DNA of 64,000 bases from Callorhinchus milii (Eukaryota). The DNA is taken from the NCBI RefSeq assembly GCF_018977255.1, contig NW_024704746.1, positions 39,990,001 through 40,054,000 of the forward strand, given 5' to 3'. A program made the translations under genes and the position numbers. Each line of letters begins with the position of its first letter. Position 1 is the stretch's first letter. This document shows, one piece after another, positions 1-64,000 of the stretch. Below the pieces are notes generated by a model. That model made no database searches, was not told the DNA's origin, and saw nothing but the letters and a program-made list of their open reading frames with translations.

Positions 1-436
1 CACTTACAAATTTGCTCAAAAAAATTCCTAACTACATTATTGGTTACTTAGTTATATGGCTGAAATGCAGTGTGAAACAAATCACCTGGTATGAACCGTG
101 TTGCCATTTGTTTACCAGCAACTTAATGCATATCTAAAGTATTTTTGAGCTATGCTGTCCTTGTGTATGTTAAATCAGCTCTGGCAATGAAGAAGTGGAC
201 TAAGGTGATATGAGGAAAAAAAATATCAGGGACTTGTAAATCTACATTTGAGTGGTCACATTGGTTATTGTTACCAATGTCCCAAAGTGCTGGAACTACA
301 GAGTCCTACAGTGTTCATCCAAATTTAAAAGAACTGAATCAGCACATTAAGTACTTTCCATTGAAATATGCTACAAAGATCGCAAGAGGGGTTTGGATGA
401 AGAAGGCTTTTGATCTCATTCCTTTTTAAAAAATAA

Positions 437-611
437 TAAATTGGTCACTTCAATCCACGCCTGTTTTTGGGACACTGCTGTACGCAATTGGCTGCCATGT
501 TTCGCCCACAAAATATACTATCAATTCACTTTACAGTATATTCCATGAAGCACTTTGAGACGTCTCAAAGACATGATAAGGCGCTATATCAAATGCAAAG
601 ATTATTATTAT
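437..611 (+). mobile_element. 5'-truncated SINE (3' Deu-like part, L2-type tail, (ATT)n)
   Basis: Matches the 3' half of the full copy at 24988-25308 and ends ...gcgctatatcaaatgcaaagattattattat. Confidence 0.85.
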
Positions 612-1491
612 CCTTCTAAGGTAGCCACAGTATCATCTTCCCACTACACCATAGCAAGTTCATGGTTGAATCAAAATAACATAGCAATGCCCCTGATCTC
701 TGAAACACTCTCCCTAAATTCATTCCCTTTACACCCGTCCTCTCTGCTTTCAAAATTGTTCTAAAACATTCTCTCTCTTTAGCTGTACGTTTGGTTACCT
801 CCCTCCTAAGCCTTATCTCCCATCCTGCTTGAGCTCCTGCTCGGTCTCTGTGGAGCATGTTGAGATATTTTCCTGCATAAAAGAGGTTATATCATTGCAA
901 ATTGCTGCTGTTGAATTGTTAGTTTCCTGACACTGTGTATTACTCTTGAACATCTACACAGATTGTACTGTAATTTTACTGGAGTCGTAAAAGACACTAG
1001 TTTTCCTTATCGTTGCTTTTGAAAATAGTCTCCCACTGCCTAAAGGTCAAAGTTTGAAAATCCTTTGCCCTCAGTCCCACCATTTCCCTCCAGAATATAT
1101 AAATTATTGCTTATCTAGAACACTCAAGCCGAAAAAAGATAGGTAAACATTTTTTAAAAAAATGAAAGCATTGGATATAGTAAATGCACAAGGCACATTA
1201 CCAGTCAGTTTGGATTTGGCACTAACAATGTTTCCAACATTTACCAACCACTGGCCATCGTTGTTAAAAGCTAAAGAACACTTTCAAGAGACAATGGCAC
1301 ACGAAGAACACCCGAACAACACCAAACCCATCAATATAACAGAACAGAATCAGCAGGAAAGCTTGCACACAAGTACAAAATATCAGCGTACAGCACAAAC
1401 ATCTTCAGAAGCATTAACAGCGGCAGCACAAATACTGCAACACAAAGCACTTAAGTTTAGAAAATTCTGAGATGAACAATCAAACTGGTAC

Positions 1492-1551
1492 CTTAATGGA
1501 TGCTGAAGACCGAACTGATAAGAGGGGATCATCCACAAGATAGGACAATCC
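1492..1551 (-). CDS. KCND2: Probable alternatively spliced cassette exon, 60 bp, phase 0/0: GLSYLVDDPLLSVRSSASIK, homologous to the Kv4.3 long-isoform insert
   Basis: The minus strand reads T-rich tract...ttaccatatag|GGATTGTCCTATCTT...TCCATTAAG|gtacca. The first 14 aa are identical to the mammalian Kv4.3L insert GLSYLVDDPLLSVRTSTIK, and it sits at the same position, directly after ...LEKTT. Confidence 0.92.
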
Positions 1552-2384
1552 CTATATGGTAACATGCCAACAAAAAAGAAAAAAATAACCAATGCATCTT
1601 AATAGGTGTAACATCAGCATTGTGAACAGAAACATCAGCATCCTTGCCGTTAGCTTCATTACATGGGAATGTTACACAGTTAACCATTATCTGTGAACAT
1701 GACACATTGCTCAGGTACATTTAAGAAGAAATCATAGTCAACTTACTTTTTCTTAAACAAAACCATTAGTTGGTGGAAATAAATTAGACTGACCAATACG
1801 GCAAAAAAAAACTTTGAAGAGCACATATGAATATGGTTTTCAAAGTTTATTGCATTATGTGATCTTATTCTAACCTGTTTTTTTGCATGAATTATTTTCA
1901 GGTTTCACTTTTAGAGATGACAGGTGAATTTTCTCTTGGTTTTAAACCTCAAAGAAGTTTTTGGTAGTTACCCCCAGTTGAATGCCAATTTTATATGTTG
2001 CCCCTTTTGATTTTAGTTGGCAGTAAGATTTCTGAATAGTTGGATAGTTTAAGAAAAGCTTCAACTGATTTATCTCACCAGTAAAGGCTTCCATTAAATT
2101 TGAATAACTTTGAAGCAATACCTAGGTGGGGAAAGATGGGTTAACCTGGTTTATTACCAAATGATTAGTAATAAATTCAAGATCAGGGAAAAGGTTTTCC
2201 AGAATTTTGTACATAATTAGTTCCCAGACATTTTGAAGCAAAATTGGGTTAACAGATTTCTATCCTACGTGAAGAATTCCAATATCTTTCACAGTGAGGT
2301 AGGGTTCTGTAAATTTGAATGCACATTGTGCTGACAACAAGGTGTGGGTTCAGTTATCATACAGAAAGCATTGGATATACTATT

Positions 2385-2830
2385 TGGGGAGTAGTGGTGA
2401 AATGGGTTTGCATTTTCCTCTTTCACTTCTGGGATCTGGATTTAAATCTAGTCTAAGTTAATAGAGCAGAAATCACATGATAAATATCCCTCTGTAAGGT
2501 TGCACAGTATGAGTGCTGTTCCTTAGGGGCCTGTGTTCATAAGCATAGCCTTTGATTTAGCATTAAATTAGGAATCTACCTCAGAGGGACCATGGGAATA
2601 GTCGATATGGTGAATCAATGTCATAATTTCATACCATAAATGTAAGGGAGATGCTCTTCTGAGGTTGTAATAAATATACATTGTTAGGATAGAGTAGAGG
2701 AAGCTTTACTCTGCATCTAACCATGCTCTACCCTAATCAGGGAATAATTGATGCTAACACTTGGTGCTCATATAGCAAAAGTATTCAATGTTTCAGCACT
2801 GACATTCCTCATCTTGATGAATGTGTACAA
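2385..2830 (+). mobile_element. Old LF-SINE-like element
   Basis: Degenerate tRNA-like head (ctttcacttctgggatctggatttaaatctag) and a 3' block gaggaagctttactctgcatctaaccatgct, both resembling recalled LF-SINE features. Heavily diverged. Confidence 0.5.
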
Positions 2831-5112
2831 ACATACACAGACACACACATAAAACATTTAAAATCAGTCTCAAGCAGAACTGTTACATGGTCAATCTTAC
2901 ACATACCAAAAAAAAAGACTCTGGACATGGGGTGCTACATAATACTACAAAAAGTATCAGAATTCTTTTCACCATTCACTAGAAATCATTCCAAACACAT
3001 GCAGATCTTGCTGTTAACTTCAGACATGGATTACGCGCAATACCTACCTACAGACATAGAACATGCATGATGCAGACTGAGAGTTTACAAATCGGAAGTG
3101 AGAGGTGCTGACCTCAACAGTAATGTTACAGCCAGTGAGTGACATTATTATTTGTAGGTTTTATTCTGCAAAACCATTTTACTTCCCATGTGTTCTTGGT
3201 TTATACTGTGTAGATCTCAGGACTGAATATTGAAAACTGCGTCCCCTTTCAGGTGAAATCACTGTTTGACGTTGTGCAACGTGTCTGATGTTTTGAGTGA
3301 TCACCAGGAGCTCACTGTCTGAGCAGTTACCTGTGCTCGTTGTAAACCACGACTGGAACGGGTCAGATGAAGGAGTCCATAACACGCCTTTTGTTTCTTT
3401 CCGACATAGGAAATAAGGTAGGAAACTGGAAACCAAGTAGGGGCATGTCTCGATAAACAGCCACCCTTTCACATGGTGCAATCATATAAACCACACCAAC
3501 TAAAATCCTGCGCTGAGATCCTTTCATGGCAGCAGTGATATCGCTGGTGGCACAGTGCCTCAAGAGCGAACAATGGTCAGGAAGCTTTCTTGCCGCTCTA
3601 GGAATAGCATGAAACATGGTCAGCAACTGCTTTAAGATGTGCTTAAGGATTCATTAGGCATCAATCCCCTGGTTAACCAGGACATCCCACTGGTGCAGGG
3701 AGTTCCAGGCATGATTCACAGGCACAAGCAAACTGCTCTAACTTGTAAAAACCCAATTTTGAATTGATACTTGTTTGTGTCTGTAAAAAAATCATTGTGA
3801 ATGGTGTGGATTGGCATTTCAAAGTGGAGCGTAAACGTTTATTTCTTAACCTCTGAGAAAATAAACGTCATTATTACACATTGAACAATCCAATAATTTA
3901 TTTAAAAGTGCAATTTTTTTTAAACATAACTATTCAAATCCAAACGGGCACGTGCTTAATCTCTTTTAAGATTCCCCCACCCCACTACCGCCTCACCTCC
4001 ACCCTCCCATTTCATATATAATTCTGCAGCAGAGAGAGAGGGCAGAAGCTCTGTTGCCAGGTTTCTGTTGATCCTGCTGTGCAGAGGCAAATGCACAACA
4101 ATACCCCATCTTGACTGCCTCCCGACATGTCTTGTCCCTTTTTTAGGGAACTGGCTGATCTCCGCAGTGTGTCTCCTGTTGTTCAGGATCAGGGTGTGAG
4201 TTTACCATATGGTCTGCAGACTCTGCCTGTTCTTACATTCCTATTATTTATCAGTATACTTCACCTAAGTTGCTCCAACCCATTTATGATTTCCAGGGTT
4301 AAATATGAAAACAGTTGGCCTTTGTGGCCTGGGATGAATTGAGTTTGCAGCGCAGGCTGATCTTGTATAATTTCTGACACCTGAAAAAAAAATTGTCACA
4401 AACAGAGAGCAGAAGAAAGGTCCACAAGGAAATCCGTGTGATGGACAAATTCATGTTATTTCCTGGTGTGCAAATTCCAAATGTTCAATATATTAGAAGA
4501 AAAATCATACAGGTGTCCTTGGAAAGTTAAACTTATCTTTCAATTGTGTCAGACCCATTAGGGTTCAGGGTAAATACAATGCAGAACATTCTTAACTGTG
4601 GGTCAATCTGTTCTCTGTAAATATTGCCACAAGAGATGAAAGTGGAGCAAGGTGGTGAAGGTGAAGGCAACAATCCTGTGGTAAAAGTTTATTTAACATG
4701 AATCGCTGATCAAATCTATTGGTGCATTATTTCAATAAATCAATATTTTTTTCCTAGAAATCGTTTGTAAAATTTTAGGAAAAACGTTTTTATAAGCATA
4801 AGAGGCAAAAAAAGGAAAACTCAGGAGTTATTCTGCTCAGTTTGCTTCATATAGCAAACTCGTTGTTGTGGAGTAATTGCTGATTTGTAAATGTAATTTT
4901 AAATGACATATTCAAAATCACATTTAAGTTCACAGGGTTAAATGTGCAAAACCTGACGAGTTGCACTAAATAGCATTCATCCCATAACAACATTTGTTTC
5001 TTGGTGCAGAATAACCCCAGCCGCCACCCAACAATTGTATTCTGAGAGGGTAAAACCGTTCGATTACTGACCAAATCCAAAAGCTGGTAAAGGCTCAAAG
5101 GTCATTGCTTAC

Positions 5113-5208
5113 CGTGGTTTTCTCTAAGCAGTGTAAGAGATGGTGATGCTGCCTTTCAAATGAAGACCCCGTCTTCGCCACTAGGGCTTGTTCTTCATCA
5201 TTAAACAT
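5113..5208 (-). CDS. KCND2: Kv4 channel exon, 96 bp, phase 0/0: [32 protein letters not shown]
   Basis: The minus strand reads gaatttccag|ATGTTTAAT...AAAACCACG|gtaagc. It contains the conserved Shal [16 protein letters not shown] dileucine (dendritic targeting) motif. Confidence 0.96.
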
Positions 5209-5276
5209 CTGGAAATTCAACAGAAAATGAGTAGAAAATGTTATTAAGTTGTAATACAATAAAATGTGTGTGTCAG

Positions 5277-5515
5277 TCTGAATCAGTTGGTAGCACTATC
5301 GCCTTTGAGTTAGGTTGTGGATTTAAGCCCCAAATCGGACTAAGAACTCACATGTCTAAGATGTGCTAGGGGTGTGTTGCATTATCGGAGGTGGCATTCT
5401 TTGGATGATACGTTAAATTGAGGTCCCTTTTGCCTGTTCAGGTGGACATTAAGGATCGCATGGCACTATTTGAAAAAAGAGTTTCTTCTAGAGTTCTGGC
5501 TAACAATTCCCCCAC
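5277..5515 (+). mobile_element. Older Deu-domain tRNA-SINE (SacSINE1/AmnSINE1-like), 5' part
   Basis: A-box head tcagttggtagcact plus the Deu core gttcaggtggacattaaggatcgcatggcactatttgaa. Confidence 0.75.
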
Positions 5516-5671
5516 TTATTTAGCCTCTTTCACATCAGGAGGATGTCTCAAAGTGCTTAAAATAAAAAAAAGCCAAACCACACTTGACACAAAACCAATT
5601 AGGTCCATAGAGCTCACGAAATAAATTTTACTGGGAAGTCTAGTGACTGTGTATTTGTCGGCAAACGTGGA

Positions 5672-5860
5672 AATAATAATGATAATCCTCGCATTTGATA
5701 TAGAACCTAATCACGTCGTTGAAATGTCTCAAAGTGCTTCACAGAGTACACTGTAAAGTGAATTGACTGTATATTTTGTGGGTAAAACGCAGCAATCAAT
5801 TGCGCACAGCAATGTCCCACAAACAGTCATGGATTGAAGTGACCGATTTATTATTATTTC
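5672..5860 (-). mobile_element. SINE 3' half
   Basis: Reverse complement of the family tail and body. Confidence 0.85.
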
Positions 5861-5861
5861 C

Positions 5862-6125
5862 TTTGCAGGAATTATTACACCAGAATGTAGGGAATAGTGG
5901 AAATGTGAGGCTAATGAATGGTTGCAAGAATTTTTTAAAATTCAATTGCATTTCTGTGTATGTGTGTGTGTGGGGGGGGGGTAGGAGGAGGACAGGTGTA
6001 TCACAGATTAACTATCACGGGATTTGGAAAGGTAAGATGCAATCCATACTAAGGGCAGGAGTAAAAGGAAGGTATGGGGTTATGGTTTAAGTGGCCTCAT
6101 CTTGTTCCAGATTTTCTTAGGCTGT
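5862..6125 (+). mobile_element. Degraded CR1 LINE 3' end
   Basis: CR1-like terminal pattern ending tggtttaagtggcctcatcttgttccagattttcttag. Confidence 0.5.
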
Positions 6126-6329
6126 TACTCAGGGCTCTGCCTTTGAGTTCAGAATTTCAGTTTTAGTGAAGGCATTTTCCACATGAACAGGTATCCAAAA
6201 GATTACCGGAATAGTAGCAAACATAAGCAACACATATAAGGGTTATTTTTGACCCAGAACATGCAATTATGTTTCTAGCAGGAGAAAGAACAATGAGACA
6301 TAGAGCTCAGCTCTACAGTAGCTTATTAC

Positions 6330-6428
6330 CTGCTCCAGTGATTCACTCAGTAAGCCATTGCGCTTGCTTTGCATATACGCATTAGCACTCCCACTCTTTG
6401 CCACACGAATTCGAGCAAGCCTGGCTTT
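6330..6428 (-). CDS. KCND2: Kv4 channel exon, 99 bp, phase 0/0: [33 protein letters not shown]
   Basis: The minus strand reads tgtctgtacag|AAAGCCAGG...CTGGAGCAG|gtaata, in frame after the 163-bp exon. [17 protein letters not shown] matches Kv4.2. Not in the ORF track in this frame. Confidence 0.96.
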
Positions 6429-7362
6429 CTGTACAGACAAAAACATGCAAAACGATTAACATTCACGAATCCTCAGTTTTTATTATATTTACCACTAAAC
6501 CCAGCTATAGGGAACTCTCATTTCAACCCCTTCACCATTTCAATAGATTTGCAATAAGAAATGATTTCTTATTTATCAGGAGGGAAAGTATTCACTCAAG
6601 TACCATTCTTTTTCCTTTTCAATTTTTTGGGGAAAACATCTATTTCTATGTCACAAAACTGAAATTTTACTTCATGTCACTTACTCCAAGGACCATATCT
6701 GGCAGACACGTATATTAGAGCACCAACACTCTGTTACTTACTGTTTTATACCTGCACACATAACCACTCACCCATTTCAACTCTCAGTGAATCAATTAGA
6801 ACTGTGGGGCAGATTGCAAATCAAGTTGAATCTGCATCAACCCTTCTACACATACACACGGTCTTACACACACACACATATACAGACAGAAACGTACAAA
6901 AGAATGAGCACACATGTAGTCACATATATGCACACACAAACTGTATGATATGTGCCAGATTATTTTTAGGCTAAAGATGTTATCTCAGATTCTGTGTGGC
7001 CGTGTCAGTGTTTGAGAAGTAAACGTGAATCAAATATGGAAGGAACTCTACTGAATGAGCAATTCCTAAAGTCTGGCACATTTCAGACAGATAAATACAG
7101 CAGAAAACTGAAAAAAGGCTGTTGCTCTTCTATGCTTTGTCTGCATTACATTTCGAGAATGTGGCTTCCAAGATAAATTCAGGGACTTGTGGCAGGGGTA
7201 ACTCATTCCCTTCTATATCTCTTCTGATTATTTCGTTTTTTTTAAAAAAGAGTTCAGAAAAAGGATGAGCATTTCTGCTAGGCTCATAATCGTAGTTGGT
7301 TAAATTGGATGTTAGGTTCACTGTGGGAATGAAGTTTGGAGATTTTATAAATATAGAGTTCA

Positions 7363-7773
<411 letters not shown>

Positions 7774-9589
7774 TTAATCTGATCCATACCTAGATGTCCC
7801 AGAACAGCAAATCATATACAAGAGTACTGAGTAACAGGCCAATAATCAGTTTATTCTTTAACAGGAGAGAACCTTAAATCTCAAGGGTACCAGAGCTACA
7901 ACAATCAACTACACTCTTATTTTCAGCTTTGAAGCTGTTCTCAGCCTTCTTTGGACTCAAGTCACAGGTCAACAGCATTGGCCAGAATGCAATTGGCTTC
8001 AGGTTCATTTACTAGTCACAGTATTCTTGCAATATACAAACAACTGCTGCATTCAATGTTATTAATATTGCTTCTCATCCTAAGTGCACAAACTGCTCAC
8101 AGCATCTCTTTGGACTCTACTTGCCCCAAAGTTTTACAACCTAGAATTTTTTTAAAAAAGCGAAATTAAAGAGCAATTTTTCCCGACAATGTAAATACCA
8201 TAACATCACACCACTTCTCTTCTAATCCCAAAAGTCTCTGTAAGATTAGTACTCTTGGCATCAGTTCCTCCAGGCTGGGGTGTACAGTGCAAGTGACTCA
8301 CAATTGATTCTCAGTACATTTCAGACGCACTGAACTTTTCTTTCACTTCAGGTCCATCCCCAATGGACCAGATTCTAATGTTTCTGAACTTGCTTTTGAT
8401 GAGGTGCTATGTCACTTTTATTGAGAAGGTAGTGTTTGATTGATACTTCACACACCAGTCATCTGGGTATGAACATGAATATCAGGATTGAGCAATAAAT
8501 AAGCCACAGTCAGACAGACTTACAGTGGCAGAGGGAGATGTCTGCTGTAATGTCCATTTGTTAAACAGTTAACCAACATCAGTTACTTGCTGCACATAAT
8601 GATTGTGTACATTTAGGCACAACACAGTTTACAGATTAGCATACTAATACTTATTCCTTTCTTAGAATCCATTACTCTTTGCTAATGTACCATAAATGAA
8701 ATATAATTTTATGCTAAATGTCTGAATAGACAAGGTCAACAAGGGAAATCACTCGCAGTTGCTAATAGCTTCCACTGGAGGGTACATGACCTGAATCTAA
8801 AGCTGCCCTCATAACCAGGATTGGGCACGAGCTACCACTGTAAGTCAGTCTTGCTCAGATTAATTTATTGCAGTCATAATATCCATGCAATTTCCTAACA
8901 ACTGTTGCCGTTCATTGTCATTAAACGGGATTCTGTAAAAAGCATTGGCAATGTCAGCCTTGAAAGGAATTTCTCCATTAAATTGCACATCGTCAAAGTC
9001 ACTTTATGAAAGTTGACCGTAATGCGAGCATTCTGAACTGCCACGTGCACAAGCTCGCTGCAACATATGTATCTAACATTGCTGTGTTCTCAAACCAGGT
9101 TGACCAAAAAGTTGTGATAACTACTCTATTGTCTAAAAAAAACATAATAATTTCTTTCCAAGACTTATTAGAGATTGTAATGGTATCACAAATTTTTGGT
9201 CACCCTGTACAATGATTTGCTTTACTTGTCTACAAATGAAGAGTCACTGCACTTTACAGTAAATCCTGTGAAGTGCATTTAGACGTCCTCTCGATGTGAA
9301 AGATCATAGACTATCAGCTGCAGTCTGTCCATTACATCATCAGGGCTGCAGGCCCCCCATCCCCCACCACCCACTGATTTGCTTTGCTGGTTTCTACATC
9401 TTACCAGTCTGACATTCAACACAGCGTTCAGTTAATGAAGTGCTAATAGTTCACCAGATTTCATTAGTGGAGGTAAGATAGAGCAAATGTCAATTTCAGA
9501 TACACATATATGCACAAACACTGGTTCATTATGGCAGTGAACCCTCACAGCCTAAAATGATTGAGGGCACAAATCTTCAAAAAAAAATT

Positions 9590-9713
9590 ATTTGCTGCCA
9601 TGTTTCGCCCACAAAATACACAGTCAATACACTTTACAGTATAGGCTGTGATGTGCTTTGAGACGTCTTGAAAACATGAGAAGGCACTATATCAGAGGCA
9701 AGAATTGTTATTA
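9590..9713 (+). mobile_element. SINE 3' fragment
   Basis: gctgccatgtttcgcccacaaaatacacagtcaat...ggcactatatcagaggcaagaattgttatta. Confidence 0.8.
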
Positions 9714-11459
9714 AATGACTAAATGACACTAATCCAACCCCAAAAGTAGGACTTTTGACTTACGCTTTGTCTCAGGGATATTCTCTGAGCTGGGCCATTT
9801 AAGAATGAAGAGGAGCTTTAAAAGATAGCCTACAATTGACAGCAGATTAACCTACGTATGGGAAGCTGCCTAATGCTTCACACTCAATGATTTGCTCAAG
9901 GCACGTTTTTTCCCAGATCGGATCCAGCGATTTCCAGGTACAAACCAGAAGTTGTGATTAACATAGTGAATCCAGTTGGTGACCATAGAATATTTTGCCC
10001 CCCACTCACTCATTCACACACCTCTTTTTCTTTGCTGCAACGTAGCTTCTATAGAATATGAAAACTATTTGACACAAGTGTGAAATCATAGGTGATAGAT
10101 ATCCACTTTTGAATTCAAAAGCTTTGATTTGAATAATTTATTTAGGTACAATAACTGGGAGTAATTTCCGACACTGCACTTAGAAAAGCCAAAGCTAATG
10201 TGTCAAAGAGATTACATTTTAATAATGTCTCCAAATTCTATCACTATAGACATAAATCGATTTTGAAGCGAACAATATGAAATGAAGCTGAAGCACAGGG
10301 GTTCTTCCTGTTTGGTAGTGGTTGATGGAACTAGAGTAATGTCAATTTCCACATCGGTGACGTTCATTTACAGTTTTGCAATTTTTCTGAAACATGCAGG
10401 TTTTAGAAATGTGAACCGAATCTTATTACAAGTTATTAAAATGTTGGGTTGTTGGGGCCCCACCCTCTCATTATTTCTCCAAATTCACCACCACCAACAA
10501 CTTGCATTTATATAGCGCACTTCACATGGGGTAGCACTTTGGAGTGCTTAACAGTGGCATACCTTGCCAGCCACACAATAACTAGAGAGGTTTAGGTGAA
10601 GAAATTGGTTCAGCCTCTCTGATCTCGAGCCTCCCAAACCCAAACCCTACCATCTGCTCAGTACAACATTAAGCTATTTCTTAAATTAGTCCAGTGTCCT
10701 ACCACTACAACGCTTCCTGCTAGCTGTTAACTGGTAAACTTGCATTTTCCCTTAAAAGATTAATTGTATTTTTATTTAAGAAAAAAATAGACAAATACTT
10801 TATTGGGAAGCTTTATTCTGTAACATTTCTTTTCTCACTTTTCAGATTTATGACACTAAATGCACGAAAAGGTCTGTGGCAATTTGCAGATCACTCACAT
10901 AGCAACATTTTAAATATTAAAATCACTTTATTTAACAGGATTATGTTGCTACACTGTTTATTATGCCAAAATCTGAGTTTCAGCCGCAGGGCAGGATTCT
11001 CAATCTGCTGGTGAAAATTCATGAGACATAAAGCCCTTCAGATCTGTCTGTTAATCTTCCACTATACAAGCTATTTGTAAAAGTGACCTCCTGATTTTTG
11101 AGTATAATGTCTATGTAACTAAAATGAACAGGAAATAACAAGGGCAGAGATTGATTATAGGGCTGTATCGTACATGAAAGACCGATATAATTAATGCCAT
11201 GCTGACATTTCAGAATTATAAAATAATCATGGTGATCAATAGTGTACATTTCCAAAGAAATTTAATAGTTTTAAAAAGACAAAAATATTTTCTGTCAACC
11301 TTCTACACGCCCATGTCTGCGGCTGTAGCAGTTTGGGCCTTGCTTCTGTTACCAGGAAGACTAACTATAATCTGAATCCCTCTTTACACTGCAGAATGTT
11401 AGTGACTAGAAAAGGAAACCGGAATAGAGTGGCATTTCCTCACGTTGGAAATAAAAGGA

Positions 11460-14400
11460 TCATCATCAGCTAATTTGTGCAGAGCAATGTCCCACAGACA
11501 GCCATGAAGTGAATGACCAATTTTATCCAGGGAACTGTTGGGAGTTCAAACCTCACGTTGGGCCGTTTAATTTACCCTCGAATGCAAAGTTGGGGTTGTG
11601 CGGCATTGTCAAATAATTACAGTAGCTGGGGTAATTGCTGCATTGTCAGAATGCCGTCTTTTTGATGAGACGTTAAATTGAGATCCTTCCTGTCTGCTTG
11701 TTCAGGTGGTCATTGAAGATTTCATAGAACAATTCAAAAAAGAGTAAGGCATTTCTTATGCGGTCTTGGCCAACAATCCTCCAGATAAAATTGGTCATTC
11801 AGTTTGCCTAAAGCAACACATACTGCCTACACTTGACAGTAATTATAATAATAATATTGTTGTTCTCTGGATTACCTTTACTGCATTTTGAGCTTACACA
11901 GAGAAGGCATCAATATCTTCTTGGACTGAAGTTGTACCCTTCTCACACACTTTCTGTCATTTCATGCAGTGTTCTTTAGTCAAATATTAATTTGATTTGA
12001 CAAGTGCTAGATGAACAATCAATTATTAAACAGATGAGTAGAAGGTGTTTTCTGCCTTGTTAACAATGAATTGCCTTAGCAAATAGCCAGAGCCCAAATA
12101 TCCTGAGAGTTTCTTTCAGAATATAAATACTAATTCTTTATTTGAGAGAGTGCCTTTCACATTAGGAGGATGTCTCACAGCATTACACAGAATATATGTA
12201 AAGTGTAGTAACTGTATTTTTTTAGGCAATTGATGTAGGCAGCCAATCTGCACACAGCAATGTCGCATAAGTAGCCACGAAGTGAATGACCAATTTTATT
12301 TTGGGGGGATCATTGACCAATATACAAGGAGAAACTCCCTTCTATTATATTGTTAGTTGAAATAGGCTTATTTGGAGCATCATCAATGGGTACTTGCTGA
12401 ACTTCATTATGTTTTGTGTCTCAGCTTTGTTCAACTGGGTCCCACAATTGGCTGCTGTATTTGCCTACAAATACACGGTGACCAATGTTTACAGTAAAGT
12501 CCTGTGAACCACTTTGAGGCATTCCAACAACATAATTAGGCGCTATATAAAAAATCTAAGGTTCATTATTATTACAAGTAGTATATTTTCCAAATAATAT
12601 ATATCAAAATGTCCCAAAGCATTTCACAGATAATTGCTGTCAAATGTAATGCCTGTCTTTGTGGGTGAACTACTACAATGAAATTTTCAATTTGTAGGAA
12701 TGTAAAATGTCTTGGATTACTTTCAGTATGAAAACCTTGCAAGTGGGTTTTAATAATAATAATCCTTACATCTGGTATACTCCTTTTTACCTCAGGAGGA
12801 CGTCCCAATGTGCTTCACAGGATATACTGTAACGTGCAGTGATTGCGTGTTTTTATCAGCTAATGTGGCAGCCAATTTGTGCACAGCAATGTCTCACAAA
12901 GATTTGGAATTAATTTAAGCTGAAAGCCTCCCAGATAAGATCAGGATCCCTATTGAAGTTATCTCTCTGTTGGGGAATTGGGTGGTTCCAAATGAAACTG
13001 TATAAAGAGAGGGCACTTTTTAACACACATCAAAATGTTACATGATCTGTCTTCAACAAAACTTTTCAAAGATACAGATTTTAGGCATCAAAGTTCTTCA
13101 GTCTTTGAAACTTTGTATCATGGGGGTCGAGAGATTGAAACTCCAACTGAGCTGCCAAATTCACATTGCCTCTAATCTGTTACAAAGAGTCGTACAGCTC
13201 AAGATAGACATTAAAAAATAATGTCATTTTGAAAGTTTCTAGTAATAAGATAATAATAATTACTAGAGTTCTAGTAAATGGGTGAGACAAGGTCTCGTCT
13301 ACCTGCATAGTCCCAATGGCACTGTTTGAAGAGAAGGGAGTTTCTCCAGCTGTTTTGGCCAACAAATCCTCCACTTAAATCGATCATTCACCATGACTTC
13401 TTCTGGGATTTGTAGTGCTCAAATTAGCTGTTACATTTGCTTACAGACAACTGTAATACACTGAATAGTAATTGCTGTGAACCACTATGAGCCATTTTGG
13501 TGTGATAAGGCACTTTATTAAATGTAAGAAATATTGTTAATAATAATCCTTGCATTTGATATAGTGTCTTATCAGAAAACATGACATCTCAAAGCACTTC
13601 ACAGGATTTGGTCCATCTGATCTCATCCATTGCTCAGGAACACCCATCCCATCATCTTCCCATCCCAGCAACACAGAATGGAGAATGTTTCTGTCTCATG
13701 CTGTGAGGAGGCATCATGTGGAAATGATATCCCATATCAGCTTCACCACATGCCGCTGGTAGCAAGGATACGCAGGACTCTCCTCTGCAAGCAGCCACTG
13801 GCACATACTGGCACAAGATTAGACTGCACCTTGTTTTTTTACTTTCATTCCAGTTGAAACTTTGAAGTTAAAGAACACAATACTTGCTCTGAGTGATAAA
13901 TAATGATGTCTTCACCGTAAACCAGAAGCGCACCAACCTGAGGGAACCCCTTTCTGATTTGCTCTTTGTCCAAGTGGGGTTCTAGAGTTGCTGGTGCTGT
14001 GATGCATCTCCAGTTACCAGCAGCAGTCACTAGTCTAAACTGCAGTCCTGGGAAAGCGCTGCATAATCTGAGGAGCCATCCTTTGGATGAGATGTTACCC
14101 TGTTCAGGCAGACGTTAAAGGTTTCATAACGTTATTCATAAACAGAAGGGAGTTTCTCCCTGTTTCATTCAATTCATGGCCGTTTGTAGAATGTTGTATG
14201 TAAACTGGTTGCTGTGGTTGCCTACAAATGTTTGCAATCATTGTACTTTATAGTAAAATCCTGTGAAACACTTTGAGCAATTTTGAAGATGCGATAAGGC
14301 GCTATATCAAATGCAAGGATGCTTATTGTTTGTTAAAATCACATTTTAGGCCCCACTGTTTTGACATAACGCCTCTTCGCAGTGTGAGACAGTTACCAGT

Positions 14401-14910
14401 GCCCTCTCCACTCTGTGTTGGTGCGTTAGCCCTCAAATCTGCTACAGCTCCTTGCTGCTTCACTGCATTTTAATTTGACATTGTACAAGGGTAATACTGT
14501 TCATCTCTCCATGGGGAGTACAAACCATTTTTAAAAGGTTTCCCAGTTGTAATATACATTCCAAGTTTTATTTAATCACAGTGTTTTTTCTGTTGCCACT
14601 TGGTTTAGTGACATGAATCCATTTTATTCCGTGTTCCACAAGTGTTGGTACTTGATATCAGTAACACAGCAACATTGGCTTTCAGGAACTCTTCTTCTTA
14701 ATAGCAACATTCTGCTATTAAGAAGCAGGAGACCTTTAAGCAAATAATACTAATCCTTACATTTGATAAAATGTCTCTCACTTCAGCAGGACATCTCAAA
14801 GTAGTAGTAATTAAAGTATAAAATGTAGTAATTATACATTTTGTAGGCGAACATGGCAGCCAATTTGCACACTGTGTCCTACAAACAGCCATGAAGTGAG
14901 TAACCAATGT
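11460..14910. mobile_element. Cluster of about 9 degraded Deu-SINE copies in both orientations (approx. 11460-11530 -, 11540-11850 +, 12125-12345 -, 12440-12575 +, 12750-12905 -, 13285-13540 +, 13539-13605 -, 14030-14330 +, 14745-14910 -)
   Basis: Repeated Deu core (cccatggcactatt..gaagggagtttctcc) and tail (gcgctatatcaaatgcaagg) motifs. Confidence 0.75.
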
Positions 14911-15984
14911 TACTTGGTTGGCCCTTTTTTCAAGGATAGAAAAGGTTTTGCTATGAACCTTTTATGAGCCGATGCAGCTCATTGAAGAAAGTCATTGGCA
15001 TTTCTTACATTTAGAAATGCCAACTTGAAACTGTATTTAATTTTATCCTAAGCACAATCAATATTTTCCCTGAAGCTATATCTTACATCAAGTAGAACTA
15101 GTTCTAGAGCCTTGGCTACAAAAGGCACAAGCAGATCCTGTTGAAGACGGCTTGATTAAAGTGTTATTGCTCTTCCAGAGCTCCATGGACACAGGGCAAG
15201 AAGCCACTTACAAGAATAGAACCAAGTTCCCGAGCTCTTCAGCAAGTTCTGAAATCTGTCCTGTGAGTGACAGTGTTGGGACAGAGTTGTCAGTTTTACA
15301 CTGTGAAGAAAAAGGTTCCAAACTTGAGGTCAACGTTATATATAGACGTCAAATGGAATTAGTATGATTACAAAGCTGCTTCCCAGAAACAGGGGGATGA
15401 TTCAATCAGCTATTGGCATGCACTAGAAAAAATGAGCAAAAAAGAAGCGCAGGTGGCAAGACTATTCTGCATTAATCTTTCATTATAAAATCCTTACTCT
15501 TGTGCAAGAGCCAGAGTAAGCAGGTGGTGGGCTAAATAAATTCTAAGTGTAAGGTGCCGCAGGAAAGTTTACAGTCTTCCTCTGGCAATCTTGACGTGAA
15601 GGGGAGAGAGCTGCATATCAGCATCCTTTGTCAGCAGTAGTTTGCTGTATACGTGTGGATTTAATCTGTTTATTACGTGTTATGTGTACATGGGGTGAAA
15701 GTGAAGAGTAGACGAGTATCACCGTAAATGCAAGAGTCATATAAATCTTCAATAAGTTAGTGATACACAAGAGAATTCAGTACTTTGTAAACTCCCAGTT
15801 AGTTAGGCCTCCAAACCTCATTCACCTACTGTACTTGAGTTAGGCCAAACAGCTTTGAGCTATCAATTAAGACTAATTTGATTTCTTATACAGTGAGACT
15901 GGTCTGCAGCTTATGTATAGAGGAGCTGCAGAGCCCAACAAGTAGGCAATTTGAGTAATCACTAATTCTAATGACTGAAGGCTC

Positions 15985-16385
15985 ACATTGGTGATGCTGG
16001 GGCGAACAGAGCAGGAGACATGAAGCAAGCCAGTGTTTGCTGTGTGTAGTGAACAGTCAAGGGAGTAGGGTCGTGGAAGTAGGGTGGGGAGAGGCTATAT
16101 AAGCTTTTGAAGGTGGATGCAGAGGTTGAACTCGATTCGCTGTGGGATGTGGAGCTGAGAGGAAATGATGAGCATTCAGAGCCTGGTATGGGAGAGGACA
16201 TTGCCTGAGGAGTTCTGCGTGAGCTGCAGCTTGTGTAGAGAGCAGCTGCAGAGCCCAACAAGCAGGGTATTTGAGTAAGCGAGAGGTGATGGAGGAATGG
16301 ATAAGGGTCTCAGCAGCCTGGAGATAGTAGAAGTGATGGTGGAGGGCGATTTTGCGGAGGTGGGGGAAAGCAGAGCTAGTGAGAG
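15985..16385 (-). mobile_element. L2 LINE ORF2 fragment, degraded
   Basis: The minus-strand translation includes LRKIALHHHFYYLQAAETLIHSSITSRL, like the L2 LRNIA..AETLIHAFITSRLDY motif. Confidence 0.75.
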
Positions 16386-16777
16386 ACACAAAGCAATTGC
16401 TCAGGACCACTTATGCAACCGCTGTTATCTTGTGGCCATGGTTTATATACCACAATTTATACTTCAGTCCGCATTCGCTCACTTAATTCCCTCAAACCTT
16501 TTTCTACCTGTGGTGGACATGTGAAATTGAGCAAAGATTATAAGAAGCATTAGATTTTCAGCTTTAACATGACAGTCCTAACTAAGACAAGAAGCTACAT
16601 GGCTCAAATCTCACTTTTAGCCCTTTTTAAAAAAGTAGAATAAGTATCAAGGAACTCTTTGGTGCTTGCTTACAGAAGCTTCACTTCAGTGTTTGAACAT
16701 GTTGAGGTGGTGAATAAACACACAGTTATGTCTTATATATTATACATGAAATGCCTTATATATTATTCATTTGTGTT

Positions 16778-17460
16778 AGCGTGGCTCAGTTGGCAGCGCT
16801 CTTGCCTCTAAATAATAATCCTTGCATTTGATATAGCGCTTTTCACATCTTCTAGATGTCTCAAAGCGCTTCACAGAATATACTGTAAAGTGAATTGACT
16901 GTACATTTGTGGGTGAAATGCAGCAGCCAATTTCACACAGCAATGTCCCACAAACAGTCATGGATTGAGTAACCAAATTATTATCGTGTTTTTTTTCTTG
17001 AGGGATTATTATCAGGCATGTGGAGCAAGGAAACTTGCCCAAGGTTTTACCCTGCCGGGAATCAAACCCAGGTCTCTCGCTTGTGAGGCAAGTGCTCTAA
17101 CCACTGAGCTACAGGACTCCACACCTAAATCAGGTGTGGGTTCAAACCCCACATTGAGACTTGAAACTCTACCGTCTAGCCTGACAATAAAATGCAGTGC
17201 TGGGGGTGTGTGCTGCTTTATTGGAGGTGCTGTACTTCAGATAAGATATTAAACCAAGGCCCGTCTATCTGTCCAGGTGGCCTTTAAAGATCCCATGTCA
17301 CTATTCAAAAAGAGAAGGGAGTTTTTCCCAGTATCCTAGACACCACACCTCCAAATAACAGTTAGTGGGACTTTGCTGTGTGCAAATTAGTATACCCTGT
17401 GAAATGCTTTGGATGTCCTCCCGAGAAAAGTGCTGCATCAAATATAATTATTATTATTTT
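16778..17460 (+). mobile_element. Older full-length Deu-SINE interrupted by a younger SINE
   Basis: The head gcgtggctcagttggcagcgctcttgcctctaaat breaks at 16813 and resumes at 17125 with ctaaatcaggtgtgggttcaaacccc, then the Deu core and tail. Confidence 0.8.
16811..17123 (-). mobile_element. Young full-length tRNA-derived SINE (SINE2-1_CM-like)
   Basis: Head tgtggagtcctgtagctcagtggttagagca with A and B boxes, (ATT)n tail, flanked by the CTAAAT duplication. Confidence 0.9.
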
Positions 17461-18567
17461 GTAAGTGTGATAACTGATCAGGAAATGAAATCAGTTTGAA
17501 ATCCAGTTGTTGATTATCAGGGACCTAATGATAAGAAAGCGGGAAAATAACAGCTCACCCACTTGACACCCTCAGTCAGTTGTGTATAATCACCCACAGA
17601 GCTCTTTTCTTCCATTCAAATGGCATGCTCCTTATTGAGAGAAAACGTGACATATTGGAGCTGTTCCAGATTCTGTTCATACTGTGTGAGTAATAGCTGC
17701 CGTTCAATATGCAAAAATTCAAATGAGGCTTAAATAAATTGTACCAACATTGGGAATGTGCACTGCAAAGATAAAGCTCTGGGTTAGGAAATGAAACTCG
17801 GGCTAAACTGCCGCCTCAATTCACTGAAGTCATCAATTCAGATGACATTTCAGGAAAAATAAATTACAAATGGTTAGCAAATGAATGGTTCTGTTCTCGG
17901 ACGGGCTAAATGATGTAAAGTTGGTTAGACTCCGGTAATTATTGAGTTTCCAATGTTGGATAAAACATGATTGAATGGAACCAACAAAGCGTCATTCAAT
18001 TTTTATTCAATCCTTTTGTGCCATTCAAAACATTTACAGCCAGTGCTTTGTTCGCATGATGACGGCTACAGAATGCTTGTACAAAGTGGCTTGTGCAGCT
18101 TGCCATTCACATGGCGAGAAAAAAATATTTTACAGCTTCTTCCTTAATTCTCAGAATTTTATTCCAGTTTTAAAAAGCTACTGCATTACCACTCATCATC
18201 ATTAACCAAAGCATCCAGCGGGTTTGCACTCCATTAGATTTTCAATCATCTACAGACAAAGGGATAACAGGCCCGAATGTGAAACAAACCATGGATCCAG
18301 TTACCATGGCAAACGCATGCATCACCATTCCCGCTTGGGGTCTTGGTTATTGATCAAAATACAGGTTATTTTTAGGTACTAATACATAGCCACACGCATG
18401 CTGAAATGGCAGTGAAGCAGAGCTTTTTTTTNCACATACTGATAAACGAAGGCTTGTTTGTTTTAAAAAANCAATACACTGCAGTGAGGATGGCAGTGGA
18501 CTCATTATATTTCATAATATGTACATTTTTGCCATAACAGATCTAACCACTGCTGCCTGGAGAGCTA

Positions 18568-18810
18568 CAACAACAACAACAGCAACTTGCATTTATATAG
18601 CTCCCCTCATGCAGGGTAGCGTCTCAGAGAGCTTGACAATGGCAGAGCACAACTCCATGTCAGGGGGAGGGGGAGATGACCATAGGCAAGGTCAAATTCA
18701 GGCGCAACCTGAAAATGGGGAAGGAAGGGCCAAGGTGGAGGGATAGAGGAAGAGTGTTACAGAGTTTTGGGGCGTGGAGAGGCGGAGGGAGAGAAAGAGA
18801 AGGAATGCAA
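18568..18810 (-). mobile_element. L2 3' end with (TTG)n tail
   Basis: acaacaacaacaacagcaacttgcatttatatagctccc is the reverse complement of the L2 terminus. Confidence 0.7.
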
Positions 18811-18994
18811 TGTGATGTGATAGTTATCACTGGGGACAATTAATAATAATCCTTACATTTTATATAACCCCTTTCACATCAGGAGGATGTCTCAAAACAC
18901 TTCACAGGATTTTCTGTGAGGTGTAACCCTTTCGAAAGGGTTAAGAAATCTTAGTTATCAAACATGTTCATTTAACCCCCTCCACTCCAATTAG

Positions 18995-19345
18995 GTGTGA
19001 GTCTGACTCATTTAGTACTACCCTTCCTTTGAGCCAAGTTATGGGTTCAAGGCTGACGATTCAGTGCAGTGCTGGGGGTGTGTTCCATTGTCAGAGGTGT
19101 TGTTCTTCAGATGAGATGTTCAACCTAGGTCTTATTGCCTTTTGAGATGGATGATAAAAAGAAGGGAGTTTCACTTGATCATTCACTTGATGGCTGTTCT
19201 GTTTGAGACACTGTTTAGCGCAAATTGGCTGCCGCATTTGCCCACAAAATCCACAGTCACTACACTTTACAGTATATCCAGTGAAGCACTTTGCAATGTC
19301 TGGAAGAAGTGATGGGGCACTATAACAAATTAAAGGATTATTATA
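18995..19345 (+). mobile_element. Older Deu-SINE
   Basis: Head, Deu core and tail are recognisable. Confidence 0.75.
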
Positions 19346-19761
19346 TTGTGTGAAGTCACCTTCTATAAATGTCTATTTAATCTTCTGTCATAATATATTT
19401 GTTTTAGAGATGGTTTTGACATTGCTAGCATCATTCATGATGTCTAAATACTTCTTTCTCAACACCACCACTGAATTATTAAGGGTGACATATCCATCCC
19501 GAGCTCCCTACACTTACTAATGTTTCTGATCATCTAAGCTCATAAGATAGCAGCAAAGCACAATTCATCCCTGTCTATTGCAAGAAGAATCTAAAGTTGA
19601 AATCTTTTGCAATAAGGGAGGAAGAGAGCCTGTTCAGTTTGTTAAATGAATAACCTAGAAAGTAACACAGCTTAGAAAGTACATTAGCGAGTGAGTAATT
19701 AAGTTGCGCTCATATGTGCAGTTGGCAAGTTTAACAAAAAGAATTGATTTCAAAGCAAAAC

Positions 19762-20665
19762 CGCAACAACAAACTGCATTTATATTGAGCCTTCCACGTC
19801 GAGAGGAAGTCCCAAGGTACTGGACAGTCGAAGGCTTACACCCGAGTTTGGGGTTGGATTCAGAAGGGGTGTGAGCCGAGGTGGGCGGGGAAGAAGATAA
19901 CCGAACGTGTGGTCAAAGAGGAAGGTTTTCAGATGGACGTTGAAGGAGGCGTGGAAAGGTGCGAGTGGAAGGGACTCCAAGCAGAGTTCCAGAGACTGGG
20001 GCAGTTGGACTGCAAGCTTGACCGCGATGCTGGGGTAGGCAATGTAGAGATGTGAAGCAATCCAGCCCTGCTGAATGGAAGAAATGGACAGGTTGGCAGG
20101 TGCACAGAGATAAGAGATGAGAGAAGGTCACAGAGATTGAGATTGAAAAGATCGTGCAGGAATTTAAAAGTGACAACCAAGATCTTGAAATCTGGCGGAT
20201 GGGGAGCCAGTGGAGCCGGGCAAGGATGGGGGTGATAAATTCATGGAGCCAAGTGTGGGAGAGAATATGAGCTGCAGAGTTCTAGATGATCTGTAGCTTC
20301 TGGAGGGAAGAATTGGGTCATTCTTCCCAATTCTGAGCAGAGAGATAGCATAGTTTAGCCTGGATGTGATGAAAGCATGGATAAGGGTCTCGGCAGTTTG
20401 AGGGGAGAGGTAGTGGGGCGGAAGCGGGCAATGTTGCAGAGGTGGGGGAAGCTGAACAGGTCAGAGCACAGATTTGGGGTTTAAAGGATAGTTGAGAGTT
20501 GAACAAGACACTGAGGTTCCGCACTGACTCGTCATGTAAAATGTGCTTCTGTGTAGATTGATGTTGTCAGAGTTTGAGGTAAGAAGGTGCTGATGGGAGG
20601 CAAGCAGGAGAGCCTCTGTCTTGACGGCACTCAACTGGAGAAAGTTAGCTCTCAACCAGGACTTG
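19762..20665 (-). mobile_element. L2 LINE 3' fragment (about 0.9 kb, frameshifted ORF2 end plus 3' UTR)
   Basis: Minus-strand translations SWLRANFLQLSAVKTEALLL, RNLSVLFNSQLSFKPQI and HLKTFLFD; the tail is (TTG)n. Confidence 0.85.
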
Positions 20666-21939
20666 TTCCAGCACATCCAGGACCACAGTAATAACACAGT
20701 GAATAATACAGAGGAGTATTTGTCCTAAGGACATGTGTTCAGTGCATGCTCATGTGAAGAAAATATATCACAGGGTACAAGGAGACAATGTTTGCTGCAG
20801 TGTAGATGTTATAAGAATGTACATATATCTCTTGCCATCCTACTGCAAAATGTTGCTGCTACTTTACCTTGGTGTTTTTTTTTTGCTTTTTAAGTATTTT
20901 GATGCAGTTTCTTCCACAGGGTTAAACCATGAAAGAAAATTGATGGCATAATAGGTGCACCATATATGAAATAAACAAATCCCTCCCAGTTATTACTCTT
21001 GCTCACAAGCCTCAGCTCCTTTGATGCCTCCAGATTCATTGGGAGTCAGAGTAAGAGAGAGCGTGTAAGTAAGTGTGTGTGCGTGTGTGTGGGAGGGAGG
21101 GGGAGGTGGGTGATCTTATGTTAAGTGGTATTGTGCTTCATTAAGTCAACAAGCTGAATCACTGGGCTATACTGCTTGTCCTACTTTCTTTGATGGAGGT
21201 AGGGGCAGAGGTGGGAAGAGATGGTGCAGAATTCAGTTTAACACTGACAGTGCCAGAACTGGGTGCTTTCGTGCTTGTATCAAATTCTCACAGCTGAGCA
21301 TATCCAAGAGCAATCTGAAATCCCGACAGAAAGCAGATCATTCAGTAAGTGTGGCTCAGTTCCTACAGCTGAATACAAATATTGGTACCAGTCTACCAGC
21401 CTCTGGAGGGTCAGACTCATGTTAGTATTGAAGTTGAATGGACTTCCTTCACAGTGTGTTGGCTCCAGCTCCTATTCAAGTCTCACACAATGTGACAGCA
21501 CACAAATGCTGCATTTGGCTTGCAGGAGACTTCAAGATCAGAGCTTAAGTACCCTGAGATTGCTAGTGATAGGATTCCCATCTTGTTTACTTTGCGAGGT
21601 GCAAGCCAAAGCATTGTAGCAACACGGACAAAAATGCACGTCAGTTCACATTGTTACACTGTTGTTTCCAAGTTACAGCTATTTTACACCCACCCTCTGC
21701 TCTGGTGCCCATCTAGCCCTTCACTGTTTGCAGAACATTGCTGTGTGAAAATTAGCCATTGCATTTGCTTACAAAAGAGGATATTCTCCAAATATGAAAG
21801 GGGCTAAACAAATGTATTGTAATTTTCTGACCAGGCCCTGTTTTTTGTGGTATGTGAGTGTATGTGTCTGGGTGAGGGGGGGCTCCAAACAGTGCAGCCA
21901 AAACTGGTTCCCCTCCCACAGATGGCCAGAGTGGGTAAC

Positions 21940-22256
21940 AATAATAATAATCCTTGCATTTGATATAGTGCTTTTCACATCTTCTAGACATCTCAAAGCA
22001 CTTCACAGAATATGTTGTAAAGTGAATTGACTGTATATTTGTGGGCGAAACGTGGCAGCTAATTGCGCACAGCAGTGTCCCACAAACAGTTGTGGATTGA
22101 AAATGACCAATTTATTATTGTTTTGTTTTTTGGAGGGATTATTATTAGGCGTGTGGAGTAAGGAAACTTGCCCAAGGTTTCGCCCTGCCTGGAATTGAAC
22201 CCAGGTGTCTCGCTTGCAAAGCGACTGCTCTAACCACTGAGCTACAGGACTCCACA
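21940..22256 (-). mobile_element. Young full-length tRNA-SINE
   Basis: Near-identical reverse complement of 24988-25308. Confidence 0.92.
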
Positions 22257-22279
22257 AGAGTAAAGAATATCATTGTCTC

Positions 22280-22768
22280 TCATTGCCTTCATCAATGCTA
22301 TTACCCACACTAAACTCTGCTCTCCGATTACCCCAGTCCTTGCCAGACTGCACTGGCTGCCTGTCCCAGAGAGGATTGACTTCAAGATCCTCACTCTTGT
22401 CTTCAAATCTCTCCACTCCTCTGCACCCCCCCTACCTCTCTGACCTCCTCTCTCCTCACAACAGTGTGCTTTGTCTTCACTCCAACGGGTCTGGCCTCCT
22501 CCTTGTCCCCCGAATCCTCCGCTCCACCATCAGCGGCCGTTCCTTCAGCCACTATGCCCCGAGGCTCTGGGACTCCCTTCCTCACTCCCTTCGCCTTGCC
22601 CCCTCTCTTCCTATTTTCAGGTCTCGGCTGAAGACCTTTCCTTTCGACCGCACCTTTGGTCACCTTCCTCCCCCTCCCACTGGCTCAGCCCTAGGATCCA
22701 TTACTATGAAGCGCTCTGAGATGCCGTCCGGCGTGGAGGGCGCTATATAAATCCAAGTTGTTGTTGCT
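22280..22768 (+). mobile_element. L2 LINE 3' fragment
   Basis: ITPVLARLHWLPVPERIDFKILTL...SGRSFSHYAPRLWDSLP...RLKTF; tail gcgctatataaatccaagttgttgttg. Confidence 0.9.
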
Positions 22769-23774
22769 TTTAAGTGCTGCTTCTGAGGGGATTCACTTGT
22801 ACACCCTGGGAGCAGACTAACCGCTGAGGCAATTGTGAGGCAATATCTTCTTCCCACTGAGCAATTGCGCACAAAACTCAAATTGAGGAAACACTGGCTG
22901 AAACGTTATTATTTGAAAGCAATGTCTTTTTTACGGTATAAAGCAAGATTCAAGACAGACAAATCGGAAAGGCTACATCAGATTAAAAAAAAACATGCAA
23001 CACACTGTCTCAATGTCTTCACCTGTATCAGGCGGAAGAGGTTTTAACAAAGTTTATATCAAATACATTTTGTTCAAAAGGGCACTAAACTCCTATCAAG
23101 TGCAGGCTGGCTGGCGAGCTGATAAACTGAACTGCTTCTCTGCAGCTGGTGATTTTTTTCCCCCTCCCCAAATAACTAGATATTGAAGAGGAAGGATTTT
23201 CAACTCACCGAACCATTTAATAGGTTCAAATCTCATAGACATAGAAGGCTTTTAGCACAAAGGATCTTTCACTTTTGCGAGGAATGTACAAACTTTCCGG
23301 ATAACAGATTTATTTAAAGGTCACTTAGAAATGGTTCCAAATCTGTAAGGCTCCATTTGCTGACCCTTCAGATCTGTGGCAATGTGGTTTTGTCATATAC
23401 ACACAAAAAAATTGCAGTCCCATGGAACCGTTTACAAGTGATAGTGGACCTGAAAGCACAGGAATAGTCATTTTGAATTAACAGTACCTTAGAAACAGAT
23501 TAGATTTTTCAAACACTCTGTTCTGGGATTAGAGGGGGAAAATGAGCTTGGAATATCCCGGGGGTCTAATTTGCCGTATTTTAACAGGATTCATTAAGAT
23601 TCTGAGCTGCATTTCTTGTTCCAAATTTCAAACACGAAGGTTAGAATAATTGTAAATCAAAATAATTCAGTTTATTTATAACAAGGTGAAAAGCAGGAGT
23701 TGTTGAGGCAGCCTAGATTTATTGAGGATGGTTTAACACAGTGCAGTAAATGCACAAATGCAGTATTACCATAT

Positions 23775-24268
23775 CAACAACAACAACAAGATTCCATTTA
23801 TAGAGCGCTTTCACGTCGGGAGGACGTCCCAAGGCGCTGTACAGTTGGGTCAGGACCCGAGCAGGGGGGAAATGGTCAGGGTGAGGGGAGGGAAGGGAGG
23901 GAGTGAGGAGGGGGTAGAGAGTCGAGAGGGGAGCTGAAGGCACGGTCAAAGAGAAAGGTCTTGAGACCGGCCTTGAAGGAGGAAAGGCAGGAGGCAAGGC
24001 GAAGGCACTGGGGATAGAGTTCCAGAGCCTCGGGGCTGAGAGGCTGAAGGCCCGGCCACCGATGGTAGGGCGGTTGGGGCGGGGGATGTGGAGCAGACCG
24101 GAGCCAGAGGAACGGAGGGTACGGGCAGGTAGGTAGGGGGATAGTAGGTTGGAGAGGTAGGAAGGAGCAAGGCCGTGAATGGCCTTGTAGGTGAGGATGA
24201 GGATCTTGAAATCAATCCTCTGGGGGATGGGGAGCCAGTGGAGGCGAGCGAGGGTGGGAGTGATGTGA
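23775..24268 (-). mobile_element. Young L2 LINE 3' fragment
   Basis: HITPTLARLHWLPIPQRIDFKILILTYKAIHGLAPSYLSNLL...GGRAFSLSAPRLWNSIP; the tail is (TTG)n. Confidence 0.92.
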
Positions 24269-24987
24269 TATCTTAATAAGATGGAATTAAATGACAGGTT
24301 TAACAACAAAATAGGTATTTCTTTATTGTTCGGACAGGGTAGAGCATGATAATAAAACACTTGTTTCCAAATGTAGGTCTGCGTCTGATGTGGCTTCAGT
24401 TACTATAAATTACATCACTGACACTTTATTTTACAGCTAATATGAGGATTTCTCCAAATGTGATCTTGTGTGCTCTCCAGAGCATCACTTGGGATGCACA
24501 ACATGGCAAAGAGATTGGAATCAGAATTGACAAGAGACTTAACCAATTGTACCTCTGAATATATATGGTAACAACCTCGTCTGAGACAAATTGTACAATG
24601 CCCCGATTTCATTTCACTTATGATTCATAAAGCCACTGTGTACAAATACTAAAAATAAAGAATCTTGTTGCCATCTTGACAATTTTTAACAAACACAGAT
24701 GCACAAGATTTGATGTGAGAAGAATATTTTGGTCAGGAAATTACTCTGCACTTTTCCAGTTTCACAAAGGAGGTTTTAAAACTATAAAGTGACAGCAGCA
24801 TGCACACAACTGAATGCAACAAAACAAAGTCAGATATAATATTCATAATAATAATCCTTGCATTTCACATGACCCCTTATCACATAGTTTTAACGTCTCA
24901 AAACGCTTCACAAGATTTTACTGCTTGATGAAGCAGATTTTTTTTTGTAGTATACTGAATGCATTTGTGGGCAAATTGGATCATATG

Positions 24988-25308
24988 TGTGGAGTCCTGT
25001 AGCTCAGTGGTTAGAGCACTCGCTTTGCAAGTGAGAGACCTGAGTTCAATTCCAGGCAGGGCGAAACCATGGGCAAGTTTCCTTACTCCACACAGAGCCT
25101 GATAATAATCCCTCCAAAACCAAAAACAATAATAAATGGGTCATTTTCAATCTACAACTGTTTGTGGGACATTGCTGTGCGCAATTGGCTGCCGCGTTCG
25201 CCCACAAATATACAGTCAATTCACTTTACAGTATATTCTGTGAAGCGCTTTGGGATGTCCTCCCGACGTGAAAAGCGCTATATCAAATGCAAGGATTATT
25301 ATTATTAT
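24988..25308 (+). mobile_element. Young full-length tRNA-SINE (best reference copy in the window)
   Basis: A box tagctcagtgg, anticodon-like loop tttgcaa, B box agttcaattcc, 3' Deu-like segment, L2-type stem-loop tail and (ATT)n. Older SINE fragments flank it at 24846-24980 (-) and 25325-25515 (+). Confidence 0.92.
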
Positions 25309-25819
25309 ATTCCTGAGATATTGAAAAGTCTATCCTGGTGTCCTGACCAACAACCCTGCAGATATCATTGGTCATTCACTTGCGGCTGTTTGTGGGACAT
25401 TGGCTGTGGTGTTCACCTACAAAATACACAGACGCTAAACAGCATATCCTGTGACATGCTTTGAGACATCCTCCAGATATGAAAGGCGCTACATCAACTG
25501 TAAAGATTATTATTTTATAAACGTTTGTTACTGTAATCAATCTTTCGTGACAGTTATCAAATTGATCTTTTCAGCTCTAAAGATAAATGCAGGTACAGAT
25601 CCCAACATTTAAAAGATTGACATTTGGAGTGGACAGAACCAAAGATGTTGTTTTATTTTCTCTGTTGCTGACAATGTCACTCGTTTGCAACCAGGTCTCT
25701 GGAGAATAGTTTCCTAGTCCATGATCATATATTATTCCAAGTAACCGAGGATTTTAAAATACACATCTAACTTTCAAGGAGTACAGTGCAGCCTTTACCT
25801 ACTGTTCCCATGCCCTAGC

Positions 25820-25950
25820 AGATGGGGGAAGCAGGAGAGCGAGGCCACAGAAGATCACAGAGATAAGGGAATTGCGAGGGGATTTGTATGTGAGGATCTT
25901 GAAGTTGATCTTCTGCGAGTCAGTGGAGCTTAGCGAGGGCGAGCATGTGG
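25820..25950 (-). mobile_element. Short L2 fragment
   Basis: The minus strand encodes QKINFKILTYK, matching the L2 RIDFKIL..TYK motif. Confidence 0.6.
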
Positions 25951-26323
25951 AAGTTGAGCTTAATTCAATCAAGTAAGGCAAATTCTTGTAAATATACTCT
26001 ATTATACCAGGCACAAGAGACACTCATTCCACTTAGCTTGCTCAGTCAGTTTACTTTAGAATATGAATTGGCCAATTTTCATGTTTGTTGCCCTTGATTC
26101 CCCACTTGAATTAGAAGTCTACCCAATTCTCTTTTAACACAAGTTTTAAGATTTGTTTCTGGAGTAATATTGGCTTCACTTTGTGAACCACGTAGTAAAC
26201 CTGTAATTGTACCCTCCTTGTATAAATTTCCAGAGCCCCACAATGCCAGCGTGGCTGAGTTATTCTCACTCTTGATTCTAACTCAGAAGGATGTGGGCTC
26301 AAGTCCCCCATTGTGACTTTGAC

Positions 26324-26516
26324 TGTGGAGTCCTGCAGCTCAGTGGTTAGAGCACTCACCTCAAAAGTGAGAGACCTGTGTTTGTTTCCCGGCAGGGCCA
26401 AATGTTGGGCAAGTTTCCTTACTCCACACCCTCTGTTTACCTAGCAGTAAGTATCGAACCCAGGTCCTCTCACTTGCAAGGCGAGTGCTCTAACCACTAA
26501 TCAACAGGACTCCACA
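26324..26516. repeat. Fold-back element made of two inverted SINE 5' heads
   Basis: tgtggagtcctgcagctcagtggttagagcactc... pairs with ...gagtgctctaaccactaatcaacaggactccaca. Confidence 0.85.
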
Positions 26517-27372
26517 TGATTGCTAGGAGACAAGTTGTTTTGTGGTTATATTGTCTCTTCCCAGAGTATGGCCTGGAAATCAGTGTTGTCAGTGGATTAC
26601 ATTGCGCATTTTACAGCACACTTTTCGTGGGTTGCACTCCTTTCTCCGCTACCCTTTCTCCCTTCCCCATTTGATTTTTAAATATTAAAAAAAATCTTTA
26701 CTGCAGCACACCAGGTTAGAATTCAAAAGAAATATTTTGCAAGTGGTATTTTCCAGATTTTTATTGAGGGTTATTAAGATGATTACTTTTCTTTATTAGA
26801 CAGCTGGTTTTCGAGCATCCTTGCCTAGCTTGTTGATGTAAATAGAACCTGAAGCCAATTTCAAAATCTTTGTACAGTGCGAAGCAGAGAGTGAAATGTT
26901 GATGTAGAAATTTCTTAGAATTAGTAGCTGTGCCCAGGGAGGGTAGGCATTGCAATTAAACCATGAGTTTGAAAACTGTCCTACCCTGTGGGAGCACATT
27001 CATAATTAAGTCCCACATGGGGCTCCGTCAGTAGAGAAAGGCTGGTCTGAAGCAGGGGCTTTTGTGAATATTGATTAGATTTTTTTTACTAGTTTACATC
27101 AAAACAAAATTCAATAAAAATTGTTCAAGAGCTGTACATATTAAGCAAATGCCGAGACAATAATTGATGCACATCTCCTTTATCTATATGAGGTTTACAT
27201 ATTCATTATACTGGTTCCTGCAGCATACACCATCCACTGAAAGTCAGAGAATTATTCATTTGCAGTATTGCAGAACATTACTTATAGACTTTTGCTTTAA
27301 AAACAAGTAAAGGCTACTACTACTTTCTACACGTGATATTTCTTCTTTTGGAAATTATTTTTGGGAAAGCTG

Positions 27373-27710
27373 CAGCCGAGTGTCTGACGCTTGAGGCTGC
27401 ATCATAATGCTTAAGTGTATCAACACCAGACAGAGTTCTACAAATCTATGCCACCTTCACACGGAAATTTCCCTGTATCTGGAACGCAATACACACTCTC
27501 TCCCAAGAGGGACGGACGCTGTTTACCTAATTCCAGAACTTATTCAGCGCAGGTTTGCAAGATTCAAGGCCTGCGGTCTCCAGAATGTGCTTGAGTTTTA
27601 CCACCTAAAACCATACAACATGCCATTGAAAGTACTGTCCGGCAAATTTCCTGCTGCTTGTCCAGCTGAGACCACCCTACCCATGACAGTTTAGCTTCAA
27701 GGTTAAAAGG
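27373..27710 (+). repeat. Unclassified interspersed repeat, copy A
   Basis: Shares cactctctccc..agggac..acctaattccagaa and gctgcttgtcca blocks with the copies at 31.3, 33.7, 35.8, 36.8 and 40.2 kb. Confidence 0.75.
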
Positions 27711-27869
27711 AAAAAAAAGGGAAGAATCCTTGTTCCCAGTAAAATGTTAGCGTATTGTCAGTGCGTGCATAAATGGCAACAAGCAAGAGAAATGGAGCGC
27801 TGCTGGTGTGAGGCAAGTGGTAGTCAACACCAACCTCCATTTGTCAGTGTAAATGAGTTGGTAGACATC

Positions 27870-28203
27870 ACATCCGCCCCATCCGCCACATTGCCCCCCT
27901 CCCACCGGACCTTACCCCAAATACAGCCGAAACCCTCGTGCTTGCGTTTTTCACCTCCCGCTTGGATTATTCCAACACACTCCGGTCTTCCGAGCTCCAC
28001 ATTCACAAGATCCAGCTCATTCAAAACTCTGCCGCCCGCATACTAACCCCAAACTCCATACCCACATCTCCAGTTCTGGCCAGGCTCCACTGGCTCCCCA
28101 TCACCGACTGGATCGACTTCAAGATCCTCACTCCGCCACTGTTAAAGCTATCTGAGATGCTACCATGCATGCAGGGCGCTATATAAGTGCAAGTTGTTGT
28201 TGA
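27870..28203 (+). mobile_element. Internally deleted L2 fragment
   Basis: AFFTSRLDYSN...KIQLIQNSAARILT...PVLARLHWLPITDWIDFKIL is joined directly to the L2 tail. Confidence 0.85.
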
Positions 28204-29424
28204 TATTATGAAATTTGAAGCCATATAAATAGCTGAGAGAAATCTACACTTGGTTCATACCTGTCAGAGTTCTTCCTATGCAAACCATTGTAGTTCTTGG
28301 GGTATTCATTGTGAGTCCACTACTTTTGGACAACCTTTATGCAGCTTGTCACAAACACTGTGTGGACAACTTCCACCCAATGTCTTGCTCAGCTCGTGCA
28401 CCTATGTGGACGATATTAATGCTACAAAATTGAGAAAGTTTTTGCAAAGAAGTCACAGTTACAGTCCAATTCCGAGGCAAATGCAATTATGGAAGTTTTC
28501 CCACTGGAGCTTTTAGTTAACAGAGTCCACAGATAATCAGAGAGATGGTAGATTTTACAGAGCATCTTTGACACAGCTGCTTTCCTCAATTCTTTTTTTA
28601 ATCTATAACAAGGTCAAGATAACAACAACAACAACAACAAATTACATTTATAGAGGGCGCTGGACAGTCAGGGGTGGAAGACGTGGAGAACAAGAAGTGG
28701 ATTCCACGATTTAAGCTTTTTGAGAATGCTATAATCATTCAGAGTAAAATAGTGAACAAAAAATGAACCTTGAATAAAAAAAATTCCCCACATTTATGGA
28801 AGAATGAGGTCGATGCTCACTTACATAGCGTGCTTTGTGTATGTGCCTTATCCAATGATACTGCAGACTGTCACCCCGGGAACAGGAAGCAAAGAGGATA
28901 TGACAGTAAATGACAACTCTAGTAGTAAATGAGTGAAGCCTAGTTTTATTACTTTTGTCCCTGACAGAGTTATCTCTTTCTAACTACCAAGGATTATGAT
29001 ATAATGTCATTGTAATAAGAAGTGATATTTCAACTAGTGTGAACTTATGAACATTCTGTCTCATAGCAGTTTCAAATAACAGGTATCTTTCAGACTCAAA
29101 TTGAATCAGTTAAACTCCCAATGACTGACATAATTTTCTCGTTATTTTTCACCTGCGTGACCTTGCCAGTGCAGTGCTGCATTGCATCGAGCGAGAGCCA
29201 TCAGACAATGGAGTGTGACCTGTGTAAATAGTGTGCTTCTCAAACCAATCTGTGGCAATCCACAAAGCTTGTACCATGCTATCATGGAGGGGGTAATATT
29301 CAGATAATATCAATACAGTGCTCAAGATAGGGCCACTGACATTTCATTGCTATGCTATGGAGATGATCTGGCTCAGCTATTCCATGTCATCATTGATTTA
29401 ACTTGTAAATAGCATGTATAATTA

Positions 29425-29720
29425 TGCAGAATGATATGGCGCAGAGATAGGTTATTCAGCCCAACTAATATATGCCAGTATTTACAGTTTATAGTGTATG
29501 GTTTGCACTCCACCCTCCCTATTCCCCTCTCCTATACTACTCTATTCCATTCTTCCTCACATTTATCAACCTTCCTCTTAAATAAATAAATTGATGATAT
29601 TTCCCCTTTTAATATCATAGCTTCCAGCCAGTGAGTTCCACATTCTCACCATTACTCTGCATTCAGAAGTTTTTTCTAAACTGCCTTATAGATTTACTAC
29701 CAGCTGGTGTATATTTATGC
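29425..29720 (-). mobile_element. Degraded CR1 3' end
   Basis: ggttattcagccca...gagttccacattctcacca pattern typical of antisense CR1 termini. Confidence 0.55.
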
Positions 29721-31261
29721 TTACAAGTATTCCATACAGTTGTGAATTAGTACAGTAGTAAAGAGATTGTTCTCCACTTGCGAGGAAACAATCCTAGACA
29801 TCACAGTAACATCAACTAGGCCATTCCCTTCCTGAACAATAGAACCAGGGTGATAAAGATGACAATAAGATCTATTAGGAATCTCTCATCCACACACCTG
29901 TTCAACAACAACTAAAACAAATCGCATTTATACAGTGCCCTTCACGCTAGTAGCGTCTTAGAGTGCCGAAAGTCTTTGAAAGTCTTCAGTTATTTGTTTT
30001 AAAGCAGAAGTTTGAAACAGTCACGGAAGAACATGCTGAAACATACTTAAAATGAAACAACTGACACTTGACAATGCCAAAACAATGCCGAATAGATCAG
30101 TATGTCAATATATCAATATATATATATGCTGAATATATTGTGGTCCTAATATATCAATTTCTAGGCATTGCGGATTATGCATACATCTAGATAGATACAA
30201 TTCTCTGGTAAATGGGTGGTATTAAGCTCATATCCTGAGCAAACTGTACTTTTTGCTCTATATTGCAAGATGTGGACCCATTTCCGTCTCTCCACACACA
30301 AATGTGCTCAACTTGTGCATGTCCAGTGCCGTGGGACGTTTTTCCAACGTGATGGGCGCTATACAAGCGTAATTTGTTGTTGTTTCTAGATTATGTTTTT
30401 TTGCCCTGCTCCCCTTTTTCTTACCATTTTGTTGCAATGCAGCAAGTTTGTAAGGCATCAGTTGTGATGCATTGGTAAAAAGGGGACAGCAACAGATTTC
30501 ACTTTTAGGTGGTATGCTTGTGAGACTCTTTCCACCCGGGCTGAGTCCCCGATTGCCAATTTTAAAAAGAGCATTGGCGGCAGATAATAATTATCTCATC
30601 AATATTTATTTGGCTGTCAAATAAAATAGCAGTTCCAGTGCATTGACGCACTAACAACGCACAGTGCATTGACGTAGACATAGATGCATCAAATTAAATT
30701 AAAATTCTGCTCAAATTCTTTTTTTAAAACTGGAGAAAAATATTCGCACGTGAGATATAAATAGAATATGGTATGGGTGGAACATATGTCGGATTTATAG
30801 TTCCCCATTGTTTGATGCCCTATATAAAACTCACTTGCTGTGAGTTACAGGATTATTCAAATCAAATGGAAATTACTGTAATTTGTAACCCCTCTAGCAT
30901 TTTGTAGTCTTTCTTTCTGGTATCCATTTTTATGTGAATAATAATTCCTGTTCTAGAGTAAACACCGTAGAAGCTGGCACAATGATCAGAATGACTGCAC
31001 AACACATTGCTCATTCTGCAGATTCAAAGTTTTGGATGGAAAATGTGGCTGGCATCCTTACAACTTCACAAATTCATTTGTGGAATATTGCTGTGTGCAA
31101 ATTGGCTGCTGCGTAATCCTCTGGGGGGGGGGGGAGGGGTGTGGGGAGGGAGGTAAGCAGGATCTCCTTGGAGCTGAACAGGCTCCAAGATTTGCCGACG
31201 CAATGTCGGAATTGAGCCAGCCCTCTGTGACAGTCTCGATGGTCCGTTTCCTGAGCCAGGC

Positions 31262-31890
31262 AGGTCCGCAGTATTCGAGGGCACTGCTGATGACAGCACA
31301 GCCAGCAAGGCTCATTGGTAGGACTTGGAAGGGCAGACCAGTCACTGGGGGCAGGGAAATGGAAATTACCACTCAGCTCCTGTTAACGCTGCAAGCCAAA
31401 CCCCTAACAAGTAGGGTGGACAAGCAGCAGGAAAGCTTACCAGACAGTGCTATCAATGGCAAGCTATGTGGTTTTAGTTGGGTAGACTGCAACGCATACT
31501 CTAGGGTCCCCAAGCCTTGGCTCTGGCTAACCTGCGCCTAACACTTTTTGGAATTAAATAAGGAGGATGCGTCCCTCCAGGGAGAGCAGGGACCTCTCCG
31601 CCAGTCTCTTAAATAAGTTGTATTTTTTTTTAAGCTTTAATCCCAACCTTGGAAAAGCACTTGCTGTTGCATCATATCTATCAAAAGCCATCTTCATGGT
31701 TTCTTTTGAGTGAAACGACCAATTTCATGTTGGATTTATGGGCAATGGCACGGAATGCGCACTCCGTTTGTTGGAGTGCGCACTCCATTACCTCTGGAAC
31801 TTCCATGAGTGGGATGGATACCCTTAAGCATGTGTCCGCATGCTCTTACTCATAAACGGGTTTCTGCATGTGTCAGAGACCTGTCAGACC
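31262..31890 (-). repeat. Unclassified repeat, copy B (interrupted about 31600-31750)
   Basis: Collinear with 40205-40680: gaccagtcactgggggcaggga, ggacaagcagcag.aaagctt.ccagaca, atcaatggcaagctatg. Confidence 0.75.
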
Positions 31891-33109
31891 AATAAAAAGT
31901 GTTTGCCTACACAAATAAACAGAGACTACACTTACAGCATATTGTGTAAAGTACTTTGTGATACCCTCCTGCGTTAAAGGTACTATATCAAATCCAAGAA
32001 TTATTATTATATGATTATTACTATAATTAGATGATTATTAATAATAAAACATGATTTTTGTTTCCCTCTTCTGTAAACTCTAATGTACATTCATGCCGGG
32101 GAGCGCTAACAGGCAGAAGGGGGTGGGGGGCGGGGGGGGGGAGTAAAAGTAAAAGAAACAAAGAATCGGTTTCTATTTTATCTCTTGTTAGCTTTACTCA
32201 TCAGGAGACTGATGGTGATAAACTGCTCTGATAGGTCAGTGTGAAGACACCGCTGGGTTCTCAAGCTGGGTGTAATGAGTGTCTGATGCAGCTAAAACAT
32301 TAAGCAAGCCTCAGATTTCCGCAGGTTCGCCCGCTCCTGCAGGTCTACGAAATATACTGTCACTACATTTTACAATAAATCCAGTAAATCCTGTCAAGCC
32401 CTTCGAAGGTTCCTCCCAATATGAAAGGCGCTACATAAAATGCAATGATTATCATTATTTTTATTACTCTCTGTGACTTCCCTGTTAAATATTTCTCGAG
32501 TTCCACAGCTGTTTCTTACTAGATGGTATTTCGTACCAGAGGTGCAGGCAAACAAAGCAACGGATACATTGCACTTGTCAATTTGCATACAGATGTCCCT
32601 GTACAGTCAGAAATATCTACCCTATAATTGGAATTTTTCCCACACAACATCAAAGAATCACTGGGCAGATAAGGAGAATGACATGACAGAATGATGGGAT
32701 GAATAGCAGCCAAGTTCTGATGGCTCAGTGGGTACTCAATGAAATGAGTTTGGATAGTCTTAACTCGGCTCCTAGGGGCATGACAAAATTGTCCATAATC
32801 TGGCATGAAATTGGTTGTTTCACTCAGAGAAGTTATGAGGATGTCTGTTGGTAGATACGATGCAACAGCGAGTGATTTTCCAAAGCTGGGATTAAAGCGT
32901 CAAAAAAATACAACACATTTAAGAGACTAGAGCGAAAACCAGTCATTTCTTCCTAGATCAACACTGTTCAAATCTGATGGTGTCAAAGCGAGCACCTGAA
33001 GGTTACGAACCTAATCAAAATATTTTGTTAAAAAACACTTTTTCTGCATAAATATTAAGCCATGTTCTTAAACTATTTCATACAATAATTATAATAATCA
33101 TCAAAATCA

Positions 33110-33660
33110 TCATCCCTCAAATAAAATTGGTCATTCTCTTCATGGCTGTTTGTGAGACACTGGGTGTTCGCCCACACACAAAACATCACACTACTTTACA
33201 GTAAGATCAAGTGCTTTGAGACGTCTTCCCGACGTGGAGGGTGCTATATCAAACATAAGAGTTAAGGATTATTATTGTTTATTCTGAGATCATTCAGAAA
33301 TACAATGATAATAATAATTCTTGCTTTTGATATAAAGCCTTTCACATCATCGGGACATTCCAAAGTGCTTCACAGGATTTATTGTGAAGTGGATTGACTG
33401 TGTATTTTGTGGATGAAACACAGTAGCCAGTTTGCAAACGGGAGTGTCCGATAAATAGCCGTAGAGTGAGTGACTAATTTTATTTTGGGGGATTGTTGGC
33501 CAGGATATCGGGAGAAACTCCCTTCTCTTTTTGATACCATGGGATCTTTAATGTCCGCTTGAACAGGCCGACAGAACCTCGGTCCAACGTTTCATCTGAA
33601 GGATGGCACCTCCAATAATGCAACGCACCCAGGCACTGGATTGGAGCATCAGCCTTCAGC
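33110..33660. mobile_element. Tail-to-tail SINE pair (33110-33278 +, 33307-33660 -)
   Basis: Two family tails face each other across about 30 bp; the minus copy includes the Deu core. Confidence 0.8.
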
Positions 33661-33746
33661 AAACGATTTAATTCTGCTCTGAACAGAATCACTGCCGGGC
33701 ATTTCAGTTTAACTATTAAAGAGCCATTAGATAGTTTTTATTTCAG

Positions 33747-34110
33747 GCAGCCAGGTGTCTGACAATGCAGAAACACATAACCATGCTTAAGAGTATCCAA
33801 ATCAAACTGGAATCCCATCCCCTTAAGAGTATCCCACCTACACATGGAAATTTCAGAGACAGATTGTTGGAACAGAATATACACTCTCTCCCTGGAGGGA
33901 CACATCCTGTCACCTAATTCCAGAAAGTATTAGGCACAGGCTGGCAAGAGCCAAGGCTTGGGGACACCAGTGTGTGTGTTGGGGTACTGTTGGAGTCTAA
34001 CCGGCTCCAAGCTTTCCCGCTGCTTGTCCAACTAGGACCACGCTACCTGTCCGTTAGAGCTTTAGCTTACAGGATTAATCAAAGCTGATTCCCTGCCCCC
34101 AGTGTTGGTT
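33747..34110 (+). repeat. Unclassified repeat, copy C
   Basis: cagccaggtgtctgac...cttaagagtatcc...acctaattccagaaagtattagg...ccctgcccccagtg. Confidence 0.8.
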
Positions 34111-36909
34111 GCTTTAGACTTGAACTGCCACGGGCTGAGTAACTTTTGAAAACATGTTAAACGTTTTGCTCCTTACTAAATTTGCCACTCTGCTGATTTT
34201 ATTGTGTCGTCCTTTACATTACGTTCTTCTGAGTTGACAAAAAGTTCAGAAAATGTTTTGACGTGAAACCATTGAATAAAATCCTTTAAACTGCATTGCA
34301 TTCCAATAGTCCCCTTCAACTTCAAAATGTTAATCTATACTTAAACTTCTAAAGGTTGAATAGTAAATAAGTGCCTCAAATTTATTATTGAAATGAAGGT
34401 CATTTTCTAAAGATTAAGATAAGTCATGCCTGGATTTGACAATTACCTTACTATTTTGAGAAATCAGATTCAGGAATTTAATCAAGTGCTGCTTTTTAAT
34501 GTCTCTTGAATCTAATTTGTACTTTAATAACCTGTTAACCAGAACAATGGAGCTTGGGCTGCTATTTTTGACAAAATCTCTATATGGATCTGCAAAGCAG
34601 TCCACAGTTCCTGCTGTTTTACTGTGAAGCTATACGTTTTGCTGGACATAAAATGACATAATGTGTGTTGGAGCACTGCCCGTTGATCAATTCTACTTTG
34701 CTCACATAGGTAATGAACATAAGGCATTAAGTTGCAAGGCATTCATTTAGCAGAGATTTTCAGATGACAGATCCCAAGGGGTTTGTCATCATCAGCAAAA
34801 ACTGTCAACCAATGTGCTGCCCTGAATTGCTTCATATCCTTTGTGTGCAGAGCCATTACAACTAACGGCATGATTGGCAACTGTAATGGTTTGTTTTTCT
34901 AGCAGATACATTAATATGTAGTGTAATGTGCTCGCTTGCATTTTAGTTCTGTTTCTCTGAATCTTTAACTGGCGATTTAAAGCAATATTAAATATCAATT
35001 AATGTTATAAATTAAATATTGTAAATTCATTATAAAGCCATTACTAATATTAAGTATTCTTCATTTATATAAAAAGTGAGGGAATGGCATCGCACATTAA
35101 CAGGAATCCCATTAAGGGGAAGCTTGCTGCATACATGAGCATGAAGTAAATAGGAGAAGGTATTTGGAGGGATGGAGGCTCATTGGAGTATAAACGTATG
35201 CATATATGAGTTGAATGGCTGTTTTCATGCTGTATCATTCTCTCTAATTCAATCAACTACTATAACCTGAGCAATATTCCTCTAGATGAACTGATCATTC
35301 ACTTCATGGTAATTTGGGAACCTCTCTGGTACAAATGGTCACTGGATTTGTCCACATAAATTACACAAGAGTAAATACTGTAAGGTGTGATAAAGCCTTA
35401 TAAAATGGAAGTTTATTTTTAGCTACATTTTAAGGCAGTTTGTATAATCCAATCCATAGATGTCTGCCAGCAAAAGGGTTAATATGTGCTTGTATTTATC
35501 TTCCAAAGTCAATGAACTGCCTGGAACACTGCACATCAGATAAACCCAATAAAATCTATCAGGTGCCTTACGGGAACCAATTGAATGCAGAACTCATTTA
35601 CTTTGGGAAGTTTGCAAAAATCATCCTTCTCTTTCTGCCAGTGCTTCCTCAGCGCTTGGATTACTGCGAAAGGGGCACAGCTTGCTTATGGTCAATTATG
35701 CAATATTTGGTTGGCAGATACATCTGACTCAGCCACTTGGTACATTGTTAGGAATTAAAAAGGAAGTTAAACAATGAAGAACAACAAATTACATTTGTAT
35801 AGTGCCTTTTGCCAACTTTGCCTAATAAATTCTGGTATTAGATGAACAGGATGCATCTCTCCAGGGAGAGAAGGGGTACATTATTCCAGACAAATGGAAA
35901 TTTTCATTGTAGAAGTTTCAGCACTCCGAGTTGTTACCCTATATGAAGGGTGCTCTGAATGCAAGGTTTTGGTGTTAGTGAAATGCAGAACTATCAAGCA
36001 TGGTCGTAGGTTTCCCAGTGTATTAGACACCAAGTTGACCATTTTTTTTATATATAAAAAATCATCATCTTATCTTAAGGAGGTTACGAGAGTTCCTCGG
36101 AAATAAGGCTCTTTAAATGTGGCCTCAGTGGAAATATCCTGTGAGCTGCTAAAGTTATCAAAATTGCAGAAAGATTTCTCATTTCATAAAGCCTGCTCTC
36201 TAGTTCCCTATGCAATTCTTACATCCAAAAGCAAATTTTCAACAAAGTTGCAATTAGAATAACAGTTATCTTTGCATTGAACCTTCACTGCATTCATTTG
36301 TCTTGAGTTTCCTGTGTCAACAGAGATTAGGCTAAGCCCCAAGTCATTCCAACAATGTATTTTCTAACAGAAACACTGTATTTGTCATTAATCATAAAGT
36401 AATGAAGCTTTCAAAGTAGATTTATGTGGAGTTATAAAAGTCTTGAATATGAAATTAAGTCTGGTGCCATATCATGAAAATGGAGAATCAATGCTGAGCA
36501 GTGACATACACAACAATTAACAGTACTGGCCAGGAATTGAAACTCAATAACTGGACAAGTAACTTCTTACTGAACAAGGCTGACTGGAATCAACCACCTG
36601 TCACTCAATCTAAACTTAAGATACTGAGATGATGGAATGTTTCTCAAATTACTAAATGGTAATAAACAACTTCTGCAAGTTTAGACACAGAGCACGGAGG
36701 CCACCGTAAAGTAAGCACTCTCCCCATTTTACCAGGAACAGGTGGTATTCTCCCTACAAGTGCTAGTGAATTTTGACAGACTATTCTAACAACGGCAAGT
36801 TATATGTTTTTTGCTGGTTAAACTCCAATAGTTCCCAAATGCAAACTCTGGGATCCCCAAGCCTTGGCTCTTGCCAACCTGTAGAATTAGGTAACTAGTT
36901 GTCTCTCCA

Positions 36910-37385
36910 GGGAAGTGCTGCATTGTCAGAAGTACTGTCCTTCAGATGAAAGATTAAACCAATGTCCCATTTACCTATTCAGGTGGATGTTAAATATCAC
37001 AAATTATTCAGAAAGAAGAGTTTCTCTTTGGCTTTGATATGCCACATAAATTGGACATGGACAATTGAGGACACAGTCAATCCACTTTACAGCATATCCA
37101 CTTTACAAAATAAATAAATAAATAATAAATTGGTCACTTCAATCCATGACTGTTTGTGGGACACTGCTGTGCGCAATTGGCTGCCACGTTTTGCCCACAA
37201 ATATACAGTCAATTCACTTTACTGTATATTCTGTTAAGCACTTTGAGACGTCTAGAAGACGTGAAAAGCCCTATATCAAATGCAAGGATTATTATTATTA
37301 TTATTATTATTGTCCTGTGAAGCGCTTTGAGACATTTTGACAACGTGATAAGGTATTATATCAAATGCAAGGATTGTTATTATTA
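36910..37385 (+). mobile_element. Older Deu-SINE with a younger 5'-truncated SINE (about 37110-37311) nested in its 3' part
   Basis: Two successive tails; the host breaks at ...cagcatatcc and resumes at tcctgtgaagcgc. Confidence 0.8.
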
Positions 37386-38399
37386 GAATCACCTGCCGAT
37401 TTAGTTTACAATTACACAGTCTACATTTGACAGTAATTACCTGTGAAGCACTATGTTTTGGATTCATTTTGATCAAATGGAAGGATTATTTTTCATTATT
37501 AAATATCCAAATTGATACTGCAGTCTTCAGAAGGCAATGCCTTCCACATTCTCAGAGCCTACTATGTAAAAAAAAATTCTGATCTGCCGTTTAAATTCCC
37601 CATACCAGTAAGACCCAAACTTTTTGAGAGGGACTGGTTTAGCACTTCTCTATTATGAATCACACGAAAACACTCTAAACTCATTTTAGAAAGCAGCTTC
37701 ACTAATAGCATCTGAAATTGTTTTTTCATCTCACCAGCCAATGCCGGATTTTATTTTAGGGAACAGGAAGTTCATGATAATAGTAAAATAATCCTTACAT
37801 TTAGTTTGGTGCCTTTCACGTCAGTAGGACATCTCAAAGTAAGTCGCAGGATTTTACTGTGAAGTGGTGTGAATGTGTATTTTGTAGTGTCTTAATCTAT
37901 CCAGTTAATTCATATTATTGTCAATGTATTGTGTTGTATAGCAAAATATTCTATAAAATTGTAGATTAAAATGCTAGACTATTCTGTTGGATTATTAGAA
38001 GCTATAAAATAATAATTTTTTTTTGTTGGTCCAATAATGGGCACACAAAGTCCAGCTGGTGTCATAGACTCCTACCAGAGAAAAGCTAGTCTAAGTATTC
38101 TGCATCAGTCATAACTTGGTTTTGCAATACACACCACTGTTATGCTGAATGGATATCAGACCTCATTTTGATACAGGTCTCCAAACATAATGCTCTCGTC
38201 TTCAGAATGCCATATTCGACTCTCCTCAAGTCAGTCGGACACCCTTACAAGAGAGAGTATTGTAAAAGATTCTCTCTATATTTGCTCACCGGTCCTGCTG
38301 AGCTGGATGTGAAGGTTTGCTTCTCCTGAAACCATTGTCAATGGAAGATGGAGAGATGATTGCAAGGAACCATGAGGATGTTGATATTCAATTATTACT

Positions 38400-38712
38400 C
38401 ATATTGATCTGCATGTTCAGATGGGCATTGAAGATCCCCTTGCACTATTCAAAAACAAGTCATTGTTTCACGGCCAACAATCCCCCAAACACAAAGCTCA
38501 CTTCATGGCTATTTGTGGGATGTTGTGGTGAGCAAATTGATTTTACAAATACACAGTTGCTGCACTTCATAGTAAAATCCTGTGAAGCATTTTGAGACAT
38601 CTCAGCATGTGATAAGATTCTCTACCAAATGACGATTACAAGCGCTTTGGGATGTCCTCCCGACGTGAAAAGCGCTATATCAAATGCAAGGATTATTATT
38701 ATTATTATTATT
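38400..38712 (+). mobile_element. Old SINE with a young tail-only insertion (38640-38712)
   Basis: 38640-38700 is identical to the tail of the 24988-25308 copy. Confidence 0.8.
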
Positions 38713-40204
38713 TAGTTCTAGGTCATTCAGTTCAAACTGTGCCAGCAGAGATGTAAAGCTGCTCTGTGTGATCCAGCACCCTTCCAACAGACTCCATCCA
38801 TCATGGTTACTTGCCACCATGGCAATACTGACAATAAGAAATTGTATTCCGTTGAAATTTGCAATTTGATTGAATGCTTGCATTCCAGTTGAATCATTCA
38901 TATGGATGACTGTTTAAACAGATCTCCCTATACAAATCAAGAACATCTGTTTGTAAACTCAACGAGTGCTTTCGAATCAAAAACAGGAAATTGTAAATTG
39001 CTTACAAGGCGCCTCAACTGTGTTTGTTTACTTTCTACCAGTTGTAAATTGTGAAGTTTGTAACAACCCAATTGGGCATAGCTGCTGCCTTGCCAAATGC
39101 TACTGTGTTCAATCTGTGGCATAGGAAATATACTGTATTGATGATACTGCACCAGCTTTTTCGCATGCAGGAGTTTTGCTTGAATCCCCAAAGAACTGTT
39201 ACGGATTGAAAGCTGTCAGGGAACCACCTATCAGTTTAGGAGCTCAAGATTTTTAGAGATCCTATCTTGCTCCGAGCTAACCATGTCTGTTAGGAGCTTG
39301 TCATAATCTCTCAAGCTAATTTGCAGTGAACATCAGAATCCTTTAGCAAACCAGTCACCGACCGTTCTGCTGCTCTATGCCTGCACAATATGTCTTGATT
39401 GTCACAACGTTTTGTTTCACACATTGTATCTATCCATTATTTGCTGCTCTTTCCTTTATAATTGTCTTAAACTTTGTGACCTCCATTCATTTTGCACTAC
39501 ATTACATTCACAGGTCACCAGACAGATATTTTGACATCTTTTAAGCAAAAGACACTGATATTATGCATTTGCACAACAAAGAGCAGCAGTAATGACACTG
39601 CAGCAAAGAATATTTCATACAGCATCACAAAGAGCAGGTTAGTGCCACTGAGATAATATTAATGCCCTCATTTCTTTCATTTAAATGTATTTCAATATCC
39701 TTTAATGGCATTTGAATTACACCAAAGTGTAATTTCGATGGCATTACGCAAGAAACAGCAAAAATGGTACAAAGGTTTAAGTAAGGTTTTGTCCTTTAAA
39801 ATACATAATGAAACTGTCAGGACGTACACAATGTCTGTCTCACACCTTCCAAGTTGCATTGTTAGAATCATAAAAATTTGCAGTGCAGAAGGAAGCCTTC
39901 CAGCGCATTGAGTGTGCACTAGGTCTCAGAGCAAACTATACATTCAATACCTACCAGAGAGAGTTGGCTGGTTGTTAGACAACTAAATCCGCACCTCCAA
40001 CTGGTGAAACCATCGCTCGATGGGAAGGGATTTGTGTCCGAGCTAGGAAAGGAAGATGGTGGCAATGCTCTCACGTATTTCATGTTGAGCTGTCTTGCCC
40101 ACCGGGAAGCTTGCAGGGGTTCCTGGTATCTGCAATCCACCAGTGAGGGCTAAAAACCACGTTTGTCAGATGTCAAATGGCAACTGGTGATTAACATCCT
40201 CTTC

Positions 40205-40680
40205 GGGAGGTGGGTCTACTGTACTCCAGGGCATTGATGATGGCAGCACAACCAGCCAGTTCATCGGCAGGACTGAGAAGGGCCGACCAGTCACTGGGGG
40301 CAGGGAGTCATCCCACTTAGCTTCTGATAACCTTGCAAGCCAGAGCCCAAACTGGTAGTGTGGTCCTAACTGGACAAGCAGCAGAAAAGCTTGCCAGACA
40401 ATGATATCAATGGCAAGCTATGCAGTTTTAGCTGGATAGACTCCAGCAGTAGCCCAATGCACATTCTGCGGTCCCCGAAGCCTTGCCAACCTACGCCCAA
40501 TACTTTCTGGAATTAGGTAAGCAGGATTCATCCCTTCAGGGAGAGAGTGCGCATTCCATTCCAACAATCTATCTCTGGAATTTCCCTGTGCAGGCGAAAT
40601 GCATGGAATTCTCAGTTTGGTTTGGATACTCTTAACCACGGTGATGGGTTTCCGCAGGTGCCAGACACCAGGCTGACCAA
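40205..40680 (-). repeat. Unclassified repeat, copy F (longest and least degraded)
   Basis: Collinear with copies A, B and C. Confidence 0.8.
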
Positions 40681-41047
40681 AAAAAAAAATCACCTTTCAG
40701 CAAGCTCAAGGAACCCTGCTTGTATCCCCACCAAAGGAGGACAAGGATACAATTAACAGTTACCCTTTGGGAAGAAACCAGAAATGACGGTTAATCTGAG
40801 ATTAAACTTTTTCTTAAAATAAATATAGATTTGTTTGTGAATGGGGTTTGAAGGTAGAAATAAGCTTTTGCTGGGTATTGTTTGTGAGAAACGTAATGGG
40901 TCAGGTTACCTTAGCATGCTTTAATTTTTTGCAGCTTTTCAGACTTTCCATCTGAGACAGGTATGATTAGTATAATGTTCACCTTCGATTCCCGGGAGCT
41001 TTGGTTAGTCATTCATCTTAGCTGCATGCTAGTCTTTCATAGAAAAT

Positions 41048-41066
41048 GAGAGAGAGAGAGAGAGAG
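41048..41066. repeat. (GA)n microsatellite
   Basis: gagagagagagagagagag. Confidence 0.9.
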
Positions 41067-42244
41067 TAAACTTTAGCTTTAAGCCATAATTGACACATTT
41101 TGTTCCTTTGCCAGAAAAAGAAGCAGAAGGCAACAAAATGAGAGAACCATTAAAGTTTTATACCTCTTTAAATAAAGTAAACTGATGCTATTTCACCAAT
41201 TGCCTTCAATGTTTTTTTTTCCATCAACTTTGCAGAGGGCAGTCTATAAATTGCTAAAAGACTAACTGCTTGATATCTGGCTCTTGTGTCCACACTGCGT
41301 TGCTGACCTGGGGAATACCTCCTCCAAAGAGTTTACATCCAGGAAATTGGGACGCATTATGATTAAGACATAAAACAAATGAACACAAAGCCGCAGTAAA
41401 ATGTATACATTTACTTTTTAGCAGCATGGCATCCTAATTTTGCTCAATTTCCCAAAAGAGGAATCTACAATTTACAGGGAACCATGAGCAGCTAATACTG
41501 TTTTTTGAGCAGCCATTATTGGTTTCTTAATGTTGCAGATTCTTAATGTTAACAGCAATTTTAAGATGACATCTTGTCTGTGTCAGTATAAAAGCAGTCA
41601 CTTTGGAGTTTGGCATGAGCGTTAGAAGATGGATTCCTTCCATTGACCTTGCAGTGCATCTCTGACTGAGCTCATTCTGACAAAACCAAAGCTGCACCAA
41701 GCCTATTACAAAAGTATAACCCAACGACAAAAGATGCACCAATACAATAGACACAATGAATGACAGCTCTTTACCAACCCTGGACAAATGCCACTGCATC
41801 CGCCTATGGCAGCATCATTACTGTATGCGAATCAGATTTATTTTGTGATAACATGCAACCGTATCTACACTTCCTTTGTCCTGTAAACAGTTTGCTAAAA
41901 AAATTACTTACCCTAATAGGTCGAACTTATTCAAGACGACATTAAATCCCCAAAAGACTTGTATCAATCATCAGTTAAAAATTTGAACACAGCCACCAAA
42001 AGACTTATCTCACTTTGATAATTTGCCTAATAAATCGCCAATAACCCTGTATGTTGTGATTTGAACACACTGTACAAATAAATCTGTCCACCAGCATGGC
42101 ACTTCATTAATCTGCACTTCAGTCAGCACCGCGCAGAGCTCAGTTATCCTGCTCTGTTTAATGCAATTAACTTTGGTATTGTACACAGAACGCAAAAGTG
42201 AACGCTGATAGATGCATCTATCATCTGGTGGATATATGCACACA

Positions 42245-42900
42245 AGGGTGTTTCTCTTGGTGTCCTAGCCAACAATCCTCCAAATAAAATTCACTTCATG
42301 GCTGTTTGTGGGGCATTGGTGTGTGCAAAATTGGCTGTCGCATTTGCCTACAAATACTCAGTCACTACACTTTACCTGCAGTGATGCCGTACAAAACTCT
42401 GTGAGACGATCACCCCCATCGCCATCCGGCTTCACTGGCTCCCCATTCCCCAGAGGGTCGAGTTCAAGATCCTCGTCTTCACTTTTAATATCCTCCACTT
42501 TCTTGCTCTTCCCTACCTCTACAATCTAAACGTTATCGACCTGTCCACTCTTTCCACTTGGCGAGCACTGGCCTGTTCTATTGTCGGACCTTCAGTCTTA
42601 CTGCCCCCACCTTCTAAAACTCCATTCTGGAACCCTCCCTTCAAAGCCTGTCTCAAGAACTTTCTCTTTGACTGCGCCTTTGGTCATTCTCCCACCTCCA
42701 CCACTCTTGCCCTCTTGACTTCAAACCCTAGTTAGTGCAAACCCTTCACTATCCAATGCCTTGGGACATCCTCGTGACGTGAAGGGCTCTATGTAAATGC
42801 AATTTGTTGTTGTGTTGTTTACAATATGTACCTCGTGAACCACTTTGAGACATCCTCCTGGTGTGTAAGGGCTATACCAAATACAAGAATAATTATTATT
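42245..42900 (+). mobile_element. Deu-SINE 3' half interrupted by an L2 fragment (about 42385-42818)
   Basis: The SINE breaks at cactacactttac and resumes at tttacaatatg...gtgaaccactttgagac. The insert has RLHWLPIPQRVEFKIL and a (TTG)n tail. Confidence 0.75.
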
Positions 42901-43884
42901 GTAGTATAATTACAATAATTCCCAATGCTTTCTTATAGTACACTGGTTTATGCAATACTATGGGTATTATACATTGTGCAAGTACTGAAAGTGCAGTGAG
43001 GGTAAAGTGTAGTGACTGGGTATTTGTAGGCAAATGTGACAAGCCATTTTAGCTTACATAAGTTTTATAGTTTAGTCCATATCTCCATTGAACTAATTTC
43101 ACAATGTGGACGATCACAGGCTTATAACACAGGCTTGTGTTTCATTAAGCTGTGGCCATGCTGCTTGTAAGAAGGAGCAGCTGCTTTTCATTCATCATCC
43201 AAGTCCCCCAGAAACCACCATTTACCTAAATATCTAATAAGCAAAAACACTAAGCATCCCCTCCTTATTACAGTAAAATGGAATTCAAAAACCCACTCAA
43301 AATTTCAGAACAAACAGATGTAAAGCTTAATCTTCCCAAACTTTAAAATGCGCATGTTATGTACTAGGCTCATTTAACCTCTTGTGCATGATTTTCAAAA
43401 GTTTCTATATAATCTTCTGTGACGAGCAGTTACCTATCTTGAGACAGTCTTGTCTGGGAATTCAGACTAAATGCTGAACAGTAAACTCACACCTAATTTC
43501 TGGACTCTGCGGAATGGTTGGCATACGTTTGCTCCTCATGAGAGCACATGGGCCTAACATATTACTCTGAGAGCCTCTTCCACCTGTAACTAATTGGTAA
43601 ATTCATAAGACCACCTACCGTACAGTCCTACCCATTCTGACAAGAACAAAGAATGCACACTGTCATTGGAAAGCGAATGGAATCTCGCTGTATTATGGGT
43701 GTTACCTTCAGCAGCAATTCATTCCAAATAGAGAAATAGCCTTACATCTTAATTGGATGCTCCACTATCTTGGGTTTAACAAGAATGCAAATATGCTGGA
43801 ATTAATATACTTGTGGACCAAGTTTGACTTAATAACTTGTATTGATTATTCTTACCCGTTCATGCCTGTATAACATGTAGTTTT

Positions 43885-46800
43885 GTTGTGGGTTCAAGCC
43901 CCATGTCAGGAGTTTGAGCTCACTGTCAAGGCTGTCACTTCCAATGGTGTTCTGGACAAGCACAGCACTGACAGAGGTGTTGTCCTTCCACTGAAATATT
44001 CAACCGAGGTCTGATCTGATTCTTGAGTTGGACGTTAAAGATCCCACAACACTATTTAATAAGAAGTTTTTCTCAGTTTCCTGGCCAAAAATTGTTTACT
44101 TCATGGCAGATTGTGAGCAGATTGGCCTAGATACAGTCACTACACTTGGCAGAAACTTTGAAAAACTTTGAGATGTTCAGCATTATAGCTGCTATATCAA
44201 ATGTAAGGATTATTATTAATATGGTGCATGTTAAAAATAAAGTCATTCAGTAAATCCCTGTTAATGTTTTTGATGTTTTCTCTGTCAGTTTAGAACTGAT
44301 GCTAAATTATGTATGAGGCTTTGACTGCTGAGCAGTTCATGGAATTTGGTGCAGGAGAACACAGGCAGAAGAAATGGCCTTAACAAAGATATTATGTATA
44401 TAAGGGATCAAAGATTTGAGTTGACACAATATCAGCTTGCGCAAAATGATATTAAAACCTATGTTATGATCAGAAGTGAAAATCATAAGCTGAATATTTT
44501 TCATGAATTGAGAATTACGTAGATATAAGTGTCAATCTTTCCACTCACTTCAAACAAACTCATCATTTGTAAACCTGAATGGAGTCTTTGCAGGAGTAGT
44601 CCTAATGATTCATGTAGAAAGAGCTTGCATTTTTATTGTGCCTTATGTCAAAATGTTTCAAAATGCTTCACAAGCAATTGCTTAAAATGTAGTGACTGTT
44701 TATTGTAGGTAAAACTTCAGCTATTTTTTACATAAGCAGGGTTCCCACACACAGCCAATAGGTAAATGATCAATTCATCTAGGTTGATAAATCTAGCTTG
44801 GAGAAACACCCTTCTTTGTTGAATGGTATCAGAATCTCCCTTCTCGTAACTGATAGTGTCAAGAGACCTTTAACATCAGACAGAAAGGGCATCGGTTTGA
44901 CATCTCATCCATAACACCTTGAAATCTGAGATGGTTTTGTTGAGTTCTCAGATTGTCACTCTGAATTTCCTTAGTTTCAAATGCACAGATGTAGCTATAT
45001 TAATTGCCAAGTCAACATCAATGTTGAAACTAACTAGGAAAATAATCCTCGCATCTAATGTAGCACTGTATCATGTCATTGAGATATCTCAAAGTGGTTC
45101 ACAAGAAGTCACTGATAAGTGTAGTGATTGTGTATTTGTAAGTGAATGCGGCATTTGTTTGTGAACAGCAATGACTCAGAAACGGCCATGAAGTAAATCA
45201 CCAATTTTTTTGGGGGATGGTTGGCCAGGATATCAGGAGAAACTCCCTTCTTTTTTTGACAGTGCCACGAGGCTTCAACATCCACCTGAACAAGTAACGG
45301 GACTTTGATTTACTATTTAATCCGGACAGCAACTCAAACAATACAGCACCCCCACCAGGACTGTACTGCTGAGTCAGTGTCAATATAGATTGGATGTTCA
45401 AAGTCTGTCAAGCTGAGCTAAGCTGATACCCAGGCTGACAGGATTCTGATGTAGATGACTTGGATGGACTTTTCTTCTTCTACTGATCAGGTGTTCTGTA
45501 TCAAGATTTGCAGGCTAACTGGACACCATAGACTCTCAATCAGCTCAAAGACGTTACAATAGAGTCAATGATATGAAAATAACAGAGATGTTATATACTA
45601 TCCCCAAAATTATTATGACTCGCTCAGTTGACATTTATGGCTCGTTCATCTTGAGAAAGCAGCTGGCAATAGGTAACAACTAATTTTGATTTGAAATATT
45701 CCATTCCAATTGAAATGAACAGTATTTTGCAATGAAAGCAATTTACAAGTTAATAGATTAAAAAAATCGAATAAACGGTCTAAAAGAAATGCTTTCAATG
45801 GAACTGATGTTGATAAAGGAGCAATACATTATCATGTGGTTACTCTATATTGGGCAAAGAAAGCAGAACTCAACAGCTTCACTTGGAATAGATTGCTCCT
45901 TTGTCAATTCCCCCATTATTTTGTCTTAAATACTCAATGTATCTGAAGGATAAATGAGGTGACTTAAATTTCTCCAGAAAAATATTAGACACCATCTTTC
46001 AAATAGTTTTATGCTTGAACACTGGTGTGCAAAAAGAAACATTCAGCAAAAATCTGTGTCGGTAACATTGTTCATAGAAAAAACATACGCATTAGATGAC
46101 CCACTGTTAAAAACTAATGAAGTTGGAAAATCATTCTGATGCTATATATTCAAATATTCTTGGAATCTAAAGCATTAACCTCTAACCTCTATTAACCCCA
46201 TGCCACCAAACAAAGAGAAGTGTTTTATAATTGGGATGCTGCTAGATATTTACTGTGATGAAGCAAATTTAAACAAAATATTTGTATCTTATCTGATTTA
46301 TGTTTTGAAAGACTGTAAGGCATAAGCATACATCTTTAGTTTTATACACAGTGTGCATTAAAAAAGAAAATAATAATCGTAATAATCCTTGTATTTAGTA
46401 CAGCACGTTTCACATCAAGTTGAATGTCTCTAAATGCTTCAAAGGATATGATGTAAAGTGTAGTAACTGTGTGTAGGCAAATATGACAGCCAATCTGCAC
46501 ACAATAATGTCTCACAACAACTTTGAAGTGAATCCTCAATTTTATCTGGGGGACTGTTGACCAGGACACTGGGAGAAACTCCTTCATTTCAAATTGCGCC
46601 ATGGGATCTTTAATGTCCACTTGAACAGGGAAACAAGATCTCGGTTTAACATCTTATATGAAGGACAGCACTGTATTAGAGTGTCAACCTAGGCATAGTA
46701 GTTAACATTGCGATTACTATGAGCAGTATCCAAATTGTGTCCAGGTTTCATGCAGGGGTAAATGTTTACATGTTAAGATGCAGCATCTTTGAATTTGGAG

Positions 46801-47700
46801 AACTGGATAAGTGAATTCATCTGGATAATTGAACCCTACCAAATCTGCATTAGCACCAAGTCACATATCACCCCTTTACAGAGTAATTGTGAATGAATGT
46901 TAAATTACCAGAAGGATCCAAATGTCTTCTTTTCAATGTTGCTAACTTTTCTTTGGCAGCACCTCAGCAGGTATGCTGAAACAAGACAGCACTTTCATCC
47001 AAGCCGTCATCTGTTCATGTCTTTTACATTTTGAGACGTCCTTTAATTGGGGCAGTTTCCAGCTTTGATGCTGACAAATGGGAGATGGGAGAAATCCATT
47101 TGAGCTTTAGGTCACCAAACTTTCCACTGGGAAACTGAAGGCTGTAGTCTTGTTTTGCCATGATAACAGTTTATATTCATAGTCTTGTATTTGTGAGTGT
47201 TATTAGTCACCACATAATACAACTCTTAAAATTCATACCGTCTAAAAATAGAACTTAGACTTTGCTAAAGATTTATTCAGAAAGCATACAATTACAGTAT
47301 TACAGCATTGCTGTGTTATGTTTTCTGTTTGCCTTCCTTGGACTGCCTCTATTATAACCTTCAGCCAGCCATACTAAAAGATAAATCATTGATTACTTGA
47401 TACCAGATTTAAGACAAATACTCCAAATAACTTTGAAACTGCGTTTCACCTTTGGGGATAAACAAGAACAGATGCTGAGCTCAGAAAAAATACAATGAAA
47501 TGCATTTTGAATAAAATCTCCAGTTTGAACACAATGTTTGTTCAAGATACAGCTAAGTACTAACACAGTGCGGTGGGAAAGAGGGCATATTAAATAATAA
47601 TCTCTCATTTGATATGGCACCTATTATGTCGGGGAATGTCTCAAAACGCGACACAGGTTTTGCTGTAAAGTGCACTGACTGTGCATTCGTGGGCAAACTC
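43885..47700. mobile_element. Several degraded Deu-SINE copies (approx. 43885-44220 +, 44620-44920 -, 45040-45400 -, 46378-46695 -, 47593-47700 -)
   Basis: Deu core and tail motifs, e.g. gccatgggatctttaatgtccacttgaacagg. Confidence 0.75.
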
Positions 47701-47814
47701 AGGACCAAGAGGAATGAGCTCCATTACCAAATGTGGGCGGAGTCAAACATTTCCTTCCTCTCAGCTGCCTGAGGCTTCAAAAAATTTCAGTAACCTACAA
47801 GAACAGGCTGCCAC

Positions 47815-48000
47815 GAAGGGTGGTTGAGACCAGGAATAATCCTTGCTCCCTGTGTTTAAAAGGCATTTTGAAAAGCAAAGGCAAAAATAAAGGATAGAGA
47901 AAAAAGGCAGCAAAATGAGATTTAAAGATCTGCCATGATCTACTAAAATGATGGAACATGCTGAATAATCTATTATTATTCCTCTGCTCCTATAATCCCT
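47815..48000 (+). mobile_element. Degraded CR1 3' end
   Basis: agatctgccatgatctactaaaatgatggaaca...ctgctcctata is typical of CR1 termini. Confidence 0.6.
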
Positions 48001-48859
48001 CTACAACGTCTGAATGTCTTAGATAGAGGAAGCCTTTTAGTTGAAGATGAACTATTTTTGTCTCCAAGTAGCCAGGTTCACCCATATGCCTGGCTACAGT
48101 TACTTTGTCTGGTATATGAGGTTTGTGGAAGGATACAATGAGCCAGCGCTTCACAATGTAGGCCATTCCCCCCAAACGCTTTCACTTAATCGCTTTTAAA
48201 TAAATTGGGGACTACAGATGATATCAGTGTGAACACATTGAGCATTCCAATGCATTATCTTCCCTCGGTGGTCAAAGAGCATCTGGTTGTTTAGGAAGTG
48301 AAATCCATCATAGCATGAGATTACAGTGCTCACTTTAATCACCACTGCAGTGTTCTGTGCAATTGTGGATTGTGGCCCCGGAGCTGTCTGTGGAGGACAT
48401 GGCCCAGTGCTATGACAGACTCTCTTGGTCTGACTCAGACTCGTCCTCCACTGGAGTTCTGTAAGGTGCAGGGCGATGGCTTTGCTCCTGGACAGATGCT
48501 GCCTGGTATAATGCCTATAGCCGATGATCAGCCTCCCTTGGGCTGGGCAACCAAAACATTCCTCTTTCACGTGCAAGTGGCCTGCGTATGTGGTGGAACC
48601 GTAGTTTCATTCCAATACAGAATAGAGGTTCTTACACACAAGTTCAAATCGTGGCCAGTTCCTGATCCCCAGTGAACTATCAGAATGAGACACTGATCAG
48701 AGGCTGCAGTACAGTACATAGGGGCACGAGTCAGAGGTTCTCATATACCTCCTAGAATCTGGTTAAAAAGCGACGTCTGCTGAGTCCAGAGAGCTGCATG
48801 CTCTCCTCCAGAGAGCTGCTTTTACTTAAATTGAGAAATTGCATGACAGATTTAGGCTT

Positions 48860-49717
48860 ACACAGTGCACTATTTGACCAAGTGGAAAAGAAGGTTATTT
48901 GAAGCTTTAGAGAAACTTCAGAGGAGCAGCAACCATAATATATTGATAAAATGGAGAGACAACATGAAAAGGTGGGAGAAAGCAAGAATAAAATGGAGGT
49001 GAGAGAAGGATCACTCATCCGATGACGAATCTTCAGTTGTATTCTCGCCAGGAGTGGGGGAAGGGTCTAAGAAGAGCTGCATAGCAATCGGAGAAGTGAT
49101 CAAGTCTTAGAAAAAAACTGGTCTTTAATTGGAAATGTTGAGGGATAACAAAACATTTAGCTTGAAGGAGCAACGTGAGCTTGGGGGCTGTTTTAGCAAA
49201 AGGGAATTGAGGTTGAAATTGAGGTTGAAGGAAATGTTGAGATCCCGAATGTTGACAGAATGGGAATGGAGTCATCAGAGGCTGCAGGTAGGAACTGCAA
49301 CTTAGAGTTGTGAGAGACATAAATAAACTGTGCCTTCGAGGAATTGAAAGAAACAAGGTTATCACTGTCCCATTGAAGGGCATGGAGGAACAGTGATTCA
49401 GCTATTGCACTCTGAGGGGAGTGAAGATTATGCGCTGAGGGTTTTCCATCTGAAGGAAGTTAATGAATGTAGACAGAAACTATCAGCAAAAGAATAGAGT
49501 TGGATGATGAGTGGAGGAGCACATTGATGTGGAGAAGCAACAAAGTGGGCATAATAACAGATCCCTGGAGAACCACTGAGTTTGATAGAAAAAGAGTTGA
49601 CCACAGCAGATATGGAGCATTTTGAGAGGAAACTAGATAGCCAAGAAGGTAACAGTAGTGGAAGGCCAAAAGAATACCCAAGGGAGAGTGTGAAGAAAGC
49701 AAAGGAAAAAACACCAA
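48860..49717 (-). mobile_element. Frameshifted non-LTR reverse transcriptase relic, CR1-group (Zenon-like)
   Basis: Minus-strand pieces in order: SFGLP..WLSSFLSKCSISAVVN, VLQGSVIMPTLLLLHIN, SFADS, QWDSDNLVSFNSSKAQFI, AKTAPKL, SDPSLTS..YYGCCSSEVS. Confidence 0.8.
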
Positions 49718-50409
49718 TGTTATAACCTTCCCCTTTTCATCTTGTTGCTTTAAAATACTTCCTTCAGTTTTTCATGTTTTGTACATTAACTAAAGATCAA
49801 AACTAAAAGGTGCAAGAAATTGGATGAAGCAAATCCATAGCATTTTTTGTTTACTGAAGAAACATACCAAGGCAATGCCTGATACTGTATAAACGTGAAC
49901 ACGGTTTTAATGCTGGAGCTTACTAATAAAGTTTTCATAATTCATTCACACTACAAATTCATAATTCAACAGTGGTCAGTGTGTTAACATCTCACTTAGA
50001 TGATAAGATGACTTTTGAATCAAATCAATAATCACGTCATCAATCTTTAAAAATCACTGCCAGAATGTGGAATGCCACATCCATGAAGAACAACATCTGC
50101 TTGTAGATTGTCTCCCGCAGATACAATCTCATGCAGTGGTTTCTATGAGTGGCCTTTAACCCTTCATCCATCTCCTACTCAGATAATATGAAAGCTACAA
50201 TACATTCCACTTCCAAATACAGACCCCTCAATGCAGCGCAGCCAAAGCTGTAAAGCTCAACACACAGATCTAAGAAAAACTGCCAACTCAGTTCCCAATG
50301 TCTGAATCCAGAACAGACTGCCTCGAGGCCAATAATACAATATTGAGTGAGGCATCAAAGGGAAGACATTATTAAGTAAGGATACCATCAGCAAAACTAA
50401 ACATAACAG

Positions 50410-50640
50410 CATGTTTGCCTTTGGGTCAGAAGAATGTGGCTTTGAGCTCTATGTTTGGGTTTAAACTCATAGTCTACGGTGAGTCTTCAGTGCAGTACTA
50501 TCAGAGTGCTGCATTGCTGCAGGTGCCATCCTTCAGACAAGATGTTAAACCTGTTCAGGTGGACATTAGAATTTGATGACATTATATTATATGAGGAGAG
50601 AGTTTCTCCTAATATACTTTCCAACAATCCTGATCGCTGT
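50410..50640 (+). mobile_element. Old Deu-SINE 5' part
   Basis: gcctttgggtcagaagaatgtgg...cagtgcagtact...cctgttcaggtggacatta. Confidence 0.7.
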
Positions 50641-51769
50641 GCCCTGTTTATCCACAAATGACCTTTTATCCCTTTTTATAATATTATATTGTTTTTCTTG
50701 CCACTTGTATTACGAGAAAGAAAATTCTAGTTTAAATGGAAAAATAATTCTGACCTACTAAAAGTGATTTTTATTCTCCTTGCTTATTTAAAGTGCACAT
50801 TTTGCTGACAGGAGGGAAATTCATGTTAAAATGTTTTATGTGTAAAAAGGAAAAATAAAGGCATAGAAATTTGCTGAAGATGATTTTCCTTGTTCTAAAT
50901 ACATAATTTTGTTTATGATGTTTGATCTACAAAACAATTGTGTGGGATCTGCATTATCTCCTGTATAATTATAACTTATTTTAATAAATTATTTGCAGGA
51001 TTCAAACTTACCTTAGAAGCATTAAGCTAACCTATTTGTCACGTATAGAGAAGTGTAGATACATTAATATTATACAGTGTTTTGAATAGGCTGTTAGGTG
51101 ACACAAATGCTATACTCCCAAACTGTGACCTCTTTGATAGGATAGCAGCATGTTCTAGGAAATGCCCAAGTGGGTTGGAAACTGCAGGAGATTTTACATA
51201 ATTCATTAAAGTTTTTACTTGCTGCAGGGCAGTGAAGTACTGTTGGCTTCTCGTTATAGATATCACAAGAAATGTATAATTAACTTGGCAAGACATCAAC
51301 ACGTCTGGATTCCATCAAATCATCTGCACGTAGAATGTATTACGGAGTGTTCCATTACGCACCTCTTTAAACACTTAGTTATGGTTTAGAATACAAGATG
51401 ATAGTGTCTATAGGAGATTTGTGAAGGCTTGTTAACGTTTACTACCCTTCTACACAATGTGACCTAATACTGTGGATAAATACAACAGATGGTTATGTCA
51501 CAGTGTTTGACAAGACCTATTTTGGAGAGGATAGGTGCCAACACAGTGGGTTAGATTAGGATATTTTTACCTCTTGGAACTATCTTTCAGACCAGACTTA
51601 CAGAAAGAACATTTAGAGTTCTTTTCTTCAATGGCTTTAAAGGGAACAAGTGAGATGAGGTTGCGTTGTCCACAATACAGAACTAAACATTGGATACAAG
51701 AACAGGTGGAGTGAGAGAAGGAAAAATGACACACTGAAGTGTAATCTATCAGATTTGAATAACTATTTG

Positions 51770-52090
51770 TATAATAATAATATTTGTAATTAATATAGAT
51801 TCTTTCATGTCAGGACAATGTCTCAAAGTGTTTCACAGAATTTACTATAAAGTGTCTTGTAAACACATAAACCAATTTGAACACAGGAATGTGCCAAAAA
51901 TGACCATGATGTGAATAACCCATTTTTATCTGTTGGCTGGGGCACTGACAGAATCTCTCTTCTCTTTTCAAATAGTGCCTTTAGATTTTTAACATCCACC
52001 TGAAGAGGGTCTTTGGTTTAATGTCTCACTCTAAGTGGTGCAAAAGTGAATGTTCATCCGAGTCTGGAAATTAAGACATACAAGATTCTC
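51770..52090 (-). mobile_element. Old Deu-SINE
   Basis: Tail and Deu core on the minus strand. Confidence 0.7.
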
Positions 52091-53249
52091 AAATTCAAAG
52101 TGTATATCATCAAAACCACACTGTCTGATGACACAATGAATTTCACAAACATAGTGAGACAGGTATCAGAGCGTTTTACTAATGCAGTACCTAAAGTGGA
52201 CTCTTTGGTTCAGACACTGGGTTCAAGCTGTGGAAGGATTATCTCGAAGCTGCCCTAAAAATACTCCCTAAAAATGAGAACATAAACAATGCAGCATGCA
52301 TCATCTGAAGCCCCTCTCATCAAAAATAACAGATTCCAATTTCACTCAATGAGGGAGTTTTACATAACTGCCTTACACAGGGAACCAGTAATATGGAGAT
52401 CCTTGAAATGTTCTATTTTGCAAGTAAAATATGCTATTTTGTAAGTAAAATACAAGCTTTCATTATTTCATTTTCTCTTTATCTTGTTATTTTGGCCGTC
52501 TGTGACCAGTTGCACATATTTGCATATCACAGCAGAGATGCTGCATCAGAAACATTTTTGTCAAATTCCCAGACAGCTCCCACAGTCCAGCTAATGCCTT
52601 TCAGCAAAAACAATCTTAAAGTCAACTCTGAATCTAATTTAAATTATTAAACATGAACCCCCACCTTGCAAATGCAAGAAAGAGATTAAAAGTGAGGTCA
52701 GTGCAGTAGATAAAGATGAAACTGGTTTGTGGGTGGGGGAAGGGAATGGATTTCAGTTACAAAATAGATAAGAAATTTAGACAACTAAAAACTTTCATCT
52801 GTCTAAATCAAGCCAATATATCACTGTAAAGTCAGGGTGGAACAGAACACAGAACATATATTAATTAGAAAATTATTTAAACCTAATTATCTCTGTAAAA
52901 TCAATTATGATCAGATATTAATAACGCACACCATTAAAGTAAGGAAACTTATTTAATCGATATTAGTTTTAATTTATTGTTGGCACCAAGTCAGGTGTAC
53001 TTCAATCAGTTACATTACTGCAGTGAACTGTACTAAATCACAAAATGTCAATGAACGGTGGTGAATTCTAATGGCACTTAAACAAAATTTGCTTTTTTCC
53101 ACTTTTCTTCACCATTATTCATCTTAACATTTAACCTCTTAGGGGTATAAATCCATGGATGCCAAAAGCCTTCCAGCAATATTGCCCAAGTCAGTGACTG
53201 TAGATTATTTTATATAATAATTTATTATTATTAGATTATTTTACTATAG

Positions 53250-53520
53250 ATATCACAGCATTGCCCGATTCTGTCCTCATCAGTTCTCTGTACATCAACA
53301 CATTCCAGCAGGTGTCCCAGATGGCAACGAGGACTGAGATCTCTGATTAACTTTTCTCTTTACTCCTCAGCCCAGGGCACTTAGGCCAGATGTAAGCCCT
53401 CAATTGTTGTACCAGCTGAAGCCAACTAACTCAGCACAGTCTTTGATTCAAACCTGTGACCTTTGCTGCGTATGCATTTTCTACACCAGTCGCTACCTTC
53501 AATTGCTGGACCAATAGCAA
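53250..53520 (-). mobile_element. Ancient tRNA-SINE, AmnSINE2-like
   Basis: aactaactcagcacag..attcaaacctgtgacc block, shared with 55200-55485. Confidence 0.5.
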
Positions 53521-53544
53521 TAACATATACTACCGAGAAATACA

Positions 53545-54040
53545 TAGATGGTTACAGCATGGAAATGGGCCATTTGGGTCAACTAATCCACTGCACCGTT
53601 TGTACTCCACATAGAACCATAGAAATTTACTGCACAAAACAAAGCCGTTTGGCCCATCATGTCTCTGCTGGTTCTTTCAAGAGCAATCCTTTCAGTCCCA
53701 TTTACTACCTGCCCTTTCCCCATACATGTTACCCCCATCCTAATCCTCTGTTCCATACCCCTGTATTCCCTTCGCACTGAATATCCGCTTTGAGTTTACT
53801 CTTAAACACATAATTTCTGCTTCAAAACCACAATTTCCAACAGTTTTAACAATTTTATAACTCGATTCCTCTGGAGTTAAAGCCAAGAATTATTTGCATT
53901 TTTATAGCCTTGTTCACCTGTGCTGCAACATTTAGAATCTTATGAATCAGAATCCCTAAATCCCTTTGCTCCTCTACCCCTTTTAGGTTCTTACTAAGGT
54001 ATAAACAGCTTCTTTATTCCTCCTATCAAAGGGATTCATT
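53545..54040 (-). mobile_element. CR1 3' end fragments
   Basis: catagaaccatagaaatttactgcac..gccgtttggcccatc terminus and an aatccctaaatccctttgctc ORF2 remnant. Confidence 0.6.
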
Positions 54041-54888
54041 TTCTGAAAGGAAATAGACAAATATTCAATTAAACTACTGTATTATAATTTTGAACACTCT
54101 TGACTAAATAATTTTTATTTAAATAAAATCTCTACCCTGATGCAAAGTTGCAGGATTATACAGCACTTGGCATAATGCATTATTGAGCACAATGCATCTC
54201 GAGGGAGGTAAGCTTATGTTTAATAACATATTGACAAAAGCAGCCAGTGGAAATTGAAGTCATGGGTTACTTTGTAAAACGAAAAGAAGATGACAGCAAC
54301 ACACTGTGCCGAGAGTAGTCCCATCAGTGCAGCACAGTGTGCTGTGAATACAGAGCCATGGTACCAGCTGGTCTGTACACAGGTCACTGATGCATCGCAG
54401 TGACCTCAAAAAAATTCTAACAAAGAAGTGTCACTTGTTTTTTGTAAGCTATCTGCTGCAATGACTGGTTTTGTATTTGAAATAGGTGTAAATTAGCTGT
54501 CTGGGGTTTTCTGAGAGCAGTAGGAATGGGGGGTAGTGGTGCCAAAACTCAGCTTTCATCCTGTTCAGATTATGCATGTCCCAGATTCAACTGCAGCGAT
54601 GTCAGGTGGACAGAAACTGAACAATTTCTCAATGGACCACACTTCAGAAGGGAGACTCTCTTTACAATAACGGCCTGGCTAACAATCTCTTTGTTATACG
54701 GTACAAGATCAAACAGAGCTGTCGTTGGGCCTAGGGGAGTGGGGAGCCCACATTGAGTGTGACCCTTTCCACGTCAGCCTCATTAACTCTGGTGCACGAC
54801 ATACTTCATCAGTCATAATCCAACTTGTAGTGCAGTCCAATGTGTAACTCACGGGGCTGTGCACATAAAAAAATTGCCTTTCATCATT

Positions 54889-55030
54889 AATAATAATAAT
54901 CCTTGCATTTGATATAGAGCCTTATCATGTCTTCAAGACGTCCCAAAGTGCTTCACAGAATATACTGTAAAGTGAACTGACTGTATATTTTGTGGGTGAA
55001 ACTAGTGGTGGAACAATTGCACAGCAATGG
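54889..55030 (-). mobile_element. SINE 3' fragment
   Basis: aataataataatccttgcatttgatatag... Confidence 0.85.
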
Positions 55031-55199
55031 AGCGTGAGAATAACTTTTGCCGGTAGATTTTTACTTGCAAGTGTTTAATTGTATTCAAGGTAAATTTAAC
55101 CGTTTATATTAAATGTTTTCCTCCAAGATGCTGTGAGAGTAGTTACCAGCACCTGCCCGGTACCCGACCTAAACATTCAACTTTTACCTCACTGATGAT

Positions 55200-55485
55200 A
55201 ATATCCAGTTCTTTCACAGTTGATTGTCTGACAGCCTAGCCTCATCTGATACCCACAAGCACGGTTTTCTACCTGGCAGCTGGGACTCATGTATAATAGT
55301 TAGAAATGGGAATCCTCACTGATTTTCACCAGCCCTAGCCTGATGATGATTCCAAGGTTAACAGGGATCAACTAACTCAACTAACTCAGGACAGACCAGT
55401 GACCTAGCGTAATATCATCCCAGTGTGTATGGCTCAGAGCTACGGCAGATCACGCACTTGCCCACTGAACCATCCTTCAGCCCAG
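55200..55485 (-). mobile_element. Ancient tRNA-SINE, AmnSINE2-like
   Basis: gatcaactaactcag..cagaccag..tgtatggctcag..gcacttgcccactgaaccatc is the reverse complement of a tRNA-like head. Confidence 0.5.
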
Positions 55486-56112
55486 CAAAACTGAAGGTAA
55501 TCATAATGTTAAAACACCACCTCAGCATTCTACACTCTTTTTTTAAAAATGTGTTTTACATTTGAATAATCAATGTTACAAGGAATCAGAGACATTTACA
55601 TTTTCCTAACATGATTCCTGTAATGAATACTTCAGATGTAAAACGGCATATCCAATGATATGTCTTCAGATGCAAAAGGCGCTATATCAAATCTAAGAAT
55701 TATTATTATTATTTTAAAAATAGTTGACAGGAATGTTCCAAACCTTTACAACACAATAGCAAAGCACGCTATCATATAGACACAGGGAAAGCATGTAGCT
55801 TTCAGTACTAAGCTAGGCAGCCAAGGTTACAGTGACATTCACAGGTTAACACATTCAGCTAGGCATATGGTTATTTGATTACTCTGACTGAAGCTAGCCC
55901 TGGCTATAAATAGAACAGCACAACACCACATTCCCTGAATGGGGTGCATCGGGGCATTCCCACATTATTTGTAGCAACAAGCCTTGCCCACCATGATGGC
56001 CTCTGTCAATCTGGTACTTATCCAACAGATTTGTATGGATGAATGCTCCCATTCAAACAGGAAACCTTGCAAACACAGCCTCCAGAAAGAGACTTCCTCA
56101 CATTGCTTTTCA

Positions 56113-56348
56113 TTGCTTTTCCGGGGAGTAATAATCCCTTCAGAGAAAAAACATAAATTTCAAAAAAATTAAATAATAATAATTTGATTCAATTCATGAC
56201 CGGTTGTGCAACACTGCTGTGCGCAATTGGCTGCTGCGTTTCGGCCACAAAATATACAGTCAATTCCCTTGATAGTATATTCTGTGAAGCACTTTGAGAT
56301 GTCTTGAAGACGTGATAAGGGACTATATCAAATGCAAGGATTATTATT
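56113..56348 (+). mobile_element. SINE, 5'-truncated
   Basis: Body and tail of the young family. Confidence 0.85.
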
Positions 56349-56643
56349 TTTATTGCTCTGGACCATCAAACACACAATTCTGCATCTGATCAGAGTGAAA
56401 AACGTTACTTTTGAATGCCTTCTGCATGTTGCCTTTAAACATCGTCATGGTAAAATACAAGCGTTAGATTCTTTAGGATGAGAGCAAGCATTCATCAATA
56501 GTAGGTGGTGCATAGTTTTATTGTTGTATGTGTTCCCTATTCCTCCCATTAGAGGAATGACTGGGAACTAGAAGTGTGGTTTCCACTGCCGGCTCAGAAA
56601 TCATAACAGCCCAGGCAGTGGAGAGCACTATGAAGGCAGAATA

Positions 56644-57004
56644 TAATAATAATCCTTTTATTTGATATAGAGCCTTATCATGTTTTCGAGACGTCTCAAA
56701 GCACTTCATAGAATATATGGCAAAATGAATTTAAGTATATTTTGTGGGCAAAACGCGGCAGCCAATTGCACACAGCAGTGTCCCACAACAGTCGTGGATT
56801 GAGTGACCAAATTCTTATTTAATTATTTTTTTGAAGGGTTTATTAGCCCTGGAAAAGCGATCTGCCAATTGAACAAAAACTGCTCGGTGACCAGAGGCGT
56901 GTGGAGTAAGAAAACTTGTCCAAAGTTCGCCCTTTTCAGGAATCAAACCTAGGTTCTCTCGCTTGCGAGGCAAGTGCTTCAACCATTAAACTGCAGGATT
57001 CCAC
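56644..57004 (-). mobile_element. Full-length SINE, longer internal variant
   Basis: Head gtggaatcctgcagtttaatggttgaagcacttg, extra segment gcctctggtcaccgagcag...aattggcagatcgcttttcc, and tail. Confidence 0.85.
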
Positions 57005-58244
57005 TGAATGAACCATAATACTAAAAATCCTTTTGCATGAGTTTTGTATAATGTCACTCAAGAAATATTACAAGATAAAGAGCACTTCAAATGAAATTAT
57101 GCTAGTGTAATTGTACACTGTTTATTTCTTTTATTAAGTTATTATGCTGTTTGTACTTCTTTAAACATGTTATTACTTTATAATCCCAAACTATGCAGAA
57201 ACAGGCTTCCACTGAGAGACCCATTGTGAATGGCGCCTAAAACTCGAATAGATTAAAAAATAAATTAGCAATTCATGATGAAAATATGCTATGGGCATTT
57301 AAAATTAATATGAAACCCAATTGAGATACTAAATAGTAATGGTGTTCAGGACTACATCTGGTTTAATGAATTTTAAAATAAGAATTCTACTTCACTTGTA
57401 ATTAAATAAGAAGTTAGGTTTGGGAAGATGGACATTTCAATGTCCAATATTATTTGGAGGTACTACTTTATTAATGTAGACAATGCAATTCAATTGCTTT
57501 TTTTATATTTCTCTCGTTTGGCTTTTCTGCTATTTCGTTCATGGAAAACAGTTTTAAAAAATAATGCAACTGCTAAAATGCTATACTTATCTTTGAAACA
57601 ATTTTTTTTACTCTGACATTATATGCACAAAATTGGAATTATCTATCATAGAGTTCCAGAACGTTTGCCTACAAAAATACAGTCACTACACTTTACAGTA
57701 AATTCTGTGAAATTCTGTAAGACAACTTCCTGAAGTGAAAGGCTCAATGTCAAATGCAAGGATAGGATTATTATAAACAATATGTTTGGTAAATTACATA
57801 GTTGGTCCCACATTTCCGTTTCCCAAAAATACTGACAAAAATAATCCAGGAGTAAATTGCTAATGTATTTTGTTAAAGAAAATGTGTTTTGAGTTTAATA
57901 CCCCCAGTGCTCATGCATTCCTTACCCCCATTTTTCTGGTATGGCAATTAAGATTGATTCACACTGAGTCATGCAATCCAGTGCTCTCTTTTTGTTAAAA
58001 AAAGACAATTTTATGTTACATCATACGCCATTTCACGGCTCACGAAATCCCAAGAATTCCTCACCATCATTTTATATTACATTTAACACAAACCTGAAAC
58101 GTGCAGAGATGTATTTCCCCATGGTTCTTTTCTTTTTGTGAATGCTTGTTAACAGTTCGGTGGATGGAGATGTTAACAATTTAGTGAGTAAAGGAGTAAC
58201 TGTACACAACAAAACCCAATGTAATGTGCATCTTATAATGAATA

Positions 58245-58700
58245 ACTATAATCCTTTCATTTGATATACCACATTACCACGTTGTCAAGATATCTCAAAG
58301 CGCTTCACAGGATATACTGTAAAGCGAAGTGACTATTTTGTGGGCAAACGTGACAGACAATTTTCACACAGCAATATCTCACAAAATTCCTATGAAGTAA
58401 ATGACATTTTTTTTATTTGGGGGTTTTGTTCACCAGGACCCTGGGAGAAACACCCTTCTCTTTTCGAATAGTGCCATGGGATCTTTAATGTTCACCTGGA
58501 CAAGCAGACGGGATCTCAGCTTAACATCTCCTCCGAAGTACAGAACCTACAAAATTATGGCACACCCCAAGCTCTGCATTGCATTGCATTGCACTGTCAA
58601 CACACACTGCCTGAGTTCTAAGACCTGATGTGGTACCTGAACCCACAATCGTCTGACTCACAGGAAAGAGTGCTCCAGAATGCGCTGGGTCAGAGACCCA
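58245..58700 (-). mobile_element. Nearly full-length older Deu-SINE; a plus-strand tail fragment lies at about 57660-57775
   Basis: Tail, Deu core atagtgccatgggatctttaatgttcacctg, and head tgaacccacaatcgtctgactca. Confidence 0.8.
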
Positions 58701-59734
58701 AATATAAAAAGAAAAATGACCTGAGCAAACTGAAAGAAGTTTGCACACAGCCACCAAACTGCTTATTTGCACAAACTTTATGCAGGCATACAATTTACAA
58801 ATAAAAGTGGAGCAATTTTAATGGCATTATGCTCGGCAATTTGATATATTATAATTTATGTCAGTGCTTCATGAGAAGCCCCTGTTTAGCAATAATTACT
58901 TTCCCCTGAAAAAAAATAGGTCTTCAGAAAATTTGTACAGTAATATATGAATTAAACAATATAAAAATGGTTAGATTTGAGATACTATTTGTAAATATTG
59001 AAAGAAAAATCTATTTTAGGCTCACAGGAACTTCCAGAATATAGCAGAGGATGTCAAAATCATAGCCTTGAGTTTTACAATCATTGAGAATTAAGGTTTT
59101 ATGGTTGACTAAACTTGAATGGTGGATGTGAAACCATCTAAGGTACAGAGTAAAGCAAGGACTCCAGGATTACTTTACAACATTTAGCAGATATACCATT
59201 ATGTGAAGACTAATAATTCACTGCCAAAAACTCTATAAATTCTTTCAGCTCGTGTGCATTTAAGATGATATATACTCACACAGCAGGCTATCCTGTTGTG
59301 ATTTATTTTCATTTATGCTTCATCTCATGAGCTTGAAATGAACATCAGCTTTCCCATCATAGACCTTATATTTTTCTGGCACAACATGTTCTTTCTATTG
59401 CCTTGATGCTCTGAATATCAAGTTCTCTCAAGAGTTGCATCATTCTTGTTTTAAACCTTAGACTGAACAGAAGCTATACAATAAAATGTTGATCATTTCA
59501 GGTTTTACAAGATCCAGAGTGCAATGCAGTGAATGCAGCAAGTCTCACTGATAAACGGTTGCCTAGAATTTCAGCTATTTTTCCTTTTAATGCTTCATCA
59601 TTAGTGACATTTTACGTTTGCTCTTCATTCATCTGTTTGTTATAGGTCAGATCATAAGATTATTCAGGTTAACTTTAATTTTGCAGATTAAAATATAAAT
59701 TAAAGGTAGCTCAATATATATTACACACATCACT

Positions 59735-60085
59735 AGAGATCGGTTTGGATGACGAAGGCTATTCAGCCCATCTGATCTCATCTCTCCAGAATATCCACTC
59801 CACATTCCTGCCATCATAGCATCAAACTATTTTTTAAATGAGTCAAGTGTCCTAGCCTCAACTATCCTTCCTAGCAATCAATTCCATTCATTATTTGCCC
59901 TAAAGAAAATAGCCTGTTGTCTGTCCTGAAGTTGTCATTTGCAACTCTAAATCATCCTATTGTTCTACTGTTTTGTTCATCCTAACGTATTGATCTGAGT
60001 TAACTTTTCAATCCCATTTAAAATTTTATACAGCTCTATATGATCCCTCTGTTGTGTCTTCTCTCAAGACTGAAGAGCCCTAAAC
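59735..60085 (-). mobile_element. CR1 3' end
   Basis: gaaggctattcagcccatc...ctctcaagactgaagagccctaa, antisense of the CR1 ORF2 end (LGLFSLE). Confidence 0.7.
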
Positions 60086-60147
60086 ATGTAAAGAGAGAGA
60101 GAGAAGGGAGGGTGGAACTCATTTGTAAGTTGTGTTTCATTCGCTTA

Positions 60148-60450
60148 ATAAAAATCCTTGCATTTGGATATACCGCCTTTCATATCGGGAGGACATCCCA
60201 AAGCACTTCACAGGATTTAGAGTAAAGTGGAGTGACTACGTATTTGTGGGCAAACATGGCAGCCAATTTTGCACACAACAATATCTCACAAACAGCCACA
60301 GAGTTAGTGACCAATTTTATTGGGGGGATTGTTGGCCAGAACATCAGGGGAAACCCTCTTCTCTTTTCAAATAGTGCCATGGGATCTTTAACATCCACAT
60401 GTTTAATGCCTCATCTGAAGGACGGCACTTCCAACAATGCATTTCAGAAT
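60148..60450 (-). mobile_element. Deu-SINE
   Basis: Tail plus Deu core (the MDVKDPMALFEK frame in the ORF track). Confidence 0.85.
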
Positions 60451-62364
60451 GCTTTACGCAGCTGGCTGGACACCTGAATGGAGGAGTGGGGGTAGGAAAG
60501 GATTTTGGAAAGCGCAGCCAAAGAGCTAAGTTGAAAGTTGGACAGTGGAGGCCCATCTGGTTTGCAGACATCCACTGGTTACATTGCCCTCCTTTCCCTG
60601 TAGGCAACATACAGTGTGGAGCTCAAAGGCCATCGTGCTAGGGAATGGACTTTAAACCTAAACTATTACAAACCATGAGGATGAATATTTTTCAATGAAT
60701 AGTGTTGCATTACATACTCCATAGTAAGGAACATTCATACAAGAAATGTGAACTTTTATTGATTATTAATATTCATATTAAAATAGTAATTCATGTTGCA
60801 TTAATTAAGCCTTTTATCCCTCTGATGTTTTTCTTTGAAGTGGGTTTTAAAATAATAATTCAGCTAGCAATGTTTGTTACATGAAGATATTACATGTTGT
60901 ATTAAGAGGGCAGGGATGCAAGAGGGTCAAAACTCAGGTCTTTCATCCCTGGATTTGAAAAGAACTGCATTAAAGGCATCGTCTCTCTGACGTTATTAGA
61001 AATTCAAAGCAAAATCAATTAGTTTGGCTCAATTTAGTCAAGTCTATGACTAAACACTGCTTATAATTCAGTACGGCTTGATATTTGAGGATAGGAATTC
61101 AACCTGGGTCTAGATGACCTAAAAGAAATACCACAATGGTATTCTTCTTAATATCAATGTCTGAAGCAACATCTGTGGCATTGGTATTCATGCTTGTGTT
61201 CTATGGCCTTTGGTAGATGGTTTGGGGAAACTTGCGACTCAGAGGTTTCTGTTTAATAAAATGCTGGTTTCCTGCTAACTGGCAGCCAGAAGCTGAAATT
61301 CAAGAGCTGGAAGTCCGATGTCATGAGTACAATGAAATGGATGTTGCTGTTGAGACTGCTAGAGAACTATGTGTTTGAAGGACAAGGAAAGTGTCTGTGT
61401 CAAGCATATTCCGTGGGATAAATATGCAATGTAATGACAAATTGGCCCCACTGTCTTTGCACAATATTAAACAAACATTCCCAAACAAACAATTAGTTTT
61501 AAAAATGCACCTCACTCTCAAAGATAAAAGATCCAGTTCAAAGAAGGAAATGTCAGTATTTGCAAATTGAATTCATAACAACCAAGAGTGTGATTTCATT
61601 TCCTGAAGCTACTTTGATTTAATTTAAAACTTTTATAACCAAACCTTCATCACATGTTGCCAGTATTACATCTCAAATTAATATCGCTTTTCTTCTCATT
61701 AAAGTGATGGATAGCAGTGCTAGGGAACAATTTTTACTTTGCATTGGTGCCACTACTAAGTGCTTCCATAGTAGATTGGGTGTAATGCAAATCATCTCCC
61801 GCTTGGCCCATTCCCCACCATACAGCTTCAGCGACAATAAAGCATCTCACATAACACAGAATCCTACTACCTTTCTCTGAAAAACTAGGTTCATTTCAGA
61901 TTTATATAAAGATGCTGTAACATTGGAGGGTACAGAAACACAACCAGTTATCAAGAAAGATTGGCCAGTCAGAGCTTTTCTCTCTGTAGAGATAAGATGA
62001 TTGAGAGAGGGCTATAACATTATCGTCAAGATACTCTGACCGTTCAGGGCAAAGGTCTGCTCAGATAAATGTATTTTCTAAAATATTTATGAAATAAAGG
62101 TAACCATTTATCTGGACACATGCTTCCCTGCTTGGGAAAATAAACTTTCTAACGCAAAAGCTAATCCTTGTGTGTGTCAAACAGAAGTTATGGTTCCAAA
62201 AGGATCATTGTGTCAAATTGGTGATAACCCTGAAGAGACAGGATTAATCTGATCACTCACACTGACATGGAGGCACAAATATTTCAACGGGACTCAAACA
62301 TTCAGCCATGTAAACCAAATGCCTTGTGATGCATTCTTGTATTCAACATAATAATATAATAATT

Positions 62365-62675
62365 ATAAATGATCCTTGCATTTGATATAGTGCCTTATTA
62401 CATCGTTGAGACGTCTCAAAACGCTAAACCAAATATACTGTAAAAAGCGAATTGACTGTATTTTGTGGGTGAAACATGGCAGCCAATTGCGTACAGCGAC
62501 GTCCCACAAACAGTCGTGGACTGAGTGATGACATTACTATTATTTTTTTATGAAGCGATTATTACACCCAGAAAGTGATCCGCCAATGGACCAACAACCA
62601 GGTTCCTAATTATTGCTAGGTAAACAGAGGCGTGTTTAAGGAGTAAGGAAACTTGCCTACAGTTTTGTCCCAGCA
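62365..62675 (-). mobile_element. SINE, longest internal variant, 5'-truncated
   Basis: Contains gcctctgtttacctagcaataattaggaacctgg between the head spacer and the Deu-like 3' part. Confidence 0.85.
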
Positions 62676-64000
62676 AAGCCCCTATAGATGTCAAAACGTT
62701 TCACAGGCAATTTCTGTTCAATGCATTTTTGCCAGCAAATTATGAAAGTCCGTTCAACAAGATTTAAACCCTAAAAAGGCTGGTCTGACAACTCACAAAT
62801 AATAGTTAGAATGATTTATAGTCAGTGTCAAGGGTGGAATACAAATCAGATTCCATTGATCTTCTGCTGAGAACATACATAAATATTGAGTGAAGAATTA
62901 AAAACATTTAATAGGTGAAGAGGTTAAAAAGATGGGCTTCGTAGTGCACTCTATTCCTTTGTGTGTTGGTTCCAGTAGAGCGTGAAGCAGCACAAGTGCT
63001 AACTAGGCTATTACTGTGCAGTGCGGCTTTCAAAAGTTTAAGTTTTGACCCATCCCTTCATGGAAATGATACCTTCACAGATTGATTAATGGGAAATCAT
63101 CCATTAATTCTATTGAATTTAGCACTGCGTAAATGATGTTTCTTTACCTCTCGGAAGACTAATTATTTATAGTAAAGGAACGTTGTCAGGGTTTCTGAAG
63201 AAGTCATGACAGACTTAATCATCATTCCCTGAATCTCCTGATGGAAGCAGTTATCATATCTTCCTCATGCTGAATGCACCAGTCCACTGCTTTAACAACC
63301 ATAATCACTATAATGTGCTTCCTACAAAACACCATATGTAAATCTTAACAAAATTACTGAACCAAAGTGAGATTGATGATTGTTAGGATGGTAAACATGA
63401 TGCTGCCTAGTTTCCTGAAATGCCAAATTGCAAGTTAATAGCTGCACTTTCATTTGACCATTGAAATGAGCCATGGATATAATGGAGGAAAACAAAATAC
63501 AAGTGAAGTAATTTTAACATCTTATATTGAACCGTTGTGTGCAAACTGGACATCTGAAAACTGCCTTTCCCCAAAGATCTTTGGTAGCTTTACCACATCA
63601 GAGGAGAAACAAAAATCAAATTTGATGTGCATCACTCCAGTTAGGATGTCCAGGGTAAGAAAAAAGCACAGACATTACTGAGTGTCAGATTCACCCAAAT
63701 CATTTAAGAAATACGAAGGTACATGTTAATGCAGGTTGATGGAAAAAATTTGAGTTGAATAGTGAACAAACTGTCGCGGTCCCTTCCTAGTTGAAGGAAG
63801 CAGATCTTAAACTCGACTCCTTCAGCTTTCCACTTGGTAGAGATAATCAGAATATCAATGTTATCTCACAGGGAATGATCTTACAAATCCGTGTCATTTA
63901 TGGCCATCTCATTAACTTACATTTCTCTTGCTATAATCATTCAGGATTTCAGGCAGTTTAGAAATGAAGGGAGCTTTACTCCTTCCAACAGTTGGGCAAG

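Follow-up and report, generated by a model that had tools for sequence, protein, structure and literature searches.

Papers as recent as July 2026 treat the insert that sets the long form of Kv4.3 apart from the short one as a feature that no other Kv4 family member has, in a human context (PMC5296356; bioRxiv 10.64898/2026.07.03.735752). A 60-base exon of this type lies in a stretch of the Callorhinchus milii genome (G000:C5:39990001-40054000; 64,000 nt, hereafter the window) beside exons with Kv4.2-like residues, which raises the question of which Kv4 gene carries it, how old it is and what it does. Our analysis places the exon in KCND2, and we hold it probable, at about three chances in four, that the 60-base KCND2 cassette is a homologue of the Kv4.3-long insert, that it originated in an ancestral vertebrate Kv4 gene and that it tunes regulation of the channel by KChIP.

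The cassette exon and its gene model

The gene runs on the minus strand of the window and extends beyond both of its edges:

1492..1551, minus strand: KCND2 alternative cassette exon, phase 0/0, 60 bases, residues 491-510 of the 651-aa isoform
1552..1590, minus strand: cassette acceptor TAG with its T-rich tract, which ends ~17 bases 5' of the AG
1486..1491, minus strand: cassette donor GT, deviating from consensus at +4 to +6
5113..5208, minus strand: KCND2 exon 4, 96 bases, with the dileucine/KChIP-binding helix at its 3' end
6330..6428, minus strand: KCND2 exon 3, 99 bases
7582..7744, minus strand: KCND2 exon 2, 163 bases, pore end and S6
G000:C5:40.179 Mb: KCND2 exon 1, ~180 kb upstream of exon 2
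C5:39989450-39989203: KCND2 exon 5, just left of the window
C5, from 39987773: KCND2 exon 6, just left of the window

Read from 1551 to 1492 on the minus strand, the cassette translates as GLSYLVDDPLLSVRSSASIK and stands in-frame between LHCLEKTT and NHEF. It is separated from the LHCLEKTT exon (5208-5113) by an intron of 3,561 bases, and exon 5 begins 2,041 bases past it, beyond the window edge. The two strands of the window together hold 459 open AG-(57/60/63 bases)-GT candidates; of these, the cassette scored 73 against a KCND3-type insert and the runner-up 8. The cassette is a real exon, not a chance match. Its donor departs from the splice-donor consensus, as does that of the KCND3 copy described below. 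The dileucine motif in the exon 4 helix is taken from PMC3683040.

An earlier note, made from the letters of the window, had described a phase-0 exon of 60 bases with a pyrimidine tract, AG and GT next to the LHCLEKTT exon, and this was borne out on the DNA; the Kv4.2-like residues that it reported in the neighbouring exons are seen as described in exons 3 and 4.

Two further features of the gene were observed. The Rfam potassium-channel RNA editing signal RF00485 matches over exon 2 (window 7636-7750, minus strand, 82.8 bits); this match probably reflects the conserved S6 coding sequence, RNA editing itself being only putative. Intron 1 contains four tRNA-like matches of 43-56 bits (window 17047-17118, 22180-22251, 24993-25064 and 26329-26400), which are likely the heads of tRNA-derived SINEs.

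The cassette-bearing gene is KCND2

Searches of the C. milii assembly revealed two Kv4 loci, on contigs C5 and C19. A KCND1 locus was not found in these own-genome searches; KCND1 is present in sharks and rays, and its absence from the assembly is either a lineage loss or an assembly gap. Letter for letter, C5 exons 2-6 with the cassette are the tail of RefSeq KCND2 isoform X1 (XP_007903173.1, 651 aa), and without the cassette the tail of isoform X2 (XP_007903174.1, 631 aa).

Trees were built on the constitutive exons, with the cassette taken out first and with full-length proteins selected by hand as rows, each lineage being represented by one or two. In the 31-protein tree, the C5 gene groups with shark and ray KCND2 (support 99/95) within KCND2 (96/91), and the C19 gene falls in KCND3 (100/100). 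The 27-protein tree, which includes KCND1 and an invertebrate-type outgroup, again puts the C5 gene in KCND2 (96/93) and the C19 gene in KCND3 (100/100); here the pairing of KCND2 with KCND3 has support of only 87/83, and the cyclostome branch has no firm placement.

The neighbouring genes give the same picture. TSPAN12 lies tail-to-tail with the C5 gene ~9 kb downstream (E 2e-5) and an ING3 exon lies 43 kb downstream (E 8e-9), while the downstream neighbours of the C19 gene are a GPCR, DDX20 and FAM212. For comparison, we take the human order to be TSPAN12 tail-to-tail with KCND2 and ING3 beyond, and DDX20 and INKA2/FAM212B downstream of KCND3. These neighbour exons were found by direct DNA scans of 180 kb and 170 kb, in which a composition score picked out 146 and 145 open frames; the small tetraspanin and ING exons next to the gene had escaped Pfam searches of the whole genome. 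Against solved structures, the C5 protein scored higher with Kv4.2 (1192 bits) than with Kv4.3 (1078 bits). Because the cassette-free trees, the TSPAN12/ING3 neighbours and the RefSeq match agree, the cassette-bearing locus is KCND2 (Kv4.2), not KCND3.

On C19, the GPCR between DDX20 and KCND3 is a rhodopsin-type open frame of 387 residues (L022:544-1704, plus strand; G000:C19:915544-916704). Each Kv4 contig also holds three clustered long-frame Kv matches (G000:C5:29.28-29.38 Mb; C19:8.11-8.15 Mb), which presumably fit paralogous Kv1 clusters.

The cassette is both included and skipped

RNA support for splicing comes from run X1, one of 4 runs aligned out of 12, over a stretch comprising exons 5 and 6; runs X8 and X9 gave repeat only and run X2 scattered low depth, and neither result bears on expression. 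Run X1 behaves as RNA, since its depth reaches 224 and 140 on exons 5 and 6 and is ~2-10 in introns outside a repeat, and since a joint bridges the 1,429-base intron between the two exons. At the start of exon 5, one loose end matches the end of exon 4 over 29 letters, corresponding to the skip junction, and a second matches the end of the cassette over 28 letters, corresponding to the inclusion junction; both were read by eye, each on one assembled contig. Both KCND2 forms are thus made, as judged from this RNA run, and the cassette is alternatively included and skipped at the junctions into exon 5. RefSeq likewise holds both C. milii forms as predicted isoforms.

A second copy in KCND3 and the spread of the insert

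The KCND3 gene of the same genome carries its own copy, so that each of the two loci holds one:

C19:928033-927974: KCND3 cassette copy, 60 bases, phase 0, at a junction identical to that of the KCND2 cassette

The two cassettes share 45/60 bases and 14/20 residues (70%), whereas outside the cassette the same paralogues are less alike, at 62, 55, 49 and 47% identity for exons 3-6.

The insert was then counted in annotated proteins among the matches listed, with up to 15 members per cluster, as proteins with the insert over KCND2-labelled (or cyclostome Kv4) proteins reaching exon 5, with isoforms counted separately. On these counts it is present in 7/12 cyclostome Kv4 proteins and in the KCND2 of cartilaginous fish (sharks and rays, 11/29), coelacanth (1/3), lungfish (1/2), frogs (6/14), turtles (6/14), crocodilians (4/8) and monotremes (1/3, the platypus; the one echidna protein is without it). 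It was not found in the annotated KCND2 of therians (0/38), birds (0/29), squamates (0/13), ray-finned fish (0/12) or caecilians (0/2), nor, among the matches listed, in any of the 141 helix-anchored proteins among 154 annotated for KCND1. It was not seen in the 56 helix-anchored sequences among 146 new distant representatives, a weak test for invertebrate Shal, as one sequence per cluster hides isoforms and the vertebrate long forms are absent from this set too. KCND3 inserts extend from bichir (20 residues) through tetrapods (19), and zebrafish Kv4.3 has no such region according to PMC2270284. Five inserts without homology to the cassette, seen in models P0059, P0065, P0072, P0079 and P0202 (mammalian KCND2 and gar KCND3), together with two more in KCND1 models, were left out of the counts as probable mis-predictions.

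Lamprey Kv4 models come in pairs with and without the insert. Since lamprey and hagfish Kv4 carry it, the exon is likely older than jawed vertebrates, and these protein comparisons make it very probable that it has one origin, in the ancestral vertebrate Kv4, before the cyclostome-gnathostome split and the KCND2/KCND3 duplication. KCND2 has likely lost the exon separately in ray-finned fish, squamates, birds and therians, as the annotation suggests, and KCND1 likely lacks it. Such repeated loss suggests that the exon is dispensable in KCND2. The platypus KCND2 insert makes the mammalian loss a therian one.

Other variants were seen among these proteins. The lamprey models (P0094, P0123-P0132) show, after exon 3, a further alternative stretch of 9 residues that is independent of the cassette, and RefSeq labels the lamprey gene KCND1, yet the tree does not put it there. 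Non-teleost ray-finned KCND2 models (P0081, P0101, P0102, P0105 and their partners) are paired 33 residues apart (594/627, 595/628 and 596/629), the length of exon 3, which may point to another skipping event in these fish. Invertebrate-type Shal proteins P0282 and P0286 run into unrelated sequence past the LEKTT junction; the intron position is therefore likely old, and the divergent ends may be other variants there or mis-predictions.

Conservation within the insert

Among the matches listed, 22 distinct inserts could be compared. Position G1 is kept in 22, L2 in 21, S3 in 21, Y4 in 19, L/I/V5 in 22, D7 in 22 and L11 in 20. A terminal S/T-x-K occurs in 12 of the 22 (again among the matches listed), hagfish included, and S-I-K ends both the window cassette and the genome's own KCND3 insert; the motif is kept in none of the 9 distinct bony-vertebrate KCND2 inserts and is missing from the lamprey insert. 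As far as these sequences tell, the conserved part is the first half of the insert, not the PKC site. The earlier note had called the exon a PKC cassette: the S-I-K motif is indeed there, but with 0/9 bony-vertebrate KCND2 inserts keeping it, PKC control is probably not the conserved function.

A proposed role at the KChIP interface

The structure of Kv4.2 with KChIP1 shows the segment S472-D495 filling a crevice of KChIP, and the H491A/F493A/V494A mutation abolishes the speeding of recovery by KChIP1 (PMC8566240). The cassette is inserted inside this segment, between T489 and N490 (human Kv4.2 numbers): exon 4 supplies the helix on one side, and exon 5 begins with the codons of the H491/F493/V494 loop on the other. 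Human Kv4.3L shows an up to 8-fold smaller current gain with KChIP2b and slower inactivation than Kv4.3S (PMC5296356), and its residues 488-498, which include a DXXLL motif, lower palmitoylation (bioRxiv 10.64898/2026.07.03.735752). These 11 residues, the palmitoylation determinant of Kv4.3L, are identical in the window cassette. In human heart failure, the long form changes in a different way from the short form (bioRxiv 10.64898/2026.07.03.735752).

Given the fixed first half, the insertion inside the KChIP segment and the human Kv4.3L data, we infer a swap of the contact loop. Inclusion would leave H491, F493 and V494 (human Kv4.2 numbers) 20 residues farther from the dileucine helix and would put G-L-S-Y-[L/I/V] in the place of the loop, with Tyr and an aliphatic residue at the positions of F493 and V494, a register match of Tyr with Phe that was noticed after the fact. 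Such a swap would lower the KChIP-driven current gain, alter inactivation and lower palmitoylation, as in human Kv4.3L; the terminal S-I-K would add PKC control as a further layer, retained only in cartilaginous-fish KCND2 and in KCND3. Against this stand the frog KCND2 inserts (3/22), in which Y4 is His and the Tyr is lost. On balance, by analogy with human Kv4.3L, we lean slightly towards an exon that swaps the KChIP contact loop and so tunes KChIP regulation of the channel.

Alternative explanations

The earlier note had left two readings of the locus side by side, a long Kv4.2 isoform sharing its cassette with KCND3 and a KCND3 gene with retained ancestral residues, in which case the cassette would mark only deep conservation of Kv4.3L. 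The latter could appeal to the window peptide being nearer to the human Kv4.3L insert (PMC5296356) than the genome's own KCND3 insert, but the phylogeny of the constitutive exons and the TSPAN12/ING3 synteny refute it, the structure scores and the RefSeq naming go with Kv4.2, and a separate KCND3 locus adjoins DDX20 on C19; its probability is close to nil. The long Kv4.2 isoform, upheld by the trees, the neighbours and the C19 copy, could still owe its exon to later gene conversion or copying from KCND3 instead of inheritance. Among codons for the same residue, synonymous differences between the paralogues are fewer in the cassette (4/14) than in exon 2 (31/52; Fisher p = 0.068), so that an ancient conversion event keeps some plausibility, and the KCND2 inserts of cartilaginous fish are closer to the KCND3 inserts of tetrapods than to the tetrapod KCND2 ones. 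Low synonymous change is, however, usual in alternative exons, the intron sequence around one copy bears, to the eye, no resemblance to that around the other, the two genes lie on different contigs, and lamprey and hagfish Kv4 carry the insert at the identical junction. We regard conversion as a slim prospect and inheritance from the ancestral gene as the better account.

As to function, the exon might be a relic that is rarely included and no longer does anything in KCND2: its splice sites look weak, several large clades have annotated KCND2 without it, and the RNA gives junctions and no inclusion ratio. That the frame of 60-63 bases has stayed open with its first half almost fixed across cyclostomes, sharks and tetrapods argues otherwise, as do the inclusion junction assembled from run X1 and the paired isoforms annotated in many species, and a leftover seems quite improbable. 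It is also unlikely, if less so, that the conserved job of the exon is a PKC phosphorylation switch corresponding to T504 of human Kv4.3L. Here the S-I-K of both C. milii copies and the 12/22 inserts with S/T-x-K are in favour, as is the role of T504 in the inhibition of human Kv4.3L by PKC (PMC5585193); but according to that study the KChIP2b difference does not depend crucially on T504, and PKC acts alike on the long and the short form in rat, and the motif is missing from the bony-vertebrate KCND2 and lamprey inserts. KChIP tuning by the first half of the insert remains our preferred reading.

Significance

The exon itself is not new, as RefSeq already lists the isoform for many species; C. 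milii KCND2 X1 and X2 and long forms of many non-therian KCND2 genes are annotated, an outcome that the earlier note had itself named as counting against its reading. Of its evolutionary claims, the ancient origin is likely right, the date in early jawed vertebrates is likely too late in view of lamprey and hagfish Kv4, and the loss from KCND2 would hold for therians but not for mammals as a whole. The literature searched, with most subscription papers outside its scope, yielded no account of a long form of Kv4.2 or of the ancestry of the cassette, and nothing on either point was found in PMC11179411 and PMC13709427. What is known is thus the annotated isoform, and what would be new is the reading of its ancestry and that of the KChIP loop. 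Shared alternative exons are common between genome-duplication paralogues, and the value of the finding is limited for this reason and by the RefSeq annotation.

Taken together, these readings would make the "Kv4.3-specific" exon all that therians still keep of a splice switch of the first vertebrates, a look-alike of the KChIP loop with PKC control as a lineage-dependent add-on and with at least four losses from KCND2; we offer this full account tentatively, at a little under even odds. The half kept for ~500 million years, the date that applies to the retained half, would be the KChIP-segment half that lowers palmitoylation and not the PKC half, and it gives a testable structural explanation of the differences between long and short Kv4.3. 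If true, the shark, turtle, platypus, frog and lamprey variants form a ready series for mapping the role of the human Kv4.3L insert. The comparison is also a caution that a long form of Kv4.2 exists in non-therian vertebrates.

Comparison with known systems

Our comparison reveals that the window cassette and the human Kv4.3L/Kv4.3S cassette (KCND3, residues 488-506) both follow LHCLEKTT, are near-identical over the first 14 residues, have DxxLL and a terminal S/T-I-K, and are included or skipped in-frame. The window cassette differs in lying in KCND2, in having 20 residues instead of 19 and in carrying Ser for Thr504, and its function is only predicted. RefSeq isoform X1 (XP_007903173.1), identical over exons 2-6 to the C5 exons plus cassette, is a computed gene model; isoform X1 models also exist for other non-therian KCND2 genes, with no evolutionary or functional reading attached. 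The insert is absent from the best 4 of 11 PDB sequences matched, as seen in the alignments. In the Kv4.2 KChIP-binding segment S472-D495 with its Shal dileucine motif (PMC8566240), the cassette splits the segment, and by analogy the effects of Kv4.3L on KChIP2 modulation and palmitoylation may extend to the long form of KCND2.
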